A program made the translations under genes and the position numbers. The notes under the pieces were generated by a model, which was not told where the DNA came from, did no database searches, and was given only the letters and a program-made list of their open reading frames with translations. A stretch of DNA of 64,000 nt from Sedimentisphaerales bacterium (GTDB taxonomy: Bacteria; Planctomycetota; Phycisphaerae; Sedimentisphaerales; SM23-30). The DNA is taken from assembly GCA_963666285.1 (NCBI GenBank), contig OY762711.1; one strand, written 5' to 3'. This document shows positions 1-64,000 of this stretch, piece after piece. How positions within the stretch are numbered: position 1 is the stretch's first letter; each line of letters starts with the position of its first letter.

Positions 1-3000
1 GGGTAAATGTTGGTGCCTGGTTACCAAGACCTACCGCTATGCTGACTGTCAGGTTGTTAGAACCGCCCTTGCTGTCTGTTGCGGTAAACTTGGCACTATA
101 GCTGCCCTGGGTACCGGCATCTGGTATCCAGGCAAAGCTATTACTGCTGCTGTCAAATGCTGCTCCGCTTGGCATACTGTTACATACTACGCTTACGGTA
201 TCACCATCCGGGTCTTTTGTATAGACTGTAAATTTAAGTTTATTGGCTGCTGTTACGCTATATGCTGACGATGAAGTAAATTCCGGGTTGCGGTTTACGT
301 CCTCTACACCTAATGTTACTGTTTTGCTTGCTGAGCCGCCATTGGAATCTGTTACGGTAAAGAGTACCGTCTTGGAGCCGGAATCGCTATAACCTGGCTT
401 CCAGCTGAACAAACCGCTGGTTGAATTCAGACTTGCTCCGGTTGGCAGGTTACTGCTGGAATATGATAAAGTATCTCCATCTTCGTCTGTTGCTGCCAGG
501 GCAAAGCTGTTCTCGGTATTTTCTTTAAAACCTGGCACGGATAATGCACCAAATACCGGGTTGCGGTTTAGATTATTTACATAAATCACTACTTCAAGGC
601 TATCGCTGCCATGGAATCCATCATCGACCTTAAACTCGGCAGTATAAGGACTTGATCCGGATGCATCATAGTCAGGCGTCCAGGAAAATGTCTTGGTGCT
701 TGCATTAAATACTGCTCCAGATGGCTTGCTGGTACATGAATATGTTAATGCATCACCATCAGCATCTGTGGCTGAAATACTAAAGCTTAACGGGCTCATT
801 TCCGTTACTGTTTTAGCTGTAACTCCGGCAAATACCGGTAAATTGTTACCCGCTTCAGAAACAGAAATCACTATTGTTTTTTCTGCCGTTTTTACCGATG
901 TGCTATCATCAGTAGCCGTTACCACTACTGTATAATTATTTGCCTGATCTTTGTTAGGTGTCCAGCTGAAACTGGCAGTACCATTTCCATTATCTACAAA
1001 TGTCGCACCGCTTGGTACTCCCGTAAAACTGAAACTGATATTATCATTATCTGCATCACTGGCAGTAACACTGAAAGATAGCGTTTCCTGGGCAATTACA
1101 GATTTACTCGATGAGGCACTTATTATAGGACTGTCGGCAACAGCCTTAACTGTCACATTCACTGTACCAACTGCGGTTCCGCCATGTCCGTCATTTACTG
1201 TATAGGTAAAGGAATCTGTTCCATTATAGTTTGACGATGGTGTATATGTTACCGTTCCATTACCATTATTAGTAACTGAACCATTGGTACCTTGTGTTAT
1301 ACTGCTTATACTTAAACTGTCTCCTTCAACATCAGTATCATTCCCTGTCAGACTGCCTGTAACAGCAACATCCTCACTTGTAATTAAAGTGTCATTAACT
1401 GCTGTTGGAATGTCATTTATAGGTAATATTAATACACTTACCGATGCTGTATCGCTGCCACCGTTACCATCATTAACCGTATAGGTAAAACTGTCCGTGC
1501 CAATTACGTTTGCCGACGGGGTATAAGTAATTGTTCCATCGCCGTTATTCACTACAGAACCCTTACTGCCCTGGCTGACCGAGCTGATACTCAACGTATC
1601 ACCATCTAAATCACTGTCATTGCTAAGAAGATTGCTGCTTATCAAGACGGTATCTTCATTTGCAACCAGGCTGTCGTTGGCGGCGGCTGGTATATCATTA
1701 ACTGCTGAAATCGTTATGTTTACTGTCGCTGTTGATGTTCCTCCGTTACCGTCGCTGGCAACATAAGTAAAGGTGTCTGAGCCGCTGTAGTTAGCCGATG
1801 GAGTATAAGTTACTACACCGTTACCATTGTTAACTACTGTACCGTGCGTACCCTGGGTTACAGAGGTAATTGTCAAACTGTCGTTATCTTCATCTATATC
1901 ATTGGCTAATAAATTACTTATAACTTTTACTACATCTTCATTTGTAATAACATTATCATTAACTGCCGTTGGAAAAGCATTAACATTTCCGACTGTTACA
2001 TTTGCTGTAATTGTATCTGTGCCGTTATTTGAATCTGTAACGACAAGTTGCAATCCTATCATACCGGCATCATCATAGCCTGGCTTCCAGCTGAATACTC
2101 CGCTGACCGGGTTTAGACTTGCGCCATCCGGTAGATTACTGCATGAATATGTCAATGTGTCACCATCTGCATCTGTTGCTGATACGGTAAAGCTGGTCAA
2201 TGCATTTTCTTTAAATCCCGGTACATTGATAGTTCCAAATTGAGGGTCACGGTTGAGGTTATTAACATTAATTGTTACTTCAATCGAATCAGTACCGTTA
2301 AAACCGTCATTGACTGAAATTACTGCGGTATACGGACTTGCACCCGCTGCACTATAGTCAGGAGTCCAACTGAAAACTTTAGTTGATGTATTAAAGCTTG
2401 CGCCTGCCGGCTTGCTGTCACAACTATATGTCAGGGTATCTCCATCCGCATCTGTTGCTGAAACTGTAAAAATCAGCTGACTCATCTCGGTTACTGTTTT
2501 TGTTCCAATTTCCGCCAAAACCGGTAAATTATTGTCTGCCTGACCAACCGATATCTTTATTGATTTTGTCGCGGTCAGTGCTTGAGCACTATCATCTTTC
2601 GCAGTTACCTGGATAGTATAGTCACCTGCCTGGCCCTTCCCGGAGGTCCAGTCAAATGTAGCTGTTCCATCACCGTTATCCGCAAACTTTGCTCCCGCTG
2701 GCAAAGTAGAAAATGTAAATGAAACACCGTCATTATCCTTATCTGTTGCTGACACACTAAAAGTTAGTCGTTGTGTTGCCACCAGGGCCTGGTTTGCTGC
2801 CGCTGTAATTACCGGTGCATCTGGCTGTGCTGCTATTGTCACATTCACCGTTCCATTGGCAGTTCCGCCGTTTCCATCACTTACGGTATAGGTAAAACTG
2901 TCCAAACCATAATAATCGGCTTCCGGCGTATAGCTCACTGTACCATCGCCATTATTTACTACTGAACCATGCGATCCCTGGGTTACGGCAGAAATACTCA

Positions 3001-6000
3001 AACTATCATTGTCAGAATCTGTATCGTTTGCCAGCAGATTACCACTGGTTACTGCAGAATCCTCATTTGTACTGACTGTATCATTAACTGCAACTGGTAC
3101 ATCATTAGAAGATGATACTGTTACGCTGACTGTTCCAATATCACTGCTGCCGTTTCCATCACTTACGGTATAGGTAAATGTATCTGGACCACTGTAATTT
3201 GCAGACGGTGTATACGTTACTGTTCCATTGCCATTGTTGGTTACTGTTCCATGCGAACCCTGCGTCACAGCTGTTATAGACAAACTGTCATTATCCGCAT
3301 CTGAATCGTTCGATAACAGGTTACCGCTGGTCTTTGCTGTATCTTCATCAACCACAAGAGTGTCATTAGATGCGCTAGGACCATCATTAACTGCCGCAAT
3401 CGTTACAGATACCTGGGCTGAATCAGTCCCACCGTTTCCATCACTTACGGTATAACTAAAACTATCTGAGCCGCTGTAATTTGCTGCCGGGGTGTAAGTT
3501 ACTGTTCCATTCCCATTGTTGGTTACTGTTCCGTGAGCTCCTTGCGTAACTGACTGAACTGTCAGAGTATCGTTATCTGCATCTGTATCATTGGCCACCA
3601 GGCTGCCGCTGGTTTTGGCTGTATCTTCATTAGCCTGAAGAACATCGTTAACCGCTATTGGAACATCATTTACTGCTGAAACAAAGACATTGACTGTTGC
3701 AGTAGCTGTCCCGCCATTACCATCATTAATTAAATAAGTAAATGAATCAGAGCCGGTAAAATTTGCTGCCGGCTGATAAGTAACGGTTCCGTTTCCATTA
3801 TTTGTTACTGTACCATTACTGCCTTGCCCCACCAGGCTGATACTAAGTGTATCACCATCAATATCTGTATCATTGCTCAGCAGGTTGCCGCTGACCTTGG
3901 CATTATCTTCAGTTACTATTATGGTATCATTTGCCGCTGCTGGCAAATCATTCACATTTGTTACCGTCACATTCATGGTAGAAGTGGTGGTACCACCGTT
4001 CCCATCGCTGATAATAAACGAAAATGAGTCCGCGCCGTAGTAGTTCGCTGACGGGGCGTAAGTCGCCGTACCGTCTCCGTTGTTGGTTACTAAACCGTGG
4101 CTGGCCGCCGATACCCCGCTTACTGTAAGCGTATCGCCTTCTATATCCGACGCATTGGCCGTGAGGTCGCCGCTAACCTTGGCACTGTCTTCGCTTACCG
4201 TCATTGATAGCGCCGCGCCTGCCAACGGTGCATCGTTTACTGCTGCAATTGTCACTGCTACCGTTGCTGTAGCTGTCCCGCCCCTACCGTCACTAATATC
4301 ATAAGTGAAGCTGTCAGAACCATTTACATTCGCAGTCGGCGTATAAGTCACCGTCCCGTTCCCGTTATTGACCACTGAACCTTTACTACCCTGCGACACA
4401 CCCGTTATCACCAGTCCGTCACCGTCCGCATCACTGTCGTTAGCCGTCAATACACCGCTAACCGCCGCCGTATCCTCTACTACAGCCAACGTATCACCCA
4501 CCCCCACCGGATTCTGGTTGTTTGCTGCTGCGGTTGTAAATGTATATGCTACATCCTCATACGTTTCGGAATTACCAAATTCATCTATACAGGTAATGCT
4601 ATAACTATATTCTGTACCAGGTGTTAAGTCGGTTAATGTAATAGAGTGGCTTGTTGATGGGTTAACATCACTTGTCACAGTCTTGGTAACTAAACTTCCA
4701 CCTGACTTACTTGTAGCTTTCGGCCAGTAATCTATCACCGAACTCGCCGCTTCATTCGTATTCCACTGTATTGGCTGACTGGTATCACCAGCTGCATTTA
4801 CTTGTAAATCAACCACTTGCGGTGGCGGCGAGTTGTATATTATCCCAATTTCATCTGTAGTCAAAACTTTATTGAATATCTGTAAATTGTCCATATCCCC
4901 ATTATAAAAGTGCCTTGATTCTGTGTAAGCACCAATAATTATAGACTTACTTGTCATGATTTTACCTGAAAATAAAAAATCACTACTCGGAACTATATTT
5001 CCATTAACATACAATCTAGCTTCAACACCATTGTAAACAAAACATACATACGACCATTCATTTAATGGAAGATTTTCAATGCTTATCTTTTCAAAATGTT
5101 CATTATTCTCGTTCATTAGATAGTATGATAGTTTACCATTATCAAAATAAATTCTTAAACTTCCAGCATTTAGTATGTAATTATCTTCAGTACTATCTAT
5201 ATAAAATGGATTAAGCCAAACTGATACAGTACATGAACTAATATTATTCAAATAGTCACATTCTGGGCTCTTAATGCAGTTTTTTCCATCAAATCTAGCA
5301 CTTTGTTGAAAAATACTATCAACATAATTTTCTTCTTCAAACCAACTATATGTGTCATAATAACTGGAATAATTTAAAAGATTCTTATTGAAATTAAGGT
5401 TTAATAACGTTCCTGGAAGAATACTATTATCAATGATAACATTCTTTTTTTCTATTGATTCAAAGCCTTCATCATCTGTTACAGTTAATGTAACTTCATG
5501 CAACCCATCAGAAGCATATGCATGAGTAACAATTTTACCCGTTGCTAAATTTGAATCTCCAAAATTCCAGTTGTAGTTAGTAATATATCCATTGCTATCA
5601 GAAGTCTCAGAGGCATCAAAGACAATATTCTCATTTGCCCTAGTAACATCTGATGAGATATTAAATTTAGCATTTGGCTTCCCTTGCCAGTTGGGATTAT
5701 AATAGCAAATACCAAATACCCCCGATTGCCATAACTGTTTAGATATACTATTATTATCATCTTCAGAAAAACTCACCATATAACTATTAGCAGCCTCATA
5801 AAAATTAGGAAACCGATGATTAACTAAACATAACTGAGGAAAATAACGAGGCAGTAGATCATCTTCACTCGAATATTTTACACCATATAAAACACCTTGA
5901 TTTGCATTCATAAATGCCAAATCCATTGACGGATAATCATATGGAAGACCTGCAATGATAGAAGTGTTAGAATAAATATAAAAACAGTGCCCCATAAGTC

Positions 6001-8038
6001 CGTATCCATAATATCCAAGACGGTCGGTATAACTACCAGCAGGAAGAAGAGTTTCATCTCCCCTTAATAACTCTTCATTAGTAAACTGTTCATATAAGCC
6101 AAAATTATGAGCTTGATTGGGATATCCAGATAAAACGCTGGGATCATAAATACTAGTCAAAACGTCTTTCCAACTTTTAGGATCATTTGGATAAGGTGTA
6201 TTAAGATGCGTAGCCTTTGTAACACCATCAAAACCACTTGTACCGTAATAAGGGGTATTATAAGAAGGCATTGCTAAACCACAAACATACATACCCATTT
6301 GCCTTGCAGCTCCCCACATACCGCTTTTATTTCTAAGTTTTGAATAACCATAATAATCACCCAATTGCACTAAGTTCTCTAAGCAAAATGCCGCAATTGT
6401 ATCTCTAATCTTATACTCCTCGACGGGTGTTATTCCACCAGTAACTAAATCTGAACGATATTTTTTACACATAAGGTCATATGTAAAAGCCATTTGAAAT
6501 ATTACATCAACATCATAATAACCTCGGTAATTAATTTCTAAGCAAGGATTTGGGGCACCTATGTTGTCTCCAAAGCCTAATGGGTCAATTACCCTTATAT
6601 TATCCAAAAGCATTTCTTTTGCATATTCGGCATAAGGCTTAACCTCCCCCTGTTTAATATAATTATAACCTTCTATTTCTGCCACAAAAACATTAGATAA
6701 AGAGGAAATAGGCTTATTTCTTTCATTTGATTCATATTCATAAGCATATTCACCTCCATGTTTATTGCTGTAATCTGAATCTCGTAACAATTCATACATA
6801 TTTTTAGTTTCAGGGATTAAACCATTAACTCTTTCAACAATATCATTAAACTCATCTTCGTTTTTCCACAATAAATAACCATGGCCTATATAACTATTGT
6901 TTTGCTCATCAAATCTCTTTTCGTTAATTCCTGGATGTGAAGGATTCTTTATAATAGTTCTTGATTTGACATTATTTAAATTATAATAATAAAAAAAAGT
7001 ATGCTCTCCATCAGCCAAAACAGATAAATCTACTGGATCTTGATACAATTGATAATTCCCACTATCAAATTTATAATAACAAGGACGATCATCCATAATA
7101 TTATTCAATACCATATTAACACTACCAGAAATATATGTAGTTTGAGGATGTATAATAGGAGTAAAATATGTTTTTGCCGGAGTAGTGTAAAACTGTGCAT
7201 CTACGTTTTGTGAAAAAAAACTAACACATGGTGTTTTAGGGTTAACAACCAAAAGTATTTGCTTTCCATCACTAGCTGTTCTTTCAGTTGCAACAGTTCT
7301 GAAAGAATCATCATCCGCATATGCTAGAGTATGCCACTCATCCCCAAATGGTCCAATAACTCCCCTTGTATCTCTCGGGTCGTCACTAATTGTACCAACA
7401 ACAAAAGTTTGAGAGTCATCTGGCAAGTAACAATATGCCTTTAGCTGCAAAGGTTCAGTAAACGCTGGATAAAGAGATGCATCATTATGCTGAGCCCACC
7501 TTAAATATTCTCCAGATAAACTGTCAGAAAACTGTCTATCAAACCTATAGCGAATAATCCCTTCATCTCCAGATTCTGGTATTGCATCCTGGCCATTAGG
7601 ACCTACTATACCAACTTCTTGGATGCTATTAATTTCGTTGTGAAGAAGCATTAACTTTGTAGTATCTTTAATGTAAACGATCTTATGATCATCAACTTTT
7701 TTATTGTACCAGAGATATTCTTCGGCCCAATCTACTCCTCTTTGTCCTTCAAAAAGCACAGAAATGCCAGATTTATAGTTAGCTAGCTGATTATCCCACA
7801 CATAAGAAAATATAATATCTCCCATTTTAATAATTTTAACCGTATCTCCATTTGATGCGGTAGAATTTACGACATCAATTGTATTAAATGCCGTATCTGC
7901 CGATAGACCATCGCCGCCATCTTGTTTGCTCGGGTCGAGGTACCAGGTAGCAGACATGCAATTAGTTATCGAAACTAATAATATCAAAAAAAGTGAACGA
8001 AATAGACTGTTCTTATTGTATCTGTTAAAGGTTAGCAT
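1..8038 (-). CDS. Giant secreted adhesin-like protein (partial, >2670 aa): signal peptide, unknown N-terminal region, PKD, LamG-like and FN3-like domains, then many Ig/cadherin-like (Big_9 / He_PIG type) repeats; C-terminus lies outside the window
   Basis: ATG at 8038 gives MLTFNRYNKNSLFRSLFLILLVSITNCMSATWYLDP. The same frame at the window edge reads ..GLGNQAPTFT. PKD motif (FDASETSDSNGYITNYNWNFGD...VTLTVTDDEG) at ~5430-5680; repeated NDxPxAxND / DxDGDxL / GxDSFTYTVxDGxGG motifs. Probably absent from the ORF track because no stop is reached in the window. Confidence 0.9.
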   Translation of the reverse strand, partial: MLTFNRYNKNSLFRSLFLILLVSITNCMSATWYLDPSKQDGGDGLSADTAFNTIDVVNSTASNGDTVKIIKMGDIIFSYVWDNQLANYKSGISVLFEGQRGVDWAEEYLWYNKKVDDHKIVYIKDTTKLMLLHNEINSIQEVGIVGPNGQDAIPESGDEGIIRYRFDRQFSDSLSGEYLRWAQHNDASLYPAFTEPLQLKAYCYLPDDSQTFVVGTISDDPRDTRGVIGPFGDEWHTLAYADDDSFRTVATERTASDGKQILLVVNPKTPCVSFFSQNVDAQFYTTPAKTYFTPIIHPQTTYISGSVNMVLNNIMDDRPCYYKFDSGNYQLYQDPVDLSVLADGEHTFFYYYNLNNVKSRTIIKNPSHPGINEKRFDEQNNSYIGHGYLLWKNEDEFNDIVERVNGLIPETKNMYELLRDSDYSNKHGGEYAYEYESNERNKPISSLSNVFVAEIEGYNYIKQGEVKPYAEYAKEMLLDNIRVIDPLGFGDNIGAPNPCLEINYRGYYDVDVIFQMAFTYDLMCKKYRSDLVTGGITPVEEYKIRDTIAAFCLENLVQLGDYYGYSKLRNKSGMWGAARQMGMYVCGLAMPSYNTPYYGTSGFDGVTKATHLNTPYPNDPKSWKDVLTSIYDPSVLSGYPNQAHNFGLYEQFTNEELLRGDETLLPAGSYTDRLGYYGYGLMGHCFYIYSNTSIIAGLPYDYPSMDLAFMNANQGVLYGVKYSSEDDLLPRYFPQLCLVNHRFPNFYEAANSYMVSFSEDDNNSISKQLWQSGVFGICYYNPNWQGKPNAKFNISSDVTRANENIVFDASETSDSNGYITNYNWNFGDSNLATGKIVTHAYASDGLHEVTLTVTDDEGFESIEKKNVIIDNSILPGTLLNLNFNKNLLNYSSYYDTYSWFEEENYVDSIFQQSARFDGKNCIKSPECDYLNNISSCTVSVWLNPFYIDSTEDNYILNAGSLRIYFDNGKLSYYLMNENNEHFEKISIENLPLNEWSYVCFVYNGVEARLYVNGNIVPSSDFLFSGKIMTSKSIIIGAYTESRHFYNGDMDNLQIFNKVLTTDEIGIIYNSPPPQVVDLQVNAAGDTSQPIQWNTNEAASSVIDYWPKATSKSGGSLVTKTVTSDVNPSTSHSITLTDLTPGTEYSYSITCIDEFGNSETYEDVAYTFTTAAANNQNPVGVGDTLAVVEDTAAVSGVLTANDSDADGDGLVITGVSQGSKGSVVNNGNGTVTYTPTANVNGSDSFTYDISDGRGGTATATVAVTIAAVNDAPLAGAALSMTVSEDSAKVSGDLTANASDIEGDTLTVSGVSAASHGLVTNNGDGTATYAPSANYYGADSFSFIISDGNGGTTTSTMNVTVTNVNDLPAAANDTIIVTEDNAKVSGNLLSNDTDIDGDTLSISLVGQGSNGTVTNNGNGTVTYQPAANFTGSDSFTYLINDGNGGTATATVNVFVSAVNDVPIAVNDVLQANEDTAKTSGSLVANDTDADNDTLTVQSVTQGAHGTVTNNGNGTVTYTPAANYSGSDSFSYTVSDGNGGTDSAQVSVTIAAVNDGPSASNDTLVVDEDTAKTSGNLLSNDSDADNDSLSITAVTQGSHGTVTNNGNGTVTYTPSANYSGPDTFTYTVSDGNGSSDIGTVSVTVSSSNDVPVAVNDTVSTNEDSAVTSGNLLANDTDSDNDSLSISAVTQGSHGSVVNNGDGTVSYTPEADYYGLDSFTYTVSDGNGGTANGTVNVTIAAQPDAPVITAAANQALVATQRLTFSVSATDKDNDGVSFTFSTLPAGAKFADNGDGTATFDWTSGKGQAGDYTIQVTAKDDSAQALTATKSIKISVGQADNNLPVLAEIGTKTVTEMSQLIFTVSATDADGDTLTYSCDSKPAGASFNTSTKVFSWTPDYSAAGASPYTAVISVNDGFNGTDSIEVTINVNNLNRDPQFGTINVPGFKENALTSFTVSATDADGDTLTYSCSNLPDGASLNPVSGVFSWKPGYDDAGMIGLQLVVTDSNNGTDTITANVTVGNVNAFPTAVNDNVITNEDVVKVISNLLANDIDEDNDSLTITSVTQGTHGTVVNNGNGVVTYTPSANYSGSDTFTYVASDGNGGTSTATVNITISAVNDIPAAANDSLVANEDTVLISSNLLSNDSDLDGDTLSISSVSQGSKGSVVNNGDGTITYTPSANVIGTDSFTYTVNDGNGGSDTASVSVLILPINDIPTAVNDTLITSEDVAVTGSLTGNDTDVEGDSLSISSITQGTNGSVTNNGNGTVTYTPSSNYNGTDSFTYTVNDGHGGTAVGTVNVTVKAVADSPIISASSSKSVIAQETLSFSVTASDADNDNISFSFTGVPSGATFVDNGNGTASFSWTPNKDQANNYTVVVTATDDSTSVKTAEKTIVISVSEAGNNLPVFAGVTAKTVTEMSPLSFSISATDADGDALTYSCTSKPSGAVFNASTKTFSWTPDYDASGSSPYTAEFKVDDGFHGSDSLEVVIYVNNLNRNPVFGALSVPGFKENTENSFALAATDEDGDTLSYSSSNLPTGASLNSTSGLFSWKPGYSDSGSKTVLFTVTDSNGGSASKTVTLGVEDVNRNPEFTSSSAYSVTAANKLKFTVYTKDPDGDTVSVVCNSMPSGAAFDSSSNSFAWIPDAGTQGSYSAKFTATDSKGGSNNLTVSIAVGLGNQAPTFT

Positions 8039-8893
8039 AGTTCTCTAGAAGCTCTCCATATTGCCCATTGTTGCCTTTTTACCTATTTTAACACAACATG
8101 TACAATTCTAAAATATAAATCGGCTAAAAACAACCTATAATGAAACATATATTGAACCACAAACTGATACGGATTTACACAGTTTATTTAAATATCTATA
8201 AAATATAGCTTTAACGCAAACATGGAAAACACAAAAAATACAACGAACTGTAATCTGCTTTGAATGTCAGCAATCAGATGAAACACTAATATCCGTTTAT
8301 CTGTTAAATACTCACCCCACAAATACAATCCACAAGAGATACAAAGCATAATCTACACCAATAAGAAAGGTTCAATTGATAATTAATTTTGTTCATTAGT
8401 GTTTTGCGGACAATGTTTTATATTCACTTCAATATTTTTCTCGTATTCAGTGGTGTTTTAATTTTTGCATTATATAACCGTTCTTCGCCGTGCTTCTTTA
8501 AGTTCTATATTTCGTAAATAGCTTATATGCATAATCACAACTGCCAATGTTAAATTGTACCAATTATACCGTCTGTATTTCTATCGAATATTACCTGCTT
8601 TCAAGATGTTAAGGTGTTTTTGGCGAATTATTATTTATTAACGGTGTAATTCCGTATTGCCTCAGGCTACAAATAATATTCTTCATGTGTCATACAATAT
8701 TCCACACATCGCTGTTATATACTGTTTTTTTACTGATTACTGTTTTAATCAAACATTATTAAAGTTTGGATAATTAACTATCTTGACATTAACATCTTTT
8801 TCACTTAAATATATAACTTTAAATTAAGTAGTTATGCCCTTTTACCGAAATTTACTTTGTAGCTTTACCAGGCTAGAATATTGAGAAGAAAAA

Positions 8894-8922
8894 TCTCAAA
8901 CTGACCAACGGTCAGTTTGAGA
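8894..8922. repeat. Perfect 13-bp inverted repeat upstream of the EPS operon
   Basis: TCTCAAACTGACC-AAC-GGTCAGTTTGAGA. Confidence 0.85.
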
Positions 8923-9113
8923 GGCCTTAGGTCTTTGGTATTAGTCCTTAGGAAAAGAAAGTCGCAAACTCGGCTGACTTATTTTCGGATTTATATATTG
9001 CTTTTTAATTGACTGAAATTATGATTATTTTTGAATATTTCAGTCGCTTTGAATAAATCACATAGCCCTGTAACGGTATCTGGAAACAATTTAAGTACAC
9101 CGACAGGGACAGA

Positions 9114-10550
9114 GTGTGCGCTAACCACATTTTTTTATTCATGCATATTTTCTTTGAAAAATATCTATCAGGTACTTCTCTTAAAGCTCGCTTTATAAGA
9201 AGTTCTGCATGGCTTGCCATTGGTAATATCGCAGAAAAAATTATCGCTTTTATTAGCAAAGTCATGTTAGCACGTTTACTGATGCCTGAAGAGTTGGGAC
9301 TTATTGTACTAATCCTTAGCATAAACGGCCTGTTTGAATGTTTATCTGAAATAGGTATCAAACAATGTGTTATTCAAAACAAAATGGGAGAAAATGAAGA
9401 TTTTTTGAATATGGCTTGGTGGATTCAGGTTATAAGAGGAATTGTTATTTTTTCTACTGCCTGGGTGCTAACACCTTTAGTTTGCAAATACTATTTTCAC
9501 AACAGAGATAATATTCTCAGTATTTATCATTGGAATGAACTATACCTTATGGTCAGAATTACATTTATAAGTGTAATTCTAAAAAGCTTGACCAGCCCTA
9601 AAGCATATATTTTAGAAAAGAATTTCAATTTTAAAATTGTTGTTGCTTATATGCAGAGTTCTGCTCTTATAGGAGCTCTCGTAACAATTGTTTTGACATT
9701 ACTTCTGCGAAATACATGGGCATTGGTAATAGGATTTATATGTAAATTATTTTTGCAAATGACATTATCGTATGCTTTTTGTCCTTTCCTTCCTAGATTT
9801 ACTTATAATCATATTTGTTTTACAACTATTTTTAATTTTGCTAAGAGACTTTTGGGAGCTCCAATATTTTCATATATTGCATACACAAGTGATATTCTTA
9901 TTGGTGGTAAAATTGTCGGTCCTGAACAGATAGGTCTGTATGGATTCGCAATTAGCCTAGCATATCTCCCACGAGAATTATTCTCTCAAATAATATCACC
10001 TGTTCTTATGCCAGCGTTTTCTGAGCATCAAAATAATCCACATAAAATTAAAGTAATCATAACCAAGTTTACTAGCAATAGTTTGACTTTTGCTTCATTA
10101 TCAATACCGTGTTTGTTCATTTTTCATAAATATATTTTAACTACTGTATATGGTAAGAATTTTGAAAATACAAGTATTATATTACCTATAGGAAATATTA
10201 CTGTCTTATTTATTATTATTAATATAATACTAGGCAACTTATTTACAGCTTTCGGAAAGCCTGAAATCTTTAGAAACTCAACTTTCGCAAGAACATTTGT
10301 TCTTCTTATAATAATAATACCTGCTTCAAAAGAATTTGGAATAATTGGTATAGCTTTATCGCAATCCATTGCAAACGCAATAATGTGTTCTATGTTTTTC
10401 ATATATGCACATAAGTTAATTCAGATTAAGCTATCTGATTTATTTAACCCCAAATACAATATACTCATAATTACTATTTCAAAGTTAATTTCTCTAGGCA
10501 CAAAAAGGATAATCAGAAAAACACATTTTTCCAGCGAGAAGGATTTATAG
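9114..10550 (+). CDS. wzx: Polysaccharide flippase (Wzx family); start may be the ATG at 9141
   Basis: Multi-TM protein with LARLLMPEELG motif; first gene of a glycosyltransferase cluster. Confidence 0.85.
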   Translation: MCANHIFLFMHIFFEKYLSGTSLKARFIRSSAWLAIGNIAEKIIAFISKVMLARLLMPEELGLIVLILSINGLFECLSEIGIKQCVIQNKMGENEDFLNMAWWIQVIRGIVIFSTAWVLTPLVCKYYFHNRDNILSIYHWNELYLMVRITFISVILKSLTSPKAYILEKNFNFKIVVAYMQSSALIGALVTIVLTLLLRNTWALVIGFICKLFLQMTLSYAFCPFLPRFTYNHICFTTIFNFAKRLLGAPIFSYIAYTSDILIGGKIVGPEQIGLYGFAISLAYLPRELFSQIISPVLMPAFSEHQNNPHKIKVIITKFTSNSLTFASLSIPCLFIFHKYILTTVYGKNFENTSIILPIGNITVLFIIINIILGNLFTAFGKPEIFRNSTFARTFVLLIIIIPASKEFGIIGIALSQSIANAIMCSMFFIYAHKLIQIKLSDLFNPKYNILIITISKLISLGTKRIIRKTHFSSEKDL

Positions 10551-10551
10551 T

Positions 10552-11565
10552 ATGAAAATCGCATTTATATTGCCTGGTAATGGGAGAAGTGGCGGAGTAC
10601 GTTGTACAGTAACATCTGCAAATTTGCTTATTCAAAAAGGGCATAAAGTGAGAATATTTTACAAAAAACAAGGCCTTAGAAAAAGAATAAAAGAATATTT
10701 AACTATAGAAAATAGACAAAACTCCGATTGGCTTCCAGAATTCAATGGCCAAACAATACCTTTCTCTCACATCCATAATTGCTCATTTCAAAAAGGTGAA
10801 TTGATTGTTGGTGTCGGAATGTGGAGTTCTGCTCAAATATCAACACTATCAGATTCCAATCCAAAATTACAATATATTCATGGTCTTACCCCTTGGGCTC
10901 CAGACTTAATGAAAACAGTAATTGATACTCCAATAAGTAAAATATTTGTAAGTACAAACGATGCCAGATACTTTGAAGAAAATAACTCGCAATATTTATT
11001 AGGTGTAGTTCCAAATGGTATTGATCTTAATAATTACTTTACAGAAAAAAATGTTGAAAAAAATGGATGGGGCCTGATATACTATGACCATAACGAAGCA
11101 AAAGACCCAAAAACGATTGAAGCAGTAATTAAGCAATTAACAGTTAAATACAATTTACCTGTTAATTGCTTTGGCACATCCAAAAGGCCATCAATACTTA
11201 ATAGTAAACAATACACTAGATATCCGTCTATTGACACTTGCAGAAAGCTTTATTCTCAAAGTGAAATCTGGTTTCTACTTAGCAAGTCAGAGGGTTTTCC
11301 TGCCCCTCCATTAGAAGCAATGGCCTGTGGATGCTGTGTAATAAGCACAAAATGTGGAGGTATAAGAGATATTATTAATAATGGTAAAAACGGCTACCTT
11401 GTTGAAGTTGGAAATGTCAATCAAATAATTGAAAAGTTTGATTACTTATTAAGTAATAAAGATATCTGCACCCAAATTCAACGAAGAGCGTTAGAAACTG
11501 TTAAAGAATTTAGTTGGGAAAAACATATTATTAAACTAGAAGAATTATTATTGAAAGCTATATAA
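10552..11565 (+). CDS. Glycosyltransferase family 4
   Basis: GGV..PNGID..EGFPAPPLEAMACG. Confidence 0.9.
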   Translation: MKIAFILPGNGRSGGVRCTVTSANLLIQKGHKVRIFYKKQGLRKRIKEYLTIENRQNSDWLPEFNGQTIPFSHIHNCSFQKGELIVGVGMWSSAQISTLSDSNPKLQYIHGLTPWAPDLMKTVIDTPISKIFVSTNDARYFEENNSQYLLGVVPNGIDLNNYFTEKNVEKNGWGLIYYDHNEAKDPKTIEAVIKQLTVKYNLPVNCFGTSKRPSILNSKQYTRYPSIDTCRKLYSQSEIWFLLSKSEGFPAPPLEAMACGCCVISTKCGGIRDIINNGKNGYLVEVGNVNQIIEKFDYLLSNKDICTQIQRRALETVKEFSWEKHIIKLEELLLKAI

Positions 11566-11578
11566 ACTGCATAATAAA

Positions 11579-12835
11579 ATGGAAATTATAATATCTGGAG
11601 CTTCATTTAATACTGGTAACCTGGGAGTATCAGCCCTGACAGTTTCCAGTATTAACTTATTAAAGCTACAATGGCCTGAGTGCAAAATTAGCATTATTGG
11701 TGGAAGAACATTTTCTTTACACAAAGAACAAATAGGTAACAAAGAAATCCTTATTGAATGCTATCCTGTAAGGTATTCTCTAAATATATTCAAGAAAAAT
11801 CATATAGTGTGGATATATGTCACAATACTGCTCAGCAAAATTTTACCTTTAATTATTTCAAAAGATAATAACAAAACAACTTGTGCAATCATGAATGCTG
11901 ATCTTACCTGTGATATAACCGGCGGTGACAGCTTTAGCGACATTTACGGGATGAAAAGGCTGGTTATGGGCTATTTGCTAAAAAGAATTTGTCAGATTAC
12001 GGGCAAACCATTTATTATGCTGCCGCAAACATATGGGCCATTTAACTCTGAAAGGTCCAAAACACTTGCTAAAAAGGTATTACAACAAGCAGATAATATA
12101 TATTCAAGAGATAAAGAAGGACTTGAAGTAATTGAAGAATTGATAGGAAAATCTGACAAGACTATACTTTGCCCGGATGTAGCATTTACGCTGGAGCTAA
12201 GAGAATGCGTACTACCAAAAGGTTTCCCTGCGGAAGCTAAGCATATAATCGGACTCAATATCAGTGGTTTGCTCTTTAACGGTGGTTATACCGGGAAAAA
12301 TGAATTTGGACTGGTCTGCAATTATAAGGAACTAATAAAGGAAATAATAGATTACTTTGCCGCCCTAAGTGAGGTACATGTTATGCTGGTGCCGCATGTG
12401 GTACCGAAAGCTTTTTCAGTAGAAAACGATCTGGATGCATGCCAAGAGCTTTACCAATCTCTATCAGAGCAACTCAAGTCAAAAGTTTTTATAGCTAAGC
12501 CAGAAACAGATAATTTTTACGATCAATGTGAAATTAAATACTTAATTGGAAAATGCAGCTTCTTTATGGGCAGCCGTATGCATGCAACCATTGCTGCAAT
12601 ATCACAGCATGTTCCTACTGTTGGGTTGGCATATAGTAAGAAATTTATTGGAGTATATGAGACTGTAGGAATTGAGGAATGTGTAGCTGACCTTAGAAAG
12701 CTAAATAATCAGAAAGTACTAGAGTCAGTTAAAGCAATTTATTCAAAACGTGAAAACATCAAACAAAAACTAGAACATGCAATCCCCCAGGTAAAACAGC
12801 AGGTATATTCTATCTTTGACAATATAAATCTGTGA
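11579..12835 (+). CDS. Polysaccharide pyruvyl transferase family protein
   Basis: NLGVSAL, GGDSFSDIYG, PQTYGPF, SRD, PDVAF, GSRMHATIAA motifs. Confidence 0.9.
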   Translation: MEIIISGASFNTGNLGVSALTVSSINLLKLQWPECKISIIGGRTFSLHKEQIGNKEILIECYPVRYSLNIFKKNHIVWIYVTILLSKILPLIISKDNNKTTCAIMNADLTCDITGGDSFSDIYGMKRLVMGYLLKRICQITGKPFIMLPQTYGPFNSERSKTLAKKVLQQADNIYSRDKEGLEVIEELIGKSDKTILCPDVAFTLELRECVLPKGFPAEAKHIIGLNISGLLFNGGYTGKNEFGLVCNYKELIKEIIDYFAALSEVHVMLVPHVVPKAFSVENDLDACQELYQSLSEQLKSKVFIAKPETDNFYDQCEIKYLIGKCSFFMGSRMHATIAAISQHVPTVGLAYSKKFIGVYETVGIEECVADLRKLNNQKVLESVKAIYSKRENIKQKLEHAIPQVKQQVYSIFDNINL

Positions 12836-12943
12836 TTAATGAGAATTCGTATTTTTCATATCAATCGTAAAACTAAATTTAGTTCTCCGTAAACAGCGTA
12901 TTCAGTAGTTGAATATTGTTTTTTCGTAAAGTTAGAGAATTTC

Positions 12944-14233
12944 GTGGTTAAAAATATAAAAACAAATAAAAAGCTCGTCCGAGCAGACAGCATAGCAGCG
13001 TGGCGATTATGTATGGGGTGTGGAGCATGTAAGTGGGCATGTCCAAATGATGCCATAACATTGCAAGATATACCGGATAAAGGGATTAGACCTTTTATCG
13101 ATGAAAGTAAATGTGAGAAATGTGGCAATTGCGCTACAGTCTGCCCAGGTAAAAAGTTGGAACACGAAGAGTTTACCGAGGGAGTAATCCAAGAACTTGC
13201 TAATGATTGGGGACCTATACTAGAGCTATATGAAGGATACGCTGCAGATCAAGATATTCGCTATCGAGCATCTTCAGGTGGAGTCGCAACAGCCTTGGCA
13301 TTATACGCAATAGAGGAAGCTGGATTTACCGGTGTACTTCATATCAAAGCCGATCCAGATAACCCAATAGCCAATATCCCAACATATTCGACAACCAGAG
13401 AAGAAATCCTGACGACCATCGGTAGCAGGTACGCACCAGCGGCACCGTGTCAGGCTTTTGATATAATTAAACAGACTAACGGTCTTTCAATGTTCATAGG
13501 TAAACCGTGTGACTGCGCCGCACTACAAAAAGCTTGTGAATTAGACAGAAAACTATCACAAAGAGTTGGTCTGATTGTTAGTATTTTTTGTGCGGGCACA
13601 CCAAGTACCAATGGCACCCTGGCAATCTTAAAGGAAATGGGAATAGATAACCCTCAAAAAGTTGAAACATTCAGATATCGAGGGTATGGCTGGCCAGGCA
13701 TGGCTACAGCTTGCGGTAATAAAAACTACTTCAGCGAGCCTCATAGCAATAAGGTAAAAATATGCAATGATGGAAGCCGACAAATGACCTATGAAGACAC
13801 TTGGGGAAATATTCTTTCAAAGCATGGGCAGCTTAGATGCAGACTTTGTCCAGACAGCACTGGTGAGTTCGCTGATATTTCCATTGGCGACCCTTGGTAT
13901 AGAGAAACAAACAATGACCCAGGAAGATCTTTGATTCTTGTGAGAACAAAAATTGGAATCGTTTTTTTTAATAAAAAAGAATTTACTAATTTCATAAAAT
14001 ATGAGCAATCTTTTCAGAATAGATTGCCTGAATCTCAGAAATCTATATATAATAGGAGATGCCAAATATGGGGCAGACTATTGGTGTTAAGTTTATTACA
14101 AATCCCAATTCCAGTTTATCTGAATTTTGCATTAAAAGATAGTTGGAATGCATACCCATTTAGCAAGAAACTTCGAACTTTGTTCGGTACACTTAAGCGT
14201 ATCTTTAAGAATAATTGGTTCATTAGTTCATGA
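12944..14233 (+). CDS. 4Fe-4S / coenzyme F420 hydrogenase beta-subunit-like protein
   Basis: Two CxxCxxCxxxCP ferredoxin motifs; ASSGGVAT, GSRY, GKPCD, FCAGTPS, RCRLCPD, ADISIGDPW. Confidence 0.9.
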   Translation: MVKNIKTNKKLVRADSIAAWRLCMGCGACKWACPNDAITLQDIPDKGIRPFIDESKCEKCGNCATVCPGKKLEHEEFTEGVIQELANDWGPILELYEGYAADQDIRYRASSGGVATALALYAIEEAGFTGVLHIKADPDNPIANIPTYSTTREEILTTIGSRYAPAAPCQAFDIIKQTNGLSMFIGKPCDCAALQKACELDRKLSQRVGLIVSIFCAGTPSTNGTLAILKEMGIDNPQKVETFRYRGYGWPGMATACGNKNYFSEPHSNKVKICNDGSRQMTYEDTWGNILSKHGQLRCRLCPDSTGEFADISIGDPWYRETNNDPGRSLILVRTKIGIVFFNKKEFTNFIKYEQSFQNRLPESQKSIYNRRCQIWGRLLVLSLLQIPIPVYLNFALKDSWNAYPFSKKLRTLFGTLKRIFKNNWFISS

Positions 14234-14242
14234 GGAATACTA

Positions 14243-15493
14243 TTGACATTATTACTTGCTATTTCTATCTCAATAATAATAATATTTTCAAAGCCATTTA
14301 ATGGATTATTATTATATTATATCTCATTGGTATGGTATCCAACTAGTAACACCATTTACTTAGGAACTCTTAACTTTTCAGTATCTAGAATTACAATATT
14401 AGCCCTAATAATAAAAATTTTACTAGATAACTCCATATTACAAAAATATTCTATAAAAACTATTGATAAGTGTATGATATTATATTTTGTTGGTCAATTA
14501 TTTTCGGGTTTATTTACCACTAATTTCATAACGGTACTTACTAATAGATCTGGCTTTTTCTTTGATGTTTTTTTACCTTTCATTGCCATTAGGCTTATTA
14601 TTGATAGTAGAGAGAAACTGACTGTATATATCAATCGCATTGTTTGGATAACTGTTCCTTTAGGTTTAATTACAATATTTGAATCCTATACCCACTGCAA
14701 AAACATACTTTCATTTGGAATGATTGAAGGTTATGCTGACCCAAGATGGGGAATGAAAAGGGCTAGAGCAACCTTTAGTCATCCAATTTATTATGGCATT
14801 TTTATGTCTATAATTTTGTCTTTGGGTATGATTAAATTTCCCAAAAATAAGTTTTTATTATTCGCAATATTCTGTGGTGTTTTTTCTTCTTTATCAAGTG
14901 GCCCTTGGTTATGTGCGATTACCTGTATATTTATAATGTGTTTATACAGATTTAGATACAAATGGAAAACAATAATAATTGTAACATCATTAACATGCTT
15001 AACAATAGAAATAATCAGTAACAGACATTTCTATAATGTTATCGACAGATTTGCGTTAAATTCCCAAACAGCATGGTACAGGACCAGATTATTTGAAGTT
15101 GCTTTATTTGAAAACGGGATGTCAGGACATTGGCTATTTGGCTATGGTTTCAATGATCCAATGTGGTGTAAGAAAATAGATGGCAGAAATCATACAGATA
15201 TGGTTAATCATTATTTATTGATATTGAGTCAATTTGGCCTAAGTGGACTAATTCCCTTCTTGTTAATCATTATGGCATCATTGAAAAATATTTATTACAA
15301 TTGTCTATTTAGCTTACAAAGTGACCACTGGTTGCGTTGGGTGCTTGGAGCAACTTTAATTGGCCTTTTGTTTTCTCTTAATTCAGTATCTCTTTTTGGC
15401 CAAGCCTCAAATTTTATATTTATTTTATTTGCCCTAACAGCACCACTTGAAAAGATAAACATAAATACCAACCGCACAAATATAAAGCGATAA
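14243..15493 (+). CDS. O-antigen ligase / Wzy polymerase-like membrane protein
   Basis: Multi-TM; RARATFSHPIYYG, SSGP and LFGYG motifs; EPS context. Confidence 0.75.
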   Translation: MTLLLAISISIIIIFSKPFNGLLLYYISLVWYPTSNTIYLGTLNFSVSRITILALIIKILLDNSILQKYSIKTIDKCMILYFVGQLFSGLFTTNFITVLTNRSGFFFDVFLPFIAIRLIIDSREKLTVYINRIVWITVPLGLITIFESYTHCKNILSFGMIEGYADPRWGMKRARATFSHPIYYGIFMSIILSLGMIKFPKNKFLLFAIFCGVFSSLSSGPWLCAITCIFIMCLYRFRYKWKTIIIVTSLTCLTIEIISNRHFYNVIDRFALNSQTAWYRTRLFEVALFENGMSGHWLFGYGFNDPMWCKKIDGRNHTDMVNHYLLILSQFGLSGLIPFLLIIMASLKNIYYNCLFSLQSDHWLRWVLGATLIGLLFSLNSVSLFGQASNFIFILFALTAPLEKININTNRTNIKR

Positions 15494-15500
15494 CATCACT

Positions 15501-16178
15501 ATGAAAAATATTATAATTATAAATTTTCATGGCATCGGTAAATGTTACCGAGAGTTTGAAGATGAAAGTGAAGAAAAATACTGGATATCAGAAAATTTCT
15601 TTGAATGCATTATAGATTTAATTCTTTATCACATTAAAAAGAAACAGAAAAAGATTGAGATAACTTTTGATGATAGTAACATTTCAGACTTCACAATTGC
15701 TCTTCCATTATTAAAAAAACATAATATAGTTGCTACTTTTTTCATATTAGCAACTAAAATTGGAAAACCAGGGTACCTGAGTGTGCAAAATATTAAAAAT
15801 CTTATCAATCATGGGATGATAATCGGATCTCATGGTATGAATCATGTGCCATGGACAAGCTTGGATGAATTAAGCTTAAATTCGGAACTGTTAGATTCAA
15901 AGATTATACTTGAAGATATTACAGATCAAAAAGTAGTACAGATTTCCTGCCCTATGGGACTTTATAACAAATATGTCATTAATAAAGTAATTCAACATGG
16001 ATATTCTACTATTTACACAAGTGACAAAGGATATACCAATTTAAAAAGTTCAATTAAATCAAGAAATACAATAACAAAAGATTATTCTATTGATGATATT
16101 AACTCTTTATTAAATAATAAAAATATATTCAATCAAATAATTATCGATCTTAAATCAACGATTAAACGATATCGATGA
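15501..16178 (+). CDS. Polysaccharide deacetylase (NodB/CE4 family)
   Basis: ITFDD, ATFF, IGSHGMNH, CPMG. Confidence 0.88.
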   Translation: MKNIIIINFHGIGKCYREFEDESEEKYWISENFFECIIDLILYHIKKKQKKIEITFDDSNISDFTIALPLLKKHNIVATFFILATKIGKPGYLSVQNIKNLINHGMIIGSHGMNHVPWTSLDELSLNSELLDSKIILEDITDQKVVQISCPMGLYNKYVINKVIQHGYSTIYTSDKGYTNLKSSIKSRNTITKDYSIDDINSLLNNKNIFNQIIIDLKSTIKRYR

Positions 16179-16188
16179 CGAGGTTTAT

Positions 16189-17205
16189 ATGAATTATATA
16201 ATCGAAATCAATAGCATACATGAAACAAAATGGGGTGAATCAGCTTCAGATTTTAGTGATTATAATATTTACCAAACTTGGGCATATCAAAAAGCGAGAG
16301 CTCTTAAATCTTCTAATAAATTATCTTCATTCCTTATCAGAGATATTGAAGATAATAATAGAATTATTTGTATGGGAATAGTAAGAATCAAAAGAATTCT
16401 TAATTATAACATTGGTTATGTTCAATCTGGACCACTTATATATTCTAACACAAAAATCAATTACGAGGAATTATTCATAAATTTTAAAAAAGTACTATGC
16501 TTACTTAATCTTAATATCCTTAGGCTAAATTTTTATAATTGTACAGGTTATAGCGAAAACTTTAATACTGCAATAGAAAACGCTAATATAAAAAAATCTG
16601 TTCACTATAGAAAAAATAGTACTTTCATTATTGATTTAAATAAAGACGAAGATGAATTGATGGCATCAATTCATAGAGATAATAGACGCTTAATTAAAAA
16701 AGCAATAAAAAACAAAAATATCGACATAGAATACGACAATAAAGGTAAATATCTTAAAGATATGCATCGTATGTATTTAGATGCCAAAAAGAGAAAAGGA
16801 TTTAGTGGTGTTGATTCAGATATCTTTCTTAATTGCTACAATGATTTATCTCAAAATGAAAGATTTGAAATTATAGCAATTAAACATAATAACATTCCTA
16901 TAGCCATCCACGCAACTTCTCATCTCGGCAATACCGCTATGCCACTTATTAACGTCAATAGCATTAAAAGTTTAGAAATGAAAATATCAAATTATATTTG
17001 GTGGCTAGCCTATCTTAGAGCAAAAGAAATTGGAATTCTTTATTATGACATGGGAGGATACGACAAAGAAACCAATCCACATGGTTATTTATTTAAAAAA
17101 AGAATGGGGGGACAACCACATGAATACTCTACTCCTTTTGATATATTTCATTCGAGACTTTCTGAACTAATCTGGCAATATATTTCAAAAAAATATTACA
17201 AATAA
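16189..17205 (+). CDS. FemAB-like / GNAT acyltransferase
   Basis: YQTWAY, IIDL..E..L, RRLIKKA, YDMGG...GYLFKKRMGG. Confidence 0.75.
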   Translation: MNYIIEINSIHETKWGESASDFSDYNIYQTWAYQKARALKSSNKLSSFLIRDIEDNNRIICMGIVRIKRILNYNIGYVQSGPLIYSNTKINYEELFINFKKVLCLLNLNILRLNFYNCTGYSENFNTAIENANIKKSVHYRKNSTFIIDLNKDEDELMASIHRDNRRLIKKAIKNKNIDIEYDNKGKYLKDMHRMYLDAKKRKGFSGVDSDIFLNCYNDLSQNERFEIIAIKHNNIPIAIHATSHLGNTAMPLINVNSIKSLEMKISNYIWWLAYLRAKEIGILYYDMGGYDKETNPHGYLFKKRMGGQPHEYSTPFDIFHSRLSELIWQYISKKYYK

Positions 17206-17229
17206 GTTGTAATCTCATATTTAATAGAA

Positions 17230-18183
17230 TTGATGAAAAAAAATAACCAAATACATATATCCATTATTATCGTTAGCTGGAATACTTGTCAAACCACTTG
17301 CAATTGCATTAATTCAATTTATGAATATACAAAGAACTTACTCTTTGAAATCATAGTTGTTGACAATAATTCCTCAGATGATACAGTTAAGACAATTCAA
17401 AAAGACTTTCCACATGTTAAAATTATTAATAATAGCGAAAATCTTGGTTTTGGATGTGCCAACAATCAGGGCATGGATATTTCTAATGGAGACTACTTAC
17501 TTCTTTTAAATAGCGACACAATCCTTACAGAAGACAGTTTAAGTAAAATCTATTTATTTGCTAAAGAAAACCCAAATGCAGGAGTTATTGGCTGCAAAAT
17601 CTTAAATCCAGATAACACATTACAACATAGTTGTGTTAATTATCCAAGATTGAAAGATAAATTATTCTTTGCCTTAGGGTTATCATACTGTTTCCCCAAA
17701 AGCAAAGTATTTAATCATGAAAGAATGCAATGGTGGAAACATAATAAAGTTTGTGAAGTTGAAGCTATTACTGGATGCTTTATGTTAGTCAAAAAACAAA
17801 TATTCGAGGAAACAGGCGGTTTTGATGAAAGATTTTTCATGTACTGCGAAGAAATTGATTGGTGCAAGAGAATTACAAATTCCGGATGGAAAATCATCTT
17901 TACACCATGCACTCATATCATTCATTATGGTGGCGTCAGTGCCTTAAAACATGATAGTAAGCGATCCTTATTAATTGACAAGTCTTACGTAAAATATATG
18001 TTCAAACACTGGGGAAGCTCAAATGCAAAAACAGGCATATTATTTATGCTTATTTTTTACATAATAAGAATATTTTTATTAGCTCCTTTATTTCCTTTCA
18101 AAAAATTTAATAACTCATTGAGAAATCATTGGGTAGGATTTAGGGGTTTATTGAATTACAAGGATTATTTGCAAGGAAACTGA
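17230..18183 (+). CDS. Glycosyltransferase family 2
   Basis: [49 protein letters not shown]. Confidence 0.92.
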
Positions 18184-18187
18184 AATT

Positions 18188-19132
18188 ATGGTTAAACGTA
18201 TATTGGTAACTGGTGGTGCTGGATTCTTAGGATCACATTTATGTGACAGACTCGTTGAACAGGGGCACGAAGTTTTATGTCTTGACAACTTTTTTACAGG
18301 ACGTAAAAACAATATTGCACACCTCTTAAATAAATCTAATTTTGAGGTTATCCGACATGATGTAACATTCCCATTATATGTTGAAATTGATGAAATTTTT
18401 AATCTAGCCTGCCCAGCCTCTCCTATTCATTACCAACATGATCCAGTCCAAACAACAAAGACGAGTGTTCATGGCGCAATAAATATGCTCGGACTTGCAA
18501 AGAGAGTCGGGGCAAAAATAATGCAAGCTTCAACGAGTGAAGTATATGGTGACCCTGCTATTCACCCACAAACTGAAGATTATTGGGGAAACGTAAACCC
18601 AATTGGTTTTCGCTCTTGTTATGATGAAGGAAAAAGATGTGCTGAAACCTTATTTTTTGATTATTTTAGACAGCACAACTTAAGGATAAAAGTAATTCGA
18701 ATTTTCAATACATATGGTCCTAGAATGCATCCTAATGATGGTCGTGTTGTTTCAAATTTTATTGTTCAAGCTCTAAAGAATGCTCCTGTAACTATATATG
18801 GAAATGGAAATCAAACTCGCTCATTTTGTTTTGTCGATGACTTAATTAGAGCATTTTTAAGTATTATGAATACAGAAGATGATTTCACCGGACCTGTAAA
18901 TTGTGGTAATCCATGTGAATATACCATGCTAGAACTTGCAGAGTTGATCATTAAGCTCACAAATTCAAAATCTGAAATTGCTTTCAAGCCACTTCCGCAT
19001 GATGACCCAAAACAAAGAAAACCAGATATAAGTTTAGCAAAATCAAAGTTGAATTGGAAACCGAAGATACCACTGGATGAAGGTATACAAAAAACAATAG
19101 ATTATTTTTCAAAAATAATAAACAAAAACTGA
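18188..19132 (+). CDS. uxs: UDP-glucuronate decarboxylase (UDP-xylose synthase)
   Basis: [55 protein letters not shown]. Confidence 0.92.
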
Positions 19133-19274
19133 TTGATTTTACATAACTAAAAGTTTATTTGGACTGCAAACCAAATTATCATTACTATACTTAATGACAA
19201 TTTGCCCTCTTGTAGCCAGCAAATCTGTCGAATTTGAGATATAAGATTATTGATCGACGAAAATTTGCATATCC

Positions 19275-19318
19275 TTAACATTAATGAACATTTTGTACAC
19301 GATGTTCATTAATGTTAA
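19275..19318. repeat. Perfect 17-bp inverted repeat with 10-nt spacer
   Basis: TTAACATTAATGAACAT-tttgtacacg-ATGTTCATTAATGTTAA. Confidence 0.9.
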
Positions 19319-19729
19319 ATTGGGGCATGCAGGAATAGACATAATCTATCAGCCACAGATCACTTTTCATCGCAAGGTATCGCAAAACAAGTTTTTCACT
19401 CCAACCTAACGACTGTTTTTGTACTTTGATCGTACCCCAAAATTGCCCAACGCTTTAGATAGCAACCGACATTTTACCCAAATTGTGACTAAAAGGAATT
19501 TCAAACTCTCTTAAGTAATATATCAATATCACCTTACTGAACTGTGCCTTGAAAATTACATTCATGAAATTAATATCTAATAAAAAATCGACAGATATTT
19601 TGAAGTTAGGAAAATAGTCGTTTCGCTTTTCATTGTTTATATATCTTCGCAAAGACTTTCCATATTGCATTGGCGGTTTGATCCTATTTCTATTAGTAGG
19701 AACAATCATTTCAACACACGTTCTTCAAG

Positions 19730-19890
19730 CAAAAGTTTATCAAGCTTATCAGGATGAGATAGATCGGTTACCAGTTGAAGGAAAGTATGGTAAAGACAAA
19801 AGACAATTGGGTCAAAGACAAAGTTGGCAGAAACAGCTGTTAGCTCGATCTCTAAATTTATCATGATAAATTTAGAGAAAATCTTCACGT
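19730..19890 (+). pseudogene. Frameshifted C-terminal remnant of an IS5-family transposase
   Basis: QAYQDEIDRLPVEGKYGKDKR, then in another frame KTKLAETAVSSISKFIMINLEKIF; resembles the IS5-type C-terminus (R..IEGKFG..KR...MAKL.ET....I....MNL). Confidence 0.6.
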
Positions 19891-20110
19891 GCACTTCTAT
19901 TTTTGCGAGTTATTGTGGGACTTGCTTGCTGCCATCATGCAAATTAGAAGTATAAACCTAGCAATTTCAATTGCAGCCCAACGGTAACCCCAAGCTACTA
20001 TTAAAAATAATTGTTTGTTGAGGATACTCTAAATTGTATACTTACAATAAATATTTTAGCAGATATGTTTTGAATTTTCATCATCTTTCATTTATTTATG
20101 GGAAAACTAT

Positions 20111-21334
20111 ATGAGTAAAATTTCTGTACTAATAAGTGCTTATAAATTAGATAAAAATGACGTTGGAGAAGGAAATATGGCATATAGCTGGATTAAATAT
20201 TTATCCAGAAAATGCAACGTTCATGTTTTATCTTGTGGTTCTAGAACTAACGACTATTGCGGATTGGAAGACTTGCCAAACATTATATATCACAAAATTA
20301 TTGAAAATATAAGTTTTTATAAATTTGATCTTATCGATAGAAGTATTAAACCTGGTTATTTAGAATATTTCATAAAATCTTATTTTGCTAGTAAAAGAAT
20401 CCTTAATCAGTACAATATTGACATTTGCCACCATCTCGCACCATTTTCATTAAGATATCCTTCCCCTTTACTCTGGACTAACAAACCTCTTATTGTTGGC
20501 CCTATATATGGTGGACTAAAATCCCCCCAAATTATTAAGACTCTAGAATCAAAAGAAGAATTATTGATGAAAACTAGGATGATTGACCCATTGAGATTAA
20601 AATTTGATCCATGGCTACATAAACACTTTTCTGTAGCAGATAATTACGTTCTTTCAGCTCCTTACGTAGATGAATTACTTCCAAAATATTCAAAATCAAT
20701 GAGAAGTCTAATTTCTGGCATAGCTATTGACTCTTTTGATAGACCCAAATATTCTAAGAATAGTAAAGATCATCTTAAATTAGTTTCTGTTTCCAGACTT
20801 GTTGCTTCTAAAGGTATTGAGTTACTTATAAAAGCTATCTCTGAATCAAATAATAAACACAATATATCTCTGGATATTTACGGTAAAGGACCTCTTTACG
20901 ACGATTATGTAAATTTATCTAAAAAAAATGGTTTAGAAAACATTATCAATTGGCATGGCTTTAAGCCTAATAACGAAGTAATAAAAAAGTACCCTGAATA
21001 TGACGTATTTATCCTGCCAAGCCTCAAAGAACCTGCTGGAATTGCAGTTATTGAAGCAATGTCATCTGGATTACCTGTCATATGTATAGATGCTGGTGGG
21101 CCAGCATACTCCGTGAGTGAAAATTGTGGAATAAAAGTTCCAATCACCAATACTAATACTATGATAAAAAAATTGGCCACTGCAATTGACTTCATGTTTG
21201 ATTCTCCAGAAAAAAGAGAGCAAATGGGGTTAAATGCACAACAAAGAATCATTGAGCATTTTACCTGGGATGCTGTAACAGACAAAATGGTAAATGTTTA
21301 CAAAAATGCAATCAATAGCCGAAATATCAAATAG
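20111..21334 (+). CDS. Glycosyltransferase family 4
   Basis: VSRLVASKG, ILPSLKEPAGIAVIEAMSSGLPV. Confidence 0.9.
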   Translation: MSKISVLISAYKLDKNDVGEGNMAYSWIKYLSRKCNVHVLSCGSRTNDYCGLEDLPNIIYHKIIENISFYKFDLIDRSIKPGYLEYFIKSYFASKRILNQYNIDICHHLAPFSLRYPSPLLWTNKPLIVGPIYGGLKSPQIIKTLESKEELLMKTRMIDPLRLKFDPWLHKHFSVADNYVLSAPYVDELLPKYSKSMRSLISGIAIDSFDRPKYSKNSKDHLKLVSVSRLVASKGIELLIKAISESNNKHNISLDIYGKGPLYDDYVNLSKKNGLENIINWHGFKPNNEVIKKYPEYDVFILPSLKEPAGIAVIEAMSSGLPVICIDAGGPAYSVSENCGIKVPITNTNTMIKKLATAIDFMFDSPEKREQMGLNAQQRIIEHFTWDAVTDKMVNVYKNAINSRNIK

Positions 21335-21340
21335 AAAATA

Positions 21341-22219
21341 ATGAAACAACAGACTTTTATCATAATAACTCCATGCTACAATGAACAGAAATATATTGAA
21401 TTCTCACTTAAATCTGTTGTAAACCAAACTATTAAGCCATCTAAATGGATAATAGTCAATGATGGATCAACAGACAAAACTGCTGAGATAATCAATAATT
21501 ATACAGATAAATATGATTTTATAGAATACTATTTTCGTCATAAATCAACAGGACAAACATACTTTTCAAGCAACGTATACGCAATAATGGAAGGCTGGGA
21601 ACAGGTGAAAGAGCTAGACTTTGATTATCTTGGAATCCTTGATAGCGATATAACACTGCCGAAAAAATATTATGAGAAGATAATAGCAGAATTTGAAAAT
21701 GATATGAACCTGGGCGTTGCAAGCGGAATATATGAAAACCTGATCGACGGAAAGCTAGTGCCAGTTATAAACGACAGACGTAGTACACCAAAGGCAATAC
21801 AAATATTTCGCAAGGAAGTATTTGAACAAATTGGCGGTTATCTCCCCTTGAAATATGGCGGAGAGGATACCGCAGCATGTGTAATGGCAAGAATGCATGG
21901 CTGGAAAGTATGGTCTTTCCCAAATATTAAAGTCATCCATCATCGCCCAACCGGTTCAGGAAACTCAAAAAATATAATTAAAGCTAAATACATGCTTGGA
22001 CTCAATGAATATTTCATTGGTAGCCATTGGTTATTTGTGCTAATGAAATGCTTAAAAAGAGCATTCAAAGAAAAACCTTTTATAATTGGTGGTGTAGCTA
22101 GATTCTGCGGTTTTCTTTATGGGCATTTTATTAATGAAAAAAGACAAGTTCCAATCGAAATGGTACGTTTTTTCCGCAGAGAACAACTTAGAAGAATATT
22201 TCTCTTTAATAGAATATAA
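21341..22219 (+). CDS. Glycosyltransferase family 2
   Basis: IITPCYNE, VNDGSTD, LDSD, GGED. Confidence 0.9.
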   Translation: MKQQTFIIITPCYNEQKYIEFSLKSVVNQTIKPSKWIIVNDGSTDKTAEIINNYTDKYDFIEYYFRHKSTGQTYFSSNVYAIMEGWEQVKELDFDYLGILDSDITLPKKYYEKIIAEFENDMNLGVASGIYENLIDGKLVPVINDRRSTPKAIQIFRKEVFEQIGGYLPLKYGGEDTAACVMARMHGWKVWSFPNIKVIHHRPTGSGNSKNIIKAKYMLGLNEYFIGSHWLFVLMKCLKRAFKEKPFIIGGVARFCGFLYGHFINEKRQVPIEMVRFFRREQLRRIFLFNRI

Positions 22220-22226
22220 CTGAGTT

Positions 22227-22691
22227 TTGGATAAAAAAAACAAAATTGCACTAGCTGCCTCTGCTGGAGGTCATATTTCTCAATTGCTTAAACTGTCAAA
22301 TGCTTGGGATGATTTTGATATATTTTATGTAACAACTACAGATGTCCTAAAAAAGAAACTTGAAGCAAAAGCTCCGGCTTATTGCGTAGGTGAGTCAAAT
22401 AGAAAACATAAGCTACTGGCGTTAAAAATCTTTTTCAGATGTCTTAGTATCGTGTTAAAAGAAAAACCAAAAGCGATCATCTCTACTGGCGCTTTACATG
22501 GTTGTTTGCTATGCTATTTAGGCAAGCTATTATGTAGAAGTAAAATAATTTGGATTGACAGTATTACAAATACCGAAAGGCCCAGCCTGTCTGGAAGGCT
22601 TGTATACCCAATTGCAAATTTGTTTATTCTTCAATGGGAAGAATTATTAACCAGATACAAAAAAGCTGAATTTCATGGTAACATTATTTAA
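22227..22691 (+). CDS. Alg14/PssD-like glycosyltransferase subunit
   Basis: ASAGGHISQL, ISTGA, WIDS, SLSGRL..QW. Confidence 0.88.
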   Translation: MDKKNKIALAASAGGHISQLLKLSNAWDDFDIFYVTTTDVLKKKLEAKAPAYCVGESNRKHKLLALKIFFRCLSIVLKEKPKAIISTGALHGCLLCYLGKLLCRSKIIWIDSITNTERPSLSGRLVYPIANLFILQWEELLTRYKKAEFHGNII

Positions 22692-22694
22692 TAT

Positions 22695-23171
22695 ATGATA
22701 TTTCTAACAGTTGGCACACAATTTGGATTTGACAGGCTTTCTAAGGCAATTGATGCAGCTATTTCGAATGGCTTGGTATCTACCGAAATCTTTGGACAAA
22801 TAGGCGAGGGAAAATATATTCCGCAAAACTTCAAATGGTGTCGAAACTTAGAGAAAGAGATGTTTGATAAAACACTGGCAGATGCTGAAGCGATAATAAG
22901 CCATGCGGGTATGGGAACCATCACAATGGCCCTTGAACATAGTAAGCCACTCCTGGTTATGCCCAGGCTTGCTAAGCATAAAGAAGTAGTAAACGATCAT
23001 CAAACAGGCATTGCAAAAAGATTTCAGGAACTTGGACATTTATTGTTAGCTGAAAATGAAGAAGAACTGCCTGCTAAAATTGAATTACTAAAAACCTTTT
23101 TACCAAAACCGCGTGAGAATCAGGCAGATAAGGTGGCCGAAAGAATAATACAATTTCTAGATAATCTATAA
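22695..23171 (+). CDS. Alg13/PssE-like glycosyltransferase subunit (GT28 C-terminal type)
   Basis: MIFLTVGTQFGFDRL, ISHAGMGTI, MPR....E.VNDHQ. Confidence 0.88.
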   Translation: MIFLTVGTQFGFDRLSKAIDAAISNGLVSTEIFGQIGEGKYIPQNFKWCRNLEKEMFDKTLADAEAIISHAGMGTITMALEHSKPLLVMPRLAKHKEVVNDHQTGIAKRFQELGHLLLAENEEELPAKIELLKTFLPKPRENQADKVAERIIQFLDNL

Positions 23172-23210
23172 TGAAAAAAACTTATTGCTAATAATTATTA
23201 CGAGGTATTT

Positions 23211-24527
23211 ATGGCAAAAACAACTTCTAAAAAGAATGTGAAAAAATCCCCCACTGTCGGCATCATCGGCCTCGGTTATGTTGGCCTGCCGCTTGCCATA
23301 GAGTTCGTCCGCGGCGGAGCATCTGTTATTGGCTTCGATATCAGCGATGCCGCCGTCAAACGAATTAACTCCGGCAAAAGCCCGCTCAAACACATCCCGC
23401 ACGAGCATATTACCGAGATGGTCAAGTCCAAACGCTTCAAGGCCACCGGCGACATGAAACTCATGAAAAAGCCGGACGCTCTTATCCTCTGCGTGCCTAC
23501 CCCGCTCACCGAAAACCGCGAGCCGGATATGTACTACGTCGAAGAGTCCTGCCGTACTGTTGCTAAATATCTCCGTAAAGGCCAGCTCGTCGTCCTCGAA
23601 AGCACAACCTATCCCGGCACAACCAACGAAGTTATGAAGCCAATTCTCGAAGCATCCGGTCTCAAAGCCGGCAAGGACTTCCACATGGCATATTCGCCCG
23701 AACGCGAAGATCCCGGCAACGCACATTTCAACACTCGCACAATCCCGAAGGTCATCGGTGCCATCGACAAGCCATCCATGGACTTCGCCCTCAACATATA
23801 CAGCTGCGCCATCGACACCATGATCCCAGTAGACAGCTGCGAAACAGCCGAAGCTATCAAAATCGTCGAAAACGTCTATCGTTGCGTCAATATCGCGATG
23901 GTTAACGAACTCAAGCAGCTCTTTGACCGCATGGGCATCGATGTCTGGGAAGTCGTCCGCGGCGCGAGCTCAAAACCATTCGGCTACCAGCCGTTCTACC
24001 CCGGCCCCGGTCTTGGTGGCCATTGCATCCCGATCGACCCGTTCTACCTCACCTGGAAGGCTCGCCAGTACGGCATGCCTACCCGTTTTATAGAGCTCGC
24101 CGGTGAGATCAATACTAATATGCCTCACTATGTTGTTCATCGTACCATGGAGGCTTTAAATGATCAAAAAAAGAGTCTCAAAGGATCAAAAGTACTCGTT
24201 CTCGGTCTTGCCTATAAAAAAGACATCGACGATATCCGCGAATCGCCATCCCTCGAGCTTATCGAACTGCTGCTCGAAAAGGGTGCCAAAGTCGATTATA
24301 ACGACCCGTATATCCCGCAGACCAAAAAGACTCGCGAATATAATCTCAAAATGAAATCAATCCAGCTCACCCCGGCCAATATCAAAAAATACGATTGCGT
24401 CCTTATCGCCACCGCCCACAGTGAATACGACATGGACATGATAGTCAAAAATGCCAGGCTCGTGGTCGATACCCGCAACGCCTGTGCTGATGTTAAAGTC
24501 GGCAGGCAAAAAGTCGTCAAATCTTAA
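23211..24527 (+). CDS. Nucleotide-sugar dehydrogenase (UDP-N-acetylglucosamine 6-dehydrogenase, WbpA-like)
   Basis: GLGYVGLPL, CVPTP, LESTTYPGTT, SPEREDPGN, GGHCIPIDP, GLAYKKDIDDIRESP. Confidence 0.92.
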   Translation: MAKTTSKKNVKKSPTVGIIGLGYVGLPLAIEFVRGGASVIGFDISDAAVKRINSGKSPLKHIPHEHITEMVKSKRFKATGDMKLMKKPDALILCVPTPLTENREPDMYYVEESCRTVAKYLRKGQLVVLESTTYPGTTNEVMKPILEASGLKAGKDFHMAYSPEREDPGNAHFNTRTIPKVIGAIDKPSMDFALNIYSCAIDTMIPVDSCETAEAIKIVENVYRCVNIAMVNELKQLFDRMGIDVWEVVRGASSKPFGYQPFYPGPGLGGHCIPIDPFYLTWKARQYGMPTRFIELAGEINTNMPHYVVHRTMEALNDQKKSLKGSKVLVLGLAYKKDIDDIRESPSLELIELLLEKGAKVDYNDPYIPQTKKTREYNLKMKSIQLTPANIKKYDCVLIATAHSEYDMDMIVKNARLVVDTRNACADVKVGRQKVVKS

Positions 24528-24540
24528 TTAGGAACTATAT

Positions 24541-25557
24541 ATGTCCAAAAAGAAAATACTAATAACCGGTGCTGCAGGGTTTATAGGCTCTAATTTTGTT
24601 AGGATGCTAATTACTCATCCAGAACAACAATATGATATAATCGCTCTGGATGCCTTGACTTATGCTGGTAATCTGAAAAATCTGGCCGAATTTGAAGGAA
24701 AATCCGGCTATAGTTTTGTCAAAGCAGACATCTGTGATGAGTCTGTTATAAATGAACTCATTCAGGAATGTGACATTGTAGTCAATTTTGCCGCGGAAAG
24801 CCATGTGGATCGCTCAATTATGGGATCTGAGCCATTCGTGCGGACTAATATCGAAGGAACACGTGTGTTGCTTGATGCCTGTAAACAGCATGGCATAGAC
24901 CGATATCATCAAGTCTCCACCGACGAAGTATATGGCACACTTGGAAAAACCGGTTTCTTTACCGAAACCACCCCCCTGGCACCAAACAGCCCATATAGTG
25001 CTTCTAAAGCCGGGGCCGACCTATTAGTTAGAGCCTACCATGAAACATTTGGCTTCCCTGCCACAATTACCCGCTGCTCTAATAACTACGGCTGCTGGCA
25101 TTTTCCGGAAAAGCTTATCCCCCTGTTTGTTACCAACTTAATTGATAACAAAAAAGTACCGGTATATGGTGATGGTATGCAGGTAAGAGACTGGCTGCAT
25201 GTAACAGATCACTGCAAAGCTATCCTTTGTGTCATTGAAAATGCAAATGATGGTTCAATTTACAATGTAGGCGGTAACAACGAACAATATAACATAGATA
25301 TCACCAAAATGATACTTAAACATCTTAATAAAGACGATAGTTATATTGAGCATGTTACCGACAGACTGGGGCATGACCGCCGCTATGCAATCGATGCAAG
25401 TAAGATAAAAAATGATCTCGGATGGGAACCGATAGTTAATTTCGAACAGGGCTTAGCAGAAACCATAGAGTGGTATCTAAATAATGAGTCCTGGTGGCGA
25501 AAGATCAAGAGCGGCGAATATATGAAATTCTATGAACAGTACTACGGTAATAGATAA
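24541..25557 (+). CDS. rfbB: dTDP-glucose 4,6-dehydratase
   Basis: GAAGFIGSNF, DALTYAGN, AAESHVDRSI, VSTDEVYG, PNSPYSASKA, GHDRRYA. Confidence 0.95.
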   Translation: MSKKKILITGAAGFIGSNFVRMLITHPEQQYDIIALDALTYAGNLKNLAEFEGKSGYSFVKADICDESVINELIQECDIVVNFAAESHVDRSIMGSEPFVRTNIEGTRVLLDACKQHGIDRYHQVSTDEVYGTLGKTGFFTETTPLAPNSPYSASKAGADLLVRAYHETFGFPATITRCSNNYGCWHFPEKLIPLFVTNLIDNKKVPVYGDGMQVRDWLHVTDHCKAILCVIENANDGSIYNVGGNNEQYNIDITKMILKHLNKDDSYIEHVTDRLGHDRRYAIDASKIKNDLGWEPIVNFEQGLAETIEWYLNNESWWRKIKSGEYMKFYEQYYGNR

Positions 25558-25565
25558 GCGATTTT

Positions 25566-26546
25566 TTGATACAATCTCATAATATGAAAAATATTCATGC
25601 AATTATTCTAGCTGGTTCTATTGACTTTGGTAGATGCAAAATTGCCAGTAAAATACCGGTTTGCAACTGGCCTGTATTAGATAAACCTGCAATAATAAGA
25701 ATCCTTGACTGGATACATAACAGTGGTATTAAGTCGGCTACCATATGTCTTGACGGAGACTATTCAATCCTTGAAAAAGAAATTATTTCATATTCTCCTG
25801 ACATAAAAGTAGATTTTTTAACAGAAACAATGCCATGGGGAACAGCGGGCTGCATTCGAGAAGTTATAAAATCAAAAGATCTTGATACCTTTTTTGTTTG
25901 CAAAGCAGCAATGCTTCTACCACCTTCTATCTCTGATCTACTGGTCAATCATATTAATTCAAATAAATTATTAACTGTTGCTATTAACCCTGCTCAAAAA
26001 CATATTCAAACATTCTATGAAGCCACAGGAGCTTATGTATGCAGTAAAGAAATAGCTGACTATATCCCCAAATTAGGTTATTGCGATATCAAAGAAAGAC
26101 TAATCCCATATATGATACAAAAAGGAAAAAAAATAAATGCTTTTTTATTAGAAAAAAAGACCGGCCCATTCCGTGACCTGGAATCATATTATAATTCTAT
26201 TCAAAATTCACTCTCTGACCTGATAAAAATATTTAATAAACCTGACAAATATAATATTCATAACAACAATATTTTAATAGCTAAATCAGCTAGCATCTCT
26301 AGTAATACAAAGTTATTTGGCCCTGTTGCAATATTGGATAATGTTAAAATAGAAGACAGTATCATATTTGGACCTACTGTAATTTCTAACAATGTCACCA
26401 TTAATAGTAATTCGTTTCTGGAATCATCAATAATATGGAATAATACCACTATTGGAAACAAATCTTCTATTAGAAAATGCTTAATTAATACAAACGCCAC
26501 ACTCCCAGCCAAAACAGTAAAAAATAAAGAAGTAATATATAGCTAA
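25566..26546 (+). CDS. NDP-sugar synthase-like protein (nucleotidyltransferase plus hexapeptide domain) with degenerate signature
   Basis: AIILAG, PV.DKP, E..PWGTAG and C-terminal left-handed beta-helix repeats; canonical GxGTRL motif absent. Confidence 0.7.
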   Translation: MIQSHNMKNIHAIILAGSIDFGRCKIASKIPVCNWPVLDKPAIIRILDWIHNSGIKSATICLDGDYSILEKEIISYSPDIKVDFLTETMPWGTAGCIREVIKSKDLDTFFVCKAAMLLPPSISDLLVNHINSNKLLTVAINPAQKHIQTFYEATGAYVCSKEIADYIPKLGYCDIKERLIPYMIQKGKKINAFLLEKKTGPFRDLESYYNSIQNSLSDLIKIFNKPDKYNIHNNNILIAKSASISSNTKLFGPVAILDNVKIEDSIIFGPTVISNNVTINSNSFLESSIIWNNTTIGNKSSIRKCLINTNATLPAKTVKNKEVIYS

Positions 26547-26552
26547 ATAATT

Positions 26553-27257
26553 ATGAAAAAACATGTTACATTCATTTCCGCAATCTTGATTCTTATCCTT
26601 TCTGGTATAGCATACCAATATACTGAAAAGCTATACGGCAGTGGCTCTTTGCGCAAGATCATTCTACCAGTACCTTTAAGCTGTTTCCCTATAAAATTTG
26701 ATAAATGGTCTGGAAAAGAAGTGCCTCTTTCAGATGCTGTCCAGAAAGTTGCCGGCAACGACGATTTCATTAATAGACAGTATACAAATATACAAGAAAA
26801 TAAATGGGCTTCGTTTTACGTTGCATATACAGGTCAACCAAGAAACATGCTTGGGCACCGCCCGACAATATGTTATGTCGGAGCCGGATGGATTCATCAG
26901 GATACTAAAATTACTGACTTTACAAGTATAAATGGTACTACCTTTCCGTGCCTGATTCATTATTTCAGCAAACCCAAACCCGATTCTACATCAATTGTCG
27001 TATTAAACTACTATATTCTCAATGGCATTCCAACAAACAAGGAATCTGAATTCAACAGCCTGGCATTTCGATTGCCAAATGTAGACGGTGAAATTGCTAA
27101 ATATGTAGCCCAAATACAGATAAGTTCAACTGTTGAGTCAAATGTTCTTGACCTTGCGGCAATAACTGCCGATGACATAATAAAATATCTGCCCAACGAA
27201 AAAGGAGTAGTTCCCATAACTATTGAAACAAAACAGGAGAATAATTCTGGAAAATAA
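26553..27257 (+). CDS. epsI: Exosortase-associated EpsI family protein
   Basis: N-terminal TM, FP...W.G, HRPTICYVGAGW; adjacent to an exosortase. Confidence 0.85.
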   Translation: MKKHVTFISAILILILSGIAYQYTEKLYGSGSLRKIILPVPLSCFPIKFDKWSGKEVPLSDAVQKVAGNDDFINRQYTNIQENKWASFYVAYTGQPRNMLGHRPTICYVGAGWIHQDTKITDFTSINGTTFPCLIHYFSKPKPDSTSIVVLNYYILNGIPTNKESEFNSLAFRLPNVDGEIAKYVAQIQISSTVESNVLDLAAITADDIIKYLPNEKGVVPITIETKQENNSGK

Positions 27258-28149
27258 ATTGAACAATGGTATACAAAGTAAAACTCCTATAATAAAGTTT
27301 TACTTAACTTTGTTGATTATTTCGTTTTTATGGTCTTTTTTTCCGCACATTGCTGACCTTTGGAGAATGTGGATGAACTCTGATGAATACTCATCCGGAT
27401 TACTTGTACCATTTATATCTGGATATATTTTATATTCCAGGATAACAAAGCAAAAAGATAATCAGATTAAAGTCTTCTGGCCGGCATTTATTTTTCTCTT
27501 GCTTTCACAAACACTTCGAGTAGCCGGTGTGTTATTGATGTCAGCTTTTTTAATGCGTATTTCTCTTCTTTTCACAGTATATTCACTATTATTACTTGTC
27601 CTTGGATATAAAATATGCTTAAAAAATTATGCAGTTTTCCTTTTTATGATATTAATGGTTCCTTTACCAAACAGTATTCATAGTTTAATCAGCCCGCAAT
27701 TACAACACTGGGCAACAGAATCTGCTATCTTTTTACTGGAAGTCTTGGGATACAAGGTTCAAAATGAAGGTAATATAATCTATATAAATAATACCAGCGT
27801 TGCTGTCGCCGAAGCCTGTAACGGCCTTAGAATGATAACTGCTTTCTTTGTAACAAGTGGTTTAATAGCTCTTATAATAAATAAGCCTGTATGGCAAAAA
27901 GCTACAATCTTTATATCAACATTACCGATAGCAATTATCTGCAATACAATCAGACTTGTAATAACTTCTATTGCATTCACGTTAATTAGTGGAGATGAGT
28001 GGGAAAACCTTTTCCATGATTTTGGCGGATTTGCAATGATGCCTTTAGCTATATTATTAGTTGTTTTGGAAATCGGTTTTATGAATATTATTACTGTTAA
28101 CGAAGGTCAAAAAGATATTGTTGATGACCATACCATAGAATTTAAGTAG
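27223..28149 (+). CDS. epsH: Exosortase (EpsH family); exact start uncertain
   Basis: W..SDEYSSGLLVP, VAEACNGLRM, NTIR, FHDFGG (Cys/Arg/His triad). Confidence 0.92.
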   Translation: MKQNRRIILENKLNNGIQSKTPIIKFYLTLLIISFLWSFFPHIADLWRMWMNSDEYSSGLLVPFISGYILYSRITKQKDNQIKVFWPAFIFLLLSQTLRVAGVLLMSAFLMRISLLFTVYSLLLLVLGYKICLKNYAVFLFMILMVPLPNSIHSLISPQLQHWATESAIFLLEVLGYKVQNEGNIIYINNTSVAVAEACNGLRMITAFFVTSGLIALIINKPVWQKATIFISTLPIAIICNTIRLVITSIAFTLISGDEWENLFHDFGGFAMMPLAILLVVLEIGFMNIITVNEGQKDIVDDHTIEFK

Positions 28150-28157
28150 GTGTAAAA

Positions 28158-30530
28158 ATGCCGGAATTAAATCCATATCCAGAAAATTTTGTCCCAAGTT
28201 CAACAATTCAGCCTCAATATACCAGCTCAATTGTCCCTTATGACGCTGCCAATCAGTTACCTGAAAACATTAGTAGCGGCTCTCAAAATATTATGCCGAA
28301 ATTGATTAGAAAGTGGCCTGTTATTGCTATTATTACAATCCTGATTTGCTCATTCGCAATCCCTGGAATATTGCTTTTTAGCAAAAATACTTTTGAGGCT
28401 CAAATTCTTATCGAAGTACTTCCAATTACTCCAACTGTTCTAACCGACCCTGATGACTCAGCTAAAACATACGCATATGATTCATATAAAAACACACAAG
28501 CCAAAAAAATACTCAGTGAAAGCGTCTTGCAAAAAACATCTTACGAACTTACAGAAATACCACTTGAAACTTTCATTATCCCCGAAAAAACCTTCTCTGG
28601 CCGCCTCAAACAAGCTTGGATATATAAAGATCTTAGCTTCATAACAAATCCAGAATCGGATATATATAACAAACTTCAAAACATGATTGCAAACCAGCAA
28701 ATACAGGCATCTTCAGATAGACATAGCAATTTCATAATCTTATCGGTAACCACAACCAGCAAAAATGATGCTAAAGTTATTGCTGATCAGATACGAAACA
28801 GTTACAAAGAAATAGTCGTGAAAAACATTGACAATATCGACACAAAACTTAACACACTAAGAAATGAGATGGACACTTTAGCTAGTGAAATAGACAGGCA
28901 GGAAAAACAAATCTTAGTTTCTACCTTACAATATGGTAGAAACTTATCACGCAGACACGATATGGAAATATCAAAAATTGAAGGTATAGATGAACAGATC
29001 ATATCAGCAAAAGAAGAAATGAACAGACTGGATAAAAGGGTAAAAGAACTAAAAGAAAGTGTTACAGAATTACCAACTCTTCCTGATAATTTCACAAAAT
29101 CAATATCAGAACAACAAAGTGCTTATATAAACACCGATGAAAGAATTAAAAGACTTAACGAAAGTATAATGAAAGCTGAAGAAGAGCTTCTCAACGCTAA
29201 ACAATATCTAAATGAAGACAACCCGGAACTAGAAAAAAAGAAAAATTTGATTCGAGAAATTGAAGAAAAAGTAAAGAAAAGAGAAGAGGAACTTACAAAT
29301 AAATTCAACCAGATTGTTGAAAATGAGAAAAAAATGGCTCTGGCAGACATTCAAAAAAGAAATGAAGATGAATTAAAACAGGCAACTGAAATTTATAATG
29401 AACAAGTAAGTTATCTCGATAAACTTGAAGGTACAAGAGAGCTGGCTAATGAAGAAGCAAAAAAAATTGGCCGACTTGAAGTTGATATTCAAAGAAAAGA
29501 AGATGAATTGACACAAATCAAAACACTGCACCGGCAAATTAGCGACACTATTAATAAACTTTTAATTGAAAGCGAGCGACCTCAAAGAATCAAAGCAGAT
29601 GGAATTGCTGCAGTTACTGATAGAGGAAATAAAAAAATTAAACTTCTCGGCGGAAGTATATTTGCCGCCTTAGCTGCCGGACTGGCATTTGCTTTTCTAC
29701 TTGTGAAAACTGACAGTAGCCTGCACTCCCCTGATGATATTATAAAACAGGCAGGCTTAGCAATTGTAGGTACTACTATTGACACAAAATCAGTTAAGAA
29801 AAAAGACCTTACTCAATTTATGTCGATGGATTTCCAAAATATCAGGGCAAACCTGAAATTACTCAATGGTGGCGAAATACCCCAAAAGATCCTGATCACA
29901 AGTGCTGAACCAAGAGAAGGGAAGACTTCACTTGCCATTAACTTAGCTTCATCACTATCAAGAAGCGGTAATAGAGTACTTTTAATTGATGGCGATCTTA
30001 GAAAACCTGATTTACATCGCATATTGAACCTTCATGGTATAACAGTTGGTTTACGTGAGGTAGCAAGCGGTATCTGTATATATGAAGATGCCGTTTTCGA
30101 AGAATACCATCCAAATCTGGATGTGCTTAGAGCTTGTGGAAGCACAAATTTTGACAGTGTTCAACTTTTAAGCGCTCGCGGTATCAGTGAATTTCTGGAA
30201 AGAATGGAAAACAAGTACGATAATATTATAATCGACTCATCACCTGTTCTTGCCGCTCCAGATGCACTCCTTTGGGCGCGTCTAACTGACGCTGTTGTTT
30301 TAAGTTCGCTATCCGGACGAACAACCGGCCCTTCCTTAAAAACTACTATCGAAAGACTTTCAAAACTAAATGTTAAAATCCTGGGCAATGTTCTTGCCAG
30401 CGTTAAAAGCGGGGCCGGATATGGCAGCGGCTATTACTATGATTATACATATGGCAATGAGTCATATACAAAATCCAACAAGAATAATAATTATCGTAAT
30501 TTGATTATTGACACAAACTCGCAAATATAA
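28158..30530 (+). CDS. wzc: Polysaccharide co-polymerase / tyrosine autokinase (Wzc-like)
   Basis: Two TM segments around a coiled coil; Walker A EGKTS, LLIDGDLRKP, IIIDSSP; C-terminal Tyr cluster GYGSGYYYDYTYG. Confidence 0.9.
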   Translation: MPELNPYPENFVPSSTIQPQYTSSIVPYDAANQLPENISSGSQNIMPKLIRKWPVIAIITILICSFAIPGILLFSKNTFEAQILIEVLPITPTVLTDPDDSAKTYAYDSYKNTQAKKILSESVLQKTSYELTEIPLETFIIPEKTFSGRLKQAWIYKDLSFITNPESDIYNKLQNMIANQQIQASSDRHSNFIILSVTTTSKNDAKVIADQIRNSYKEIVVKNIDNIDTKLNTLRNEMDTLASEIDRQEKQILVSTLQYGRNLSRRHDMEISKIEGIDEQIISAKEEMNRLDKRVKELKESVTELPTLPDNFTKSISEQQSAYINTDERIKRLNESIMKAEEELLNAKQYLNEDNPELEKKKNLIREIEEKVKKREEELTNKFNQIVENEKKMALADIQKRNEDELKQATEIYNEQVSYLDKLEGTRELANEEAKKIGRLEVDIQRKEDELTQIKTLHRQISDTINKLLIESERPQRIKADGIAAVTDRGNKKIKLLGGSIFAALAAGLAFAFLLVKTDSSLHSPDDIIKQAGLAIVGTTIDTKSVKKKDLTQFMSMDFQNIRANLKLLNGGEIPQKILITSAEPREGKTSLAINLASSLSRSGNRVLLIDGDLRKPDLHRILNLHGITVGLREVASGICIYEDAVFEEYHPNLDVLRACGSTNFDSVQLLSARGISEFLERMENKYDNIIIDSSPVLAAPDALLWARLTDAVVLSSLSGRTTGPSLKTTIERLSKLNVKILGNVLASVKSGAGYGSGYYYDYTYGNESYTKSNKNNNYRNLIIDTNSQI

Positions 30531-30578
30531 TCTCTCATAGTAGAAAAACAAATTAAACAGCCGCGAATTTCCCCTAAT

Positions 30579-32168
30579 ATGGACTACCTGATACTACATC
30601 ACACAGATAATTCTGACAACGTTTTACAAAATCTAATAGCTAGTGGCCTGTTTTCCAGTGCTTCTTTAACTAAATCCATAATAAACGCACATCCATATCT
30701 AGTGGAAAACGAAACTCATTTTGCTTCTTCTGCTATTTTCAACATTATCGAACAAAATAACTCTAATGTCTCTAGCTTTTCACACGAATCTCCATTACAC
30801 TTAAATACAAGCAGCGTTGTGAATAATAGAATGATTTTATCCAACGCTCGATATATATTCGACTTTAATACTGAACCGTTAGCTTCAATCTGTAATAATA
30901 TTCATTCTGATATAGTAACAATAGAAATCGATCAAAACCTTTCTGGTTTCCGGGAAAAATTTACTTTTGATTCAAACGGTAACATAGCAGGCATAAGACG
31001 TGTATTTTCTGATTCTATTGTAACAACTTCTGTTCCCAAAGAGTGGCCACATATAATTTACATTCAAAAACCTTCCATTCTGAACACTTCAAATATATCG
31101 CACCTTCCATTAGATTTTGATGAATTTATCTCATTATGCAACAGACATTCATTAACAGTTAAAAGTATTAGAATTGCTGGAAAAGCGTACGACTTATTTG
31201 AATGCGGCTCATTTCTGAAATTTACCGAACAATGCCTGGAACACAATTTCTTGAATAAGTCAAGGCCGGCAAATTTTCATAAATCATCCAGGATTTATGG
31301 GAATATAGCTTTTGGGGAGAATGTTAAAGTAGGTAGAAATTGTATTATTGTTGGACCATGTATTATTGGAAACAATATCACTATACCAGACAACACTGCT
31401 ATAAGAAACTCCATTATTCTATGTCAGCCTAAAGTTACAAATAAAATAATTGAAAATACTTTTATCACAGATTCAAGCAACCACAAACAATATCACCTAG
31501 AGATGTCCCAGGAAATTAAGCTTAAAAAAGCAATGTTTAGATATTTTTCATCCTGGTCATATCCCGGAATATGGAAAAGATTAGCTGATATACTTTTTGC
31601 CTCAGTATTTTTACTAGCATCACTTCCTGTATTTATTGCCGTTGCTATCGCTATCAAAATATCGTCTCCCGGACCAGTTTTTTTCAAACATAAAAGGCAA
31701 GGGCTGCATGGAAAAGAATTTGGCTGTACAAAATTCCGAACAATGATTGTAGGTGCTGATGACATCCAAGACCAACTTAGAAAAATCAACGAAGTTGATG
31801 GTCCTCAATTTAAAATGGATGACGATCCCAGGGTTAATGCAATTGGCAAGTTCCTGCGTGATACCGGAATTGATGAATTCCCGCAATTTATAAATGTCCT
31901 TAAGGGACAAATGTCTGTCGTTGGCCCCCGCCCTTCTCCAGAAAAGGAAAATGCTTTTTGTGCGTATTGGCGTGATGCAAGGCTTTCTGTAAGACCAGGT
32001 ATAACAGGATTATGGCAAATAAAAAGAACCCGGGAGGAAGGCAAAGACTTCCAGGAATGGGTAATACATGATACCGCATATGTAAAAAGAATTTCGCCCT
32101 GGTTAGATATTAAAATTTGTTTCATGACCGTCAAATATTTACTAAAATCATTTATTGAACAATTCTAA
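30579..32168 (+). CDS. Priming (undecaprenyl-phosphate) sugar transferase with N-terminal degenerate nucleotidyltransferase/hexapeptide region
   Basis: KRLADI, SPGPVFF, KFRTM, DDPRV, IDEFPQFINVLKGQMSVVGPRP, RPGITGLWQ. Confidence 0.9.
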   Translation: MDYLILHHTDNSDNVLQNLIASGLFSSASLTKSIINAHPYLVENETHFASSAIFNIIEQNNSNVSSFSHESPLHLNTSSVVNNRMILSNARYIFDFNTEPLASICNNIHSDIVTIEIDQNLSGFREKFTFDSNGNIAGIRRVFSDSIVTTSVPKEWPHIIYIQKPSILNTSNISHLPLDFDEFISLCNRHSLTVKSIRIAGKAYDLFECGSFLKFTEQCLEHNFLNKSRPANFHKSSRIYGNIAFGENVKVGRNCIIVGPCIIGNNITIPDNTAIRNSIILCQPKVTNKIIENTFITDSSNHKQYHLEMSQEIKLKKAMFRYFSSWSYPGIWKRLADILFASVFLLASLPVFIAVAIAIKISSPGPVFFKHKRQGLHGKEFGCTKFRTMIVGADDIQDQLRKINEVDGPQFKMDDDPRVNAIGKFLRDTGIDEFPQFINVLKGQMSVVGPRPSPEKENAFCAYWRDARLSVRPGITGLWQIKRTREEGKDFQEWVIHDTAYVKRISPWLDIKICFMTVKYLLKSFIEQF

Positions 32169-32271
32169 AACATAAGTATAATATAATACGTGGGATATAG
32201 TGTCATATCTGATATCGTATAATAATATTTTATAAAATAGAGATTTAATTGATTTCATTGAAAGAAATAAT

Positions 32272-35200
32272 ATGAGAAATAAAGGTAAAATAAACGTTAT
32301 TCCTATTTTTGTCCTGGTTATTGCCTTGGCACTTTTAATTTTGGGAGCTGTTGCCATCCGGCATTGGAATAAGAGTAAAAAAATGAGTGAAGGACTTCGC
32401 CTCGGACTTATTGCGTATGAACAAAAAGACTGGATGGAAGCAGCCACACAACTTGGCTATTACCTTGGCGGAGCTCAGGATGATATCGAAATATTGTCTA
32501 AATATGCTGAATGCTTGACAAAAGCTAGGCCAACAGAACCATCAAGGTTAATGTCTGCAGCAAATACTTATAAAATCATATTAAGAAACGATAAAACAAA
32601 TGTCAATGCAGTCGAAAAAGCTTCTGACATCTATATTGCCATTGGAAGTCCTGGCGAAGCCGAACTCATGCTCTCTAACGCAATTGAGTTGCTTCCTGAA
32701 AATGAAGATTTGCATAATAAATACGCTCTTTCACTGGCAATACAAAGAAAACTTGACAAGCTTTTAGAGCTTAAAAATCAATATCCAGATCAATTAAAAG
32801 CCTACTATCAGTTTATTGCTGAGCTGTGTACAGCCGAAGATAAATATTCTATTGCTTCCGATATTCTGATGCAGGTAATCGATAAATACCCGGAAGAAAT
32901 AAGTGCGTATCAAAGTATGGTCAACCTGATACTGCAGAAGAATTACAAAAATAAAACTTTGCCGAATGTAGATAAAGTCAGTGTTTACAAGGAAATGGAG
33001 CCTTGGGTTAAACAGGCAGAAAAATCTTGTCCTGATTCGCCCAAATTATATCTAATGCTGGCAAACATCGCACTCTGGAATCAAGAGTTTAACCAGGTCC
33101 CAATACACCTGAATAAAGCCCTGGAACTGACAAAGGATGATGAACAACTTATAAAGATACAAATTGCATCAATTTACTCACAACTCGAACAGATAAAACC
33201 TGAAAACTTTAAGGGAATGACCGACCTCGCTATCAATATTTGCACTAACATAGTAGATAAAGATCCAGGTAGCCTGCGTGCCTGGAAGGCACTTATTGGG
33301 TTTATCAGGTTAGCCAACAACCAACAGCTATTAAATGAAATTACCGAAAAAGCCTTAAATTCTCTTGACAACACTTCAAGGTGGGATTTTATCCCCACTG
33401 CTATAGAAAATTACACTTCACTTCGTGAAAATGAAAAAGCCATGAAATTAATTAATGAAGTTGAAGAATCTAAAGTCATGGAAGCTCGTGTTGCATACTG
33501 GAAATCACTTATTGCTAGAAATAATAATGACAGCCTTAAAGAAATTGACCTGCTCAATAAGGCTATTCTACTTGGTTATAATAATAATCTAGTAAAAATA
33601 CAATTAGCCAATGCCTATAGAAATAATAATGATATATCTTCAGCAATCCTGCACCTAAGAGAAGTTCATGAAAAGTCGCCTGATATTAGAAGCGTAACAC
33701 TGGACCTGGCAAATCTGTATCTGCAAACTCAACAATTCAATGATGCAATCGCTACCGCTCAACAACTGCTTCAAAGATCGGAAAATGACGCAGATGCAAT
33801 AGCCATTGTTCTCCAAGCTAATATTCAGGCTGCCTCTAAAAATGAGCTTAAAGATCCGGAAAATTCTCTTTACGCTTCTATCCTGGCTGAGATATCAAAA
33901 CAAATGGACAAATTCGCTAATCCGCTGATCCCTAAAAGAATAATGTTTAGCCTTGCTGTTAAAGCTGAAAAGTTTGACGATGCATATACTATCATTGAAC
34001 AGCTAAAAAATGACAAATCAGTTGAGCAAGTTGATATTGAAAACTTACAACTTAGCCTTTTTCTCAATAAATCGCAATATTTTGAATCATTAAAACAAGA
34101 GGAAGATGCTCAAAAATCACAAAATGAAGCTATCAAAATACTTAAAAAACAAGTAAATTCTAACCCGGATAATATCAGTCTAACTTCAAGCCTTGCCAGT
34201 TTACTAGCAAGTAATAATAAATTTAATGAAGCACTCTCCATGATTGACCATTCTCTTGAAACTGCAAAATCAACTGCAAGCAAAAGAAACCTTATTTTTA
34301 CCAAATCAGACATAATTTTGGCTGAAGATAAAAATAACAAAGTTGATAACCCGGAAAATAGAGCATTAGCTGTTATCGAAAACTATTTGACAGATAATCC
34401 CCAGGATATCACAGCTTTAAGAAAGACTCTATATTTTAAGTCTGTTATTAATGATGCCGCGAAAGCTAAAAATACAATTGATTCAATTAAAGAAATAGAA
34501 GGAACCGATGGGCGTATTTGGAAAATCGAATTTGCCAGATACTGTTTACTGCAGGAAGAATTTAATAAAGCTGATGCACAGGATGCTATCACACAGCTAA
34601 AAGACATCCTGACCAAGAATCCTTTTGATCATGAATGTGCTGCGACCCTGGCTCGACTGTACGAAAAAGATGACCAGCTTCAACTGGCAGCCAACCTCTG
34701 GCTTGAAATTCATAATCGTTATTTGAATAATATCCAATTTGCAGACAGTGCAATCAGATGTCTCAGACGTGCCGGTCAAAATGATAGAGCAAATGATTTA
34801 ATCCAGCAAATGCTCGCACAGAAGCCTGACGACCCTCTCATGCTGGGACACGAAGTTGTTAGATTACTGGAAACAAATCAAAGTGACAAGGCTGAAGCTA
34901 TTCTGGAAAAATTATATTCTAATGGCAGCGATTCAATCACTCAAATTGTAACATTAGCAAACATGTACTACAATAAAGCTGAAAATTTCCCCAAAGAGAA
35001 CACTAACGACAAGGAAGCATACTACAAAAAGGCTTTACAATTATGTAATGACATTATTGCAGACAATACATATAATTATGAGGCATATTCAATTAAAGTT
35101 GGTGCCATGTTAGGTTTAGGGAGAAATAACGAAGCTAAAACAGTCTGCGATAAAGCCCTGGTACAAAATCTATCCGCCCAAAGCTATCTGCTTATGGCAC

Positions 35201-36786
35201 GTTTTTACCTAAACACTGATGATACAGATTCTTCTTTAGAAAATCTGGAAAAAGCTTGTACATTTGATAATCTGCTGGAAACTGATTATGCGAGTATTAT
35301 TGTACTTTACACAGCCCTGCAAGATACAAATGATGCCGTTAAATATGGTAAAATGGCTCTAAATCAGTTTCCAGATAATCTTGTCCTGGCCCGCCAGGTA
35401 ATATCATTATTACTTTTCCCTGCCACAAAACCTGCTTTATCAGCTCAACAAATAAACTCTCTTGATGAAAATAAACAGGAAGAATTAGTAGAGCAAAAAA
35501 TAAAAGAAATGGCCAAAGAAGGTAAACAACTATTAGATACAACAATGACTAAACATCCGGATGATAACCTTTTAAAAACACTTAAATCAAGATTCCTGAT
35601 TGACAGCGGCACGAAACCTGAACTTAGCACTGCTCGTAAACTATTAACAGAAGTCGTATCTAACCAAACAGATAATTTAGAAGCATGGCTGCTTTTAATC
35701 CAAATCGAGTTTAAAGGTCTACAATATGAAAGAGCAATTGACATTATCAATACTGCCTTACAGTATTTCCCTGAACAACCGGCTTTAATTTTCCAAAAAG
35801 CGGAGGCTGAAAGCAGGATAAACCCGGAACTAGCTAAACTAACACTCGAAAAAATATCTTCACTTGCTTCTACAGATGCAAATATTGGGATAAGACTGGC
35901 TAGCATATACCTGACTAGAAATGAACCTGAACAGGCATTAAAACTTCTGGATACCGCTGAAAAACTTACACAGAATAAATCGCAGCTTCAAACTATCACT
36001 ATTCTTAGAATACTTGCTTCATACAAACAAGGCAATAAAGAAGTTATAAATGAAATAAACCAGATACTTTCTGAACAGCCCAATAATATTGATGCACTCA
36101 TTGCAAAAGTTGATATGCTGATTTTTGATGAAAATTGGAATGGCATATCTGCAACCATATCTCAATGGGAACAAAACAATCCAGATGACCTACAATCATT
36201 ATTAAACGTTGTAAGCATGTTATTAAGACACCAGAAAAATGAAAATGCCTATAATATGATTTTCGAGCTTACAGATAAAATCATTGCAAAAGAGCCGGAT
36301 AATATTGCTGCCCTGCAGGTTCAGGCTGCATTATCAAACATAAACCAGGACATCCAGAAAGCCATCGAAAGATATAACCAGATTCTAAAATATGATCCGG
36401 AAAATACAGTAGCTATGAATAATTTAGCCTGGGTTCTTTCTGAGGAGCTTAATAAGCCGAATGAAGCTTTAAAGTTGACTGAAAAAGCTCTTGAAATTAA
36501 TGAAAACTATGCGGATCTAAATGATACTACAGGTGTAATATATTTCAGACTTGGCAATTACGGCAAATCGATTGAAAAACTGGAAAAAGCTGTCTCTCTA
36601 TACAATAATAACGATCCGGAACTGGTTAATACCTTCTTCCATCTAGGCAGATCCCATTACCTTGCTGGCAACAAGGTTGAAGCCGGTAAATTTCTACAGA
36701 GAGCAAAAGAGTTTAACGAAAGTACGAATACACTTACCGATAAGGACAAAACCGAGCTGAATGAACTACTCAGTTCTGATCAATAG
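32272..36786 (+). CDS. Large tetratricopeptide-repeat protein with N-terminal membrane anchor (PrsT-like context)
   Basis: 1504 aa of helical TPR-like repeats; AMNNLAWVL, DTTGVIYFRLG, FHLGRSHY. Confidence 0.85.
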   Translation: MRNKGKINVIPIFVLVIALALLILGAVAIRHWNKSKKMSEGLRLGLIAYEQKDWMEAATQLGYYLGGAQDDIEILSKYAECLTKARPTEPSRLMSAANTYKIILRNDKTNVNAVEKASDIYIAIGSPGEAELMLSNAIELLPENEDLHNKYALSLAIQRKLDKLLELKNQYPDQLKAYYQFIAELCTAEDKYSIASDILMQVIDKYPEEISAYQSMVNLILQKNYKNKTLPNVDKVSVYKEMEPWVKQAEKSCPDSPKLYLMLANIALWNQEFNQVPIHLNKALELTKDDEQLIKIQIASIYSQLEQIKPENFKGMTDLAINICTNIVDKDPGSLRAWKALIGFIRLANNQQLLNEITEKALNSLDNTSRWDFIPTAIENYTSLRENEKAMKLINEVEESKVMEARVAYWKSLIARNNNDSLKEIDLLNKAILLGYNNNLVKIQLANAYRNNNDISSAILHLREVHEKSPDIRSVTLDLANLYLQTQQFNDAIATAQQLLQRSENDADAIAIVLQANIQAASKNELKDPENSLYASILAEISKQMDKFANPLIPKRIMFSLAVKAEKFDDAYTIIEQLKNDKSVEQVDIENLQLSLFLNKSQYFESLKQEEDAQKSQNEAIKILKKQVNSNPDNISLTSSLASLLASNNKFNEALSMIDHSLETAKSTASKRNLIFTKSDIILAEDKNNKVDNPENRALAVIENYLTDNPQDITALRKTLYFKSVINDAAKAKNTIDSIKEIEGTDGRIWKIEFARYCLLQEEFNKADAQDAITQLKDILTKNPFDHECAATLARLYEKDDQLQLAANLWLEIHNRYLNNIQFADSAIRCLRRAGQNDRANDLIQQMLAQKPDDPLMLGHEVVRLLETNQSDKAEAILEKLYSNGSDSITQIVTLANMYYNKAENFPKENTNDKEAYYKKALQLCNDIIADNTYNYEAYSIKVGAMLGLGRNNEAKTVCDKALVQNLSAQSYLLMARFYLNTDDTDSSLENLEKACTFDNLLETDYASIIVLYTALQDTNDAVKYGKMALNQFPDNLVLARQVISLLLFPATKPALSAQQINSLDENKQEELVEQKIKEMAKEGKQLLDTTMTKHPDDNLLKTLKSRFLIDSGTKPELSTARKLLTEVVSNQTDNLEAWLLLIQIEFKGLQYERAIDIINTALQYFPEQPALIFQKAEAESRINPELAKLTLEKISSLASTDANIGIRLASIYLTRNEPEQALKLLDTAEKLTQNKSQLQTITILRILASYKQGNKEVINEINQILSEQPNNIDALIAKVDMLIFDENWNGISATISQWEQNNPDDLQSLLNVVSMLLRHQKNENAYNMIFELTDKIIAKEPDNIAALQVQAALSNINQDIQKAIERYNQILKYDPENTVAMNNLAWVLSEELNKPNEALKLTEKALEINENYADLNDTTGVIYFRLGNYGKSIEKLEKAVSLYNNNDPELVNTFFHLGRSHYLAGNKVEAGKFLQRAKEFNESTNTLTDKDKTELNELLSSDQ

Positions 36787-36829
36787 TCGATATAACTCAT
36801 TTAATTCGTACAATCACTACATCCATCAT

Positions 36830-36860
36830 AAAAGACTTGCCTGTGCAAGTCTTTTTTTTT
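36830..36860 (+). terminator. Rho-independent terminator
   Basis: AAAAGACTTGC-ctgt-GCAAGTCTTTT followed by a T-run, just after the TPR gene. Confidence 0.85.
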
Positions 36861-36962
36861 GCTGTATATAAATGTTGTTTTTATGCATCATTTTTTTTCA
36901 AATGTTGTTTTTTATATAGTATAATCTATTGAGTAATATGCAATTCAAGTAAATTTCGATAA

Positions 36963-37691
36963 CTATTATCATGCAAGAAAGGCTTTGATATCAATAATAT
37001 TATCAACAACAATAATGAACAACTTGAGGTTCTTGGCAGAATCACTGCCCAGGTAGCCCATGAACTAAACAACTCCATAGATGGTATGACCAGTTTTCTT
37101 TCCATGGCTCAAGCAAAGCTCAATGCCGGGCAAACAGATAAAACTGCCCAATATCTAAACAATATTGAGCTGGAACTTAAACAAATGGCTAATACTTTAA
37201 CTAACCTTCTGTCTTATTCAAGACCAGATAACATCCAAACAGAAAATGAATGTATTAGTGAAATAATTAAACGTTCTATTTACATGTTTGAACCGGAAGC
37301 CCATAAAAAAAATATTGATATACATGCTGTTTTTTCTCCTGATGCTGATATCTTTCCACTGGAAACCGGGCTGCTACCCGGTGTCTTCAATAATATTATC
37401 AAAAATGCTATACATGCTACGGATTCAGGTCATATCAAAATTAAAACAATACTAAATGATAATTCTATAATCATAACTATTAAAGATACCGGATCAGGTA
37501 TCCCTGAAAAATACATAAATGACATTTTCAGGCCTTTTTTTACTACCAAAGATAAAACTCATGGAACCGGTCTTGGCTTAGCAATCAGTAAAGAAATTGT
37601 TGAAAAAAGAGGCGGCACTATTTCTGCAAATAACCATCCGCAGGAAGGATGTGTGTTTGAAATAAGAATTCCTGTTAGCGAGAATTACTAA
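36963..37691 (+). CDS. Histidine kinase (HisKA + HATPase) without a sensor domain; start uncertain
   Basis: Frame open from 36963; H-box LGRITAQVAHELNNSI lies upstream of the tracked ATG (37086); NIIKNAIHA, DTGSGI, PFFTTK, GTGLGL. Confidence 0.8.
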   Translation, partial: LLSCKKGFDINNIINNNNEQLEVLGRITAQVAHELNNSIDGMTSFLSMAQAKLNAGQTDKTAQYLNNIELELKQMANTLTNLLSYSRPDNIQTENECISEIIKRSIYMFEPEAHKKNIDIHAVFSPDADIFPLETGLLPGVFNNIIKNAIHATDSGHIKIKTILNDNSIIITIKDTGSGIPEKYINDIFRPFFTTKDKTHGTGLGLAISKEIVEKRGGTISANNHPQEGCVFEIRIPVSENY

Positions 37692-37715
37692 TTATTTATT
37701 TTTGAATGGTTTTTT

Positions 37716-39080
37716 ATGTCAGAAAAGAAAATACTTATTGTTGATAATGATAGATTAACCAGGAACTCCCTGCAAGAGTTACTTTCCAGAAATGGTTTCT
37801 TGTCGGAAGTTGTATCATGTTTTGATGATACAATTAAGGAACTGGGAAAAAACTCTTACAAAATCGTTATTATAGATATTAACCTGCCTGACCAGGACAC
37901 CTTTAAACTATTGAAAATAATCAATAAACAATATCCCTTTATTAAAATTATTATCACTTCTGAGTTCGCTTCTGTCTCAAAAGCAGTTGAGGCCATAAAA
38001 GAAGGTGCTTTCGATTTCATCACTAAACCCATAAATGAAGAAAGTATGTTGCACAGTATCGATAAAGCCTTTCAAAATATAGAATTACTAAATGATGATA
38101 ATAAAAATTCCAAAGAAAATACCTACAGCGGGCTTTATAATATCATGGGATGTGATAGAAAAATGATGGATATCTTCGATATTATCGAGTCTGTTGCCCC
38201 TACTAAAGCTACTGTATTAATCACTGGAAGTAGTGGCACTGGTAAAAGTATGGTTGCACGTGCTATCCATCAAATGTCAGACCGGGCTGATAATCCTTTC
38301 GTTGAGGTTAGTTGCGGTTCCTTACCGGAAACTCTCCTGGAAAGTGAGCTCTTTGGCCATATAAAGGGTGCTTTCACTGGTGCTATTGCAGATAAAGAAG
38401 GAAAGTTTCTTGCCGCAGACGGGGGAACTTTATTCCTGGATGAAATAAACTCTGCCAGCCCTTCGATGCAGGTTAAATTGTTAAGAGTTCTACAGCACAA
38501 AATGTTTGAACCTGTTGGCTCGAATAAAACACATGAAGTTAATGTGCGTATATTATTGGCTACTAACAAAAATCTTACCAGACTTATAGACAAAGGTATC
38601 TTCCGAGAAGATCTCTATTATCGAATTAATGTTATAAATATCGACCTGCCAGACCTAAACCAGCGAAACAACGATATTATAATGCTTGCTGAACATTTCC
38701 TGAAAAAATTGTCTAAATATCATGACAAATCTTTCTCTGGATTCTCTACAGATACTATTGATGCCTTGGTAAATTATCATTGGCCCGGCAATGTTCGCGA
38801 ACTTGAAAATGCTATCGAAAGAGCTGTTGTTCTTGGTAAACAAAACACAATTACAATCCAGGATCTTCCCGGTAACATTTCAGAATCAGCTGCGGAAAGC
38901 ATTTCCGGCAAAGATAGCCACCAAAGCTTAAAAAAGGCTTTGGAAATACCGGAAAAACAAATAATTGTAAACACCTTAAAGCAATGTAACTGGAATCGTA
39001 ATAAGACCGCCGAAATATTGGAAATCAACCGCACAACATTATACAAAAAAATGAAATATTACGATTTATACGCAGGATAA
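37716..39080 (+). CDS. Sigma-54-dependent response regulator (NtrC family)
   Basis: REC domain, GSSGTGKS, ESELFGHIKGAFTGA, WPGNVRELEN, C-terminal HTH. Confidence 0.93.
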   Translation: MSEKKILIVDNDRLTRNSLQELLSRNGFLSEVVSCFDDTIKELGKNSYKIVIIDINLPDQDTFKLLKIINKQYPFIKIIITSEFASVSKAVEAIKEGAFDFITKPINEESMLHSIDKAFQNIELLNDDNKNSKENTYSGLYNIMGCDRKMMDIFDIIESVAPTKATVLITGSSGTGKSMVARAIHQMSDRADNPFVEVSCGSLPETLLESELFGHIKGAFTGAIADKEGKFLAADGGTLFLDEINSASPSMQVKLLRVLQHKMFEPVGSNKTHEVNVRILLATNKNLTRLIDKGIFREDLYYRINVINIDLPDLNQRNNDIIMLAEHFLKKLSKYHDKSFSGFSTDTIDALVNYHWPGNVRELENAIERAVVLGKQNTITIQDLPGNISESAAESISGKDSHQSLKKALEIPEKQIIVNTLKQCNWNRNKTAEILEINRTTLYKKMKYYDLYAG

Positions 39081-39133
39081 AACAAAATCGGCTATCTCTT
39101 TCAATAGACTGTTTATTATTTATATCATAAAAA

Positions 39134-40534
39134 ATGTCAGCACGAATACTTAAAAATTTCTTTAATATCGTCAGTATTATTCTTATCGGAGTGATAAGTT
39201 TCACTGTCTGCTACCATCTATTTTACCAGTACTGGACCACGGGCCAATTCGCTAACCCAAACGAAGAAATAAAGTTTGATAAAGATGTCGTCAACCGCTC
39301 TATTGCTTCCACGGTTTCTGTCGTCGCAAAGAATCTTAATAATTCAACTGTATCAAAAGGGAGCGGCTTCTTTATAAGCAATGATGGCACTGTAATTACC
39401 AATCAACACGTTATTGATGATTGTGACTTCATTATGATTATTAACCATAATGGAAACAAATACAAGGCTCAAATAGTTTCCTCTGATAAAAGGTCAGATA
39501 TTGCAGTATTAAAGATCAATATTGAAAACTCTAACTATCTAACTTTTGGAAATCTTGAAAATGTTTATCATGGACAGCCGGTATTTACCTTGGGTAATCC
39601 ATTAAATTTTGCTACTGACGGCAACGCCGTGGTATCAGTTGGCAGAATAACAAAGCTCAATAGTGCATCATTCCATACTCTTGACTTTCCAAATGACAGG
39701 TTTTATAGCAATCTAATCCAAATCAATGCCGCTACTTATATGGGTAACAGTGGCGGACCTCTTATAAATGCTGATGGTCAGGTAATTGGTATTATGACTG
39801 TAGCAGCTAACTCTATTGCTAATTCGAATATAGGATTTGCTATTGCTATCGATGATGTATTCAAAAAAATGATTAGTGATCTATCCTCTGGAAAAACCGT
39901 TAACCATGGATTTTTGGGAACAATTCATACCCCTGAAATACCTGCTGAAATAATAAGTCAATACAATCTCTCAGACCTGTCCGGGGCATATGTCAGTATG
40001 GTACTGCCCGGCTCCCCTGCCCAAAAATCCGGGATCATAAAAGGGGATATAATTAAATCTGTTGACAACATAGATATAAATGATCGTTCAGATTTGATTG
40101 CTTATATAAATACAATTCAGCCTGGTAATGAAGTGAATATTTCTATACAAAGGCCGCAATACAATTACACTTTAAAAGATATTTCTCTTACTGCTAAACT
40201 GGAAAATCGGACACTCAACAGCCGTAATGGCTATTTTGAAGAAGCAAATCTTCCGGAAACGGCCGCTTGGGGAATTACGGTAAAACCTTTGAGCCAATGG
40301 CGTATAGAAAAATCGCATATCCCGGCTGATATTGAGGGAGTGATTATTTATGATATTGAACCGGAAGGACCTTTGAAAATCATGGATTTACAACCTGGAG
40401 ATATCATTACCCATATAAATGGTAATCCGGTTAAATCTATTTATGAGTTTAGCCTTTTCGCAAGAGAATCAGTCTTTACTCCTCAATTCACAACATGGAA
40501 TAACAGGACCGCCATCGAAGGTTATCGCAAATAA
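39134..40534 (+). CDS. HtrA/DegP-like serine protease with PDZ domains
   Basis: GSGFFI, TNQHV, SDIAVLKI, GNSGGPL, two PDZ-like regions. Confidence 0.9.
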   Translation: MSARILKNFFNIVSIILIGVISFTVCYHLFYQYWTTGQFANPNEEIKFDKDVVNRSIASTVSVVAKNLNNSTVSKGSGFFISNDGTVITNQHVIDDCDFIMIINHNGNKYKAQIVSSDKRSDIAVLKINIENSNYLTFGNLENVYHGQPVFTLGNPLNFATDGNAVVSVGRITKLNSASFHTLDFPNDRFYSNLIQINAATYMGNSGGPLINADGQVIGIMTVAANSIANSNIGFAIAIDDVFKKMISDLSSGKTVNHGFLGTIHTPEIPAEIISQYNLSDLSGAYVSMVLPGSPAQKSGIIKGDIIKSVDNIDINDRSDLIAYINTIQPGNEVNISIQRPQYNYTLKDISLTAKLENRTLNSRNGYFEEANLPETAAWGITVKPLSQWRIEKSHIPADIEGVIIYDIEPEGPLKIMDLQPGDIITHINGNPVKSIYEFSLFARESVFTPQFTTWNNRTAIEGYRK

Positions 40535-40544
40535 TACATCCGGA

Positions 40545-42323
40545 CTAGCTTATATCAGCTTCATCCATATATCGATATAGTGTCGCCCTGCCTACACCCA
40601 GAATTTCTGCCGCCTTTGTACGATTACCTTCTGATTGACGTAATGCCTGGATAACCCTGCTACGATCGAGCTTACGCTTTCGCTTCCTGCTTTTTTTGCT
40701 GCTTGAATCGCTATTCTTTTTCACACTGCCGGATACAGCCCCCTGACCTATCTCTGGCGGTAAATGTTCCAGCCTGATCACATCTTCCTTGCATTTTACG
40801 AAAGAATACTGTACCGCATTTTGAAGCTCTCGGATATTACCCGGCCAGCTGTAATCTATCATTAGCTGCAGGGCCTGGTCACTTATATCCTTTATTTCAC
40901 GATTCTGCTGTCCGTTAAACAGCTTTATAAAATGCCTGATCAACAGCGGTATATCATTCCGCCTTGCACGTAAAGGCGGAAGCTCTAGTGGCACCACACA
41001 TAACCTGTAATATAAGTCTTCGCGAAAATCACCTGTAGCTACCATCTTCTTTAAATCGCGATTTGTGGCACTTATCACTCGAACATCAATATTAATTGAC
41101 TTCTCACCGCCAACCGGCTCAATCACTTTCTCCTGCAGTACTCTCAACAGTTTTACCTGCATCATAGAACTAAGCTCACCAACCTCATCCAGGAAAATAG
41201 TCCCGCCATCGGCCAACTCAAATTTTCCCTTCTTGTCACGATAGGCCCCTGTAAATGAGCCTTTTACATGACCAAATAGCTCACTCTCCAGGATCCCCTC
41301 TGGCAGAGCCCCGCAATTAACCGCTACAAATGGTTTCCCTACACGATCACTTTCTCCATGGATAGCACCGGCTGCCAGTTCTTTTCCTGTGCCGCTTTCG
41401 CCATTAATCAAAACCGTACAATCACTGTCAGCCAAATCACGGATAAGAGCATATACCTCCTGCATAATCTTATCAGCTCCTATTATTCCATGAAAACTGA
41501 AAGTTCGCTTCATCGCATTTCGAAGCTGGGTAACTTCCGTTATATCATTAAAACATGCTATTACCCCTATTGGATTATCATCAAGATCTTTAATCGGGCT
41601 GATAAACATTTCGATCTTTTTAGGAATTCCGGTTTTTGTCGATGTATTCACTACATAATTCATAGCATCTGTAGATGCCAGATTCTTTGATATAGTATCA
41701 ACATCATTGCAAAATTCACACTTACCGCCGCAAAATCCGTTAAGAAATATTTCATGACAATCATAGCCAATCACTTCTGTACGGGAATAACCCAATATCC
41801 TTTCCGCTGATGTATTAAACCAGTTAATCTTTCGATAAAGGTCATGTACTATAACCCCCGACGGCAGGTGATCAAGAATTGTTTCCAGCTCATGCTTAAA
41901 TCCGGCTATAGCTGCCAGGTATCCGCCATTTAATAAATTTGTAATATTATGGCTCAATTCTCGCTCTAGCTGCTCTAATGAATATTCATTTTCCTCACCA
42001 CATTCATTCAGATCCCAATTCAATACAATTTCTTTTCCTGGCAAGGATTTACACACTCTTTCTATTCCGGTTCCTAAATTGATCACTACATCTGCACCAT
42101 TACAGTCACATTCTTCATAAATATCAATTGAAACCTGAATCGGATCAATGCCCAAATATGACAACTTTGCGGTATCAGATTCAACTTTATATGCTCCAGA
42201 TATAACTGCTCTGATTTCCAATGAGGCCTTGTTGCCGCTTTCCTCCCAGAAACGCCTGGCTAAAGCAGCAGCAACTATTGCACGATGGCCTTTTTCAATG
42301 TCAAAAAAAACTAACTTAATCAT
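40545..42323 (-). CDS. Sigma-54-dependent transcriptional regulator with a PAS domain and an N-terminal ArsC/LMW-phosphatase-like region
   Basis: PAS (FNTSAERILGYSRTEVIG), GESGTGKE, ESELFGHVKGSFTGA, WPGNIRELQN, HTH. Confidence 0.9.
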   Translation of the reverse strand: MIKLVFFDIEKGHRAIVAAALARRFWEESGNKASLEIRAVISGAYKVESDTAKLSYLGIDPIQVSIDIYEECDCNGADVVINLGTGIERVCKSLPGKEIVLNWDLNECGEENEYSLEQLERELSHNITNLLNGGYLAAIAGFKHELETILDHLPSGVIVHDLYRKINWFNTSAERILGYSRTEVIGYDCHEIFLNGFCGGKCEFCNDVDTISKNLASTDAMNYVVNTSTKTGIPKKIEMFISPIKDLDDNPIGVIACFNDITEVTQLRNAMKRTFSFHGIIGADKIMQEVYALIRDLADSDCTVLINGESGTGKELAAGAIHGESDRVGKPFVAVNCGALPEGILESELFGHVKGSFTGAYRDKKGKFELADGGTIFLDEVGELSSMMQVKLLRVLQEKVIEPVGGEKSINIDVRVISATNRDLKKMVATGDFREDLYYRLCVVPLELPPLRARRNDIPLLIRHFIKLFNGQQNREIKDISDQALQLMIDYSWPGNIRELQNAVQYSFVKCKEDVIRLEHLPPEIGQGAVSGSVKKNSDSSSKKSRKRKRKLDRSRVIQALRQSEGNRTKAAEILGVGRATLYRYMDEADIS

Positions 42324-42343
42324 AGTTAACTTTCGCTGTTTTT

Positions 42344-42401
42344 AAGTTGCAATAACGAAGTGCCTCTGGTAAATCTCCTAAAAGGCCTTTCTGCAACACT
42401 T
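42344..42401. repeat. Palindromic element, copy A
   Basis: AAGTTGCAATAA...CCTAAAAGGCCTTTCTGCAACACTT; related copy at 51715-51754. Confidence 0.7.
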
Positions 42402-42617
42402 TGAATTAAATATACTCTCAAGAATTAGCTCAAAAATACGATTAAATGCACATATTGTGTCAGATACCGAAGTTCATTATAATTTATATTCTATTGCAAG
42501 AAAAGGACTTAATGTCACTATTTTTTCTTGATTATTAAGACTATCCGTCATAATATAAATAATGGACAGTTAGCTTAAAAAGATTGAGGCCAATGACTTA
42601 CGAAAGGTACAACTTAG

Positions 42618-45293
42618 ATGAAATATTTACCATTTTTTATCCTGACACTATTATGCTGCCATTATACCTATGCTGCGGAACTGGCAGTACCATCTCAATA
42701 TAATACCATTGAAGATGCTCTCAATGCCGCCACTGACAATGACGAAATCATTCTTGCTCCCGGAACATACTCTGGCTCCGGCAACACAGACATAACAATT
42801 AACGGTCTCACTGCGACAATACGCTCACAGGACCCGGAAGATGCGTCTGTAGTCGCCCAGACCATTATCGACTGCGAGGACAACTCAAGGGCATTTATTT
42901 TGTCAAACAATACCGGGGCTTTAACCATAAAAGGTATTACCATTTCTAATGGGAATTCTACTGCCGGCGGTGCCATTCTCGTTACCTCATCGTCACTATC
43001 CCTTTATAATTGCATTATTAATAGCTGCACCTCGAATAGTGATGGTGGTGCCATTGCTGTCACCTCTGGCAGTGTCATCATTTCTCAAGGCTCAATTTTT
43101 ATCAACAATACCGCCGCTAACGACGGAGGAGCGATTTACTCAAGCGGTGACTCGGTTATCACTTTACAAGACTCTATCTTTTCGCAAAATAGTTCTGACA
43201 GGGACGGCGGTGCTATTGCCTGCAGTAACAACAACAGCGATGTACTTATCGACACGTGTTCCGTTATCGGAAATAAATCTACTGACTTCGGAGGCGGCAT
43301 TAACTTCACATATTTGACCAGGACACAGATCCAAAACTCAGTTATTGCCGGAAACTTCGCTGATAGCCACGGTGGCGGAATTTATTATTCTAACTCTACT
43401 TACGAATCTGACACCCCTTCCAACCTGATTATCAACTCTACTATTACCGAAAACAGGTCAGCTGCCAATGGTGGCGGTCTCAGACTTTTTGATAGCGAGT
43501 TAGAGCTGGCAAATACTGTAATATGGAACAATAGTGTTACTGTCGATGGACAATATCAGGAAGTAGCGATTTCCGGTGATAACTCCTTACTGCAAATGGC
43601 TTTCTGTCTAATACAAGGATCGCTTGATGATGACTTCGATAATGAATACGTTTTCTTGGAACTTGGCTCACTTGTAGAAAGACTCGGCGGTAACATATCC
43701 GGCCCCCCTTCTTTTACCTCAACTGGCTCATGGGCAGATGAACAATGGACCCCCGGCAACTATCTGCCAACCAGCGGCTCGTTCTGTTTTAATGGTGGAA
43801 GTACGGATTATATCGATGAACAATTGACTCTTGATTTCGCAGGAGAAGATAGAATCAAAGGGCTTACTGTTGATATAGGTGCATTTGAAATGGACATTCC
43901 TGACGGCTCGGACCTGACAGCTACCCTCGATATCGATCTCAAATACACCGGAGATATTATCCCCGGCGATAAAGGCAAAGCTATTGTTACCGTCACAAAT
44001 ATTGGCAACGAAGATGCCGAAGGTGAAATAAGTGTAAGTCTTTATATGTCAACAGATCAATACCTGGACTCATCTGACACCTTACTCTATTCGCCATCCA
44101 AAAAAACAAAAGTCAAATTCCTGGTTGACAAACTAAAGCCAAAAGCATTTAAACTCTCATTTATTATTCCGGGTGACATTGATACCGGCACTTACTATAT
44201 ATTAGCCCATGTTGATGCTGAAAATGACATCTCTGAAGCCGATGAAAGCATGATTAGCAACATTATAGCCAGTGAGCAGCAGACTTTAGCATGGAAATTT
44301 GGCAGCTTCGGCACAAGGAATAATGCTAAACTTATTCTGGAAGACAGCCAGGGCATTACCAACCAATACCTTATCAAAGATGGCTGGGGTGAAATTGACT
44401 CCAATCGATCTGATATAAATATCACTAGTACTTCTCAAAAATGTACTTTAACCGTAAAACCAATGAGTAAGGATGGCACACCTGAACTTGGCAGCATTAC
44501 ATGCACCGGCGATCTCAGCATAAACGCTAAAACACATAATCTTGCTGGCGATATATATATAACAGGTACAATGCCGAAATTTGTTATCAATGATGCCATT
44601 GACGGCGATACTGGATATACAATCACGGTTCTGGGATCATCAACTGATGAAAAAACCGGAGCAACTATACAAGCTCTTAATATCAGTGACCTGAATATAT
44701 ACTCACCTGATTACCCGATTAAATCCATAAAAGTTAATAAATGGCTGAATTCTAGCCAGCCGCCGGTTATTGAAACTCCATGGATTAAATCTATTAGCTG
44801 TAAGGAAAACTTTGAAGCCTCATTGAGAATAACTGGTGAAAATGCTGATAAAAACATCTCGATAGGCTCCGCCAAAATCGGTGCAAATATTGAAAATGCC
44901 TCCTGGGAAATCGAAGGTGATATTAAATCTATTTCTGCCAATGCCCTTATAAATTTCGCACTTTTCCACGGAACATCTGAAGGTGTATCTGAGCCAACAG
45001 GAAATACATCTGATATCACAAATCAATACTCTCTTTCTCTTTCTCTCAAAGATAGTAATATTGCGATGCAGGATTCAACTATAATTACCTGGGAAGTTAG
45101 CAAATTCTCGTTCTCCGGCAGTGCCGTTGCCGAGGGTTCATGCTACTTTGAATTTTTCTCCAGTCGTAAACCGGTACCTTTGCCTGGCGGCGTATTAAAC
45201 CCGGCTTCCAATTCTGCGCAAACTTCGCTTATGCTAAATCAGATTTCTTCCATCTGGCAGCCAGAACTGAAAAATATTTTTAATCTGTTTTAG
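42618..45293 (+). CDS. Secreted parallel beta-helix (Pmp-type GGAI repeat) protein with a CARDB-like domain
   Basis: Signal peptide; VPSQYNTIEDALNAA; repeated N.A..GGAI; DIGAFE; VTNIGN...YILAHVDAENDISEADE. Confidence 0.8.
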   Translation: MKYLPFFILTLLCCHYTYAAELAVPSQYNTIEDALNAATDNDEIILAPGTYSGSGNTDITINGLTATIRSQDPEDASVVAQTIIDCEDNSRAFILSNNTGALTIKGITISNGNSTAGGAILVTSSSLSLYNCIINSCTSNSDGGAIAVTSGSVIISQGSIFINNTAANDGGAIYSSGDSVITLQDSIFSQNSSDRDGGAIACSNNNSDVLIDTCSVIGNKSTDFGGGINFTYLTRTQIQNSVIAGNFADSHGGGIYYSNSTYESDTPSNLIINSTITENRSAANGGGLRLFDSELELANTVIWNNSVTVDGQYQEVAISGDNSLLQMAFCLIQGSLDDDFDNEYVFLELGSLVERLGGNISGPPSFTSTGSWADEQWTPGNYLPTSGSFCFNGGSTDYIDEQLTLDFAGEDRIKGLTVDIGAFEMDIPDGSDLTATLDIDLKYTGDIIPGDKGKAIVTVTNIGNEDAEGEISVSLYMSTDQYLDSSDTLLYSPSKKTKVKFLVDKLKPKAFKLSFIIPGDIDTGTYYILAHVDAENDISEADESMISNIIASEQQTLAWKFGSFGTRNNAKLILEDSQGITNQYLIKDGWGEIDSNRSDINITSTSQKCTLTVKPMSKDGTPELGSITCTGDLSINAKTHNLAGDIYITGTMPKFVINDAIDGDTGYTITVLGSSTDEKTGATIQALNISDLNIYSPDYPIKSIKVNKWLNSSQPPVIETPWIKSISCKENFEASLRITGENADKNISIGSAKIGANIENASWEIEGDIKSISANALINFALFHGTSEGVSEPTGNTSDITNQYSLSLSLKDSNIAMQDSTIITWEVSKFSFSGSAVAEGSCYFEFFSSRKPVPLPGGVLNPASNSAQTSLMLNQISSIWQPELKNIFNLF

Positions 45294-45320
45294 ATATAAA
45301 TGCTAAGTTTAGTTCCGAAT

Positions 45321-47587
45321 TTAATTTTTATCATACACCCTGACATAATCAATATAATATTTATGAGGAAACAGGCTGTCATCAATACCTTTTTGACCGC
45401 CCCATGCTCCGCCAATCGCAAGGTTTAGTATTAAATAATGCGGCTTATCAAACGGCCATTCATTATCTCCGGTACCTTCATTACGAAAAGTAAAATAATG
45501 CTTATTATCAACGAATGTCTCAATCCTGTCATCATACCACTCAATTGCATATAAATGATACTTATCCATACAGGTTGGAACCTTTATAGTAGCACTCTTC
45601 TGTGTGCCGATTACATGATAATAGCTCTTACAGTGAATTGTGCCAACGATAGTCTCCGGATCATAACCAACATTTTCCATTATATCGATCTCGCCGCATT
45701 TCGGCCACCCAACCTGACCAATATTTTTCCCCAACATCCATATCGCCGGCCAGGTCCCTTTCCCTGTTGGCAGCTTTGCCCTTATCTCAAATCTACCATA
45801 AGTCCATTCTTTCTTCCCTGCAGTATGGATACTCGCTGATGTATATTCAGCATTCTCTTTGTACCCCTCTTTTCGTGCCTCAATCAGCAAACTGCCATTC
45901 TCAACACGTGTATTCTCCAGTCTCTGCCTGGTATAATATTGCTTTTCATTATTTCGGATAAAACCAACCTCATGGTTCCACTTCTCAGCATCAGGCAAGC
46001 CCTGATAGTCAAACTCATCATTCCAGCTCAACTTCCACTCAGGATCCTCCGGTTTATTGTAGCCCTTTTCATCACAATGCAATTTTGAATGCAATCTTAC
46101 TTTATTTACCGTATCCCCGCCATTTTGTAAGTAAAACCGGTTTTCCTTGACTCCGGAATCAATTCTATCTGATTTCGTATTATCTGCGGTAAAAACGGCA
46201 CTTGTTAACGGATGCCATATACCATCGATACTCTTCACCCAGCCATTACCAAAACTTGCATTGCGGATTTGCTTGGCACTTTCGCCATTACGCCTGAAAT
46301 CTTCGACAAACGAATAATACCCTTTTAATGGATCGCCAGCGGTTTTTGTCTGGAATGTAGCAAGATGCTTCCAGCCGCTCGTCTCGCTCAAACAAACAAA
46401 AGCTGAGTAAATTGTTGTGTCATTCTCTACCACAGCTTTGACTATACACCTTACAGTCTGGTTCAGCTCCCAATCAGTATAAAACATAGACTTCGCGCCC
46501 GTGCCTTCATTTCCAAACCTGCTTATTTTTACATCATCTCCGGAAAATATAACTTTAACCCGGTTTTCTTCTTGCACCTTAGCTGGATCATTCTGATCAC
46601 CCGGATCCCACACAGAGAAGATTACTACTTTTTTCCCTCCCCATAACTCCTGGATTCCAAAATAGCCGTGATTAAATCCACAAACGCAAAAGTAACTGCC
46701 TGGAACACTTTTTTCAACTGAAACTTCATTATAAAATGCCATACCTTCCGGAGCGTCATACCACAAATGAACACTGCGGGCTGCTCTAGGAAACTCATTT
46801 CCCTGGGCCAAGACATTTGTTACTATTAAAAAACATATAAACAGGAGAATAAACGTATACTTTTGTCGAGTAGGCATGTCGCCTCCTTTCATTAATTTAA
46901 CAAATTCTGAGTTTCATTATATTTTGTGCAAGGAAACGCATGCCCCTCACAGAACCGGACTTGAAGATTTCCCTCATCCGGCTCTTCATTAATGCTCACT
47001 TTGACGGCTACATAAGGCAAAGTAATGTGCCTTGTAGAAGTCTCCGATAGAAGACGCTGTGGAACGTTCATGGTTTCTTCCAGTTCAGTGCCTGGCCAAT
47101 ATCCTGTTTCGCCTTTACACATTAATGCTGACCCCTTCGAGTGCCTCAAACTTCGAAACTCAACAGGCATTACCCTGTTTACTCCTCTACTATGAGTCAG
47201 TCCGACTACCAAAATGCCATACGGCCGCGTCACGGTTTCAGCTCCTTGGCCGCTTCCTTTCGGAGCACTTCGGTTCTCCCAAGTTCCAATGCAGTCAGTT
47301 CGTTTGCCCGCTACGGACTCAGACCCCGGCTCGTCGATATATGCTCGCCGTATTTCGCATATATCGATATTGGCTTCAGGCATATGAAAACCCTGGCCCG
47401 GATGCGATAAGGAATAATTTCGGGGCTCAACACCTTCACTTGCGTTGTGGCTGACAAACTCCTTTCCCGGGGCTTCGTACAGTTCGTTACCTCTCTGCAC
47501 GCCCGGTGCTGTAATGGGCGGGTGGCTAGCCCTTACCCATGCCGGATTGGCCGGCTTGACTACATTAGCTTCGCTTGGCGCTCTCAT
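45321..47587 (-). CDS. Secreted DUF3472-like plus GH16 glycoside hydrolase, interrupted by a group II intron (exon 1 47587-47584, exon 2 46864-45321; spliced product 515 aa)
   Basis: Splicing gives ATG AAA AAG TAT = MKKYTFILLFICFLIVTNVLAQ (signal peptide); GYFGIQE..IFSVWD; GH16 motifs WPAIWML, GEIDIME, IDYVRVY. Confidence 0.88.
46865..47583 (-). mobile_element. RT-less group II intron, copy 1 (719 nt)
   Basis: 5' GAGCG (variant of GUGYG); domain V GAGCCGGATGAGGGAAATCTTCAAGTCCGGTTC at 46984-46952; domain VI with bulged A at -7 (46871); 3' end ..CTCGAC; no RT/YADD motif; identical by eye to copy 2. Confidence 0.93.
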
Positions 47588-47646
47588 ACTCTTTCCTTAC
47601 CCGGCATAACCAGATGAATTAAAAAATTAAACTTATGGCCAAAATA

Positions 47647-48795
47647 TCATTGTTTTAGCCATTCAAATGAAAATCTGTCAAAAACTATCATCTCATATGG
47701 ATGATCATTTCCTTTCTCAAATAAACAGCCCGCTGTCCCATCAGCCGTCACTGCAAGACACGAATACGCACTGGCTCCGCTATATAGCAATTTTGCGACC
47801 GGCCAGGTCTTACCATCGTCATAACTCAGCCTAACAGTCATGTTAACACGAGAACTCATACTCGCTGGATTAGAAAACAGAAGATAAGGTCGTGATTGTG
47901 AGTTATCATCATCACTCATCCACTTCACAATACTCGCCTGGCAGATTGGCTCAACCAATTCAGAATCATAAAAAGTCTCCGACCAGGTTACTCCGCCATC
48001 GTCACTGCAGCTCACCGCACGGGTCCTATTCTCCCTGAAGTAATTTCTGCTATTCAGCATAATCCTTCCGTCCGACAATTCGACAACCTGACACTCATTT
48101 AACTTATCTGCCCGGGTTGAACCTCCCAGCTTCCAGCTGTTACCATGGTCATCGGAATAACTAACATGAGAATAATACTTCTTGCTACCCTTCTCTATAT
48201 GATCGCAAGGTATCACCAATCTCCCATTAAACCGCCCGCTGCATAGCTGAATCCCGCAACCAGGCCCGGTTGCATACCAGCTCCAGTTTTCCTGCTTTGT
48301 CGAACTGGTTATATCAATAGGCTTTGTCCAGGAAATACCATCATCTGAACTGTGAGACACCCAGACTGTTCTGGTCTCTTTACTGCTGCCATCTATTATC
48401 TGCCTTTCGTGGTCCGAGCCAAGGTTGCGAGTCATAAGCAACCAGATAATACCGGTATCTTCGTCTACCACCACACAAGGATTACCGCAGGTATTTTCAC
48501 CGTCTGACCAGACTATTATCTGATCTGACCATGTTTTACCATTATCTGTACTTCGCTTCAGTAAAATATCGATATTGCCGGCATCCCCTTTGTTTTCCCT
48601 GCCTTCACAAAATGCCAGGATAGTCCCTTTTGTAGTCACTCCCAAAGCCGGAATACGATAGGTATGATAGCCGCCACTGCCACTTTCGTAAACAGTGCAT
48701 ATTTCTCTCTCAAAATTACTTTCAGCCAAAACATGAAAATGACAAACCAAAAGTAATATTATAATTTTCAGTCCAAAATACATGTAATTATTCAT
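47647..48795 (-). CDS. Sialidase family protein (GH33)
   Basis: Signal peptide, YRIP motif, several Asp-boxes (STDNGKTW, SSDDGISW, SDDHGNSW, SDDGGVTW, SYDDGKTW). Confidence 0.92.
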   Translation of the reverse strand: MNNYMYFGLKIIILLLVCHFHVLAESNFEREICTVYESGSGGYHTYRIPALGVTTKGTILAFCEGRENKGDAGNIDILLKRSTDNGKTWSDQIIVWSDGENTCGNPCVVVDEDTGIIWLLMTRNLGSDHERQIIDGSSKETRTVWVSHSSDDGISWTKPIDITSSTKQENWSWYATGPGCGIQLCSGRFNGRLVIPCDHIEKGSKKYYSHVSYSDDHGNSWKLGGSTRADKLNECQVVELSDGRIMLNSRNYFRENRTRAVSCSDDGGVTWSETFYDSELVEPICQASIVKWMSDDDNSQSRPYLLFSNPASMSSRVNMTVRLSYDDGKTWPVAKLLYSGASAYSCLAVTADGTAGCLFEKGNDHPYEMIVFDRFSFEWLKQ

Positions 48796-48821
48796 ATCTA
48801 CACCTCGATAAGCTGACAGGC

Positions 48822-50542
48822 TTACTGTCTCGTATTGTTCACCTTGACTGCTTCAATTGTCATATCTTTCCATTCGGATTCAATACCGCGTAAATGATGA
48901 TCGAAAAACTGCTTTGTATATTTAATTGTCTCCGGTCCAAATCCTTGACCGTGCCCTCCGTCTTTTACGGTAATCATTGTACAGTTTATTTTTGCTTTTC
49001 TCAAAGCAGTAATAAATAATTCAGATTGATTATACGGCACCAGCGGATCTTTGGTACCATGAATTATTAAAAATGGAGGATCATCTTTAGTAATATACCG
49101 AATTGGATTCGCAGTAGCAACCTTATCCTTATTCTCTTGTATGGCTCCTCCGATAAGTTCTGATTCCGGCGAATCTGGTGCATCGTGGCTCTGGATCGAA
49201 CCTGCTTTATCCATCTGCAAAAAATCGGTCGGGCCAAAGAAATCTGCAACACATGAAACATGACTCGAAACGTCTTTATATTCTCCTAGTCCCCCATCCA
49301 TAACCGCCGCTCCACTGCTCGTACCCAGCATTGATACCAGGTGGCCGCCGGCTGATGATCCCCATACCCCTATCCTATCGCTATCTAATCCGTATTTATT
49401 TGCATTTGCCCTTATCCAGCGAATGGCAGCTTTACAGTCATGAATTTGTGCCGGCCAAACGGCATCTCCACTTAACCTGTAATTTACTGTCGCCGCGGCA
49501 TAATCTCCTGAAGCAACAAACGGTATCAGCTTTCCGACACTACTGGATTTATCTCCCGCTCTAAATGCTCCGCCATGAACATACACAATTACAGGCAAAG
49601 ACTTTTCTCCTGAATTCTTTGGAATCAGCAAATCTAAACACTGTCTTTCATGACTGTTTTTTAGATAAGGTAAGTCTTTTATGTGTAGAACATTATCGCG
49701 GTTCATCTTATACTGCATACCTCTTTCCGGCCTTTCCCTGTTTTGTTCCTGCTGGCCGAATAGCTGAGCTGCTCCCAAAAATATAACCAGAATCACGATT
49801 ATCTGTCTATTAATATCTTGTCGAGTAGGCATGTCGCCTCCTTTCATTAATTTAACAAATTCTGAGTTTCATTATATTTTGTGCAAGGAAACGCATGCCC
49901 CTCACAGAACCGGACTTGAAGATTTCCCTCATCCGGCTCTTCATTAATGCTCACTTTGACGGCTACATAAGGCAAAGTAATGTGCCTTGTAGAAGTCTCC
50001 GATAGAAGACGCTGTGGAACGTTCATGGTTTCTTCCAGTTCAGTGCCTGGCCAATATCCTGTTTCGCCTTTACACATTAATGCTGACCCCTTCGAGTGCC
50101 TCAAACTTCGAAACTCAACAGGCATTACCCTGTTTACTCCTCTACTATGAGTCAGTCCGACTACCAAAATGCCATACGGCCGCGTCACGGTTTCAGCTCC
50201 TTGGCCGCTTCCTTTCGGAGCACTTCGGTTCTCCCAAGTTCCAATGCAGTCAGTTCGTTTGCCCGCTACGGACTCAGACCCCGGCTCGTCGATATATGCT
50301 CGCCGTATTTCGCATATATCGATATTGGCTTCAGGCATATGAAAACCCTGGCCCGGATGCGATAAGGAATAATTTCGGGGCTCAACACCTTCACTTGCGT
50401 TGTGGCTGACAAACTCCTTTCCCGGGGCTTCGTACAGTTCGTTACCTCTCTGCACGCCCGGTGCTGTAATGGGCGGGTGGCTAGCCCTTACCCATGCCGG
50501 ATTGGCCGGCTTGACTACATTAGCTTCGCTTGGCGCTCTCAT
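48822..50542 (-). CDS. Secreted alpha/beta-hydrolase (BD-FAE-like esterase), interrupted by a group II intron (exon 1 50542-50539, exon 2 49819-48822; spliced product 333 aa)
   Basis: Splicing gives ATG AAA GAT ATT = MKDINRQIIVILVIFLGAAQLFG; HGGAF, GSSAGGHL, HGTKDPLVP, GGHG. Confidence 0.88.
49820..50538 (-). mobile_element. RT-less group II intron, copy 2 (719 nt)
   Basis: Same sequence as 46865-47583 (offset 2955); flanks diverge outside TATGA|AA. Confidence 0.93.
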
Positions 50543-50568
50543 AAAAACTCCCTTCATTATTCTATCGA

Positions 50569-51471
50569 TCAATCAAATTTTAAACCTGTATCTTGCCGTT
50601 TTAGTGTAATATCTCGTAAATAATGATCAAAAAATTGCCAAACCTTATCTGTCACCTCTTCTCCAAATCCTTCACCATGCCCACCACCTTCAATAGTAAC
50701 CATTATACATTCATTATTCTTATCTCGCAATGCCTTAGAAAGCAGCTCAGATTGAATATATGGTACAATGGAATCGCCGGTTCCGTGAACGATCAGAAAT
50801 GGCGGCTCATCACCATTAATATATGTCATGGGATTCGCTCCCGCAATTTTACCAACATTATCTTCGATCGGTCCGCCAAACAGCTCAACTGCTGGTGATT
50901 CATCAATTTCATACTCTACGTCAGTACCAAACTTATCCATATGAAAGAAATCTGTTGGCCCATAGAAATCAACTACACAAGATACCTTACTGGAAACATC
51001 TAAACAACATTCAGGCTCACCCTCCAACGATCTCACCCCGTTACTCGTACCTAGCATAACGGCAAGATGACCGCCTGCCGAACACCCCCATACTCCTATT
51101 CGGCTGCTGTCAATTCCATATTTCTCGGCATTGTTTCGGATCCAGCGTAACGCAGCTTTACAATCATGGATCTGTGCCGGCCATATCGCATCACTGCTAT
51201 ACCGGTAGTTAATTGACACTGCCGCATATTGGCCTGACTCCACAAATGGAACAACGATAGGCAAACCAGTAGCTTTATCACCGGTTCGATATGCTCCCCC
51301 ATGTATATATACAATAACAGGAAGCAGATCTTGTTCACGGCTTTCAGGGATCAGCAGATCCAGATTCTGCCTGCAATGACCGTTGTCAACATAGGCAATG
51401 TCCTGTAAATGCCTGACCCCGGTTTTATTAATATCATGCATGTTCTTTCTATTTATCATATACCAATTCAA
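50569..51471 (-). CDS. Alpha/beta-hydrolase (BD-FAE-like esterase), paralog of the downstream gene; start probably the ATG at 51441
   Basis: HGGAY, WPAQIHDCKAA, GCSAGGHL, HGTGDSIVP, GGHG. Confidence 0.88.
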   Translation of the reverse strand: MNWYMINRKNMHDINKTGVRHLQDIAYVDNGHCRQNLDLLIPESREQDLLPVIVYIHGGAYRTGDKATGLPIVVPFVESGQYAAVSINYRYSSDAIWPAQIHDCKAALRWIRNNAEKYGIDSSRIGVWGCSAGGHLAVMLGTSNGVRSLEGEPECCLDVSSKVSCVVDFYGPTDFFHMDKFGTDVEYEIDESPAVELFGGPIEDNVGKIAGANPMTYINGDEPPFLIVHGTGDSIVPYIQSELLSKALRDKNNECIMVTIEGGGHGEGFGEEVTDKVWQFFDHYLRDITLKRQDTGLKFD

Positions 51472-51714
51472 TTATGAAGAATTACAAAATCATAAAAGCC
51501 TTACTATTTATATTTTCATTTTTCCACTTTTGTATCTTTCTGATGAAATCTTAAATGAACATTTAGTTTAATTATATCACTCTAAAAACAATAAAAGAGG
51601 CTCGCCCCTTTTTCATCTAAACATTTACACCATAATTACTTATACTTAAAAAAACTAAATCAGTCAAAGCAACCGTTTATCTCATATATATTATTGTTTA
51701 CTTTCACACTTTTC

Positions 51715-51754
51715 AAGTTGCAATAATCGCCTAAACGGCCTTCCTGCAACACTT
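51715..51754. repeat. Palindromic element, copy B
   Basis: AAGTTGCAATAATCGCCTAAACGGCCTTCCTGCAACACTT; related to 42344-42401. Confidence 0.7.
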
Positions 51755-52457
51755 ATGTTTTAAACAAAGCGTGAGACGATAGTCGACACCTTAATTTTTC
51801 AATTTTCACTATTCGTTTTTCACTTAATTGGCCCTGTTCTGGCCTTTGCGTGTAATGTTGAACTGTCAAAAGTGCGCCATGCATATGATGCGAAGCATAA
51901 ACCGCAATCTCACTTTTTTTATTTATTTCAAAAAAAATAAAAATCTATTTGCCAAACCCGCAGGCATGTTCTGTGTTTAACTAATAAGGCTGAGTAATTT
52001 GTTTGTCGATCGGGAATTTATCACCCATTCTTGAATATGTGTGCCACAACATGGCCTTTGATGTCGGGACCACTAATTGCGAAACCCTGGCATAACAACC
52101 TAAAAAATCAGAAAGGAGCATACAACGCGGGCACTACAGGCACCCGCTAAAAAAAATAAAGTGACCTCTGGAAATTGCTTTTGATGCGATAGTTTAAGAT
52201 TTTGGTTGCTGACAAGGAACATAAAATCGTGCATATTGGGCTATATTCACTGTTTTATGTGACGCATGTCAGAAGGCAAAAGAAAAACTTGTCGCTCAAA
52301 ATGAATTTTCTGAGGTTGCCTTAAGTAATGTAGGTAATATCAGAGCCGCGAGGTGAACCGAGCGGTTTATCTCGGCATAAGCCGATTTAATCAGTTTTCC
52401 GCCTTTGGCGGACAACCTTAGCTTATTTCTTATATCTTATTACTTGTTAATCGCCTG

Positions 52458-52614
52458 TACCACACGTAGCGGAGCTGAGCACTTAACACTCTAAATTGCG
52501 TACCTTCCGGTCGGCGGCTCCGAAGTGACAAGACCGGACGAAACGCGGCACGAAAGACCGCGTGAATGCAGGGATGTACCCTTAACAATTGATAATGCCG
52601 GGTCGAGCGTGGTA
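52458..52614. ncRNA. Candidate structured ncRNA, possibly 6S-like
   Basis: Closing stem TACCAC(A)CG/CGTGGTA, A/T-rich internal bubble, inner hairpins TCCGGTC/GACCGGA and ACGCGG/CCGCGT, in a region lacking a credible ORF. Confidence 0.35.
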
Positions 52615-52840
52615 AAAATAAATGCAATTTCATTTCAGCTTACATGCGATCGGACATAATCATACACGAGGTGTATATAGACCCTGACGACCTCAATCAA
52701 TCAATATCTCTGCGCCCATACCACGCACTCTTTGACAAGTGAATATATGAATAAACAGGCGTCTAACATTGTTTCTGACCGGCCATAGTGCCGTTGGTAT
52801 TGTCTGTACTACCGACATAAAATAATGTATAATATCGGCC

Positions 52841-54091
52841 ATGCCAGAACATACTGCCAGAAAATCACTTAGCCGCAATACCCTATGGTCGCTGATCGGA
52901 CATATTATCAATGGCGTTGGAAGAATGTTGCTCTTTGTCCTCGCGGCAAAGTATTTCAGTGAGCATGACATGGGCATATTCAGCTGGTCGCTGGCCGTTG
53001 TTACCCCGATTGTATATCTGTTTAACCTGGAGCTGCGGTTAAGCTTCGTTACCGACACCTCAAACCGATATTCTGCCGGTGATATGGTTGTAATGCGGCT
53101 GATTGGCAATACTTTTGCCATAGCCATTATATCAGCTATCGCTGCATATATGGCTAAGTACGACTCCGCTCTTACCGCACTGCTGCTGATACTTTGCGGA
53201 CTTACTCGCGGCACAGAGTGTTTCGCTGACAGCTATATCGGGTTCCTGCAGAAAAATGAAAAAATGCGACAGGCGGCAATCTCATATATGTGCCGAACCG
53301 GACTGGTACTTGGAGCTGCCATGTTCGCTGGTTTGTTTGGCTGGCCTATTTGGTCAATCCCTATCATATGGACTACCGCGGTAATAATACTAAACAGGTT
53401 CTATGAAGCAAATGCTGTCAGGCACATTGCTCCTATATCCATTAAATTTGACTATCATAAGCTAAAAACTCTTTTTTGGGAATCCCTGCCCCTGGGGATT
53501 TTCATGGCTATCGCCAGTCTCAACACCGAAACAGGTAAATATTTCATCAAACATGAACTCGGTAGCTCTTCCGTTGCCCATTATACCATCGCAGTAATAA
53601 TTGTGAACGGCTGCATGATGACCCAAAATGGAATTAACCAGGGTGTACTGTATAGGCTTAGCCAATATTACCAGAATAACCGTCAACAGTTCTTAAAGAT
53701 GCTTGGTAAGCTTCTTTTCCTATCAACAATTTTTATGCTTTTTATCTTATTTGTTTTCTACCAGTTTGGTCAAACTATAATTGCAAAGATCAGCCAGGAA
53801 AGTTACGCTTCAGCCCTGTTTGGTGATTCTCCAATTATGATGATCATGCTTTTCGGCGGAATGCTTATTGTTTGGGCAATGGTCATCGGTGATGCTGTTG
53901 TTGCATGTCGGGAATTTGCCGGCAGAATGACCTCGATGCTGGTAAGTCTTGTAATCAATTTTACTTTATGCTATTATCTAACTATAATAAAAAAAATGGG
54001 CTTATTAGGTATCGCTTGGGCTTTCTGGGGCTCTGCGGCAGCTAATCTGGCAGTCAATATTGTTTATTTGGTTAAATTGATCAGGAAATAG
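52841..54091 (+). CDS. Polysaccharide flippase-like (Wzx/MOP family) membrane protein
   Basis: About 12 hydrophobic segments; N-terminus SLSRNTLWSLIG; SLPLG motif. Confidence 0.7.
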   Translation: MPEHTARKSLSRNTLWSLIGHIINGVGRMLLFVLAAKYFSEHDMGIFSWSLAVVTPIVYLFNLELRLSFVTDTSNRYSAGDMVVMRLIGNTFAIAIISAIAAYMAKYDSALTALLLILCGLTRGTECFADSYIGFLQKNEKMRQAAISYMCRTGLVLGAAMFAGLFGWPIWSIPIIWTTAVIILNRFYEANAVRHIAPISIKFDYHKLKTLFWESLPLGIFMAIASLNTETGKYFIKHELGSSSVAHYTIAVIIVNGCMMTQNGINQGVLYRLSQYYQNNRQQFLKMLGKLLFLSTIFMLFILFVFYQFGQTIIAKISQESYASALFGDSPIMMIMLFGGMLIVWAMVIGDAVVACREFAGRMTSMLVSLVINFTLCYYLTIIKKMGLLGIAWAFWGSAAANLAVNIVYLVKLIRK

Positions 54092-54093
54092 GT

Positions 54094-54435
54094 ATGGAAG
54101 AAGATAAAAGAAAACTTACAGCGGCAATCCTAACTTTATCTGATACGATGGAAGGATTATTTTCGATCCTTCGCAAAGATTTACAATTTCGCGTTGAGGT
54201 TGAGGAAAGCAAGATAGTCGAAGACTTTTTGCCTGACAGAATGACACCCACCAGGATTAGATTTGAAAAATTTCAGAAAATTCTGGATGAACTGGAAAAC
54301 TCGGAGATTCTTCCACTTGAAGATATCGACTTGGAAGTAAAAAAAGTTCAATCTAATAGTCATTACACTTCTAACGCCGCCAATAAAATGGATAGAGATG
54401 AAAGTCATCCACCAGAAGAATACGGCGTAAATTAA
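54094..54435 (+). CDS. Hypothetical protein
   Basis: 113-aa ORF tightly spaced between the flippase-like gene and tadA. Confidence 0.55.
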   Translation: MEEDKRKLTAAILTLSDTMEGLFSILRKDLQFRVEVEESKIVEDFLPDRMTPTRIRFEKFQKILDELENSEILPLEDIDLEVKKVQSNSHYTSNAANKMDRDESHPPEEYGVN

Positions 54436-54479
54436 GGACCGGAAATTATAATTACTAACTGCTGACTAGAGGAAATCTG

Positions 54480-55001
54480 GTGGTAGATTTTACCAATAAG
54501 GACAATAGTGACCTGGAAGCTGAATCAGTTCTTCAGGCCGACCAGGATGGGCGTTTTATGCTTGAAGCTATCAAAGAGGCCAATGCCGCCTTTGAAGCTG
54601 ACGAAGTACCGATCGGTGCCGTTATCGTTTATGATAACAAAGTCATTGCTCGGGCACATAATCAGCGAGAAACGTTAAACGACCCAACCGCTCATGCCGA
54701 AATGATAGCCCTTACTCAGGCATCCGAATACCTCGGCTCCTGGCGATTACACGGATGCACAATGTATGTCACCCTGGAACCGTGCCCAATGTGTGCCGGG
54801 GCTCTGGTTAATTCCCGAATCGATAGACTGGTATATGGACCCAGCGACCCCAAAGCCGGAGCTTGTGAATCACTGTATAATATTGTCGAAGATCAACGAC
54901 TGAACCACAGAATCATGGTTGTCAAAGATTTTATGAGCGAACCTTGCAGACTACTTCTTCAGGAATTCTTTGCCAACAAACGCAGGCAGGGAAAAAAATA
55001 G
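54480..55001 (+). CDS. tadA: tRNA adenosine(34) deaminase
   Basis: [33 protein letters not shown]. Confidence 0.93.
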
Positions 55002-55049
55002 TATAAACAGCTGACTTTTTTGTTTAGCAAGTGCAAAGTCACACTAATA

Positions 55050-56336
55050 CTACAATAGCTCGTAGTCAAAAGGCTTGAGTTTCATAAGGCCGGGCATCTG
55101 GTTATCACCCACTACAGCTTCAATTACAGTACCTGCATCTGTAAACTCTTCACTGAAAACTTGTCCATAAGCCTTTACAAAAGGGATTACTTTACCATTT
55201 GAATAAGGACAGGTAATTTTAATTTTTATGTTCTTTCCGGTAACTCTTTTAAGAACACTCTCAACTAAATCACTTATCCCCTGGCCCGTTTTAGATGACA
55301 CTGCAACTGCATCAGGATAAATAGCCCTGAACTCTTCAGCCTTTGTGACAGCCCCGGGTTTATCCATCTTATTCAAGACCAGCAGAATATCTTTTTCATC
55401 ACAGCCAAGCTCACCCAAAACCCTGTTAACTGCTTCTAACTGCTGAAATACATGCGGATGTGAAACGTCCAAAACATGAAGAAGCAAATCAGCATGAATG
55501 GTTTCTTCCAAAGTAGCGCGAAATGAAGCCACCAGATGATGCGGAAGATCACGAACAAAACCAACTGTATCACTTAGCAAAGCAAAGTTATCACCGTCCA
55601 GCTTCCACTTTGATGTTTTTGTATCCAGGGTAGCAAATAGCTGGTCTGCTGAATATACATCAGAACCTGTCAGTGTATTCATAAGTGTGCTTTTACCGGC
55701 ATTTGTATAACCGACAAGTGAAACCGTATAATGACGATTACGCGAACCGGCCTGTCGGCTTTTCCGCTTATCTATCTCTGATATCCGTGACTTAAGCTGT
55801 GCAACACGTTTACTAACCAGCCGACGGTCAATTTCTAGCTGGCTTTCACCTGTACCGCGAGTTCCAACTCCGCCGGTTGCAGCTCCACCGGTAACTGTAT
55901 CAAGATGGCTCCACATTCGGGTAAGACGTGGGTAAGTATATTCAAGCTGGGCAAGCTCAACCTGCATCCTGGCTTCGGCACTACTGGCACGACGTGCAAA
56001 AATATCAAGGATCAGCTCGCTGCGGTCAATAACTTTGACCTCCATAACTTTTTCCAGTTCACGGATTTGTGCCGGTGTGAGATCATTATCAAAAATCACA
56101 ACGTCAGCCTGACGTAAATGCACAAACTGTGCTATCTCTTCAGCCTTACCCTTGCCAATATATAACGAGGAGTTTATATCTCTTCGTTTTTGCCTGACAA
56201 ATCCAACAACATGAACATCAGCGGCATTTGCCAGTGATTCCAACTCATCCAATGAATCCTTGGAATCGATTACAGCACCCGGCAAAATAACATGCACTAT
56301 GATTGCTTTTTCAAAAGAACGTTCTTCTACTGCCAT
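55050..56336 (-). CDS. hflX: GTPase HflX
   Basis: ILDIFARRA, VGYTNAGKSTL, LFATLD, SDTVGF, NKMD. Confidence 0.96.
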   Translation of the reverse strand: MAVEERSFEKAIIVHVILPGAVIDSKDSLDELESLANAADVHVVGFVRQKRRDINSSLYIGKGKAEEIAQFVHLRQADVVIFDNDLTPAQIRELEKVMEVKVIDRSELILDIFARRASSAEARMQVELAQLEYTYPRLTRMWSHLDTVTGGAATGGVGTRGTGESQLEIDRRLVSKRVAQLKSRISEIDKRKSRQAGSRNRHYTVSLVGYTNAGKSTLMNTLTGSDVYSADQLFATLDTKTSKWKLDGDNFALLSDTVGFVRDLPHHLVASFRATLEETIHADLLLHVLDVSHPHVFQQLEAVNRVLGELGCDEKDILLVLNKMDKPGAVTKAEEFRAIYPDAVAVSSKTGQGISDLVESVLKRVTGKNIKIKITCPYSNGKVIPFVKAYGQVFSEEFTDAGTVIEAVVGDNQMPGLMKLKPFDYELL

Positions 56337-56377
56337 TTCTAATTAACTACTTCTCTCCCCGTATGTAATAAATAATA

Positions 56378-58792
56378 TTAGAAAGTTAAACCAAAATTGA
56401 AACTGAATAACTGAGTCTCATCTTTGTCATCCTCAACCAGAGGAAATCCAAAGTCAAAATGCATTGGCACCTGCTGAAAAACCTGAGGTATGACAATCTC
56501 TATACCAAAACCAACAGAGACACGATATGGCCCTTCACTTACAAAACCACTATCACAGAATATTTTACCAAACAGAGTCTCTTCAAAAATTGGATGTGTA
56601 ATTTCGGTTCCGGCCATAAAAATATAGCTGCTTCCCACAGGGTCTTCATCCCTGCCGCCGCGAGGACTGATACCACGATAATCAAAACCTCTCAGAGTGC
56701 CAATTCCACCGGCATAAAACTTCTCAAATGCCGGGGCATTTCCATATATTTTACTACCAGAAACCCTGGTTGCCCATACTGTTCTGCGTTCAACAATATC
56801 TTCATATAAAGTATTATAAAAAGTAATTCCTGAACTTAATTCTGTAAATGAATGATCACCGCCAAAAGCACCGAACTGCTCAACAGAAGTATTAAACTTA
56901 TACCCTTCGGTTGGTCTAAAATATCTGTCTGTTGTATTCCTGCCAATTCCAAACTTAAAGCTGGTCAGCCAGTTATCTCCCTCAACACTGGTAATCTGAT
57001 CAGGTGTGGTAACCTCTTTAAAAGGATTATTGGGATCTGTATAGTCATACCTATAGTCAAAATCACCTATCTCCACCAATTCGACTTTTGCCGTACCTTC
57101 AATTGACCAGTCATTATCAAAACGATGTCCTAAAGTCAACGAAGTTCCTCTTCGCTTCAATTTATGTGACTCATACCAGCGCCGGAATAAATACAGGTTA
57201 TAATCCAGGTAGATCGGCTGGTCATATAAATACGGCTCGTAAAATTTTAGATTTCCACGAGTCATACCGGTTCCAGGCTCAATACTTAACCTAAGACGCT
57301 GACCTCCGCCAACATAAGAATTTCCGGTAAAAAACTCCTTTAGTGACTCAGGTTTACGTGAAGCATCAAAATTTCGCTGTTCAACAGAAAACTGCCCCAA
57401 TACACCGTGATTTGTATCAACTCCGACACCAAACATAAGTAACCCGGTATTTGTCTCGGCAACTTCAACGATAGCATCTTTTTTATCTTCGTAATCACCT
57501 ACAGGCTGCACATCAACAGACTCAAATAAACCGCTTCCAGCTAATCTACGCCTGGCTTTATTAGCAGCATCCTGGTTATATACTTCACCCGGTAAAAAAC
57601 CATGACGATCAAAATCTCGCCTGATAACCTTATCCTTAGTTTCAAAATTACCTGATACTATTACCTTATTGAGATAATATTTTTTCCCCTCGGTAATAGA
57701 AAACGTAAGCCTGGCTTCTCCCGGCTTGTCAGTATATGAAATTAGCGGCACAGCATTTGCCTTGATATACCCGTTCTTTCCATAAAGGTCCTTAATGGCT
57801 TTTTCAGCTGACTGAATTTTTTTATCTCTCTTATAATCACCAGGAGCTAAAGTTACAACATTCTGAATTTCTTCAATAGAATATATCTCATTTCCTTTGA
57901 ACGAAATTTCTGATAAAAAGTACCTTGGCCCTTCGTCTATCTGAAAAATAATCTCTACTTTGGAATTATCTTCATTAAACACTTCCTTTGCTGTTACATT
58001 GGCATCAAGAAAGCCTTCTTCATGATAAAATTGAGCTATTGAATCCACATCAGATTCAAGCCTGAGGTCATCCAATTTGCCTTTACTGAAAATACCAAAC
58101 CATGAACGTGCCCGGGATTTAGTTTTCCCCTTAACCTTATATCTTGGAAAAGACTCAACCCCTTCAAATCGAACCTTATTAATTTTCAGTCTGGGGCCTT
58201 CTTCTATTTTATATACAATGACACCATCAGAATCCGCCCTGCTAGCATCAATTTTGACCTTTGAAAAATAATAGCCCTTATCTTTATAATATAGCTCTAT
58301 ATCTTTGGCTCCCTGGTTAACCAGGTATCTATCAAGAAAATCATCTGTTTCAAAAGGGAGCTGATCAGTCAACTTTTTCGACTTTATATTTTTATTTCCA
58401 TCAAATTCAATTGAAGCAACAGATACCGCTTCAAGTATATCAAAAATAATATCAACTTTATCAGGCTGCCCTTCTACCGGAACAGCATACCACTTTACAT
58501 TTTCCACCTGAGGCATGATAATGATTTTTCGAGAATCCTCTGACACAACTTTCTCATTAAAGAATGCATCAGGCCTGGAACGAACATTAGTCATAATAAC
58601 ATCATCAGGAGTATTATCATTTCCCTTAAAAATAATCTTATTGATAATCAAATTCGGGTTTTCTTGTTCAGCATATGCCGGGAATAAAATGAAAGTGCTC
58701 AATAAAGCAATCATTAATGAATAGTGAATAATATACTTTTTTGACACAGCAACAGTGCCAAAGAGACGTCCTATCATAATAAATCCTTTCAA
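56378..58792 (-). CDS. bamA: Outer membrane protein assembly factor BamA
   Basis: POTRA-like repeats, FYAGGIGTLRGFDYRGISP, C-terminal FSFNFGLTF. Confidence 0.92.
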   Translation of the reverse strand: MKGFIMIGRLFGTVAVSKKYIIHYSLMIALLSTFILFPAYAEQENPNLIINKIIFKGNDNTPDDVIMTNVRSRPDAFFNEKVVSEDSRKIIIMPQVENVKWYAVPVEGQPDKVDIIFDILEAVSVASIEFDGNKNIKSKKLTDQLPFETDDFLDRYLVNQGAKDIELYYKDKGYYFSKVKIDASRADSDGVIVYKIEEGPRLKINKVRFEGVESFPRYKVKGKTKSRARSWFGIFSKGKLDDLRLESDVDSIAQFYHEEGFLDANVTAKEVFNEDNSKVEIIFQIDEGPRYFLSEISFKGNEIYSIEEIQNVVTLAPGDYKRDKKIQSAEKAIKDLYGKNGYIKANAVPLISYTDKPGEARLTFSITEGKKYYLNKVIVSGNFETKDKVIRRDFDRHGFLPGEVYNQDAANKARRRLAGSGLFESVDVQPVGDYEDKKDAIVEVAETNTGLLMFGVGVDTNHGVLGQFSVEQRNFDASRKPESLKEFFTGNSYVGGGQRLRLSIEPGTGMTRGNLKFYEPYLYDQPIYLDYNLYLFRRWYESHKLKRRGTSLTLGHRFDNDWSIEGTAKVELVEIGDFDYRYDYTDPNNPFKEVTTPDQITSVEGDNWLTSFKFGIGRNTTDRYFRPTEGYKFNTSVEQFGAFGGDHSFTELSSGITFYNTLYEDIVERRTVWATRVSGSKIYGNAPAFEKFYAGGIGTLRGFDYRGISPRGGRDEDPVGSSYIFMAGTEITHPIFEETLFGKIFCDSGFVSEGPYRVSVGFGIEIVIPQVFQQVPMHFDFGFPLVEDDKDETQLFSFNFGLTF

Positions 58793-59041
58793 TCTTTACA
58801 CCTTGTGCAAATAATAACAAGATCGCTCGCATATAATGTGATACAAATTTGAATTTGAAACAAAAATCATTTACACATTGAATGCTTTACAACCAGCACC
58901 TCACACAAGTTATTTATTTTACACAAATAAAAATGTAGGTGTATAATTTGCAATATTTTAACTAATTTATCACTAGTTAACTACAAAAAAACTCTGGAAT
59001 TTATCGGAGATGAATTTTATACCCAAAAACAAAAAAATAAG

Positions 59042-59116
59042 GGTGAAAGACGGGACTCGAACCCGCGACCCCCAGAACCACAATCTGGTGCTCTAGCCAG
59101 CTGAGCTACTATCACC
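59042..59116 (-). tRNA. tRNA-His (GUG); CCA not encoded
   Basis: G-1:C73 pair, D-arm GCTCAGCTGGCTAGAGC, anticodon arm CCAGA-TTGTGGT-TCTGG, T-arm GGTTCGAGTCC. Confidence 0.96.
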
Positions 59117-59259
59117 ACTTATAATATAAGCTTTTTAATATCAGAGACTTGTGCATTCTTAACATGATGGCACTGATCTTGATATATTGTTTCGAGACGT
59201 GAAATAATATCAAAGGCAGATTATTTTGTCAATATAATTATCCGTTTAAAACTTCAACT

Positions 59260-60417
59260 TTATAACGCCAGCTTATATATTTCATTTATCAGGTCAATAT
59301 CATAGCCTTCAACACCCCGTTGGATAAATGAATCAAACGCTAGAGTGGCCAGCTTATCAAGGTCCGGTTCCGGTATCCCGGCCTGAGAAAAAGTAACCGG
59401 AGCACCAATAGAATGATAATAATTAACAAACATATCTGCAACTTCTGATGAACTTCGACAATTCTCGCCAAAAACGTTACAGCCGAATTTACAAATACGA
59501 TTTTCATGACGTTTGCCAACAGCTTTGATCCAGGCAGGTATTATAACTGAGAGCCCTGCACCATGAGCAACATCATAAACACCGCTCATAGGCATTTCAA
59601 GGCCGTGACATGGCATTTGAGCAAATGGAATACCCGCCTGCACAATACCGCTCCATGCCAGGGCTGCTGACCAAACAAACGCCGCCCTACCATCATAGTC
59701 ATCAGGATCAGCAACAATTGACTTGTGCGATTCCATTACTGACTGAACTAGAGATTCTGTAAGACGGTCCTGTAGTATCAGCTCTTCAGCACTTGTAGTA
59801 AAGTACGCCTCTGTAAGATGAGATATAACATCGGCAGCAGCAAAGGCAAGTTGACTCGATGAAAGAGTTTTAGTCAACTCCGGATCTAAAATAGCTAATT
59901 TGGGATTCAGTACCCCGGGTAATACAAGGGCCACTTTCTGCTGCGTATGCTCATTTGTCAGCACAGAAATGCCATTTATCTCAGATGATGTTGCAGGAAG
60001 TGTGCTAACCGCTGCCAGCGGCAGAGTTGCTTCAATAGATGCTTCTTTAGTGTAGAATTTCCAAATATTTATATCTGAGACAGCACCGGCAGAAATTGCT
60101 TTTGCTTCATCAATTACACTACCGCCGCCAATTGCACAAATCCAGTCAACCTGAGCTTCCTTTGCCTTATTCACCCCCTCTTCAGCATGAGAAAGCAAAG
60201 GATTACCTTTCACCCCGGAATGTTCAACAACTTCAATTTTATTTTTGGCAAATTGGCTGACTACATTGCCATATAAACCTGACTCTTTAATACTTTTCTG
60301 ACCATATACCAGCAAAATTCTCCTGGCACCAACATTCTTTAACTCCTCTGCAAGCGAATCGATTACCCCTTTGCCAAAAATAATCTTAGTAGGATTGCAA
60401 TATCTGAAATTATTCAT
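59260..60417 (-). CDS. Iron-containing alcohol dehydrogenase (butanol dehydrogenase-like)
   Basis: NPTKIIFGKG, AIGGGSVIDEAK, LDPELT, HGLE..HGAGL. Confidence 0.9.
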   Translation of the reverse strand: MNNFRYCNPTKIIFGKGVIDSLAEELKNVGARRILLVYGQKSIKESGLYGNVVSQFAKNKIEVVEHSGVKGNPLLSHAEEGVNKAKEAQVDWICAIGGGSVIDEAKAISAGAVSDINIWKFYTKEASIEATLPLAAVSTLPATSSEINGISVLTNEHTQQKVALVLPGVLNPKLAILDPELTKTLSSSQLAFAAADVISHLTEAYFTTSAEELILQDRLTESLVQSVMESHKSIVADPDDYDGRAAFVWSAALAWSGIVQAGIPFAQMPCHGLEMPMSGVYDVAHGAGLSVIIPAWIKAVGKRHENRICKFGCNVFGENCRSSSEVADMFVNYYHSIGAPVTFSQAGIPEPDLDKLATLAFDSFIQRGVEGYDIDLINEIYKLAL

Positions 60418-60439
60418 TCTTTTCTGTCTTATATTTCAA

Positions 60440-60853
60440 TTAATTAAAAATATCCTCATCATCACCGGTACCGCCGACTTTACCGTCTTTTCCGCGGCTA
60501 ATTAAATCGTAACTGCCAGGCTTCTCTTTGCCAGGGATAACATATTCAAAAGGATTTCCCCATGGATCCAGTAAATCTCCGTCATTAAGCAACGGATCTT
60601 TTAATTTACCTGTCAAAGTTGAAGGCACTTTAACCAGTACTTCAAGGCCTTCGGACTGAGTAGGAAATCTACCACAGCTGGTCCAAAAAGCAGTCAAAGC
60701 CTGCTCAACAATAGCCATCCTGGGTCTAACCAGAGTTTTTTTTGCACTTTCGGCCTGAGCGATAAACTTTGGCAGCATAAGAACTGCCAAAAGAGATATT
60801 AAAAACACTACAACGAGAATTTCTATTATAGTAAATGCTTTTTTCTGTTTCAT
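60440..60853 (-). CDS. gspG: Type II secretion major pseudopilin GspG
   Basis: Prepilin motif AFTIIEILVVV, P.QSEGL..L, DPWGNPF, S.GKDG..GG..DDEDI. Confidence 0.9.
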   Translation of the reverse strand: MKQKKAFTIIEILVVVFLISLLAVLMLPKFIAQAESAKKTLVRPRMAIVEQALTAFWTSCGRFPTQSEGLEVLVKVPSTLTGKLKDPLLNDGDLLDPWGNPFEYVIPGKEKPGSYDLISRGKDGKVGGTGDDEDIFN

Positions 60854-60883
60854 TGCTGCACCTGATATATAAAAAATTAAAAA

Positions 60884-62134
60884 TTAGAAGCTAGGCAGGT
60901 TGGTTTCTACTTGTATTATCGGCAAAAGGGTAGCCAAAAGTAAAAAACCAATAAAAATTGCCAAAACAAAAATTAATAAGGCTGGAAGTATTGCCATAAG
61001 CCTTTTAACTGCACGGTCTGTATCTTTATCAAAAGCTTCGGCTGAATTAATAAGCATTTCAGGTAATTTCCCGGTATTTTCTCCAACTGAAACAACCTGT
61101 ATCAGAAGCGGAGGAAACAGACCCGATTTCTTGAGCGGAGATACAAGCGAAGCACCTGCCCGAACATGACTTACAAGAGAATCAATTTCACAGGCCAATA
61201 CCTCATTATCCAGACAGTTACGTACCACCTTCAAGGAACTTAGCATATCAACTCCACTACCAATAAGAACTCCAAGCATACGTGCAAATCTTGCAACTGC
61301 CCATTTTCGGTTAACCTGCCCTATTAAAGGCAAAGAAATTCTTATGCGGTCAAAAACAACTCTACCGGAATTGGTACGCCCCCACCTTAAAAACAAGATA
61401 AATGCAATACCAGAACCAAACAACACTGTCCACCCTGACGGTGAATTCAAAAAATTACTGACATTCATCATCACTCTGGTTGGCCATGGCAGCCATTGTA
61501 TGTCAACCGCAAGTGTATTTATTATCCTGGGGATTATCCAGGTCACCACAACCGTAGCTGATAGTAAGCCTATAAATAATACAAATAGCGGATATAACGA
61601 TGTCGTAATAATAGTGTTATGTATTGTAAGTTCCCGGTCTTTTACTTCTGCAAGGCTTGTCATACACTCATCCAGATTACCGGCACTTTCTCCAACCCTA
61701 ACCAGTGAAACATCTAAACGATCGAAGATATATTTGTATCCGGCCATCGCTTCAGAAAGTGACATCCCGGATCGTATATGCCTGGATAAATTATTTACCA
61801 GTTTTACTGTTTTTTTGCTTGGATTCTGCTGCGATACTACATCAAGAGCTCCCATTACAGGTACTTTTGCACGTAACGCCGTTGCAAATTGAGAGATAAA
61901 TTCCTGCTTTTCCCTCTTTGAAAGCCTCAACTTACTACTAATTCTTGAAGGCAAAGGAGCATCTGCAACCTGATTATTTTCATTTTCTGATATTTCGCCA
62001 GAATCAGATATTGTAGAGACAAACCTACCCTGCTCAGATAAAAGAGAACGGGCAGACTGCATGTCAGCGGCTTCGATTTCGCCGTCAATATGCTGTCCTG
62101 CCCGATTTATTGCAGTGTATCTAAATAACGCCAT
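60884..62134 (-). CDS. gspF: Type II secretion system F family protein
   Basis: F.Y.A....G, GESAGNL, YP, GENTGKL; duplicated T2SSF domains. Confidence 0.9.
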   Translation of the reverse strand: MALFRYTAINRAGQHIDGEIEAADMQSARSLLSEQGRFVSTISDSGEISENENNQVADAPLPSRISSKLRLSKREKQEFISQFATALRAKVPVMGALDVVSQQNPSKKTVKLVNNLSRHIRSGMSLSEAMAGYKYIFDRLDVSLVRVGESAGNLDECMTSLAEVKDRELTIHNTIITTSLYPLFVLFIGLLSATVVVTWIIPRIINTLAVDIQWLPWPTRVMMNVSNFLNSPSGWTVLFGSGIAFILFLRWGRTNSGRVVFDRIRISLPLIGQVNRKWAVARFARMLGVLIGSGVDMLSSLKVVRNCLDNEVLACEIDSLVSHVRAGASLVSPLKKSGLFPPLLIQVVSVGENTGKLPEMLINSAEAFDKDTDRAVKRLMAILPALLIFVLAIFIGFLLLATLLPIIQVETNLPSF

Positions 62135-62140
62135 ATGTTT

Positions 62141-63310
62141 TTACTGGCCGGACGGTTGTGGGCCTACCTTTTGTCCCGAGCTGTCTTCCGGCTCTTTATC
62201 CTCGACTTGAGGTATATCTTCAATCAGCTCTGAGAAGGACTTAACCATGCTTCCTGCCTTCCATGACTCTAAAACATAAACCCAATCCTTATGACGGGCA
62301 TTAAATTCCTGAGTCGACTGATAAACCTGGATCTGGTTATCCAGTTCTTCCATCGACTCTTTTGAAGAAGCATCAAAAGATATACTACCAGATTTTTGCT
62401 TATCCATAAACTCTTTATTTTTATATTCACTGAAACATTTTACATAATATTTATCCTGCCCCGCCTCAGATGACTTTGCAATTTTCAATGTCAACTCAGT
62501 CTGGTCTGCACATAATATCACATAACTGTAGTCAAATTTTACTGAGGCATCTATATCAGACACCTTTTTAATATCGCTGAACTCGATATTAGTAGCTGCC
62601 CCAAAGACACTTTCGTATTCGAGACCTTTAGCCTGTTTACCTTCGGGAATATTTGGCAGCGACAAATCTACATTTTCACCTTTTAATTTAGCAACAACAC
62701 TGTACGAACCTTCAGGAGTCGTAACAGTCACACTTGATACATCTTTCTTTTCACATTCCAGCAGTTTCTTTTGTACATAGCTTATAGGGTTTGCCTGCAG
62801 CCATGCTGTTTTAGGTGCAAGATATACTCTGGCCGCCTCTTCAGGCTTTTCTGACAGCTTTCGTACATACACACCCGCTCCATTATCATCACGCTTACCC
62901 ACAACAATGCCGGTAATCAATTTGTTGTCTTTATCAAAAAACTTGACGATATGTTTAGCATTTGATTCCAGAACTTCCAGCTCGGTATGGTTATCCGGGT
63001 TATCAGTCACCATATCTTCAACCTTAATATCCAGACAATCGACGATCAATTTATTTACGTTCTCAATCAATGCCGGATAGTTGTCCTTATTAGCTACTAC
63101 AAAATTGTCACCATTTTTTTCCAGGCGGGCCTTTTTGCCGCTTCCTTCAACCTCAATCGCAGCAATATCCGTGGTATTCATTCCCTGGATAAGCGGGGTA
63201 TCCTTAACAATCTCAGATACTTTTTCTGTACGCGGAATTGACACTACTATCGCCAAAACAGCCATAATAGCGGCAACAATACCTATTTTCATGAGATTTT
63301 TATCGCTCAT
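62141..63310 (-). CDS. DUF4340-like protein; start probably the ATG at 63310
   Basis: N-terminal TM (MSDKNLMKIGIVAAIMAVLAIVV), NYPA, VGK....GVYVR; follows a GldG-like gene. Confidence 0.7.
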   Translation of the reverse strand: MSDKNLMKIGIVAAIMAVLAIVVSIPRTEKVSEIVKDTPLIQGMNTTDIAAIEVEGSGKKARLEKNGDNFVVANKDNYPALIENVNKLIVDCLDIKVEDMVTDNPDNHTELEVLESNAKHIVKFFDKDNKLITGIVVGKRDDNGAGVYVRKLSEKPEEAARVYLAPKTAWLQANPISYVQKKLLECEKKDVSSVTVTTPEGSYSVVAKLKGENVDLSLPNIPEGKQAKGLEYESVFGAATNIEFSDIKKVSDIDASVKFDYSYVILCADQTELTLKIAKSSEAGQDKYYVKCFSEYKNKEFMDKQKSGSISFDASSKESMEELDNQIQVYQSTQEFNARHKDWVYVLESWKAGSMVKSFSELIEDIPQVEDKEPEDSSGQKVGPQPSGQ

Positions 63311-63484
63311 TTTCGATTTCCTTTCAAACCAAACATTGTTTGGAAATAACCTCGGCACTCCAACTGCCTCGGAAGTATAACCTATGTTAATCCTGATAAA
63401 CAACCTTTACAGCTGTACCACTTTCATTTCTTACCAAAATCAATAACATAATTATATTGAATTGTAGAGATGAAAAAGAGTTAA

Positions 63485-64000
63485 TTACTCCTTAACAGTA
63501 CTTAGATAGCTCCGTCTCTTCAAACTTCGTTGTACTGCAAGTATAATAGCAATTAATAAAATTACAGCCGGCGCTGCTATCGTGTTAAAATATTGCAAGG
63601 TTTGGCCTAAAGCCTCTATTTTTTGACGCTTAGACTTTTTCACCTTTCTCAGTTCATTTTCTTTTTCTGCTATATTAACTTCAAGTTTCTTTTGAGCCTC
63701 AGTAAACTTGGAAGCATTAACTACCATCTTACCCTGATTTCTGGCCTCACTCAGAACCGTATTAAGCTCATCCTGATATTTCTTAATATCATCCTGAATA
63801 GCATTAACCTGCTTTTCTGTTTCTTCTTCAGCCTGAGCTTCAATTTTATCAACCCTGGTAAACGGTCTTTTGAAATTTCCTCGACTGCGTATAGCAATCA
63901 GCTCATCAGAACCCAGCAGGTTATCAACTGTATTCATCAACAAGGAAGCATTATCATCTTTAGGAGAAGCTCCAAACGGAGAATTATTATACGCAATACC
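63485..64000 (-). CDS. GldG-like / ABC-type uncharacterised transport protein, C-terminal part (partial)
   Basis: DNA.LLMNTVDNLLGSDELIAIRSRG...RPF, coiled coil, C-terminal TM. Confidence 0.75.
   Translation of the reverse strand, partial: GIAYNNSPFGASPKDDNASLLMNTVDNLLGSDELIAIRSRGNFKRPFTRVDKIEAQAEEETEKQVNAIQDDIKKYQDELNTVLSEARNQGKMVVNASKFTEAQKKLEVNIAEKENELRKVKKSKRQKIEALGQTLQYFNTIAAPAVILLIAIILAVQRSLKRRSYLSTVKE

What the first reader, a model, noticed from the sequence alone, without database searches (positions are those of the whole stretch)
46865..50553. Group II introns that target translation-initiation sites through an anti-start-codon EBS1 and an anti-Shine-Dalgarno EBS2
Seen: both 719-nt copies sit at T-ATGA|AA, one base after the host AUG. 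Removing them restores natural N-termini (MKKYTFILL..., MKDINRQII...). A domain I hairpin (CAGG..UUUUCAUAUG..CCUG; 47395-47377) carries UCAUA, complementary to TATGA, and UUUUCAUA spans the spliced junction. Just 5' of it lies UUCCUUA (47414-47408; 50369-50363). This pairs perfectly with TAAGGAA at -16..-10 of site 1 (47599-47593) and, with G-U wobbles, with AGGGAG at -15..-10 of site 2 (50553-50548); these are the host ribosome-binding sites at the same register. The flanks are otherwise unrelated. Established: group II introns select targets by EBS1/IBS1 and EBS2/IBS2 pairing; IIC introns target terminators; relatives of Avi.groEL sit near start or stop codons. Inference: this ribozyme reads the same two signals as the initiating ribosome (anti-SD and CAU anticodon), so it could home to gene starts generally. 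I do not know whether this targeting has been described.
Basis: partly seen in the sequence, partly recalled or inferred. Interest (0 to 1): 0.95.

Follow-up and report, generated by a model that had tools for sequence, protein, structure and literature searches.

The report
Mobile introns that target gene starts
Two identical self-splicing group II introns sit one base after the start codon of two enzyme genes, and they belong to a widespread intron lineage whose guide sequences pair with the start codon and often the ribosome-binding site, so it can land at many gene starts.

Summary
The elements at 46865-47583 and 49820-50538 (minus strand) are identical 719-nt ORF-less group II introns (Rfam RF02005 115.9 bits, RF00029 55.5 bits).

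The genome holds 8 near-identical copies. All 8 follow TATGA| and precede A. Six are at real gene starts and two are at non-genic look-alike sites.

The proposed EBS1 loop and EBS2 loop are unpaired elements between helices supported by covariation. They are the two places where the 86%-identical, RT-encoding relative in the same genome differs. They co-vary with the flanks across 29 relatives (0 of 20,000 permutations did as well).

The occupied sites pair with EBS2 better than other TATGAA gene starts do (P about 0.0008). An anti-Shine-Dalgarno EBS2 (UCCUU core) occurs in 8 of 18 distinct start-codon introns and in 0 of 11 clear non-start relatives.

- The lineage carries its own SD+AUG in domain VI, in frame with exon 2.
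- In this intron the host-AUG frame is stop-free for 229 codons and ends in TAATG.
- All 11 introns and the 3' fragment point the way the replication fork moves.

Splicing and mobility are untested, because no RNA data exist. Earlier runs of this scan had already noted this lineage, in this genome and in others. I found no description of it in the papers I could search.

The parts
46865..47583 (-). Group II intron copy 1 (719 nt, ORF-less), inside the start of a DUF3472+GH16 gene
   Evidence: (RF02005 115.9 bits at 47314-47550; RF00029 55.5 bits at 46865-46986)
49820..50538 (-). Group II intron copy 2, identical, inside the start of a BD-FAE esterase gene
47382..47390 (-). EBS1 loop UUUUCAUAU. 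UCAUA(U) pairs with (G/U)UAUGA; the Us on its 5' side could pair with +1..+3 of exon 2. Copy 2: 50337-50345
47408..47414 (-). EBS2 UUCCUUA in the unpaired internal loop of domain Id. Copy 2: 50363-50369
47584..47589 (-). IBS1 of site 1 (GTATGA); the host ATG is 47587-47585. Site 2: TTATGA 50539-50544, ATG 50542-50540
47593..47599 (-). IBS2 of site 1, TAAGGAA, which is the host Shine-Dalgarno (7 bp with EBS2). Site 2: AAGGGAG 50548-50554 (6 bp, two of them G-U)
46951..46985 (-). Domain V, with a 5-nt terminal loop (GAAAU)
46865..46949 (-). Extended domain VI. Bulged branch A at 46871. SD AAGGAGG at 46888-46882, paired with GUUUCCUU. AUG at 46877-46875, 13 nt before the 3' splice site and in frame with exon 2
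46892..47587 (-). Stop-free frame of 231 codons that runs from the host ATG through the intron. It ends in TAA, which overlaps an in-frame ATG (TAATG, 46894-46890). Copy 2: 49847-50542
45321..46864 (-). Exon 2 of host gene 1 (DUF3472 + glycoside hydrolase family 16, signal-peptide-like N-terminus)
48822..49819 (-). Exon 2 of host gene 2 (BD-FAE esterase)

Best explanation
These are two of eight copies of a 719-nt ORF-less group II intron with a small, IIB-like, class E/F-type ribozyme. It spreads by retrohoming into translation-initiation regions.

Shown by the sequence:
- The intron RNA carries an EBS1 loop (UCAUAU) complementary to UAUGA, that is, the start codon plus the first base of codon 2.
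- It also carries an EBS2 loop (UUCCUUA, sharing the UCCUU core with this genome's 16S 3' tail CCUCCUUU) complementary to AAGGA-type Shine-Dalgarno sequences 4-6 nt upstream.

Inferred:
- The excised lariat is bound in trans by the 443-aa reverse transcriptase/maturase, which has no endonuclease domain and is encoded by the two 1929-nt relatives in the same genome.
- The lariat reverse-splices into single-stranded DNA at replication forks, wherever SD-N(4-6)-UAUGA|A occurs. Most such places are gene starts.

Shown in silico only: splicing would restore the exact AUG-A|AA mRNA.

The intron also limits harm in a second way. Domain VI of the whole lineage holds an SD and an AUG 13 nt before the 3' splice site. 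This AUG is in frame with exon 2 only because the intron sits one base after the ATG.

In this intron the frame opened by the host AUG has lost all stop codons. It ends in a TAATG stop-start overlap. Ribosomes could therefore read through the unspliced intron, open the domain VI helix and restart, giving the host protein with a short N-terminal extension (inferred).
For: Identity as a group II intron.

Copies and sites:
- There are 8 full copies; all 8 lie at TATGA|A with otherwise unrelated flanks.
- 6 of 8 are at starts of ORFs of 153-515 aa. Only 369 of 6259 TATGAA sites are probable starts.

Guide sequences:
- Differences from the full-length relative cluster in the two EBS loops, and that relative's EBS1 matches its own site over 9 bp.
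- The EBS loops are unpaired and lie between helices; 19 of 27 pairs show compensatory change.
- Own-flank against cross-flank duplex energies, 29 members: EBS1 -4.74 vs -1.52 and EBS2 -4.43 vs -2.56 kcal/mol. 0 of 20,000 permutations reached either own-flank mean.
- EBS2 duplex energy of the 8 occupied sites averages -7.6, against -4.61 for 369 gene-start TATGAA sites (P 0.00075) and -2.73 for non-start sites.
- The two non-genic sites are in the top 1.0% and 1.4% of non-start sites.

The lineage elsewhere:
- Relatives at ATGN| occur in other genomes and MAGs.
- 15 of 94 metagenome hits to a flank-blind 5'-end pattern are preceded by ATGA.

Mobility partner: the IEP scores 340 bits on TIGR04416 and has no endonuclease domain. 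All 11 introns and the 3' fragment are co-oriented with fork movement.

Domain VI and the host frame:
- The SD+AUG in D6 is conserved in the lineage and is masked in the D6 helix.
- The host frame has its first stop at intron position 690, while the other two frames have 14 and 20 stops. The composition-based chance is 5e-6. The relatives have 8-9 stops in that frame.
Against: - There is no RNA evidence. No RNA run of this organism was found, and contigs cannot show splicing.
- No empty site was found in genomes of the same genus.
- The 5' end is GAGCG, not GUGYG.
- The IBS2 register varies (3' end at -10 to -12), and the IBS2-IBS1 spacer is 4-6 nt against 0-2 nt in relatives with perfect pairings.
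- Two of the 8 sites have only 5 of 7 pairs.
- 10 of 18 start-codon relatives have a non-SD EBS2. L047 and L018 carry AAUCCUU but sit at sites that pair poorly with it.
- The full-length intron's own EBS2 has no clear partner in either of its flanks (-1.0).
- EBS2 was dispensable for IIE/IIF self-splicing in vitro (PMC3753933, passages read).
- The 8 copies are one sequence, so the stop-free frame counts as one observation. L048 shows it as well.
- Family members are related to each other, so the permutation P values overstate the case.
Confidence: 0.7

Rival explanations
1. Only EBS1 (plus the +1 A) aims the intron. The AAGGA upstream is there because real gene starts carry an SD, and gene-start copies are the ones that survive because they are transcribed and spliced.
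For: - 34% of TATGAA gene starts already give 6 or more of 7 pairs with EBS2.
- Among the six genic sites alone the enrichment is weak: 4 of 6 reach 6 or more pairs.
- Several start-codon relatives have a non-SD EBS2.
- EBS2 is dispensable for splicing in IIE/IIF introns (PMC3753933).
Against: - EBS1 alone would find 6259 sites, of which about 6% are gene starts, yet 6 of 8 copies are at starts.
- Both non-genic copies carry strong EBS2 matches, in the top 1.0% and 1.4% of non-start sites.
- The mean EBS2 energy beats gene-start background at P 0.00075.
- EBS2 co-varies with the flank across the family.
- Neutral intergenic TATGAA sites without an SD are not occupied.
Confidence: 0.2
2. The UCCUU in the EBS2 loop serves mainly inside the intron. 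It pairs with the intron's own domain VI Shine-Dalgarno to control translation or folding, and not with the host SD.
For: UUCCUU is complementary to the AAGGAG of the intron's own 3' end (read). The D6 SD is conserved in the lineage.
Against: - In the predicted fold the D6 SD is already paired with GUUUCCUU of the 5' strand of D6.
- Relatives keep the D6 SD while EBS2 varies freely and matches their own 5' flanks instead: L017, L048, L019, L049.
Confidence: 0.07
3. The copies are immobile relics spread by duplication or recombination of host DNA, and the shared TATGA|A is inherited.
For: No mobility data exist. The intron has no RT gene of its own.
Against: - Flanks are unrelated beyond TATGA and the SD-like motif at 8 sites spread over 1.4-5.3 Mb.
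- The copies are 99-100% identical.
- An intact RT-encoding relative is present twice.
- The boundaries are exact at both ends.
Confidence: 0.02

Closest known systems
Specialised subgroup IIB1 / CL1 lineage at start or stop codons (Avi.groEL, EcKTE56.groEL)
   Same: These are group II introns found within or next to initiation or termination codons. They are site-specific retrotransposons that use EBS-IBS pairing (PMC12584367, introduction and discussion read).
   Different: That lineage has the following features:
- a 300-700-nt insertion near the 5' end of domain I;
- CL1-lineage RT enzymes;
- proteobacterial hosts and housekeeping genes;
- one conserved home site per intron.
The authors say that how it colonises these codons is unknown.

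Here the ribozyme is about 600 nt with no such insertion, and the IEP has no endonuclease domain. The hosts are planctomycete, lentisphaerae and ignavibacteria-type MAGs. One intron occupies 8 unrelated sites, and it carries an SD+AUG in D6.

The original descriptions could not be read. Michel et al. 2007 is cited only by earlier notes of this scan; Simon et al. 2008 is reference 32 of PMC12584367.
Group IIC introns (terminator and attC targeting)
   Same: A generic, recurring genomic signal is the target rather than one unique homing site. The IEP has no endonuclease domain. There are many insertion sites per genome.
   Different: IIC introns recognise a DNA hairpin plus a short IBS1/IBS3 and have no EBS2 (PMC3753933, PMC12584367). 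Here recognition is by two base-pairing guides, EBS1 and EBS2, and the signal is a translation-initiation region.
Group IIE / IIF ribozymes (Cl.be.I2, Pe.th.I2, Ge.ur.I1)
   Same: The ribozyme is small and IIB-like (450-700 nt without the IEP). Domain V has a 5-nt loop. EBS1 and EBS2 lie in domain Id with IBS sites just upstream. The IEP has no endonuclease domain (PMC3753933, PMC3552965).
   Different: In the sections of those papers that I read, nothing is said about targeting of start codons, an SD+AUG in D6 or a stop-free host frame. The exact ORF class of this IEP was not determined.
ORF-less introns mobilised in trans (Thermosynechococcus elongatus family)
   Same: ORF-less derivatives multiply in a genome that also holds related RT-encoding copies (PMC2882425, search listing and abstract only).
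   Different: Those introns diverge in EBS to reach new unique sites. Here one unchanged EBS set serves many sites, because the target is a common signal.

Membership tests
Group II intron ribozyme | Domain V catalytic hairpin and domain VI with a bulged branch A near the 3' end | tested here: met
   RF00029 scores 55.5 bits against a cut-off of 40. The fold shows D5 and a bulged A at 46871, 7 nt from the 3' end.
Group II intron ribozyme | Domain I with EBS loops, matching a curated model | tested here: met
   RF02005 scores 115.9 bits against a cut-off of 49, over model positions 1-225 of 225. 19 of 27 pairs show compensatory change.
Group II intron ribozyme | 5' GUGYG and 3' AY boundaries | tested here: inconclusive
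   The 3' end ..CGAC fits AY. The 5' end is GAGCG (U2 replaced by A) in all copies in this genome and GAGTG in L048. Other relatives have GUGCG or GUGUG.
Group II intron ribozyme | Splicing at the predicted junctions | not testable with these tools
   No RNA run of the organism was found, and contigs cannot show it.
Class E/F (IIE/IIF) introns | Small ribozyme (450-700 nt without the IEP) and a 5-nt domain V loop | tested here: met
   The full-length intron is 1929 nt with a 443-codon ORF, which leaves about 600 nt of ribozyme. The D5 loop is GAAAU or GAAAG. The criteria are from PMC3753933.
Class E/F (IIE/IIF) introns | IEP with RT and maturase domains but no DNA-binding/endonuclease domain | tested here: met
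   The IEP is 443 aa. Pfam finds RVT_1 only, and TIGR04416 scores 340 bits.
Class E/F (IIE/IIF) introns | IEP groups with class E or F in a phylogeny; alpha' lies in a terminal loop of DId3 | not tested
   No reference set of classified IEPs was on hand.
Specialised IIB1/CL1 start/stop-codon lineage | Large (300-700 nt) insertion near the 5' end, at the base of domain I | tested here: not met
   The Rfam D1 model starts 33 nt after the 5' end and the whole ORF-less intron is 719 nt.
Specialised IIB1/CL1 start/stop-codon lineage | CL1-lineage IEP (the studied member has a C-terminal extension beyond RT and maturase) | tested here: inconclusive
   The IEP here is 443 aa with no domain beyond RT and maturase. 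No tree against CL1 IEPs was made.
Specialised IIB1/CL1 start/stop-codon lineage | Insertion within or next to an initiation or termination codon | tested here: met
   8 of 8 copies lie one base after an ATG, and 6 of these are true gene starts.
Group IIC | No EBS2; insertion after terminator hairpins or attC sites | tested here: not met
   An EBS2 loop is present and co-varies with the flanks. Only 1 of 8 sites follows a terminator-like hairpin.

The most novel reading that the evidence does not exclude
This is a fourth kind of target specificity for bacterial group II introns, beside unique homing sites, terminators and attC sites. It is an intron lineage that parasitises translation-initiation regions in general.

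Its two guides imitate what the initiating ribosome uses. EBS2 resembles the 16S anti-SD tail, and EBS1 contains CAU, the initiator anticodon.

It always lands in phase 1 after the AUG, and it brings a masked replacement SD+AUG in domain VI. In its most successful form it has purged every stop codon from the host frame. Ribosomes can then read through the ribozyme, unmask the domain VI start and restart, so the host protein is made whether or not the intron splices.
Probability: 0.4. Interest if true: 0.9.

Novelty: new variant of a known kind. Interest (0 to 1): 0.8.

Why it matters
Reviews list three target specificities for bacterial group II introns: homing sites, terminators and attC sites (PMC4424553). 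How the one known start/stop-codon lineage finds its codons is stated to be unknown (PMC12584367).

Here the aiming rule can be read from the sequence and tested with simple compensatory mutations. If it holds, four things follow:
- It shows how a retroelement can use a universal gene-expression signal as a landing pad.
- It shows how the element makes itself harmless, by exact splicing and by bringing its own translation start.
- It offers a natural scaffold for gene-start-directed targetrons.
- It would also affect annotation. Such introns break the first codons of genes in many planctomycete, lentisphaerae and ignavibacteria-type MAGs.

Tried and rejected
- Empty sites. Protein search of the three same-genus genomes with exon 2 of host gene 1 gave only 38-47% matches to the C-terminal domain. 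No orthologous uninterrupted start could be compared.
- Expression. The one run search listed 22 runs. Three hold half or more of the stretch (organism A), and their kind is unknown. The only RNA run holds 6% of the words.
- Laying X1, X3, X4 and X8 gave contigs only. There was no joint across the intron and no spliced form. X3 and X4 hold the intron but not these flanks. This says nothing for or against splicing.
- Literature. Searches found no description of an E/F-type lineage at start codons or of an SD+AUG in D6.
- Simon et al. 2008 is not held. Michel et al. 2007 was not found in the library. Either paper could bear on novelty.
- Exact ORF class (E, F or unclassified) was not resolved. 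The Rfam family name gives no class.
- The full-length intron's EBS2 (GAAAUUA) was looked for in both of its flanks without a convincing partner.
- The idea that the stop-free frame encodes a real protein was set aside. It is the translation of conserved ribozyme helices, and relatives have 8-9 stops in that frame.
- A shuffle test timed out. It was replaced by a composition estimate.

Full report
**What is there**

On the minus strand, 46865-47583 and 49820-50538 are identical 719-nt elements. Each matches the Rfam group II domain I model RF02005 over its full length (115.9 bits, cut-off 49). Each also matches the domain V/VI model RF00029 (55.5 bits, cut-off 40).

The 3' end ..CCUACUCGAC aligns with the model's end. 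The predicted fold gives a domain V hairpin with a 5-nt loop and a long domain VI with a bulged A 7 nt from the end (-48.4 kcal/mol, z -6.8).

The 5' end aligns with the GUGCG of relatives but reads GAGCG. There is no RT gene in the element.

Removing the 719 nt in silico gives ORFs that begin MKKYTFILL (515 aa; DUF3472 + GH16) and MKDINRQII (333 aa; BD-FAE esterase).

**Copies in the genome**

The window is C1:3584001-3648000 of a 6.35-Mb, 41% GC genome. That genome holds the following:
- 8 full copies at 99-100% identity;
- one 648-nt variant (89% identity);
- two 1929-nt full-length relatives that differ from each other at 2 positions and encode a 443-aa protein;
- one 3' fragment.

The 443-aa protein scores 340 bits on TIGR04416 (group II RT/maturase). 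It has RVT_1 and no endonuclease domain.

All 8 copies lie at ..TATGA|A.., and the rest of each flank is unrelated. Six open ORFs of 153-515 aa with signal-peptide-like or prepilin-like N-termini. One is intergenic, behind a terminator-like hairpin, and its ORF is MKDEG*. One lies inside an RHS/YD-like open segment.

**Are the two guides real?**

There are three lines of evidence.

1. The full-length relative is about 86% identical over the first 425 nt, but its differences bunch in exactly the two proposed loops. AUUAUUCCUUAUC becomes AUUAGAAAUUAAC, and GGGUUUUCAUAUGCC becomes GGUGAUUCUUAACAC. Its new EBS1 loop is a perfect 9-bp complement of its own junction UUAAGA|AUU.

2. A consensus fold of 15 family members puts UUCCUUA in an unpaired internal loop and UUUUCAUAU in a hairpin loop. 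These lie between helices in which 19 of 27 pairs show compensatory changes. The Rfam structure agrees.

3. I gathered relatives from same-order genomes (14 of 61 genomes have a match), from species-representative genomes found through the IEP (10 of 80 loci had a strong D1 match), and from metagenomes. Across them both loops co-vary with the 5' flank:

| Locus | Flank and junction | EBS1 | EBS2 |
|---|---|---|---|
| L019 | AAGAAUA-GG-ACACGG\| | CCGUGU | UAUUCUU |
| L049 | AGGUAU-CC-UGUCCC\| | GGGACA | AUACCU |
| L048 | GUGCUA-G-UUAUGA\| | UCAUAA | UAGCAC |
| L213 | AAGGAGUAA-UUAUGA\| | not listed | UUACUCCUU |

For 29 members, own-flank duplex energies beat cross-flank ones. EBS1 gives -4.74 against -1.52 kcal/mol and EBS2 gives -4.43 against -2.56. 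In each case 0 of 20,000 permutations did as well. Some members are close kin, so this overstates independence.

**Is the SD pairing more than a by-product of sitting at gene starts?**

The genome has 6259 TATGAA sites, and only 369 are probable gene starts by a strict ORF rule (550 by a lenient one). Six of the 8 occupied sites are gene starts. EBS1 alone cannot explain that.

The best ungapped EBS2 match is 7, 7, 6, 6, 6, 6, 5 and 5 of 7 pairs at the occupied sites. A match of 6 or more occurs at 10% of all TATGAA sites, 34% of gene-start sites and 8.7% of non-start sites.

Duplex energies of the EBS2 loop with positions -24..-6 average -7.6 kcal/mol at the occupied sites. The average is -4.61 for gene-start sites (resampling P 0.00075) and -2.73 for non-start sites. 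The two non-genic copies are in the top 1.0% and 1.4% of non-start sites.

The 16S rRNA of this genome ends ..CACCUCCUUUCU, so EBS2 shares the UCCUU core of the anti-SD. Among crude gene starts (n = 4175), 49% begin ATGA, 20% have TATGA, and AAA is the commonest second codon. The intron's target is therefore close to this genome's typical initiation region.

The weak points are as follows:
- The 3' end of IBS2 sits at -10 to -12, not at one fixed place.
- The spacer to IBS1 is longer than in relatives with perfect pairings.
- Counting by eye, 8 of 18 distinct introns at ATGN| or TTGA| have a UCCUU-type EBS2, against 0 of 11 clear non-start relatives. L199 and L142 were set aside as ambiguous. 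An anti-SD EBS2 is therefore frequent in start-codon introns but not universal.
- Nagy et al. found EBS2 dispensable for IIE/IIF self-splicing and suggested a role in retrohoming (PMC3753933, passages read).

**A start-codon lineage**

Diverged relatives, 70-87% identical in the ribozyme, sit at CCATGA|, AAATGA|, ATATGA|, TTATGA|, TGATGA|, AAATGT| and CCTTGA|. Their EBS1 loops keep UCAU (or ACAU, or UCAA) and vary elsewhere to match the flank.

Of 94 metagenome hits to a 5'-end pattern that ignores the flank, 15 are preceded by ATGA. Chance expectation is about 0.4. Thirteen belong to another lineage, at ..GTTA|.

The hosts named by the records are Phycisphaerae, Pirellulales, Lentisphaeria, Victivallaceae, Melioribacteraceae and Ignavibacteriales MAGs.

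(a) *A start site inside domain VI.* The lineage has a conserved 3' end, AAGGA(A/G)N..AUAUU-AUG-YCU-ACU-CGA-C|. This is an SD and an AUG 13 nt before the 3' splice site. The AUG is part of the 3' strand of domain VI.

Because the intron sits one base after the host ATG, this AUG is in frame with exon 2. The ORF listing shows this as 45321..46892 (523 aa) and 48822..49847 (341 aa). More distant relatives that are not at start codons (L049, L050, L052) lack the AUG.

In the fold, the SD pairs with GUUUCCUU and the AUG pairs with CAU. Both are therefore masked when domain VI is formed.

(b) *A stop-free host frame.* In the 719-nt intron, the frame opened by the host ATG has its first stop at intron position 690. 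The other two frames have 14 and 20 stops. The full-length relative has 8 stops in that frame within 432 nt, and the 648-nt variant has 9. The composition-based chance is 5e-6.

The frame ends in TAA, which overlaps an ATG (TAATG, 46894-46890). That ATG is in frame with the D6 AUG and with exon 2.

A second intron, L048 from a Victivallaceae MAG, also has a GAG 5' end. Its host frame is stop-free for 152 codons and ends 23 nt before its IEP start.

Self-splicing introns more usually carry an early in-frame stop that keeps ribosomes out. PMC3073962 says this of group I introns. I read the stop-free frame as translational coupling, in which ribosomes read through, melt domain VI and restart. That is inference.

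(c) *Orientation.* Cumulative GC skew puts the origin near 5.72 Mb and the terminus near 2.68 Mb. All 11 introns and the 3' fragment point the way the fork moves. This fits endonuclease-less introns that use the lagging-strand template, but gene orientation bias could add to it.

(d) *A conserved IEP-binding region.* The ORF-less intron keeps the CACUCGAAGG.. start of domain IV, which it shares with the full-length intron (read). That fits mobilisation in trans.

**Comparison with what is known**

The closest published case is the specialised IIB1/CL1 lineage at start or stop codons (Avi.groEL, EcKTE56.groEL). It has a large 5' insertion and CL1-lineage RT enzymes, and it lives in proteobacterial housekeeping genes. 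Its way of finding the codons is stated to be unknown (PMC12584367, introduction and discussion read). Two of its defining features are not met here.

The ribozyme here fits the small IIB-like class E/F type: about 600 nt, a 5-nt D5 loop and an IEP without an endonuclease domain. I did not place the IEP in a tree.

The 2015 review lists only three target specificities (PMC4424553, passages read). Six literature searches found no description of this lineage. Michel et al. 2007 and Simon et al. 2008 could not be read.

Earlier runs of this scan had already noted the lineage, in this genome (e1-2078246) and in others. I reached the D6 SD/AUG observation before reading those notes. They agree with it.

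**Verdict**

Nothing has been shown at the RNA level. The run search found no RNA data for the organism, and the contigs that were laid cannot show splicing. No empty site was found.

Noticed in passing
window 46892-47587 and 49847-50542 (minus strand): The frame opened by the host ATG runs stop-free through almost the whole ribozyme (first stop at intron position 690 of 719). The other frames have 14 and 20 stops, and relatives have 8-9 stops in this frame. It ends in a TAATG stop-start overlap. L048 (a Victivallaceae MAG) shows a 152-codon version that ends 23 nt before its RT gene.
   Followed up: partly
window 46865-46949 (minus strand); the same motif in L017, L018, L020, L044-L048 and others: An SD plus an AUG, 13 nt before the 3' splice site, is conserved across the lineage and is in frame with exon 2. 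In the predicted domain VI helix the SD is paired with GUUUCCUU and the AUG with CAU.
   Followed up: partly
G000 C1, all intron copies: All 11 introns and one 3' fragment are oriented with replication-fork movement. GC skew puts the origin near 5.72 Mb and the terminus near 2.68 Mb.
   Followed up: partly
window 47579-47583 and 50534-50538; L048:2020: The 5' end is GAGCG (GAGTG in L048) instead of the canonical GUGYG. Both introns with this change are the ones with long stop-free host frames.
   Followed up: no
G000 C1:910661-910720, 5397268-5397327, 1613510-1613559 and 5266330-5266366 / 5267086-5267120: Short heptamer repeats flank some insertion sites:
- ATTAAGA three times around the junction of one full-length copy;
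- ATTATGA three times upstream of the other full-length copy and of the 648-nt variant, which share an identical 23-nt 5' flank;
- AGGATGA about four times around the intergenic copy.
The origin of these repeats is unexplained.
   Followed up: no
metagenome loci L126, L147, L158, L171, L230, L236, L243, L244 and others: The same 5'-end pattern picks up a second intron lineage that always follows ..CGTTA| and has an EBS1 loop UUAACG. It accounts for 13 of the 94 hits.
   Followed up: no
metagenome loci L135, L143, L173, L175, L185, L209, L219: These are 5' intron fragments of 17-80 nt, truncated or interrupted, that still sit right after ..ATGA. They look like decayed members of the start-codon lineage.
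   Followed up: no
window 45321-51471 (minus strand): Both introns lie in one cluster of genes for secreted glycan-degrading enzymes. In order these are a BD-FAE esterase (uninterrupted), a BD-FAE esterase (interrupted), a BNR sialidase-like protein, and a DUF3472+GH16 protein (interrupted).
   Followed up: partly
window 59042-59115 (minus strand): A tRNA gene (Rfam RF00005, 59.9 bits).
   Followed up: no
run X1 loose end at 47590: One contig of the probable source run joins the intron's 5' end to a flank (..GAAGGATAAAGTATAAAGGATGA-AGTATGA|) that matches none of the 8 assembled sites. It may be a further insertion site in the sequenced population.
   Followed up: no

Follow-up and report, generated by a model that had tools for sequence, protein, structure and literature searches.

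The window (the whole 64,000 nt stretch of the Sedimentisphaerales contig OY762711.1 that was analysed) contains two identical copies of a group II intron without a reverse transcriptase (RT) ORF, each inserted one base behind the initiation codon of a host gene. Within domain VI, the intron carries a Shine-Dalgarno (SD) sequence and an AUG in frame with the downstream exon, which are both hidden in the predicted branch-point helix, and we consider it very likely that these form a spare initiation region present throughout the intron lineage. An open frame leads from the host AUG across the ribozyme to just upstream of this site, and the reading which we favour with fair confidence is that of translational coupling, in which this ORF-less intron is a member of a start-targeting lineage that would carry a translational bypass inside its own ribozyme.

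Intron copies, target sites and class

The two window hosts, a DUF3472/GH16 protein and a BD-FAE esterase, are located within a co-directional gene run. The intron copies, their exons and the elements involved in splicing and target recognition are as follows:

46865..47583, minus strand: ORF-less group II intron, copy 1, 719 nt, in the DUF3472/GH16 gene, after AUG+A
49820..50538, minus strand: identical group II intron, copy 2, in the BD-FAE esterase gene, after AUG+A
45321..46864, minus strand: exon 2 of host gene 1 (DUF3472 + GH16); predicted spliced product 515 aa (MKKYTF...), predicted restart product 518 aa (MPTRQKYTF...)
48822..49819, minus strand: exon 2 of host gene 2 (BD-FAE alpha/beta hydrolase); predicted spliced product 333 aa, predicted restart product 336 aa
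46951..46987, minus strand: domain V, with AGC triad and 5-nt loop (Rfam and fold)
46871, minus strand: predicted bulged branch-point A (Rfam and fold)
47593..47599, minus strand: host SD UAAGGAA, also the probable IBS2 by its putative pairing
47584..47588, minus strand: IBS1 UAUGA, including the host start codon (47587-47585), with the 5′ splice site next to it
47408..47414, minus strand: EBS2 UUCCUUA, an anti-SD-like guide, with cognate pairing better than permuted in 4987/5000
47383..47388, minus strand: EBS1 UUCAUA, an anti-start-codon guide, with cognate pairing reached in 0/5000 permutations

The genome contains eight full copies of this intron (99.6–100% identity), located in unrelated host genes, and one degenerate copy of 648 nt. 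Two full relatives which do encode an RT (one YADD, one YADN) are approximately 86% identical over the first 425 nt, and two fragments were also present in the genome; the single intact YADD copy is the candidate source of RT in trans. In-silico removal of the intron from the eight copies rebuilt ORFs of 515, 333, 153, 5, 86, 379, 512 and 271 codons, with one copy interrupting an ORF of only 5 codons. No intron-less allele was seen in contigs of four sequencing runs, although contigs cannot show splicing. Proliferation of ORF-less copies with RT supplied in trans is shared with TeI3 of Thermosynechococcus elongatus, where the copies multiply via a related RT with altered EBS, and where an RT ORF has TeI3a-e inserted between two of its initiation codons (Mohr et al. 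2010, PMC2882425). The TeI3 introns differ in being mostly nested in other mobile elements, and the consulted portion of that paper mentions neither a replacement ribosome binding site (RBS) nor a read-through frame.

All eight genomic copies are preceded by TATGA and followed by A, and AAGG is present upstream of seven of the eight, compared with 160/790 likely TATGA gene starts. Relatives were sampled from metagenome contigs by searching for a 19-nt anchor located 5′ of domain IV, so that neither domain VI nor the exons influenced the sampling. This gave 113 loci (80 with flanks), with the 5′ splice site called by pattern in 59/113 and the 3′ end in 41/113, while seven loci with domain V but without a called 3′ end were left out; most of the complete relatives encode an RT. 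Of the 59 relatives whose 5′ splice site was called, 55 had the intron after ATG or GTG plus one base, and 34 of the 48 with enough exon sequence had a host SD at or below −5.3 kcal/mol. Among 48 introns, EBS1 covaried with sites reading ATGG, ATGT, GTGA and AAGA (0/5000 permutations matched the cognate pairing), as expected if EBS1-IBS1 pairing sets the 5′ splice site. EBS2 was mostly UCCUU-like, with permuted pairing to the SD region as good as the cognate pairing in 13/5000 (48 introns), and we infer that EBS2 recognises the host SD. The site preference of the intron is thus just past the start codon plus one base, with EBS1 complementary to the start codon and EBS2 a likely partner of the host SD, which places the insertion after AUG+1. 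Intron loci were found in viral contigs once in one scan and not in another, and none was found in phages.

Domains V and VI together matched Rfam RF00029 (55.5 bits) and the domain I–IV scaffold matched RF02005 (115.9 bits), with the domain I match beginning 33 nt from the intron 5′ end. The intron ends in AC, which fits the group II AY consensus, and starts with the variant GAGCG, with GUGYG being found in most relatives. A 5-nt domain V loop is a feature of classes E and F, and the three named typed RT neighbours, 44.6–48.0% identical in a similarity comparison, are all class E in the consulted table of Miura et al. 2022 (PMC8919778). Since the nearest typed RT neighbours are class E and domain V has a 5-nt loop, the lineage probably belongs to class E (IIE). 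It is similar to class E introns such as Cl.be.I2 in the compact ribozyme, the 5-nt domain V loop and the EBS1/EBS2/EBS3-type recognition, as described in the consulted part of Nagy et al. 2013 (PMC3753933). Four class E-like outgroup introns (L176, L177, L179 and L180) are unlike the window lineage, as they are not located at start codons and lack both the domain VI SD-AUG and an open frame across domains I–III.

A clade of introns targeting start and stop codons has been described as a specialised IIB1/CL1 group with a large insertion in domain I (PMC12584367). Insertion in or beside translation signals is shared with that clade, the sites here being initiation codons in the same 55/59 relatives, but membership was rejected on two grounds: the 300–700 nt 5′-subterminal insertion in domain I is absent, the whole intron measuring 719 nt, and the RT (443–448 aa) is not of the CL1 lineage, its typed neighbours being class E. 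The hosts also differ, being hydrolases and secreted proteins here, and the consulted sections of PMC12584367 do not mention a domain VI SD-AUG or a read-through frame.

Shine-Dalgarno sequence and putative restart codon in domain VI

The elements of domain VI were located as follows:

46865..46948, minus strand: domain VI, 84 nt (Rfam and fold)
46930..46942, minus strand: 5′ strand of domain VI, where CAU (46942-46940) pairs with the AUG and UUUCCUU (46936-46930) with the SD
46882..46889, minus strand: sequestered Shine-Dalgarno AAAGGAGG
46875..46877, minus strand: conserved in-frame restart AUG (first base 46877), 13 nt upstream of the 3′ splice site
46889..46894, minus strand: UAAUGA, the two stops that end the read-through frame; AUG 46892, which is not conserved, overlaps them
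49830..49844, minus strand: SD and restart AUG (49832) of copy 2

The 3′ strand of domain VI reads UAAUG-AAAGGAGG-CGAC-AUG-CCU-ACU-CGA-C/exon. A preliminary description had noted the unusual length of this domain, which was confirmed by comparison with six outgroup domain VI segments (about 39–42 nt). Its predicted fold has a minimum free energy of −48.7 kcal/mol (z −6.08, 0/200 shuffles as good), in which AUG 46877 (pairing probability 1.0) and the SD (0.82) are both paired within the helix that bulges branch A 46871, again as described previously. The SD pairs with the 16S tail of the same genome at −11.9 kcal/mol, which was equalled by 0.18% of 4000 random windows, and against which the eight host SDs reach −2.9 to −8.2 kcal/mol. 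The computed cost of opening the RBS was 20.8 and 18.2 kcal/mol in folded domain VI, and 3.9 and 5.1 kcal/mol once the stretch covered by a ribosome terminating at UAA 46894 was kept unpaired. The earlier suggestion that the folded domain and translation initiation are mutually exclusive thus holds, given the 18–21 kcal/mol required for unaided opening.

AUG 46892 and AUG 46877 both share the frame of exon 2, in the two window copies (MPTRQKYTF and MPTRQDINR) as well as, by construction, in all eight genomic copies. The agreement of frame between the two window loci does not count as independent evidence, since it is the same sequence that has entered both in the same phase. The expectation that homologs conserve the phase of SD and AUG was borne out for the SD and AUG 46877 but not for AUG 46892 (start MKGGD), which was absent from all eight ORF-less relatives of other sources; what is kept at its position is the overlapping stop codon, which ends the long frame through the intron.

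All 41 relatives with a called 3′ end have an in-frame AUG in domain VI, located at −13 in 40 of these and at −16 in L110. An SD of −5.3 kcal/mol or better was present in 38/38 distinct domain VI sequences (including that of the window) versus 13% of random windows, with SD and AUG both predicted to be paired across the distinct sequences. In the AUG frame, 14 of 22 exon 2 sequences had no stop over 50 codons, compared with 0 and 5 for the other two frames. As 8/9 pairs of the basal domain VI helix are invariant among 36 sequences, conservation of the AUG is uninformative by itself, and therefore the argument for the SD-AUG rests on L110, on a distant intron from a Megaera plasmid and on the SD. 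In L110 the AUG has moved by exactly one codon (+3), with compensatory pairing rebuilt. The Megaera intron (class E-like, with an RT of 48% identity) interrupts its host in phase 0, and its SD-AUG, at −33, is likewise in phase 0; the host ORFs at the Megaera sites are very short. The sequence of the SD varies among relatives, and still always pairs with the 16S tail.

These data allow an assessment of whether the AUG, the open frames and the SD-like purines are merely side effects frozen in by a conserved ribozyme, with the host gene wholly dependent on splicing. The invariant basal helix is as expected from such an accident, which we nevertheless regard as distinctly improbable, since the phase of the AUG follows that of the insertion in L110 and Megaera, and the SD changes in sequence with the pairing to the 16S tail always maintained. 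The proposal that the intron carries a replacement initiation region is therefore upheld, by the in-frame AUG (41/41), the SD (38/38) and the phase tracking of L110 and Megaera.

The preliminary description also suggested a possible RNA switch, and in a regulated version an environmental or maturase signal would toggle domain VI and so pick between two N-termini. The mutual exclusivity of splicing fold and open RBS would suit such a switch, as would the supply of RT in trans from one intact YADD copy, through which the RT level could bias splicing versus read-through. However, there was no helix competing with the domain VI pairing (best alternative −18.3 versus −27.1 kcal/mol for the cognate pairing), and no Rfam riboswitch of the known aptamer families was detected at gathering score within the window. 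Furthermore, the same element is found in unrelated genes, the copies are recent (99.6–100% identical), and the spliced and restart products differ by only three residues, which makes regulation of this kind very improbable. The domain VI toggle most likely reflects ribosome traffic rather than a sensor. An internal minus-strand promoter that would free the SD was not found either, with promoter matches at chance level.

Reading frames across the ribozyme

The frame starting at the host AUG, which the preliminary description had overlooked, is open through the intron in both window copies:

46892..47587, minus strand: open frame of 231 codons from the host AUG across domains I–VI, ending at UAA 46894-46892, then UGA
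49847..50542, minus strand: read-through frame of copy 2, 231 codons from its host AUG

In all eight genomic copies this frame stops 14 nt upstream of the restart AUG, at the UAA-UGA. Over 229 codons there were no stops in the host AUG frame, compared with 14 and 20 in the other frames, and none of 20000 shuffles was open; such shuffle P-values are overstated, because the frame is already stop-poor in the RT relative of the same genome (3 stops in the aligned frame versus 8 and 15 in the others) and in some outgroups, where one frame has 3–5 stops. GC-rich outgroups often have open frames from composition alone. The 16 changes unique to the window intron erase both stops common to its two genomic relatives (simulation P=0.005), and also erase an internal GUG start.

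In the relatives the host frame stops after approximately 30 codons (exactly 30 in 47/55), using TGA in 29, TAA in 22 and TAG in 4 of the 55, and a frame of at least 100 codons begins −12 to +21 nt from this leader stop in 50/55. This second frame spans domains I–III (120–150 codons); the region was present in 83/113 loci, with 75 left after merging at 97% identity. No stops over 360 nt were found in 59 of the 75, as opposed to 0/75 and 3/75 for the other frames and 28/15000 shuffles. The three sequences open in another frame are 59–63% identical to the rest and have their AUG two bases later, being open in the frame of that shifted AUG. Sites with a stop triplet common to at least 3 of 68 sequences numbered 0 in the second frame, and 15 and 16 in the others. 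Stop alleles do arise in the relay frame, but are confined to 1–2 of the 68 sequences, and at the level of distinct alleles stop depletion was not significant (13 observed versus 15.7 expected).

The second frame stops within 20 nt of the ATG of the RT frame in 38/47 relatives, in several geometries (+14 in 24, −2 in 10, −1 in 2, +16 and −4 once each). In three copies in G494 the stop at codon 30 has been lost, and a 35-codon leader ends in UAAUG on the second AUG. The Megaera intron has a run of 165 codons that begins at the host AUG and ends 3 nt short of the RT AUG. The frame of ORF-less relatives passes domain V into domain VI in 10/12, seven of which share the stop position of the window copy. 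Insertions of 6, 24 and 30 nt in relatives preserve the second frame, and paired +1/−1 indels in L094/L166 and in L085/L096/L162 rewrite 19–31 residues with the frame remaining open. The relay is broken in 5/55 at the leader junction and in 9/47 at the RT junction. It is also broken in L036, L181 and L182, the last of which is located at a genuine gene start and has kept its domain VI SD-AUG intact. Introns away from start codons had a broken relay in 3/5 cases versus 5/55 at a start codon (P=0.014, in a small and related sample). The relatives are kin with a mean identity of 80%, and the relay statistics ignore this kinship. A further count of 31/33 was set aside, as it depends on start codons within the invariant domain V and lacks a control. 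Taken as a property of the lineage, a ribosome relay through the intron appears reasonably likely.

The explanation of these frames as a structural accident gains from the non-significant allele-level stop test, from the stop-poor frame in relatives and from the kinship of the sample. It is opposed by the indel pairs of opposite sign which restore the frame, and by the different stop and start geometries at both relay junctions. A further possibility is that the SD-AUG is a stand-alone spare RBS, which comes into use only through breathing, misfolding or cleavage of domain VI, with the open frames serving to feed the RT start or to avoid attack by Rho or RNase, and not to open domain VI. In RT-bearing introns the relay clearly ends at the RT start (38/47), and no conserved frame was found between the RT stop and the domain VI AUG (95–159 nt), so that only the ORF-less forms give good support for direct coupling to domain VI. 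The retention of the SD-AUG in L182 despite its broken relay also fits a stand-alone RBS, as does the protection of Ll.LtrB RNA from RNase E by ribosome association, according to the consulted part of PMC3851717. We still consider this explanation unlikely, given the 18–21 kcal/mol cost of unaided opening, and the ORF-less frames which continue through domain V into domain VI (10/12, seven with the window stop).

The intron-spanning frame could also encode a functional small protein, as 254 predicted proteins matched at E ≤ 0.001. The matches inspected were translations of the ribozyme itself, third-position bias was absent (0.126/0.129/0.148), long peptide stretches were replaced through frameshift pairs, and neither a protein family common to 31 frame members nor a Pfam family for the window frame was found. 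A protein function was rejected on the lack of third-position bias, the lack of a family and the frameshift-pair rewriting, and we find it hardly credible. The lack of third-position bias and of a Pfam family indicates that the open path rather than the peptide is kept. As the protein matches are selected for openness, they were not counted as evidence for the open frame, for which the DNA-anchored sample was used instead. Gene callers report ribozyme frames as hypothetical proteins (the 254 matches), and give the host genes wrong N-termini.

Proposed ribosome traffic and its significance

In the translational coupling that we favour, the untranslated precursor would fold and splice with RT supplied in trans, and the spliced RNA would rebuild the native N-terminus (MKKYTF or MKDINR, as reconstructed from the predicted splice sites). 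If a ribosome is loaded on the host AUG first, it would meet no premature stop over 231 codons across domains I–VI, and would terminate at the UAA, leaving 14 nt to the domain VI AUG, and its footprint would cover the SD. The terminating ribosome may then melt the branch-point helix, allowing re-initiation in the host frame and production of MPTRQ followed by exon 2; here the frames are seen directly, and the coupling is what we propose. Such a restart would swap MK for MPTRQ ahead of apparent signal peptides, which were judged by eye. In the RT-encoding relatives, ribosomes would pass from the ~30-codon leader to the frame across domains I–III, then to the RT and on to the domain VI SD-AUG, a relay tying RT synthesis to translation of the host gene.

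The relay peptides would be by-products, with the unbroken ribosome path being what is kept. Continuous ribosome cover may keep both the host gene and the operon genes behind it expressed and guard them against Rho polarity, and Rho is encoded in the genome. Splicing and translation would be in kinetic competition without control by a ligand. Because of the spare SD-AUG and the unbroken reading path across the ribozyme, the product of the interrupted host gene can probably still be made when the intron is unspliced. The widest form of this proposal, for and against which we see the balance as even, is that of a translationally transparent ribozyme, in which the guides read the host SD and AUG, coupled frames make the RT, and ribosomes are returned at the hidden SD-AUG. 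Splicing would then be optional, with ribosome traffic setting the fate of the transcript (protein or lariat), and the intron could therefore mobilise when translation falls.

Stop-start coupling is common to bacterial operons and phage, where UAAUG or AUGA overlaps are found and the ribosome melts an inhibitory hairpin. The geometry here is alike, with an overlap or 14 nt from stop to AUG with the SD in between, and differs in that the frames are overprinted on a catalytic RNA and the peptides are apparently unselected. Translation has also been discussed for other introns by Edgell et al. 2011 (PMC3073962), the consulted part of which describes organellar group II intron-encoded proteins (IEPs) translated in frame with the upstream exon, with ribosomes crossing the ribozyme, and the I-TevI gene of the T4 td intron with its RBS sequestered by an intron helix. 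Ribosomes crossing a ribozyme and an intron helix hiding an RBS are thus likenesses to these systems, but here the hidden RBS would serve host exon 2, through a stop-restart relay in a bacterium. According to the same part of PMC3073962, the IEPs of bacteria are each provided with a separate RBS, ribosomes are halted at the 5′ junction by most group I introns, and self-splicing introns exclude ribosomes from their cores. It also reports that ribosome entry into group I intron cores impairs splicing, which is a counterpoint to the read-through model. Our literature search brought up neither a domain VI SD-AUG nor a case of ribosomes translating across a group II ribozyme in bacteria. Its scope did not take in the Zimmerly database, Michel et al. 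2007 or Simon et al. 2008, any of which could bear on priority.

The lineage described here appears to do the opposite of excluding ribosomes, as it targets gene starts and offers an open path through the folded ribozyme. Splicing of group II introns is poor in bacteria, and their survival is ascribed either to splicing or to staying out of important genes. If the coupling model is true, it would represent a third route to harmlessness for a mobile intron, and would provide a clean system for studying the competition between translation and group II splicing on one transcript, a competition that lies behind ideas on how the two came to be kept apart by the nucleus. It also suggests the development of non-polar gene-targeting tools directed at start codons.

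Surroundings in the window and the genome

Two features of the window lie outside the intron itself:
271-4399, direct-repeat families with a unit of about 282 nt, 63-75% identical
47635-47662, minus strand, hairpin resembling a terminator, located between the sialidase-like gene and the DUF3472/GH16 host gene

The repeats probably belong to a gene for a repeat-domain surface protein that extends past the start of the window, and terminator-like hairpins such as the one at 47635-47662 occur at chance level. The genome that carries the ORF-less intron (G000) comprises three near-equal contigs of 65.6-66.6 kb (C2-C4) alongside a 6.15-Mb contig. Most intron hosts in this genome look secreted, and twin-arginine-like signal peptides were seen at the start of the host genes in three loci from other sources (L031, L033 and L034), which may merely reflect the MK starts of the hosts.

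Lineage members and an outgroup elsewhere

In the class E outgroup intron of an Acaryochloris plasmid (L177), domain VI has a long distal hairpin of the kind seen in many members of the start-codon-targeting lineage, but it lacks an AUG. Caedibacter plasmid pKAP298 carries a 5′-truncated intron of the lineage (L175:1000-2940), whose RT is 64% identical; its domain VI is long and contains AGGAG and an AUG at −13 from the 3′ splice site. In Megaera plasmids (L178, L211) the frame across the ribozyme is annotated as a hypothetical protein, and so is the domain VI restart ORF. Four members (L072, L104, L118 and L138) have a 30-nt insertion at an identical position in domain I, possibly a small repeat element, which keeps the frame.

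Intron copies in the carrying genome

Besides the eight near-identical copies in the genome, contig C1 contains:
910721-912649, RT-encoding relative
5397267-5395339, RT-encoding relative
1613560-1614207, degenerate 648-nt copy within an intergenic repeat

The RT-encoding relatives have different guide sequences EBS1 and EBS2 from the ORF-less copies, and are located in AT-rich low-complexity repeats, not at gene starts; their domain VI Shine-Dalgarno is weak (−4.2), the relay of open frames leading through the ribozyme is broken, and one has YADN in place of the RT motif YADD. A deletion has removed 71 nt from the degenerate copy, and its host frame contains stops, but the domain VI Shine-Dalgarno and restart AUG are intact. 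Four of the eight ORF-less copies (on C1 at 2351430, 4935977, 5274238 and 1407255) have two substitutions in common, one of them at the base of domain V, a sign that the intron spread in two waves.

Follow-up and report, generated by a model that had tools for sequence, protein, structure and literature searches.

Selection against stop codons in one reading frame through the ribozyme of a group II intron family that inserts at start codons

Passage of ribosomes over a group II ribozyme is normally regarded as harmful to its folding and is kept out (PMC3073962, in its accessible text). The window, by which we mean the whole stretch of 64,000 nucleotides of Sedimentisphaerales bacterium contig OY762711.1 that was analysed, carries two identical group II introns, each inserted at a host start codon from which a reading frame stays open through nearly the whole ribozyme. 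A sequence-only reading of the locus proposed that ribosomes loaded at the native ribosome binding site could cross the unspliced intron, melt domain VI and reinitiate on the host gene. The question is whether such a frame is an accident of one element or a trait kept by selection. The introns and their parts are as follows.

46865..47583, minus strand: group II intron copy 1, ORF-less, 719 nt, 5' GAGCG and 3' CGAC; borders set from eight copies
49820..50538, minus strand: group II intron copy 2, identical to copy 1, behind ATGA (50542-50539) of a BD-FAE esterase gene
46949..46987, minus strand: domain V with a 5-nt terminal loop (Rfam and fold)
46868..46948, minus strand: domain VI with a bulged branch A; fold z = -6.1; its 5' arm (46936-46930) pairs with the Shine-Dalgarno (SD)
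47382..47389, minus strand: EBS1 loop TCATAT, complementary to the end of exon 1 (..ATGA); co-varies with the target among 56 representatives
47408..47414, minus strand: EBS2-like TTCCTTA, matching the host SD; putative pairing, from complementarity

The intron scored 116 bits against RF02005 (group-II-D1D4-6) and 55.5 bits against RF00029 in Rfam; the labels IC1, EBS2 and DIV come from the Rfam alignment plus general knowledge. Its 5' GAGCG is a variant of a GUGYG-like end and its 3' AC fits AY. Eight near-identical 719-nt copies were found in the genome, two of them inside the window, each directly behind ATGA and most preceded by an SD-like purine run. Pairing of EBS1 reached 5-6 of 6 bases in 51/56 representatives (best window, G-U allowed). 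By its sequence features, the window element is a mobile ORF-less group II intron that targets an SD and start codon and is predicted to self-splice. A scan of viral_contigs for the intron gave 0 matches, and the intron-free joint was absent from three contig runs, data of a kind that is uninformative on splicing.

The exons around the two copies are:

47584..47599, minus strand: exon 1, SD-like AAGGA, then ATG plus one base (ATGA), with IBS2 and IBS1; ATGA precedes 8/8 copies
45321..46864, minus strand: exon 2 of copy 1, DUF3472 plus GH16 glycoside hydrolase; spliced ORF 515 aa, starting MKKYTF
48822..49819, minus strand: exon 2 of copy 2, BD-FAE esterase; spliced ORF 333 aa

In-silico removal of the intron restored ORFs of 86-515 aa at seven of the eight genome copies; the remaining site has no gene and its spliced ORF is 5 codons long. 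Homologs of the GH16 gene without the intron start at the same place as the spliced ORF. Both copies lie in one glycan-use gene run (45321-51471, minus strand) with two BD-FAE esterases, a BNR/sialidase-like gene and the DUF3472-GH16 gene, and in relatives the DUF3472 and GH16 parts match separately. Two genome copies (G000:C1:5266367-5267085 and 1613560-1614207) sit within short low-complexity repeats of the GATGAAG and TTATGAA types, which mimic SD plus ATGA and are not gene starts.

The same genome, which encodes Rho and has the 16S anti-SD, also holds two RT-bearing relatives, one with YADD intact (L011, G000:C1:910721-912649) and one with YADN (L010, 5395339-5397267), together with L009, an ORF-less copy that has decayed, and a 3' remnant. 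None of these is at a gene start, and their host frame stops early. EBS1 and EBS2 are changed in L011 and L010, and L011 stands behind a transposase-like ORF that we take to be IS110-like. A partial RT-like match to the intron RT (37%) was seen at G000:C1:3875451-3876053.

The open frames are:

46892..47587, minus strand: stop-free frame from the host AUG, 231 codons; its TAA (46894-46892) overlaps ATG 46892
49847..50542, minus strand: stop-free frame of copy 2, 231 codons, identical to copy 1

The frame on the minus strand was as first described, running from the host ATG to a TAA that overlaps an ATG (46892) in frame with exon 2, and copy 2 (ATG 50542, intron 50538..49820) is the same. No Pfam or NCBIfam family matched the peptide, in which the sequence-only reading had seen no RT or maturase motif. 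All eight genome copies keep the 231 codons open, while the other two intron frames have 14 and 20 stops. The frame had been placed in domains I-V; it is open through V, but it also covers most of VI and ends in the 3' arm of VI just before the SD. The chance of such openness had been put at about 1e-5, and the arithmetic is right (1.0e-5 under a first-order Markov model), but the null is wrong because codons ~62-231 belong to a frame that is poor in stops across the family. Taken alone, the 58 host-specific codons at the 5' end would be open with P ~0.05, and their divergence from seven outside relatives predicts no more than 0.2-0.9 stops. By itself, then, the full-length join of host frame and family frame is weak evidence. 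The 231-aa peptide has 254 database look-alikes, protein-database matches being biased toward open frames; when residues 1-62 were searched against 3 candidates of 127-405 aa, matches were confined to P0001 and P0002.

Homologs were gathered with structural DNA motifs or blastn and without regard to ORFs, from 19 metagenome loci, 80 of 84 genome loci and the best hits from 61, 401 and 401 genomes. The 188 loci yielded 118 with the whole 5' part, 99 distinct sites and 59 representatives at 95%. Insertion is at ATG in 77 and at GTG in 2 of the 99 distinct sites, in target genes of many types. In-frame stops in close homologs at start codons were what the sequence-only reading itself would have taken as refutation, and its literal claim falls on them: the host frame stops by codon 77 in 37/39 ATG-site representatives, with only L092 (167 codons) and the window element (231) passing DIII, and each of the six metagenome homologs of full length has 12-21 stops in the frame of the host AUG. 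The UAAUG overlap occurs in 0/19 metagenome relatives. We therefore rejected both the host-AUG frame as a family rule and the overlap as a conserved signal. Independent host-to-end open frames were seen in P0002 (71% identical, 230 aa), in L092 (167 codons to the RT) and in P0053.

What recurs across the family is frame A, defined as the frame that reads GTWE over the DI/DII junction. It is stop-free from IC1 to DIII in 36/59 representatives, against 2 and 0 for the other frames. We compared 24 disjoint pairs from the main clade (49 representatives, 75% mean identity). Between IC1 and DIII, stop-creating differences in frame A numbered 9 against 39.7 expected, whereas control frames B and C gave 60 against 62.5 and 74 against 67.4 in the same pairs. 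Real stops in frame A had the lowest ratio among 216 sets of pseudo-stops by frame. With the introns of the window's own genome left out, the counts were 9 against 41.9 (column permutation P 5e-5, bootstrap ratio 0.08-0.38). Among members at non-ATG sites the depletion was partial (9 against 18.8). The pairwise test found no stop depletion in the 5' segment, nor in a sister clade of 10 members (13 against 13.9), which was separated on the tree only after its many stops had been seen. A column-independent shuffle gave a weak result (21 against 32.2) because column frequencies already carry the selection. The 3' half in ORF-less members had 0 against 2.3 in 4 disjoint pairs, not significant alone. 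These depletion tests are pairwise only, without polarity of changes, and control partly for relatedness and RNA pairing.

Differences in frame A are spread flatly over codon positions (296/351/315), and pN/pS in the family frame is 0.94. Net length changes are a multiple of 3 in only 10/22 non-modal members, and compensated frameshifts occur in L052 and in the predicted proteins P0036 and P0046-P0048. AlphaFold gave the 231-aa peptide a pLDDT of 41.8 and a pTM of 0.13 (39 rows). The flat codon positions, the pN/pS, the compensated frameshifts and the pLDDT together indicate that openness is conserved and not the peptide. The core idea, of a frame that stays open among diverged homologs while its amino acids drift, was thus upheld for frame A (9 against 39.7, pN/pS 0.94). 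At the level of sequence evolution, these comparisons show that one frame across the ribozyme is under selection to avoid stops but not to keep amino acids. Selection for translation of that frame is likely.

The places where the frames begin and end bear on what translation might be for. Two features of the window intron are needed here.

47478..47497, minus strand: IC1 stem, the place of the family's stop-SD-AUG cassette; stop and AUG are both gone, and the AUG position is GTA
46875..46894, minus strand: restart cassette, with stop 46894-46892, SD AAAGGAGG 46889-46882 and ATG 46877-46875

In the family, IC1 usually reads stop-GGAGG-N9-AUG, an SD and AUG that are also structural, GGAGGT being common in the sister clade. 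The host-frame stop falls -20 to +1 nt from the IC1 codon in 23/31 ATG-site members (15 at -14), beyond it in 4 and early in 4, two of these being L009 and L010; kin in these counts are not independent. At non-ATG sites the host frame ends early in 10/18. The first leg, from host AUG to IC1, has no pairwise stop depletion (3 against 2.6, at low power). A net +1 length change before EBS1 links the host frame to frame A in the window intron, making one leg and not two, and the EBS2-like TTCCTTA sits in the stretch whose length changed. A separate fusion was observed in L092, from a Planctomycetota MAG: this RT-type intron at ATGA has a host frame that overlaps the RT start, its legs having been fused independently via a +1 insertion in IC1.

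At its other end, frame A stops -23 to +14 nt from the RT start motif in 34/36 members, and in 34/36 its register differs from that of the RT. In the ORF-less subfamily of the window intron, it continues over the remnant of DIV and through DV and DVI, and in 8/10 distinct lineages its stop lies 13-14 nt ahead of an SD-led domain VI AUG, the exceptions being L009, which is broken, and L042, which runs past the AUG. Stops lie inside a DII insertion in L042, L043 and L051. In eight other ORF-less lineages frame A ends 49-302 nt short of the domain VI AUG, and no leg linking the RT stop with domain VI recurs consistently in the close family.

Restart had been placed at the ATG of the UAAUG overlap (46892). 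A base-paired SD-AUG does stand beside the frame end, but the restart codon is most likely 46877, the second ATG in frame with exon 2, which has the Shine-Dalgarno and is the conserved one; a start there gives MPTRQ in place of MK. The domain VI SD and AUG are fully paired (unpaired probability 0.00). The codon is AUG in 23/23 scored ATG-site members and ACG in 5/8 others. Members off start codons in which ACG was seen are L064, L119, L130, L135, L062 and L186.

A frame that is kept open without amino-acid conservation and ends by a paired SD-AUG supports crossing of the ribozyme and restart. To that extent sequence evolution favours the sequence-only reading, but entry is normally in two legs via IC1 and not straight through from the host AUG. 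We judge it probable that this class E/F-like, SD- and AUG-targeting intron carries a translation relay over its unspliced ribozyme, with the legs fused in the window lineage. Weighing against it are the sister clade, undepleted though at ATG sites, the partial depletion at non-ATG sites, the null result for the first leg, the ORF-less lineages that end far from the domain VI AUG, the stops in the DII insertion, L042 running past the AUG, the lack of a consistent leg after the RT, the net length changes, the structural role of the IC1 SD and AUG, and the copy at a site without a gene. In typical relatives, ribosomes that started on the host AUG would reach the IC1 stop-SD-AUG cassette after some 30 codons, stop and restart there, cross DI-DIII and stop at the maturase start in RT-bearing members or at the domain VI SD in the ORF-less subfamily. 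Unwinding of the IC1, DIV and DVI stems would expose each start and allow coupled restart on the maturase or the host gene. In the window lineage the IC1 AUG would have disappeared, leaving legs 1 and 2 as a single frame of 231 codons. Such a relay would keep the interrupted host gene expressed and its leader covered by ribosomes and protected from Rho when splicing is slow; translation should in turn compete with ribozyme folding and splicing. The only intact maturase is at another locus (L011), and mobilisation would be in trans by the L011 RT. In bacterial translational coupling by leader ORFs, an upstream ORF ends at a sequestered start, as is reportedly the case for orf121-tnpA of IS91. 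The relay would work alike, but the leader ORF would be the catalytic RNA itself.

We read eight distant RT relatives at their 5' part. Six are RF02005 introns not at start codons and have many stops in all frames, and the Caedibacter intron among the eight is damaged. The intron of Ca. Megaera polyxenophila, whose RT is 47.7% identical, sits six bases behind an SD and TTG, GTG, CTG or ATG in four copies:

L192, L198, L199 and L200, on plasmids CP113872, CP113869 and CP113871: Megaera intron copies, with ORFs annotated as hypothetical proteins

Its frame is open for 165 codons, with 0 stops against 20 and 11 in the other frames and in a different local register, and ends TAA TAA ATG at the RT start. 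As a third leg, an ORF of 37 codons that overlaps the RT stop runs on over DV and terminates 20 nt ahead of an SD-led domain VI AUG that is in frame with exon 2. Read from its sequence, the Megaera intron shows the full relay in unrelated amino acids, as one post hoc case. More broadly, there may be a widespread bacterial group II lineage with chained sequence-free ORFs, in which the host ribosome binding site would be hijacked for the maturase, the unspliced intron would be harmless and translation or splicing would be switched; the window would hold its one-leg version and Megaera the same design in other codons. We put this forward tentatively, with slightly more doubt than belief.

The translated frame need not hand ribosomes over. 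They might instead shield the leader from Rho or nucleases or tune splicing, and most exon 2 protein would then be made on spliced mRNA or by ribosomes that initiate independently in domain VI. Stop depletion is explained equally well by such cover, the genome has Rho, and the several ORF-less lineages whose frame ends far from the domain VI AUG fit it too. It also suits the sister clade, which has ATG sites, and a paired domain VI SD and AUG without any open frame. Cover does not, however, need the clustering of stops that is seen at the RT start and, in both IC1 and domain VI, 14 nt ahead of an SD-led AUG, and the domain VI SD and AUG stay fully paired unless they are unwound. We consider cover without hand-over unlikely, and lean toward hand-over as the purpose of the translated frame. 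Sister-clade members at ATG sites with a strong domain VI SD and no open frame are L070, L077, L079, L084 and L088, all from Campylobacterota, and also L069 and L094; Sulfurimonas and Facilibium have several copies each.

Alternatively, the lack of stops in one frame might be a by-product of ribozyme structure and of common ancestry, with the full-length frame of the window a chance join. The 5' 58 codons are easily open by chance, only 2/39 ATG-site representatives read past DIII from the host AUG, kin are not independent, and the IC1 AUG may be structural. Yet the null is calibrated by the sister clade, the 5' segment and both control frames, the true stops rank 1/216, and the Megaera intron keeps open a local frame that is unrelated, whereas the six distant introns away from start codons have many stops in all frames. 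We regard this explanation as improbable.

That the 231-aa product, or one of 131 or 195 aa, is a functional protein is scarcely credible in spite of the 254 look-alikes: pN/pS, the flat codon positions, the compensated frameshifts, the AlphaFold scores and the lack of a Pfam or NCBIfam family all speak against it, and we rejected a functional peptide for want of purifying amino-acid selection (pN/pS 0.94) and of a fold (pLDDT 41.8). A relic of an exon-fused maturase pre-protein, in the style of organellar intron ORFs translated in fusion with the 5' exon (PMC3073962, accessible text), is equally far-fetched and largely refuted already, since frame A is out of RT register in 34/36 and ends where the RT begins, ORF-less members remain under the selection, and the window element has no RT.

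Among known introns, the features suggest a lineage like class E/F (IIE/IIF); the closest named RT is that of Caedibacter plasmid pKAP298 (64.7%, tblastn). IIE/IIF introns have a 5-nt DV loop and a size of ~720 nt (PMC3753933, accessible text), and the window family resembles them in its RF02005 and RF00029 matches, 5-nt DV loop, short IIB-like core and 719-nt length, and in the 443-aa, En-less RT of its relatives. Unlike known IIE/IIF introns, it targets SD plus AUG and has SD-AUG cassettes and a stop-free frame. The IIB1 start/stop lineage of Avi.groEL and EcKTE56.groEL also inserts in or beside initiation codons, as the window family does, and its clade has a subdomain Ia of 300-700 nt at the base of domain I and housekeeping-gene targets; the available portion of PMC12584367, which is the source for this lineage, raises as speculation a control of splicing by ribosomes close to the 5' end and does not describe a translated ribozyme frame. 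The window intron differs in that it has ~295 nt from the 5' end to the end of DI and lacks subdomain Ia, for which we rejected membership, and its family hits many gene types.

In organellar group II introns with exon-fused maturases, ribosomes enter the ribozyme from the upstream exon, whereas bacterial intron-encoded proteins have their own RBS, separate from the host gene (PMC3073962, accessible text). Unlike the organellar fusions, the frame of the window family stops at the RT start or in domain VI, and the RT is not fused. C.te.I1 of Clostridium tetani is, like the window intron, ORF-less and bacterial with annotated start codons inside D5/6, its unspliced RNA being a coding form; it differs in being class B, in its alternative splicing and in a 5' end beside a stop codon, and the accessible part of PMC3919590 reports no open frame through its ribozyme. 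We found no literature description of a selected stop-free ribozyme frame; subscription papers, including Michel 2007 and Simon 2008, and supplements were outside the scope and could bear on novelty. The accessible text of PMC4424553, PMC4028801, PMC8919778, PMC3552965 and 10.64898/2026.10.21.760802 contains nothing on such a frame.

If the relay is real, the ribozyme, kept free of stops by selection although it encodes no selected peptide, would count as a dual-use RNA, and low-cost settlement of introns on the start codons of many genes would be explained. It would offer a direct system for competition between ribosomes and splicing in bacteria, and a non-polar intron targeting SD plus AUG could serve as a gene-tagging tool. 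It would also be a warning that hundreds of 'hypothetical proteins' (the 254 matches) are intron RNA.

Two further observations concern single loci. The ORF-less member L058 has its 5' part replaced by foreign sequence, possibly an insertion element. Positions 271-4399 of the window hold tandem coding repeats of ~282 nt, likely part of a repeat-domain surface protein.
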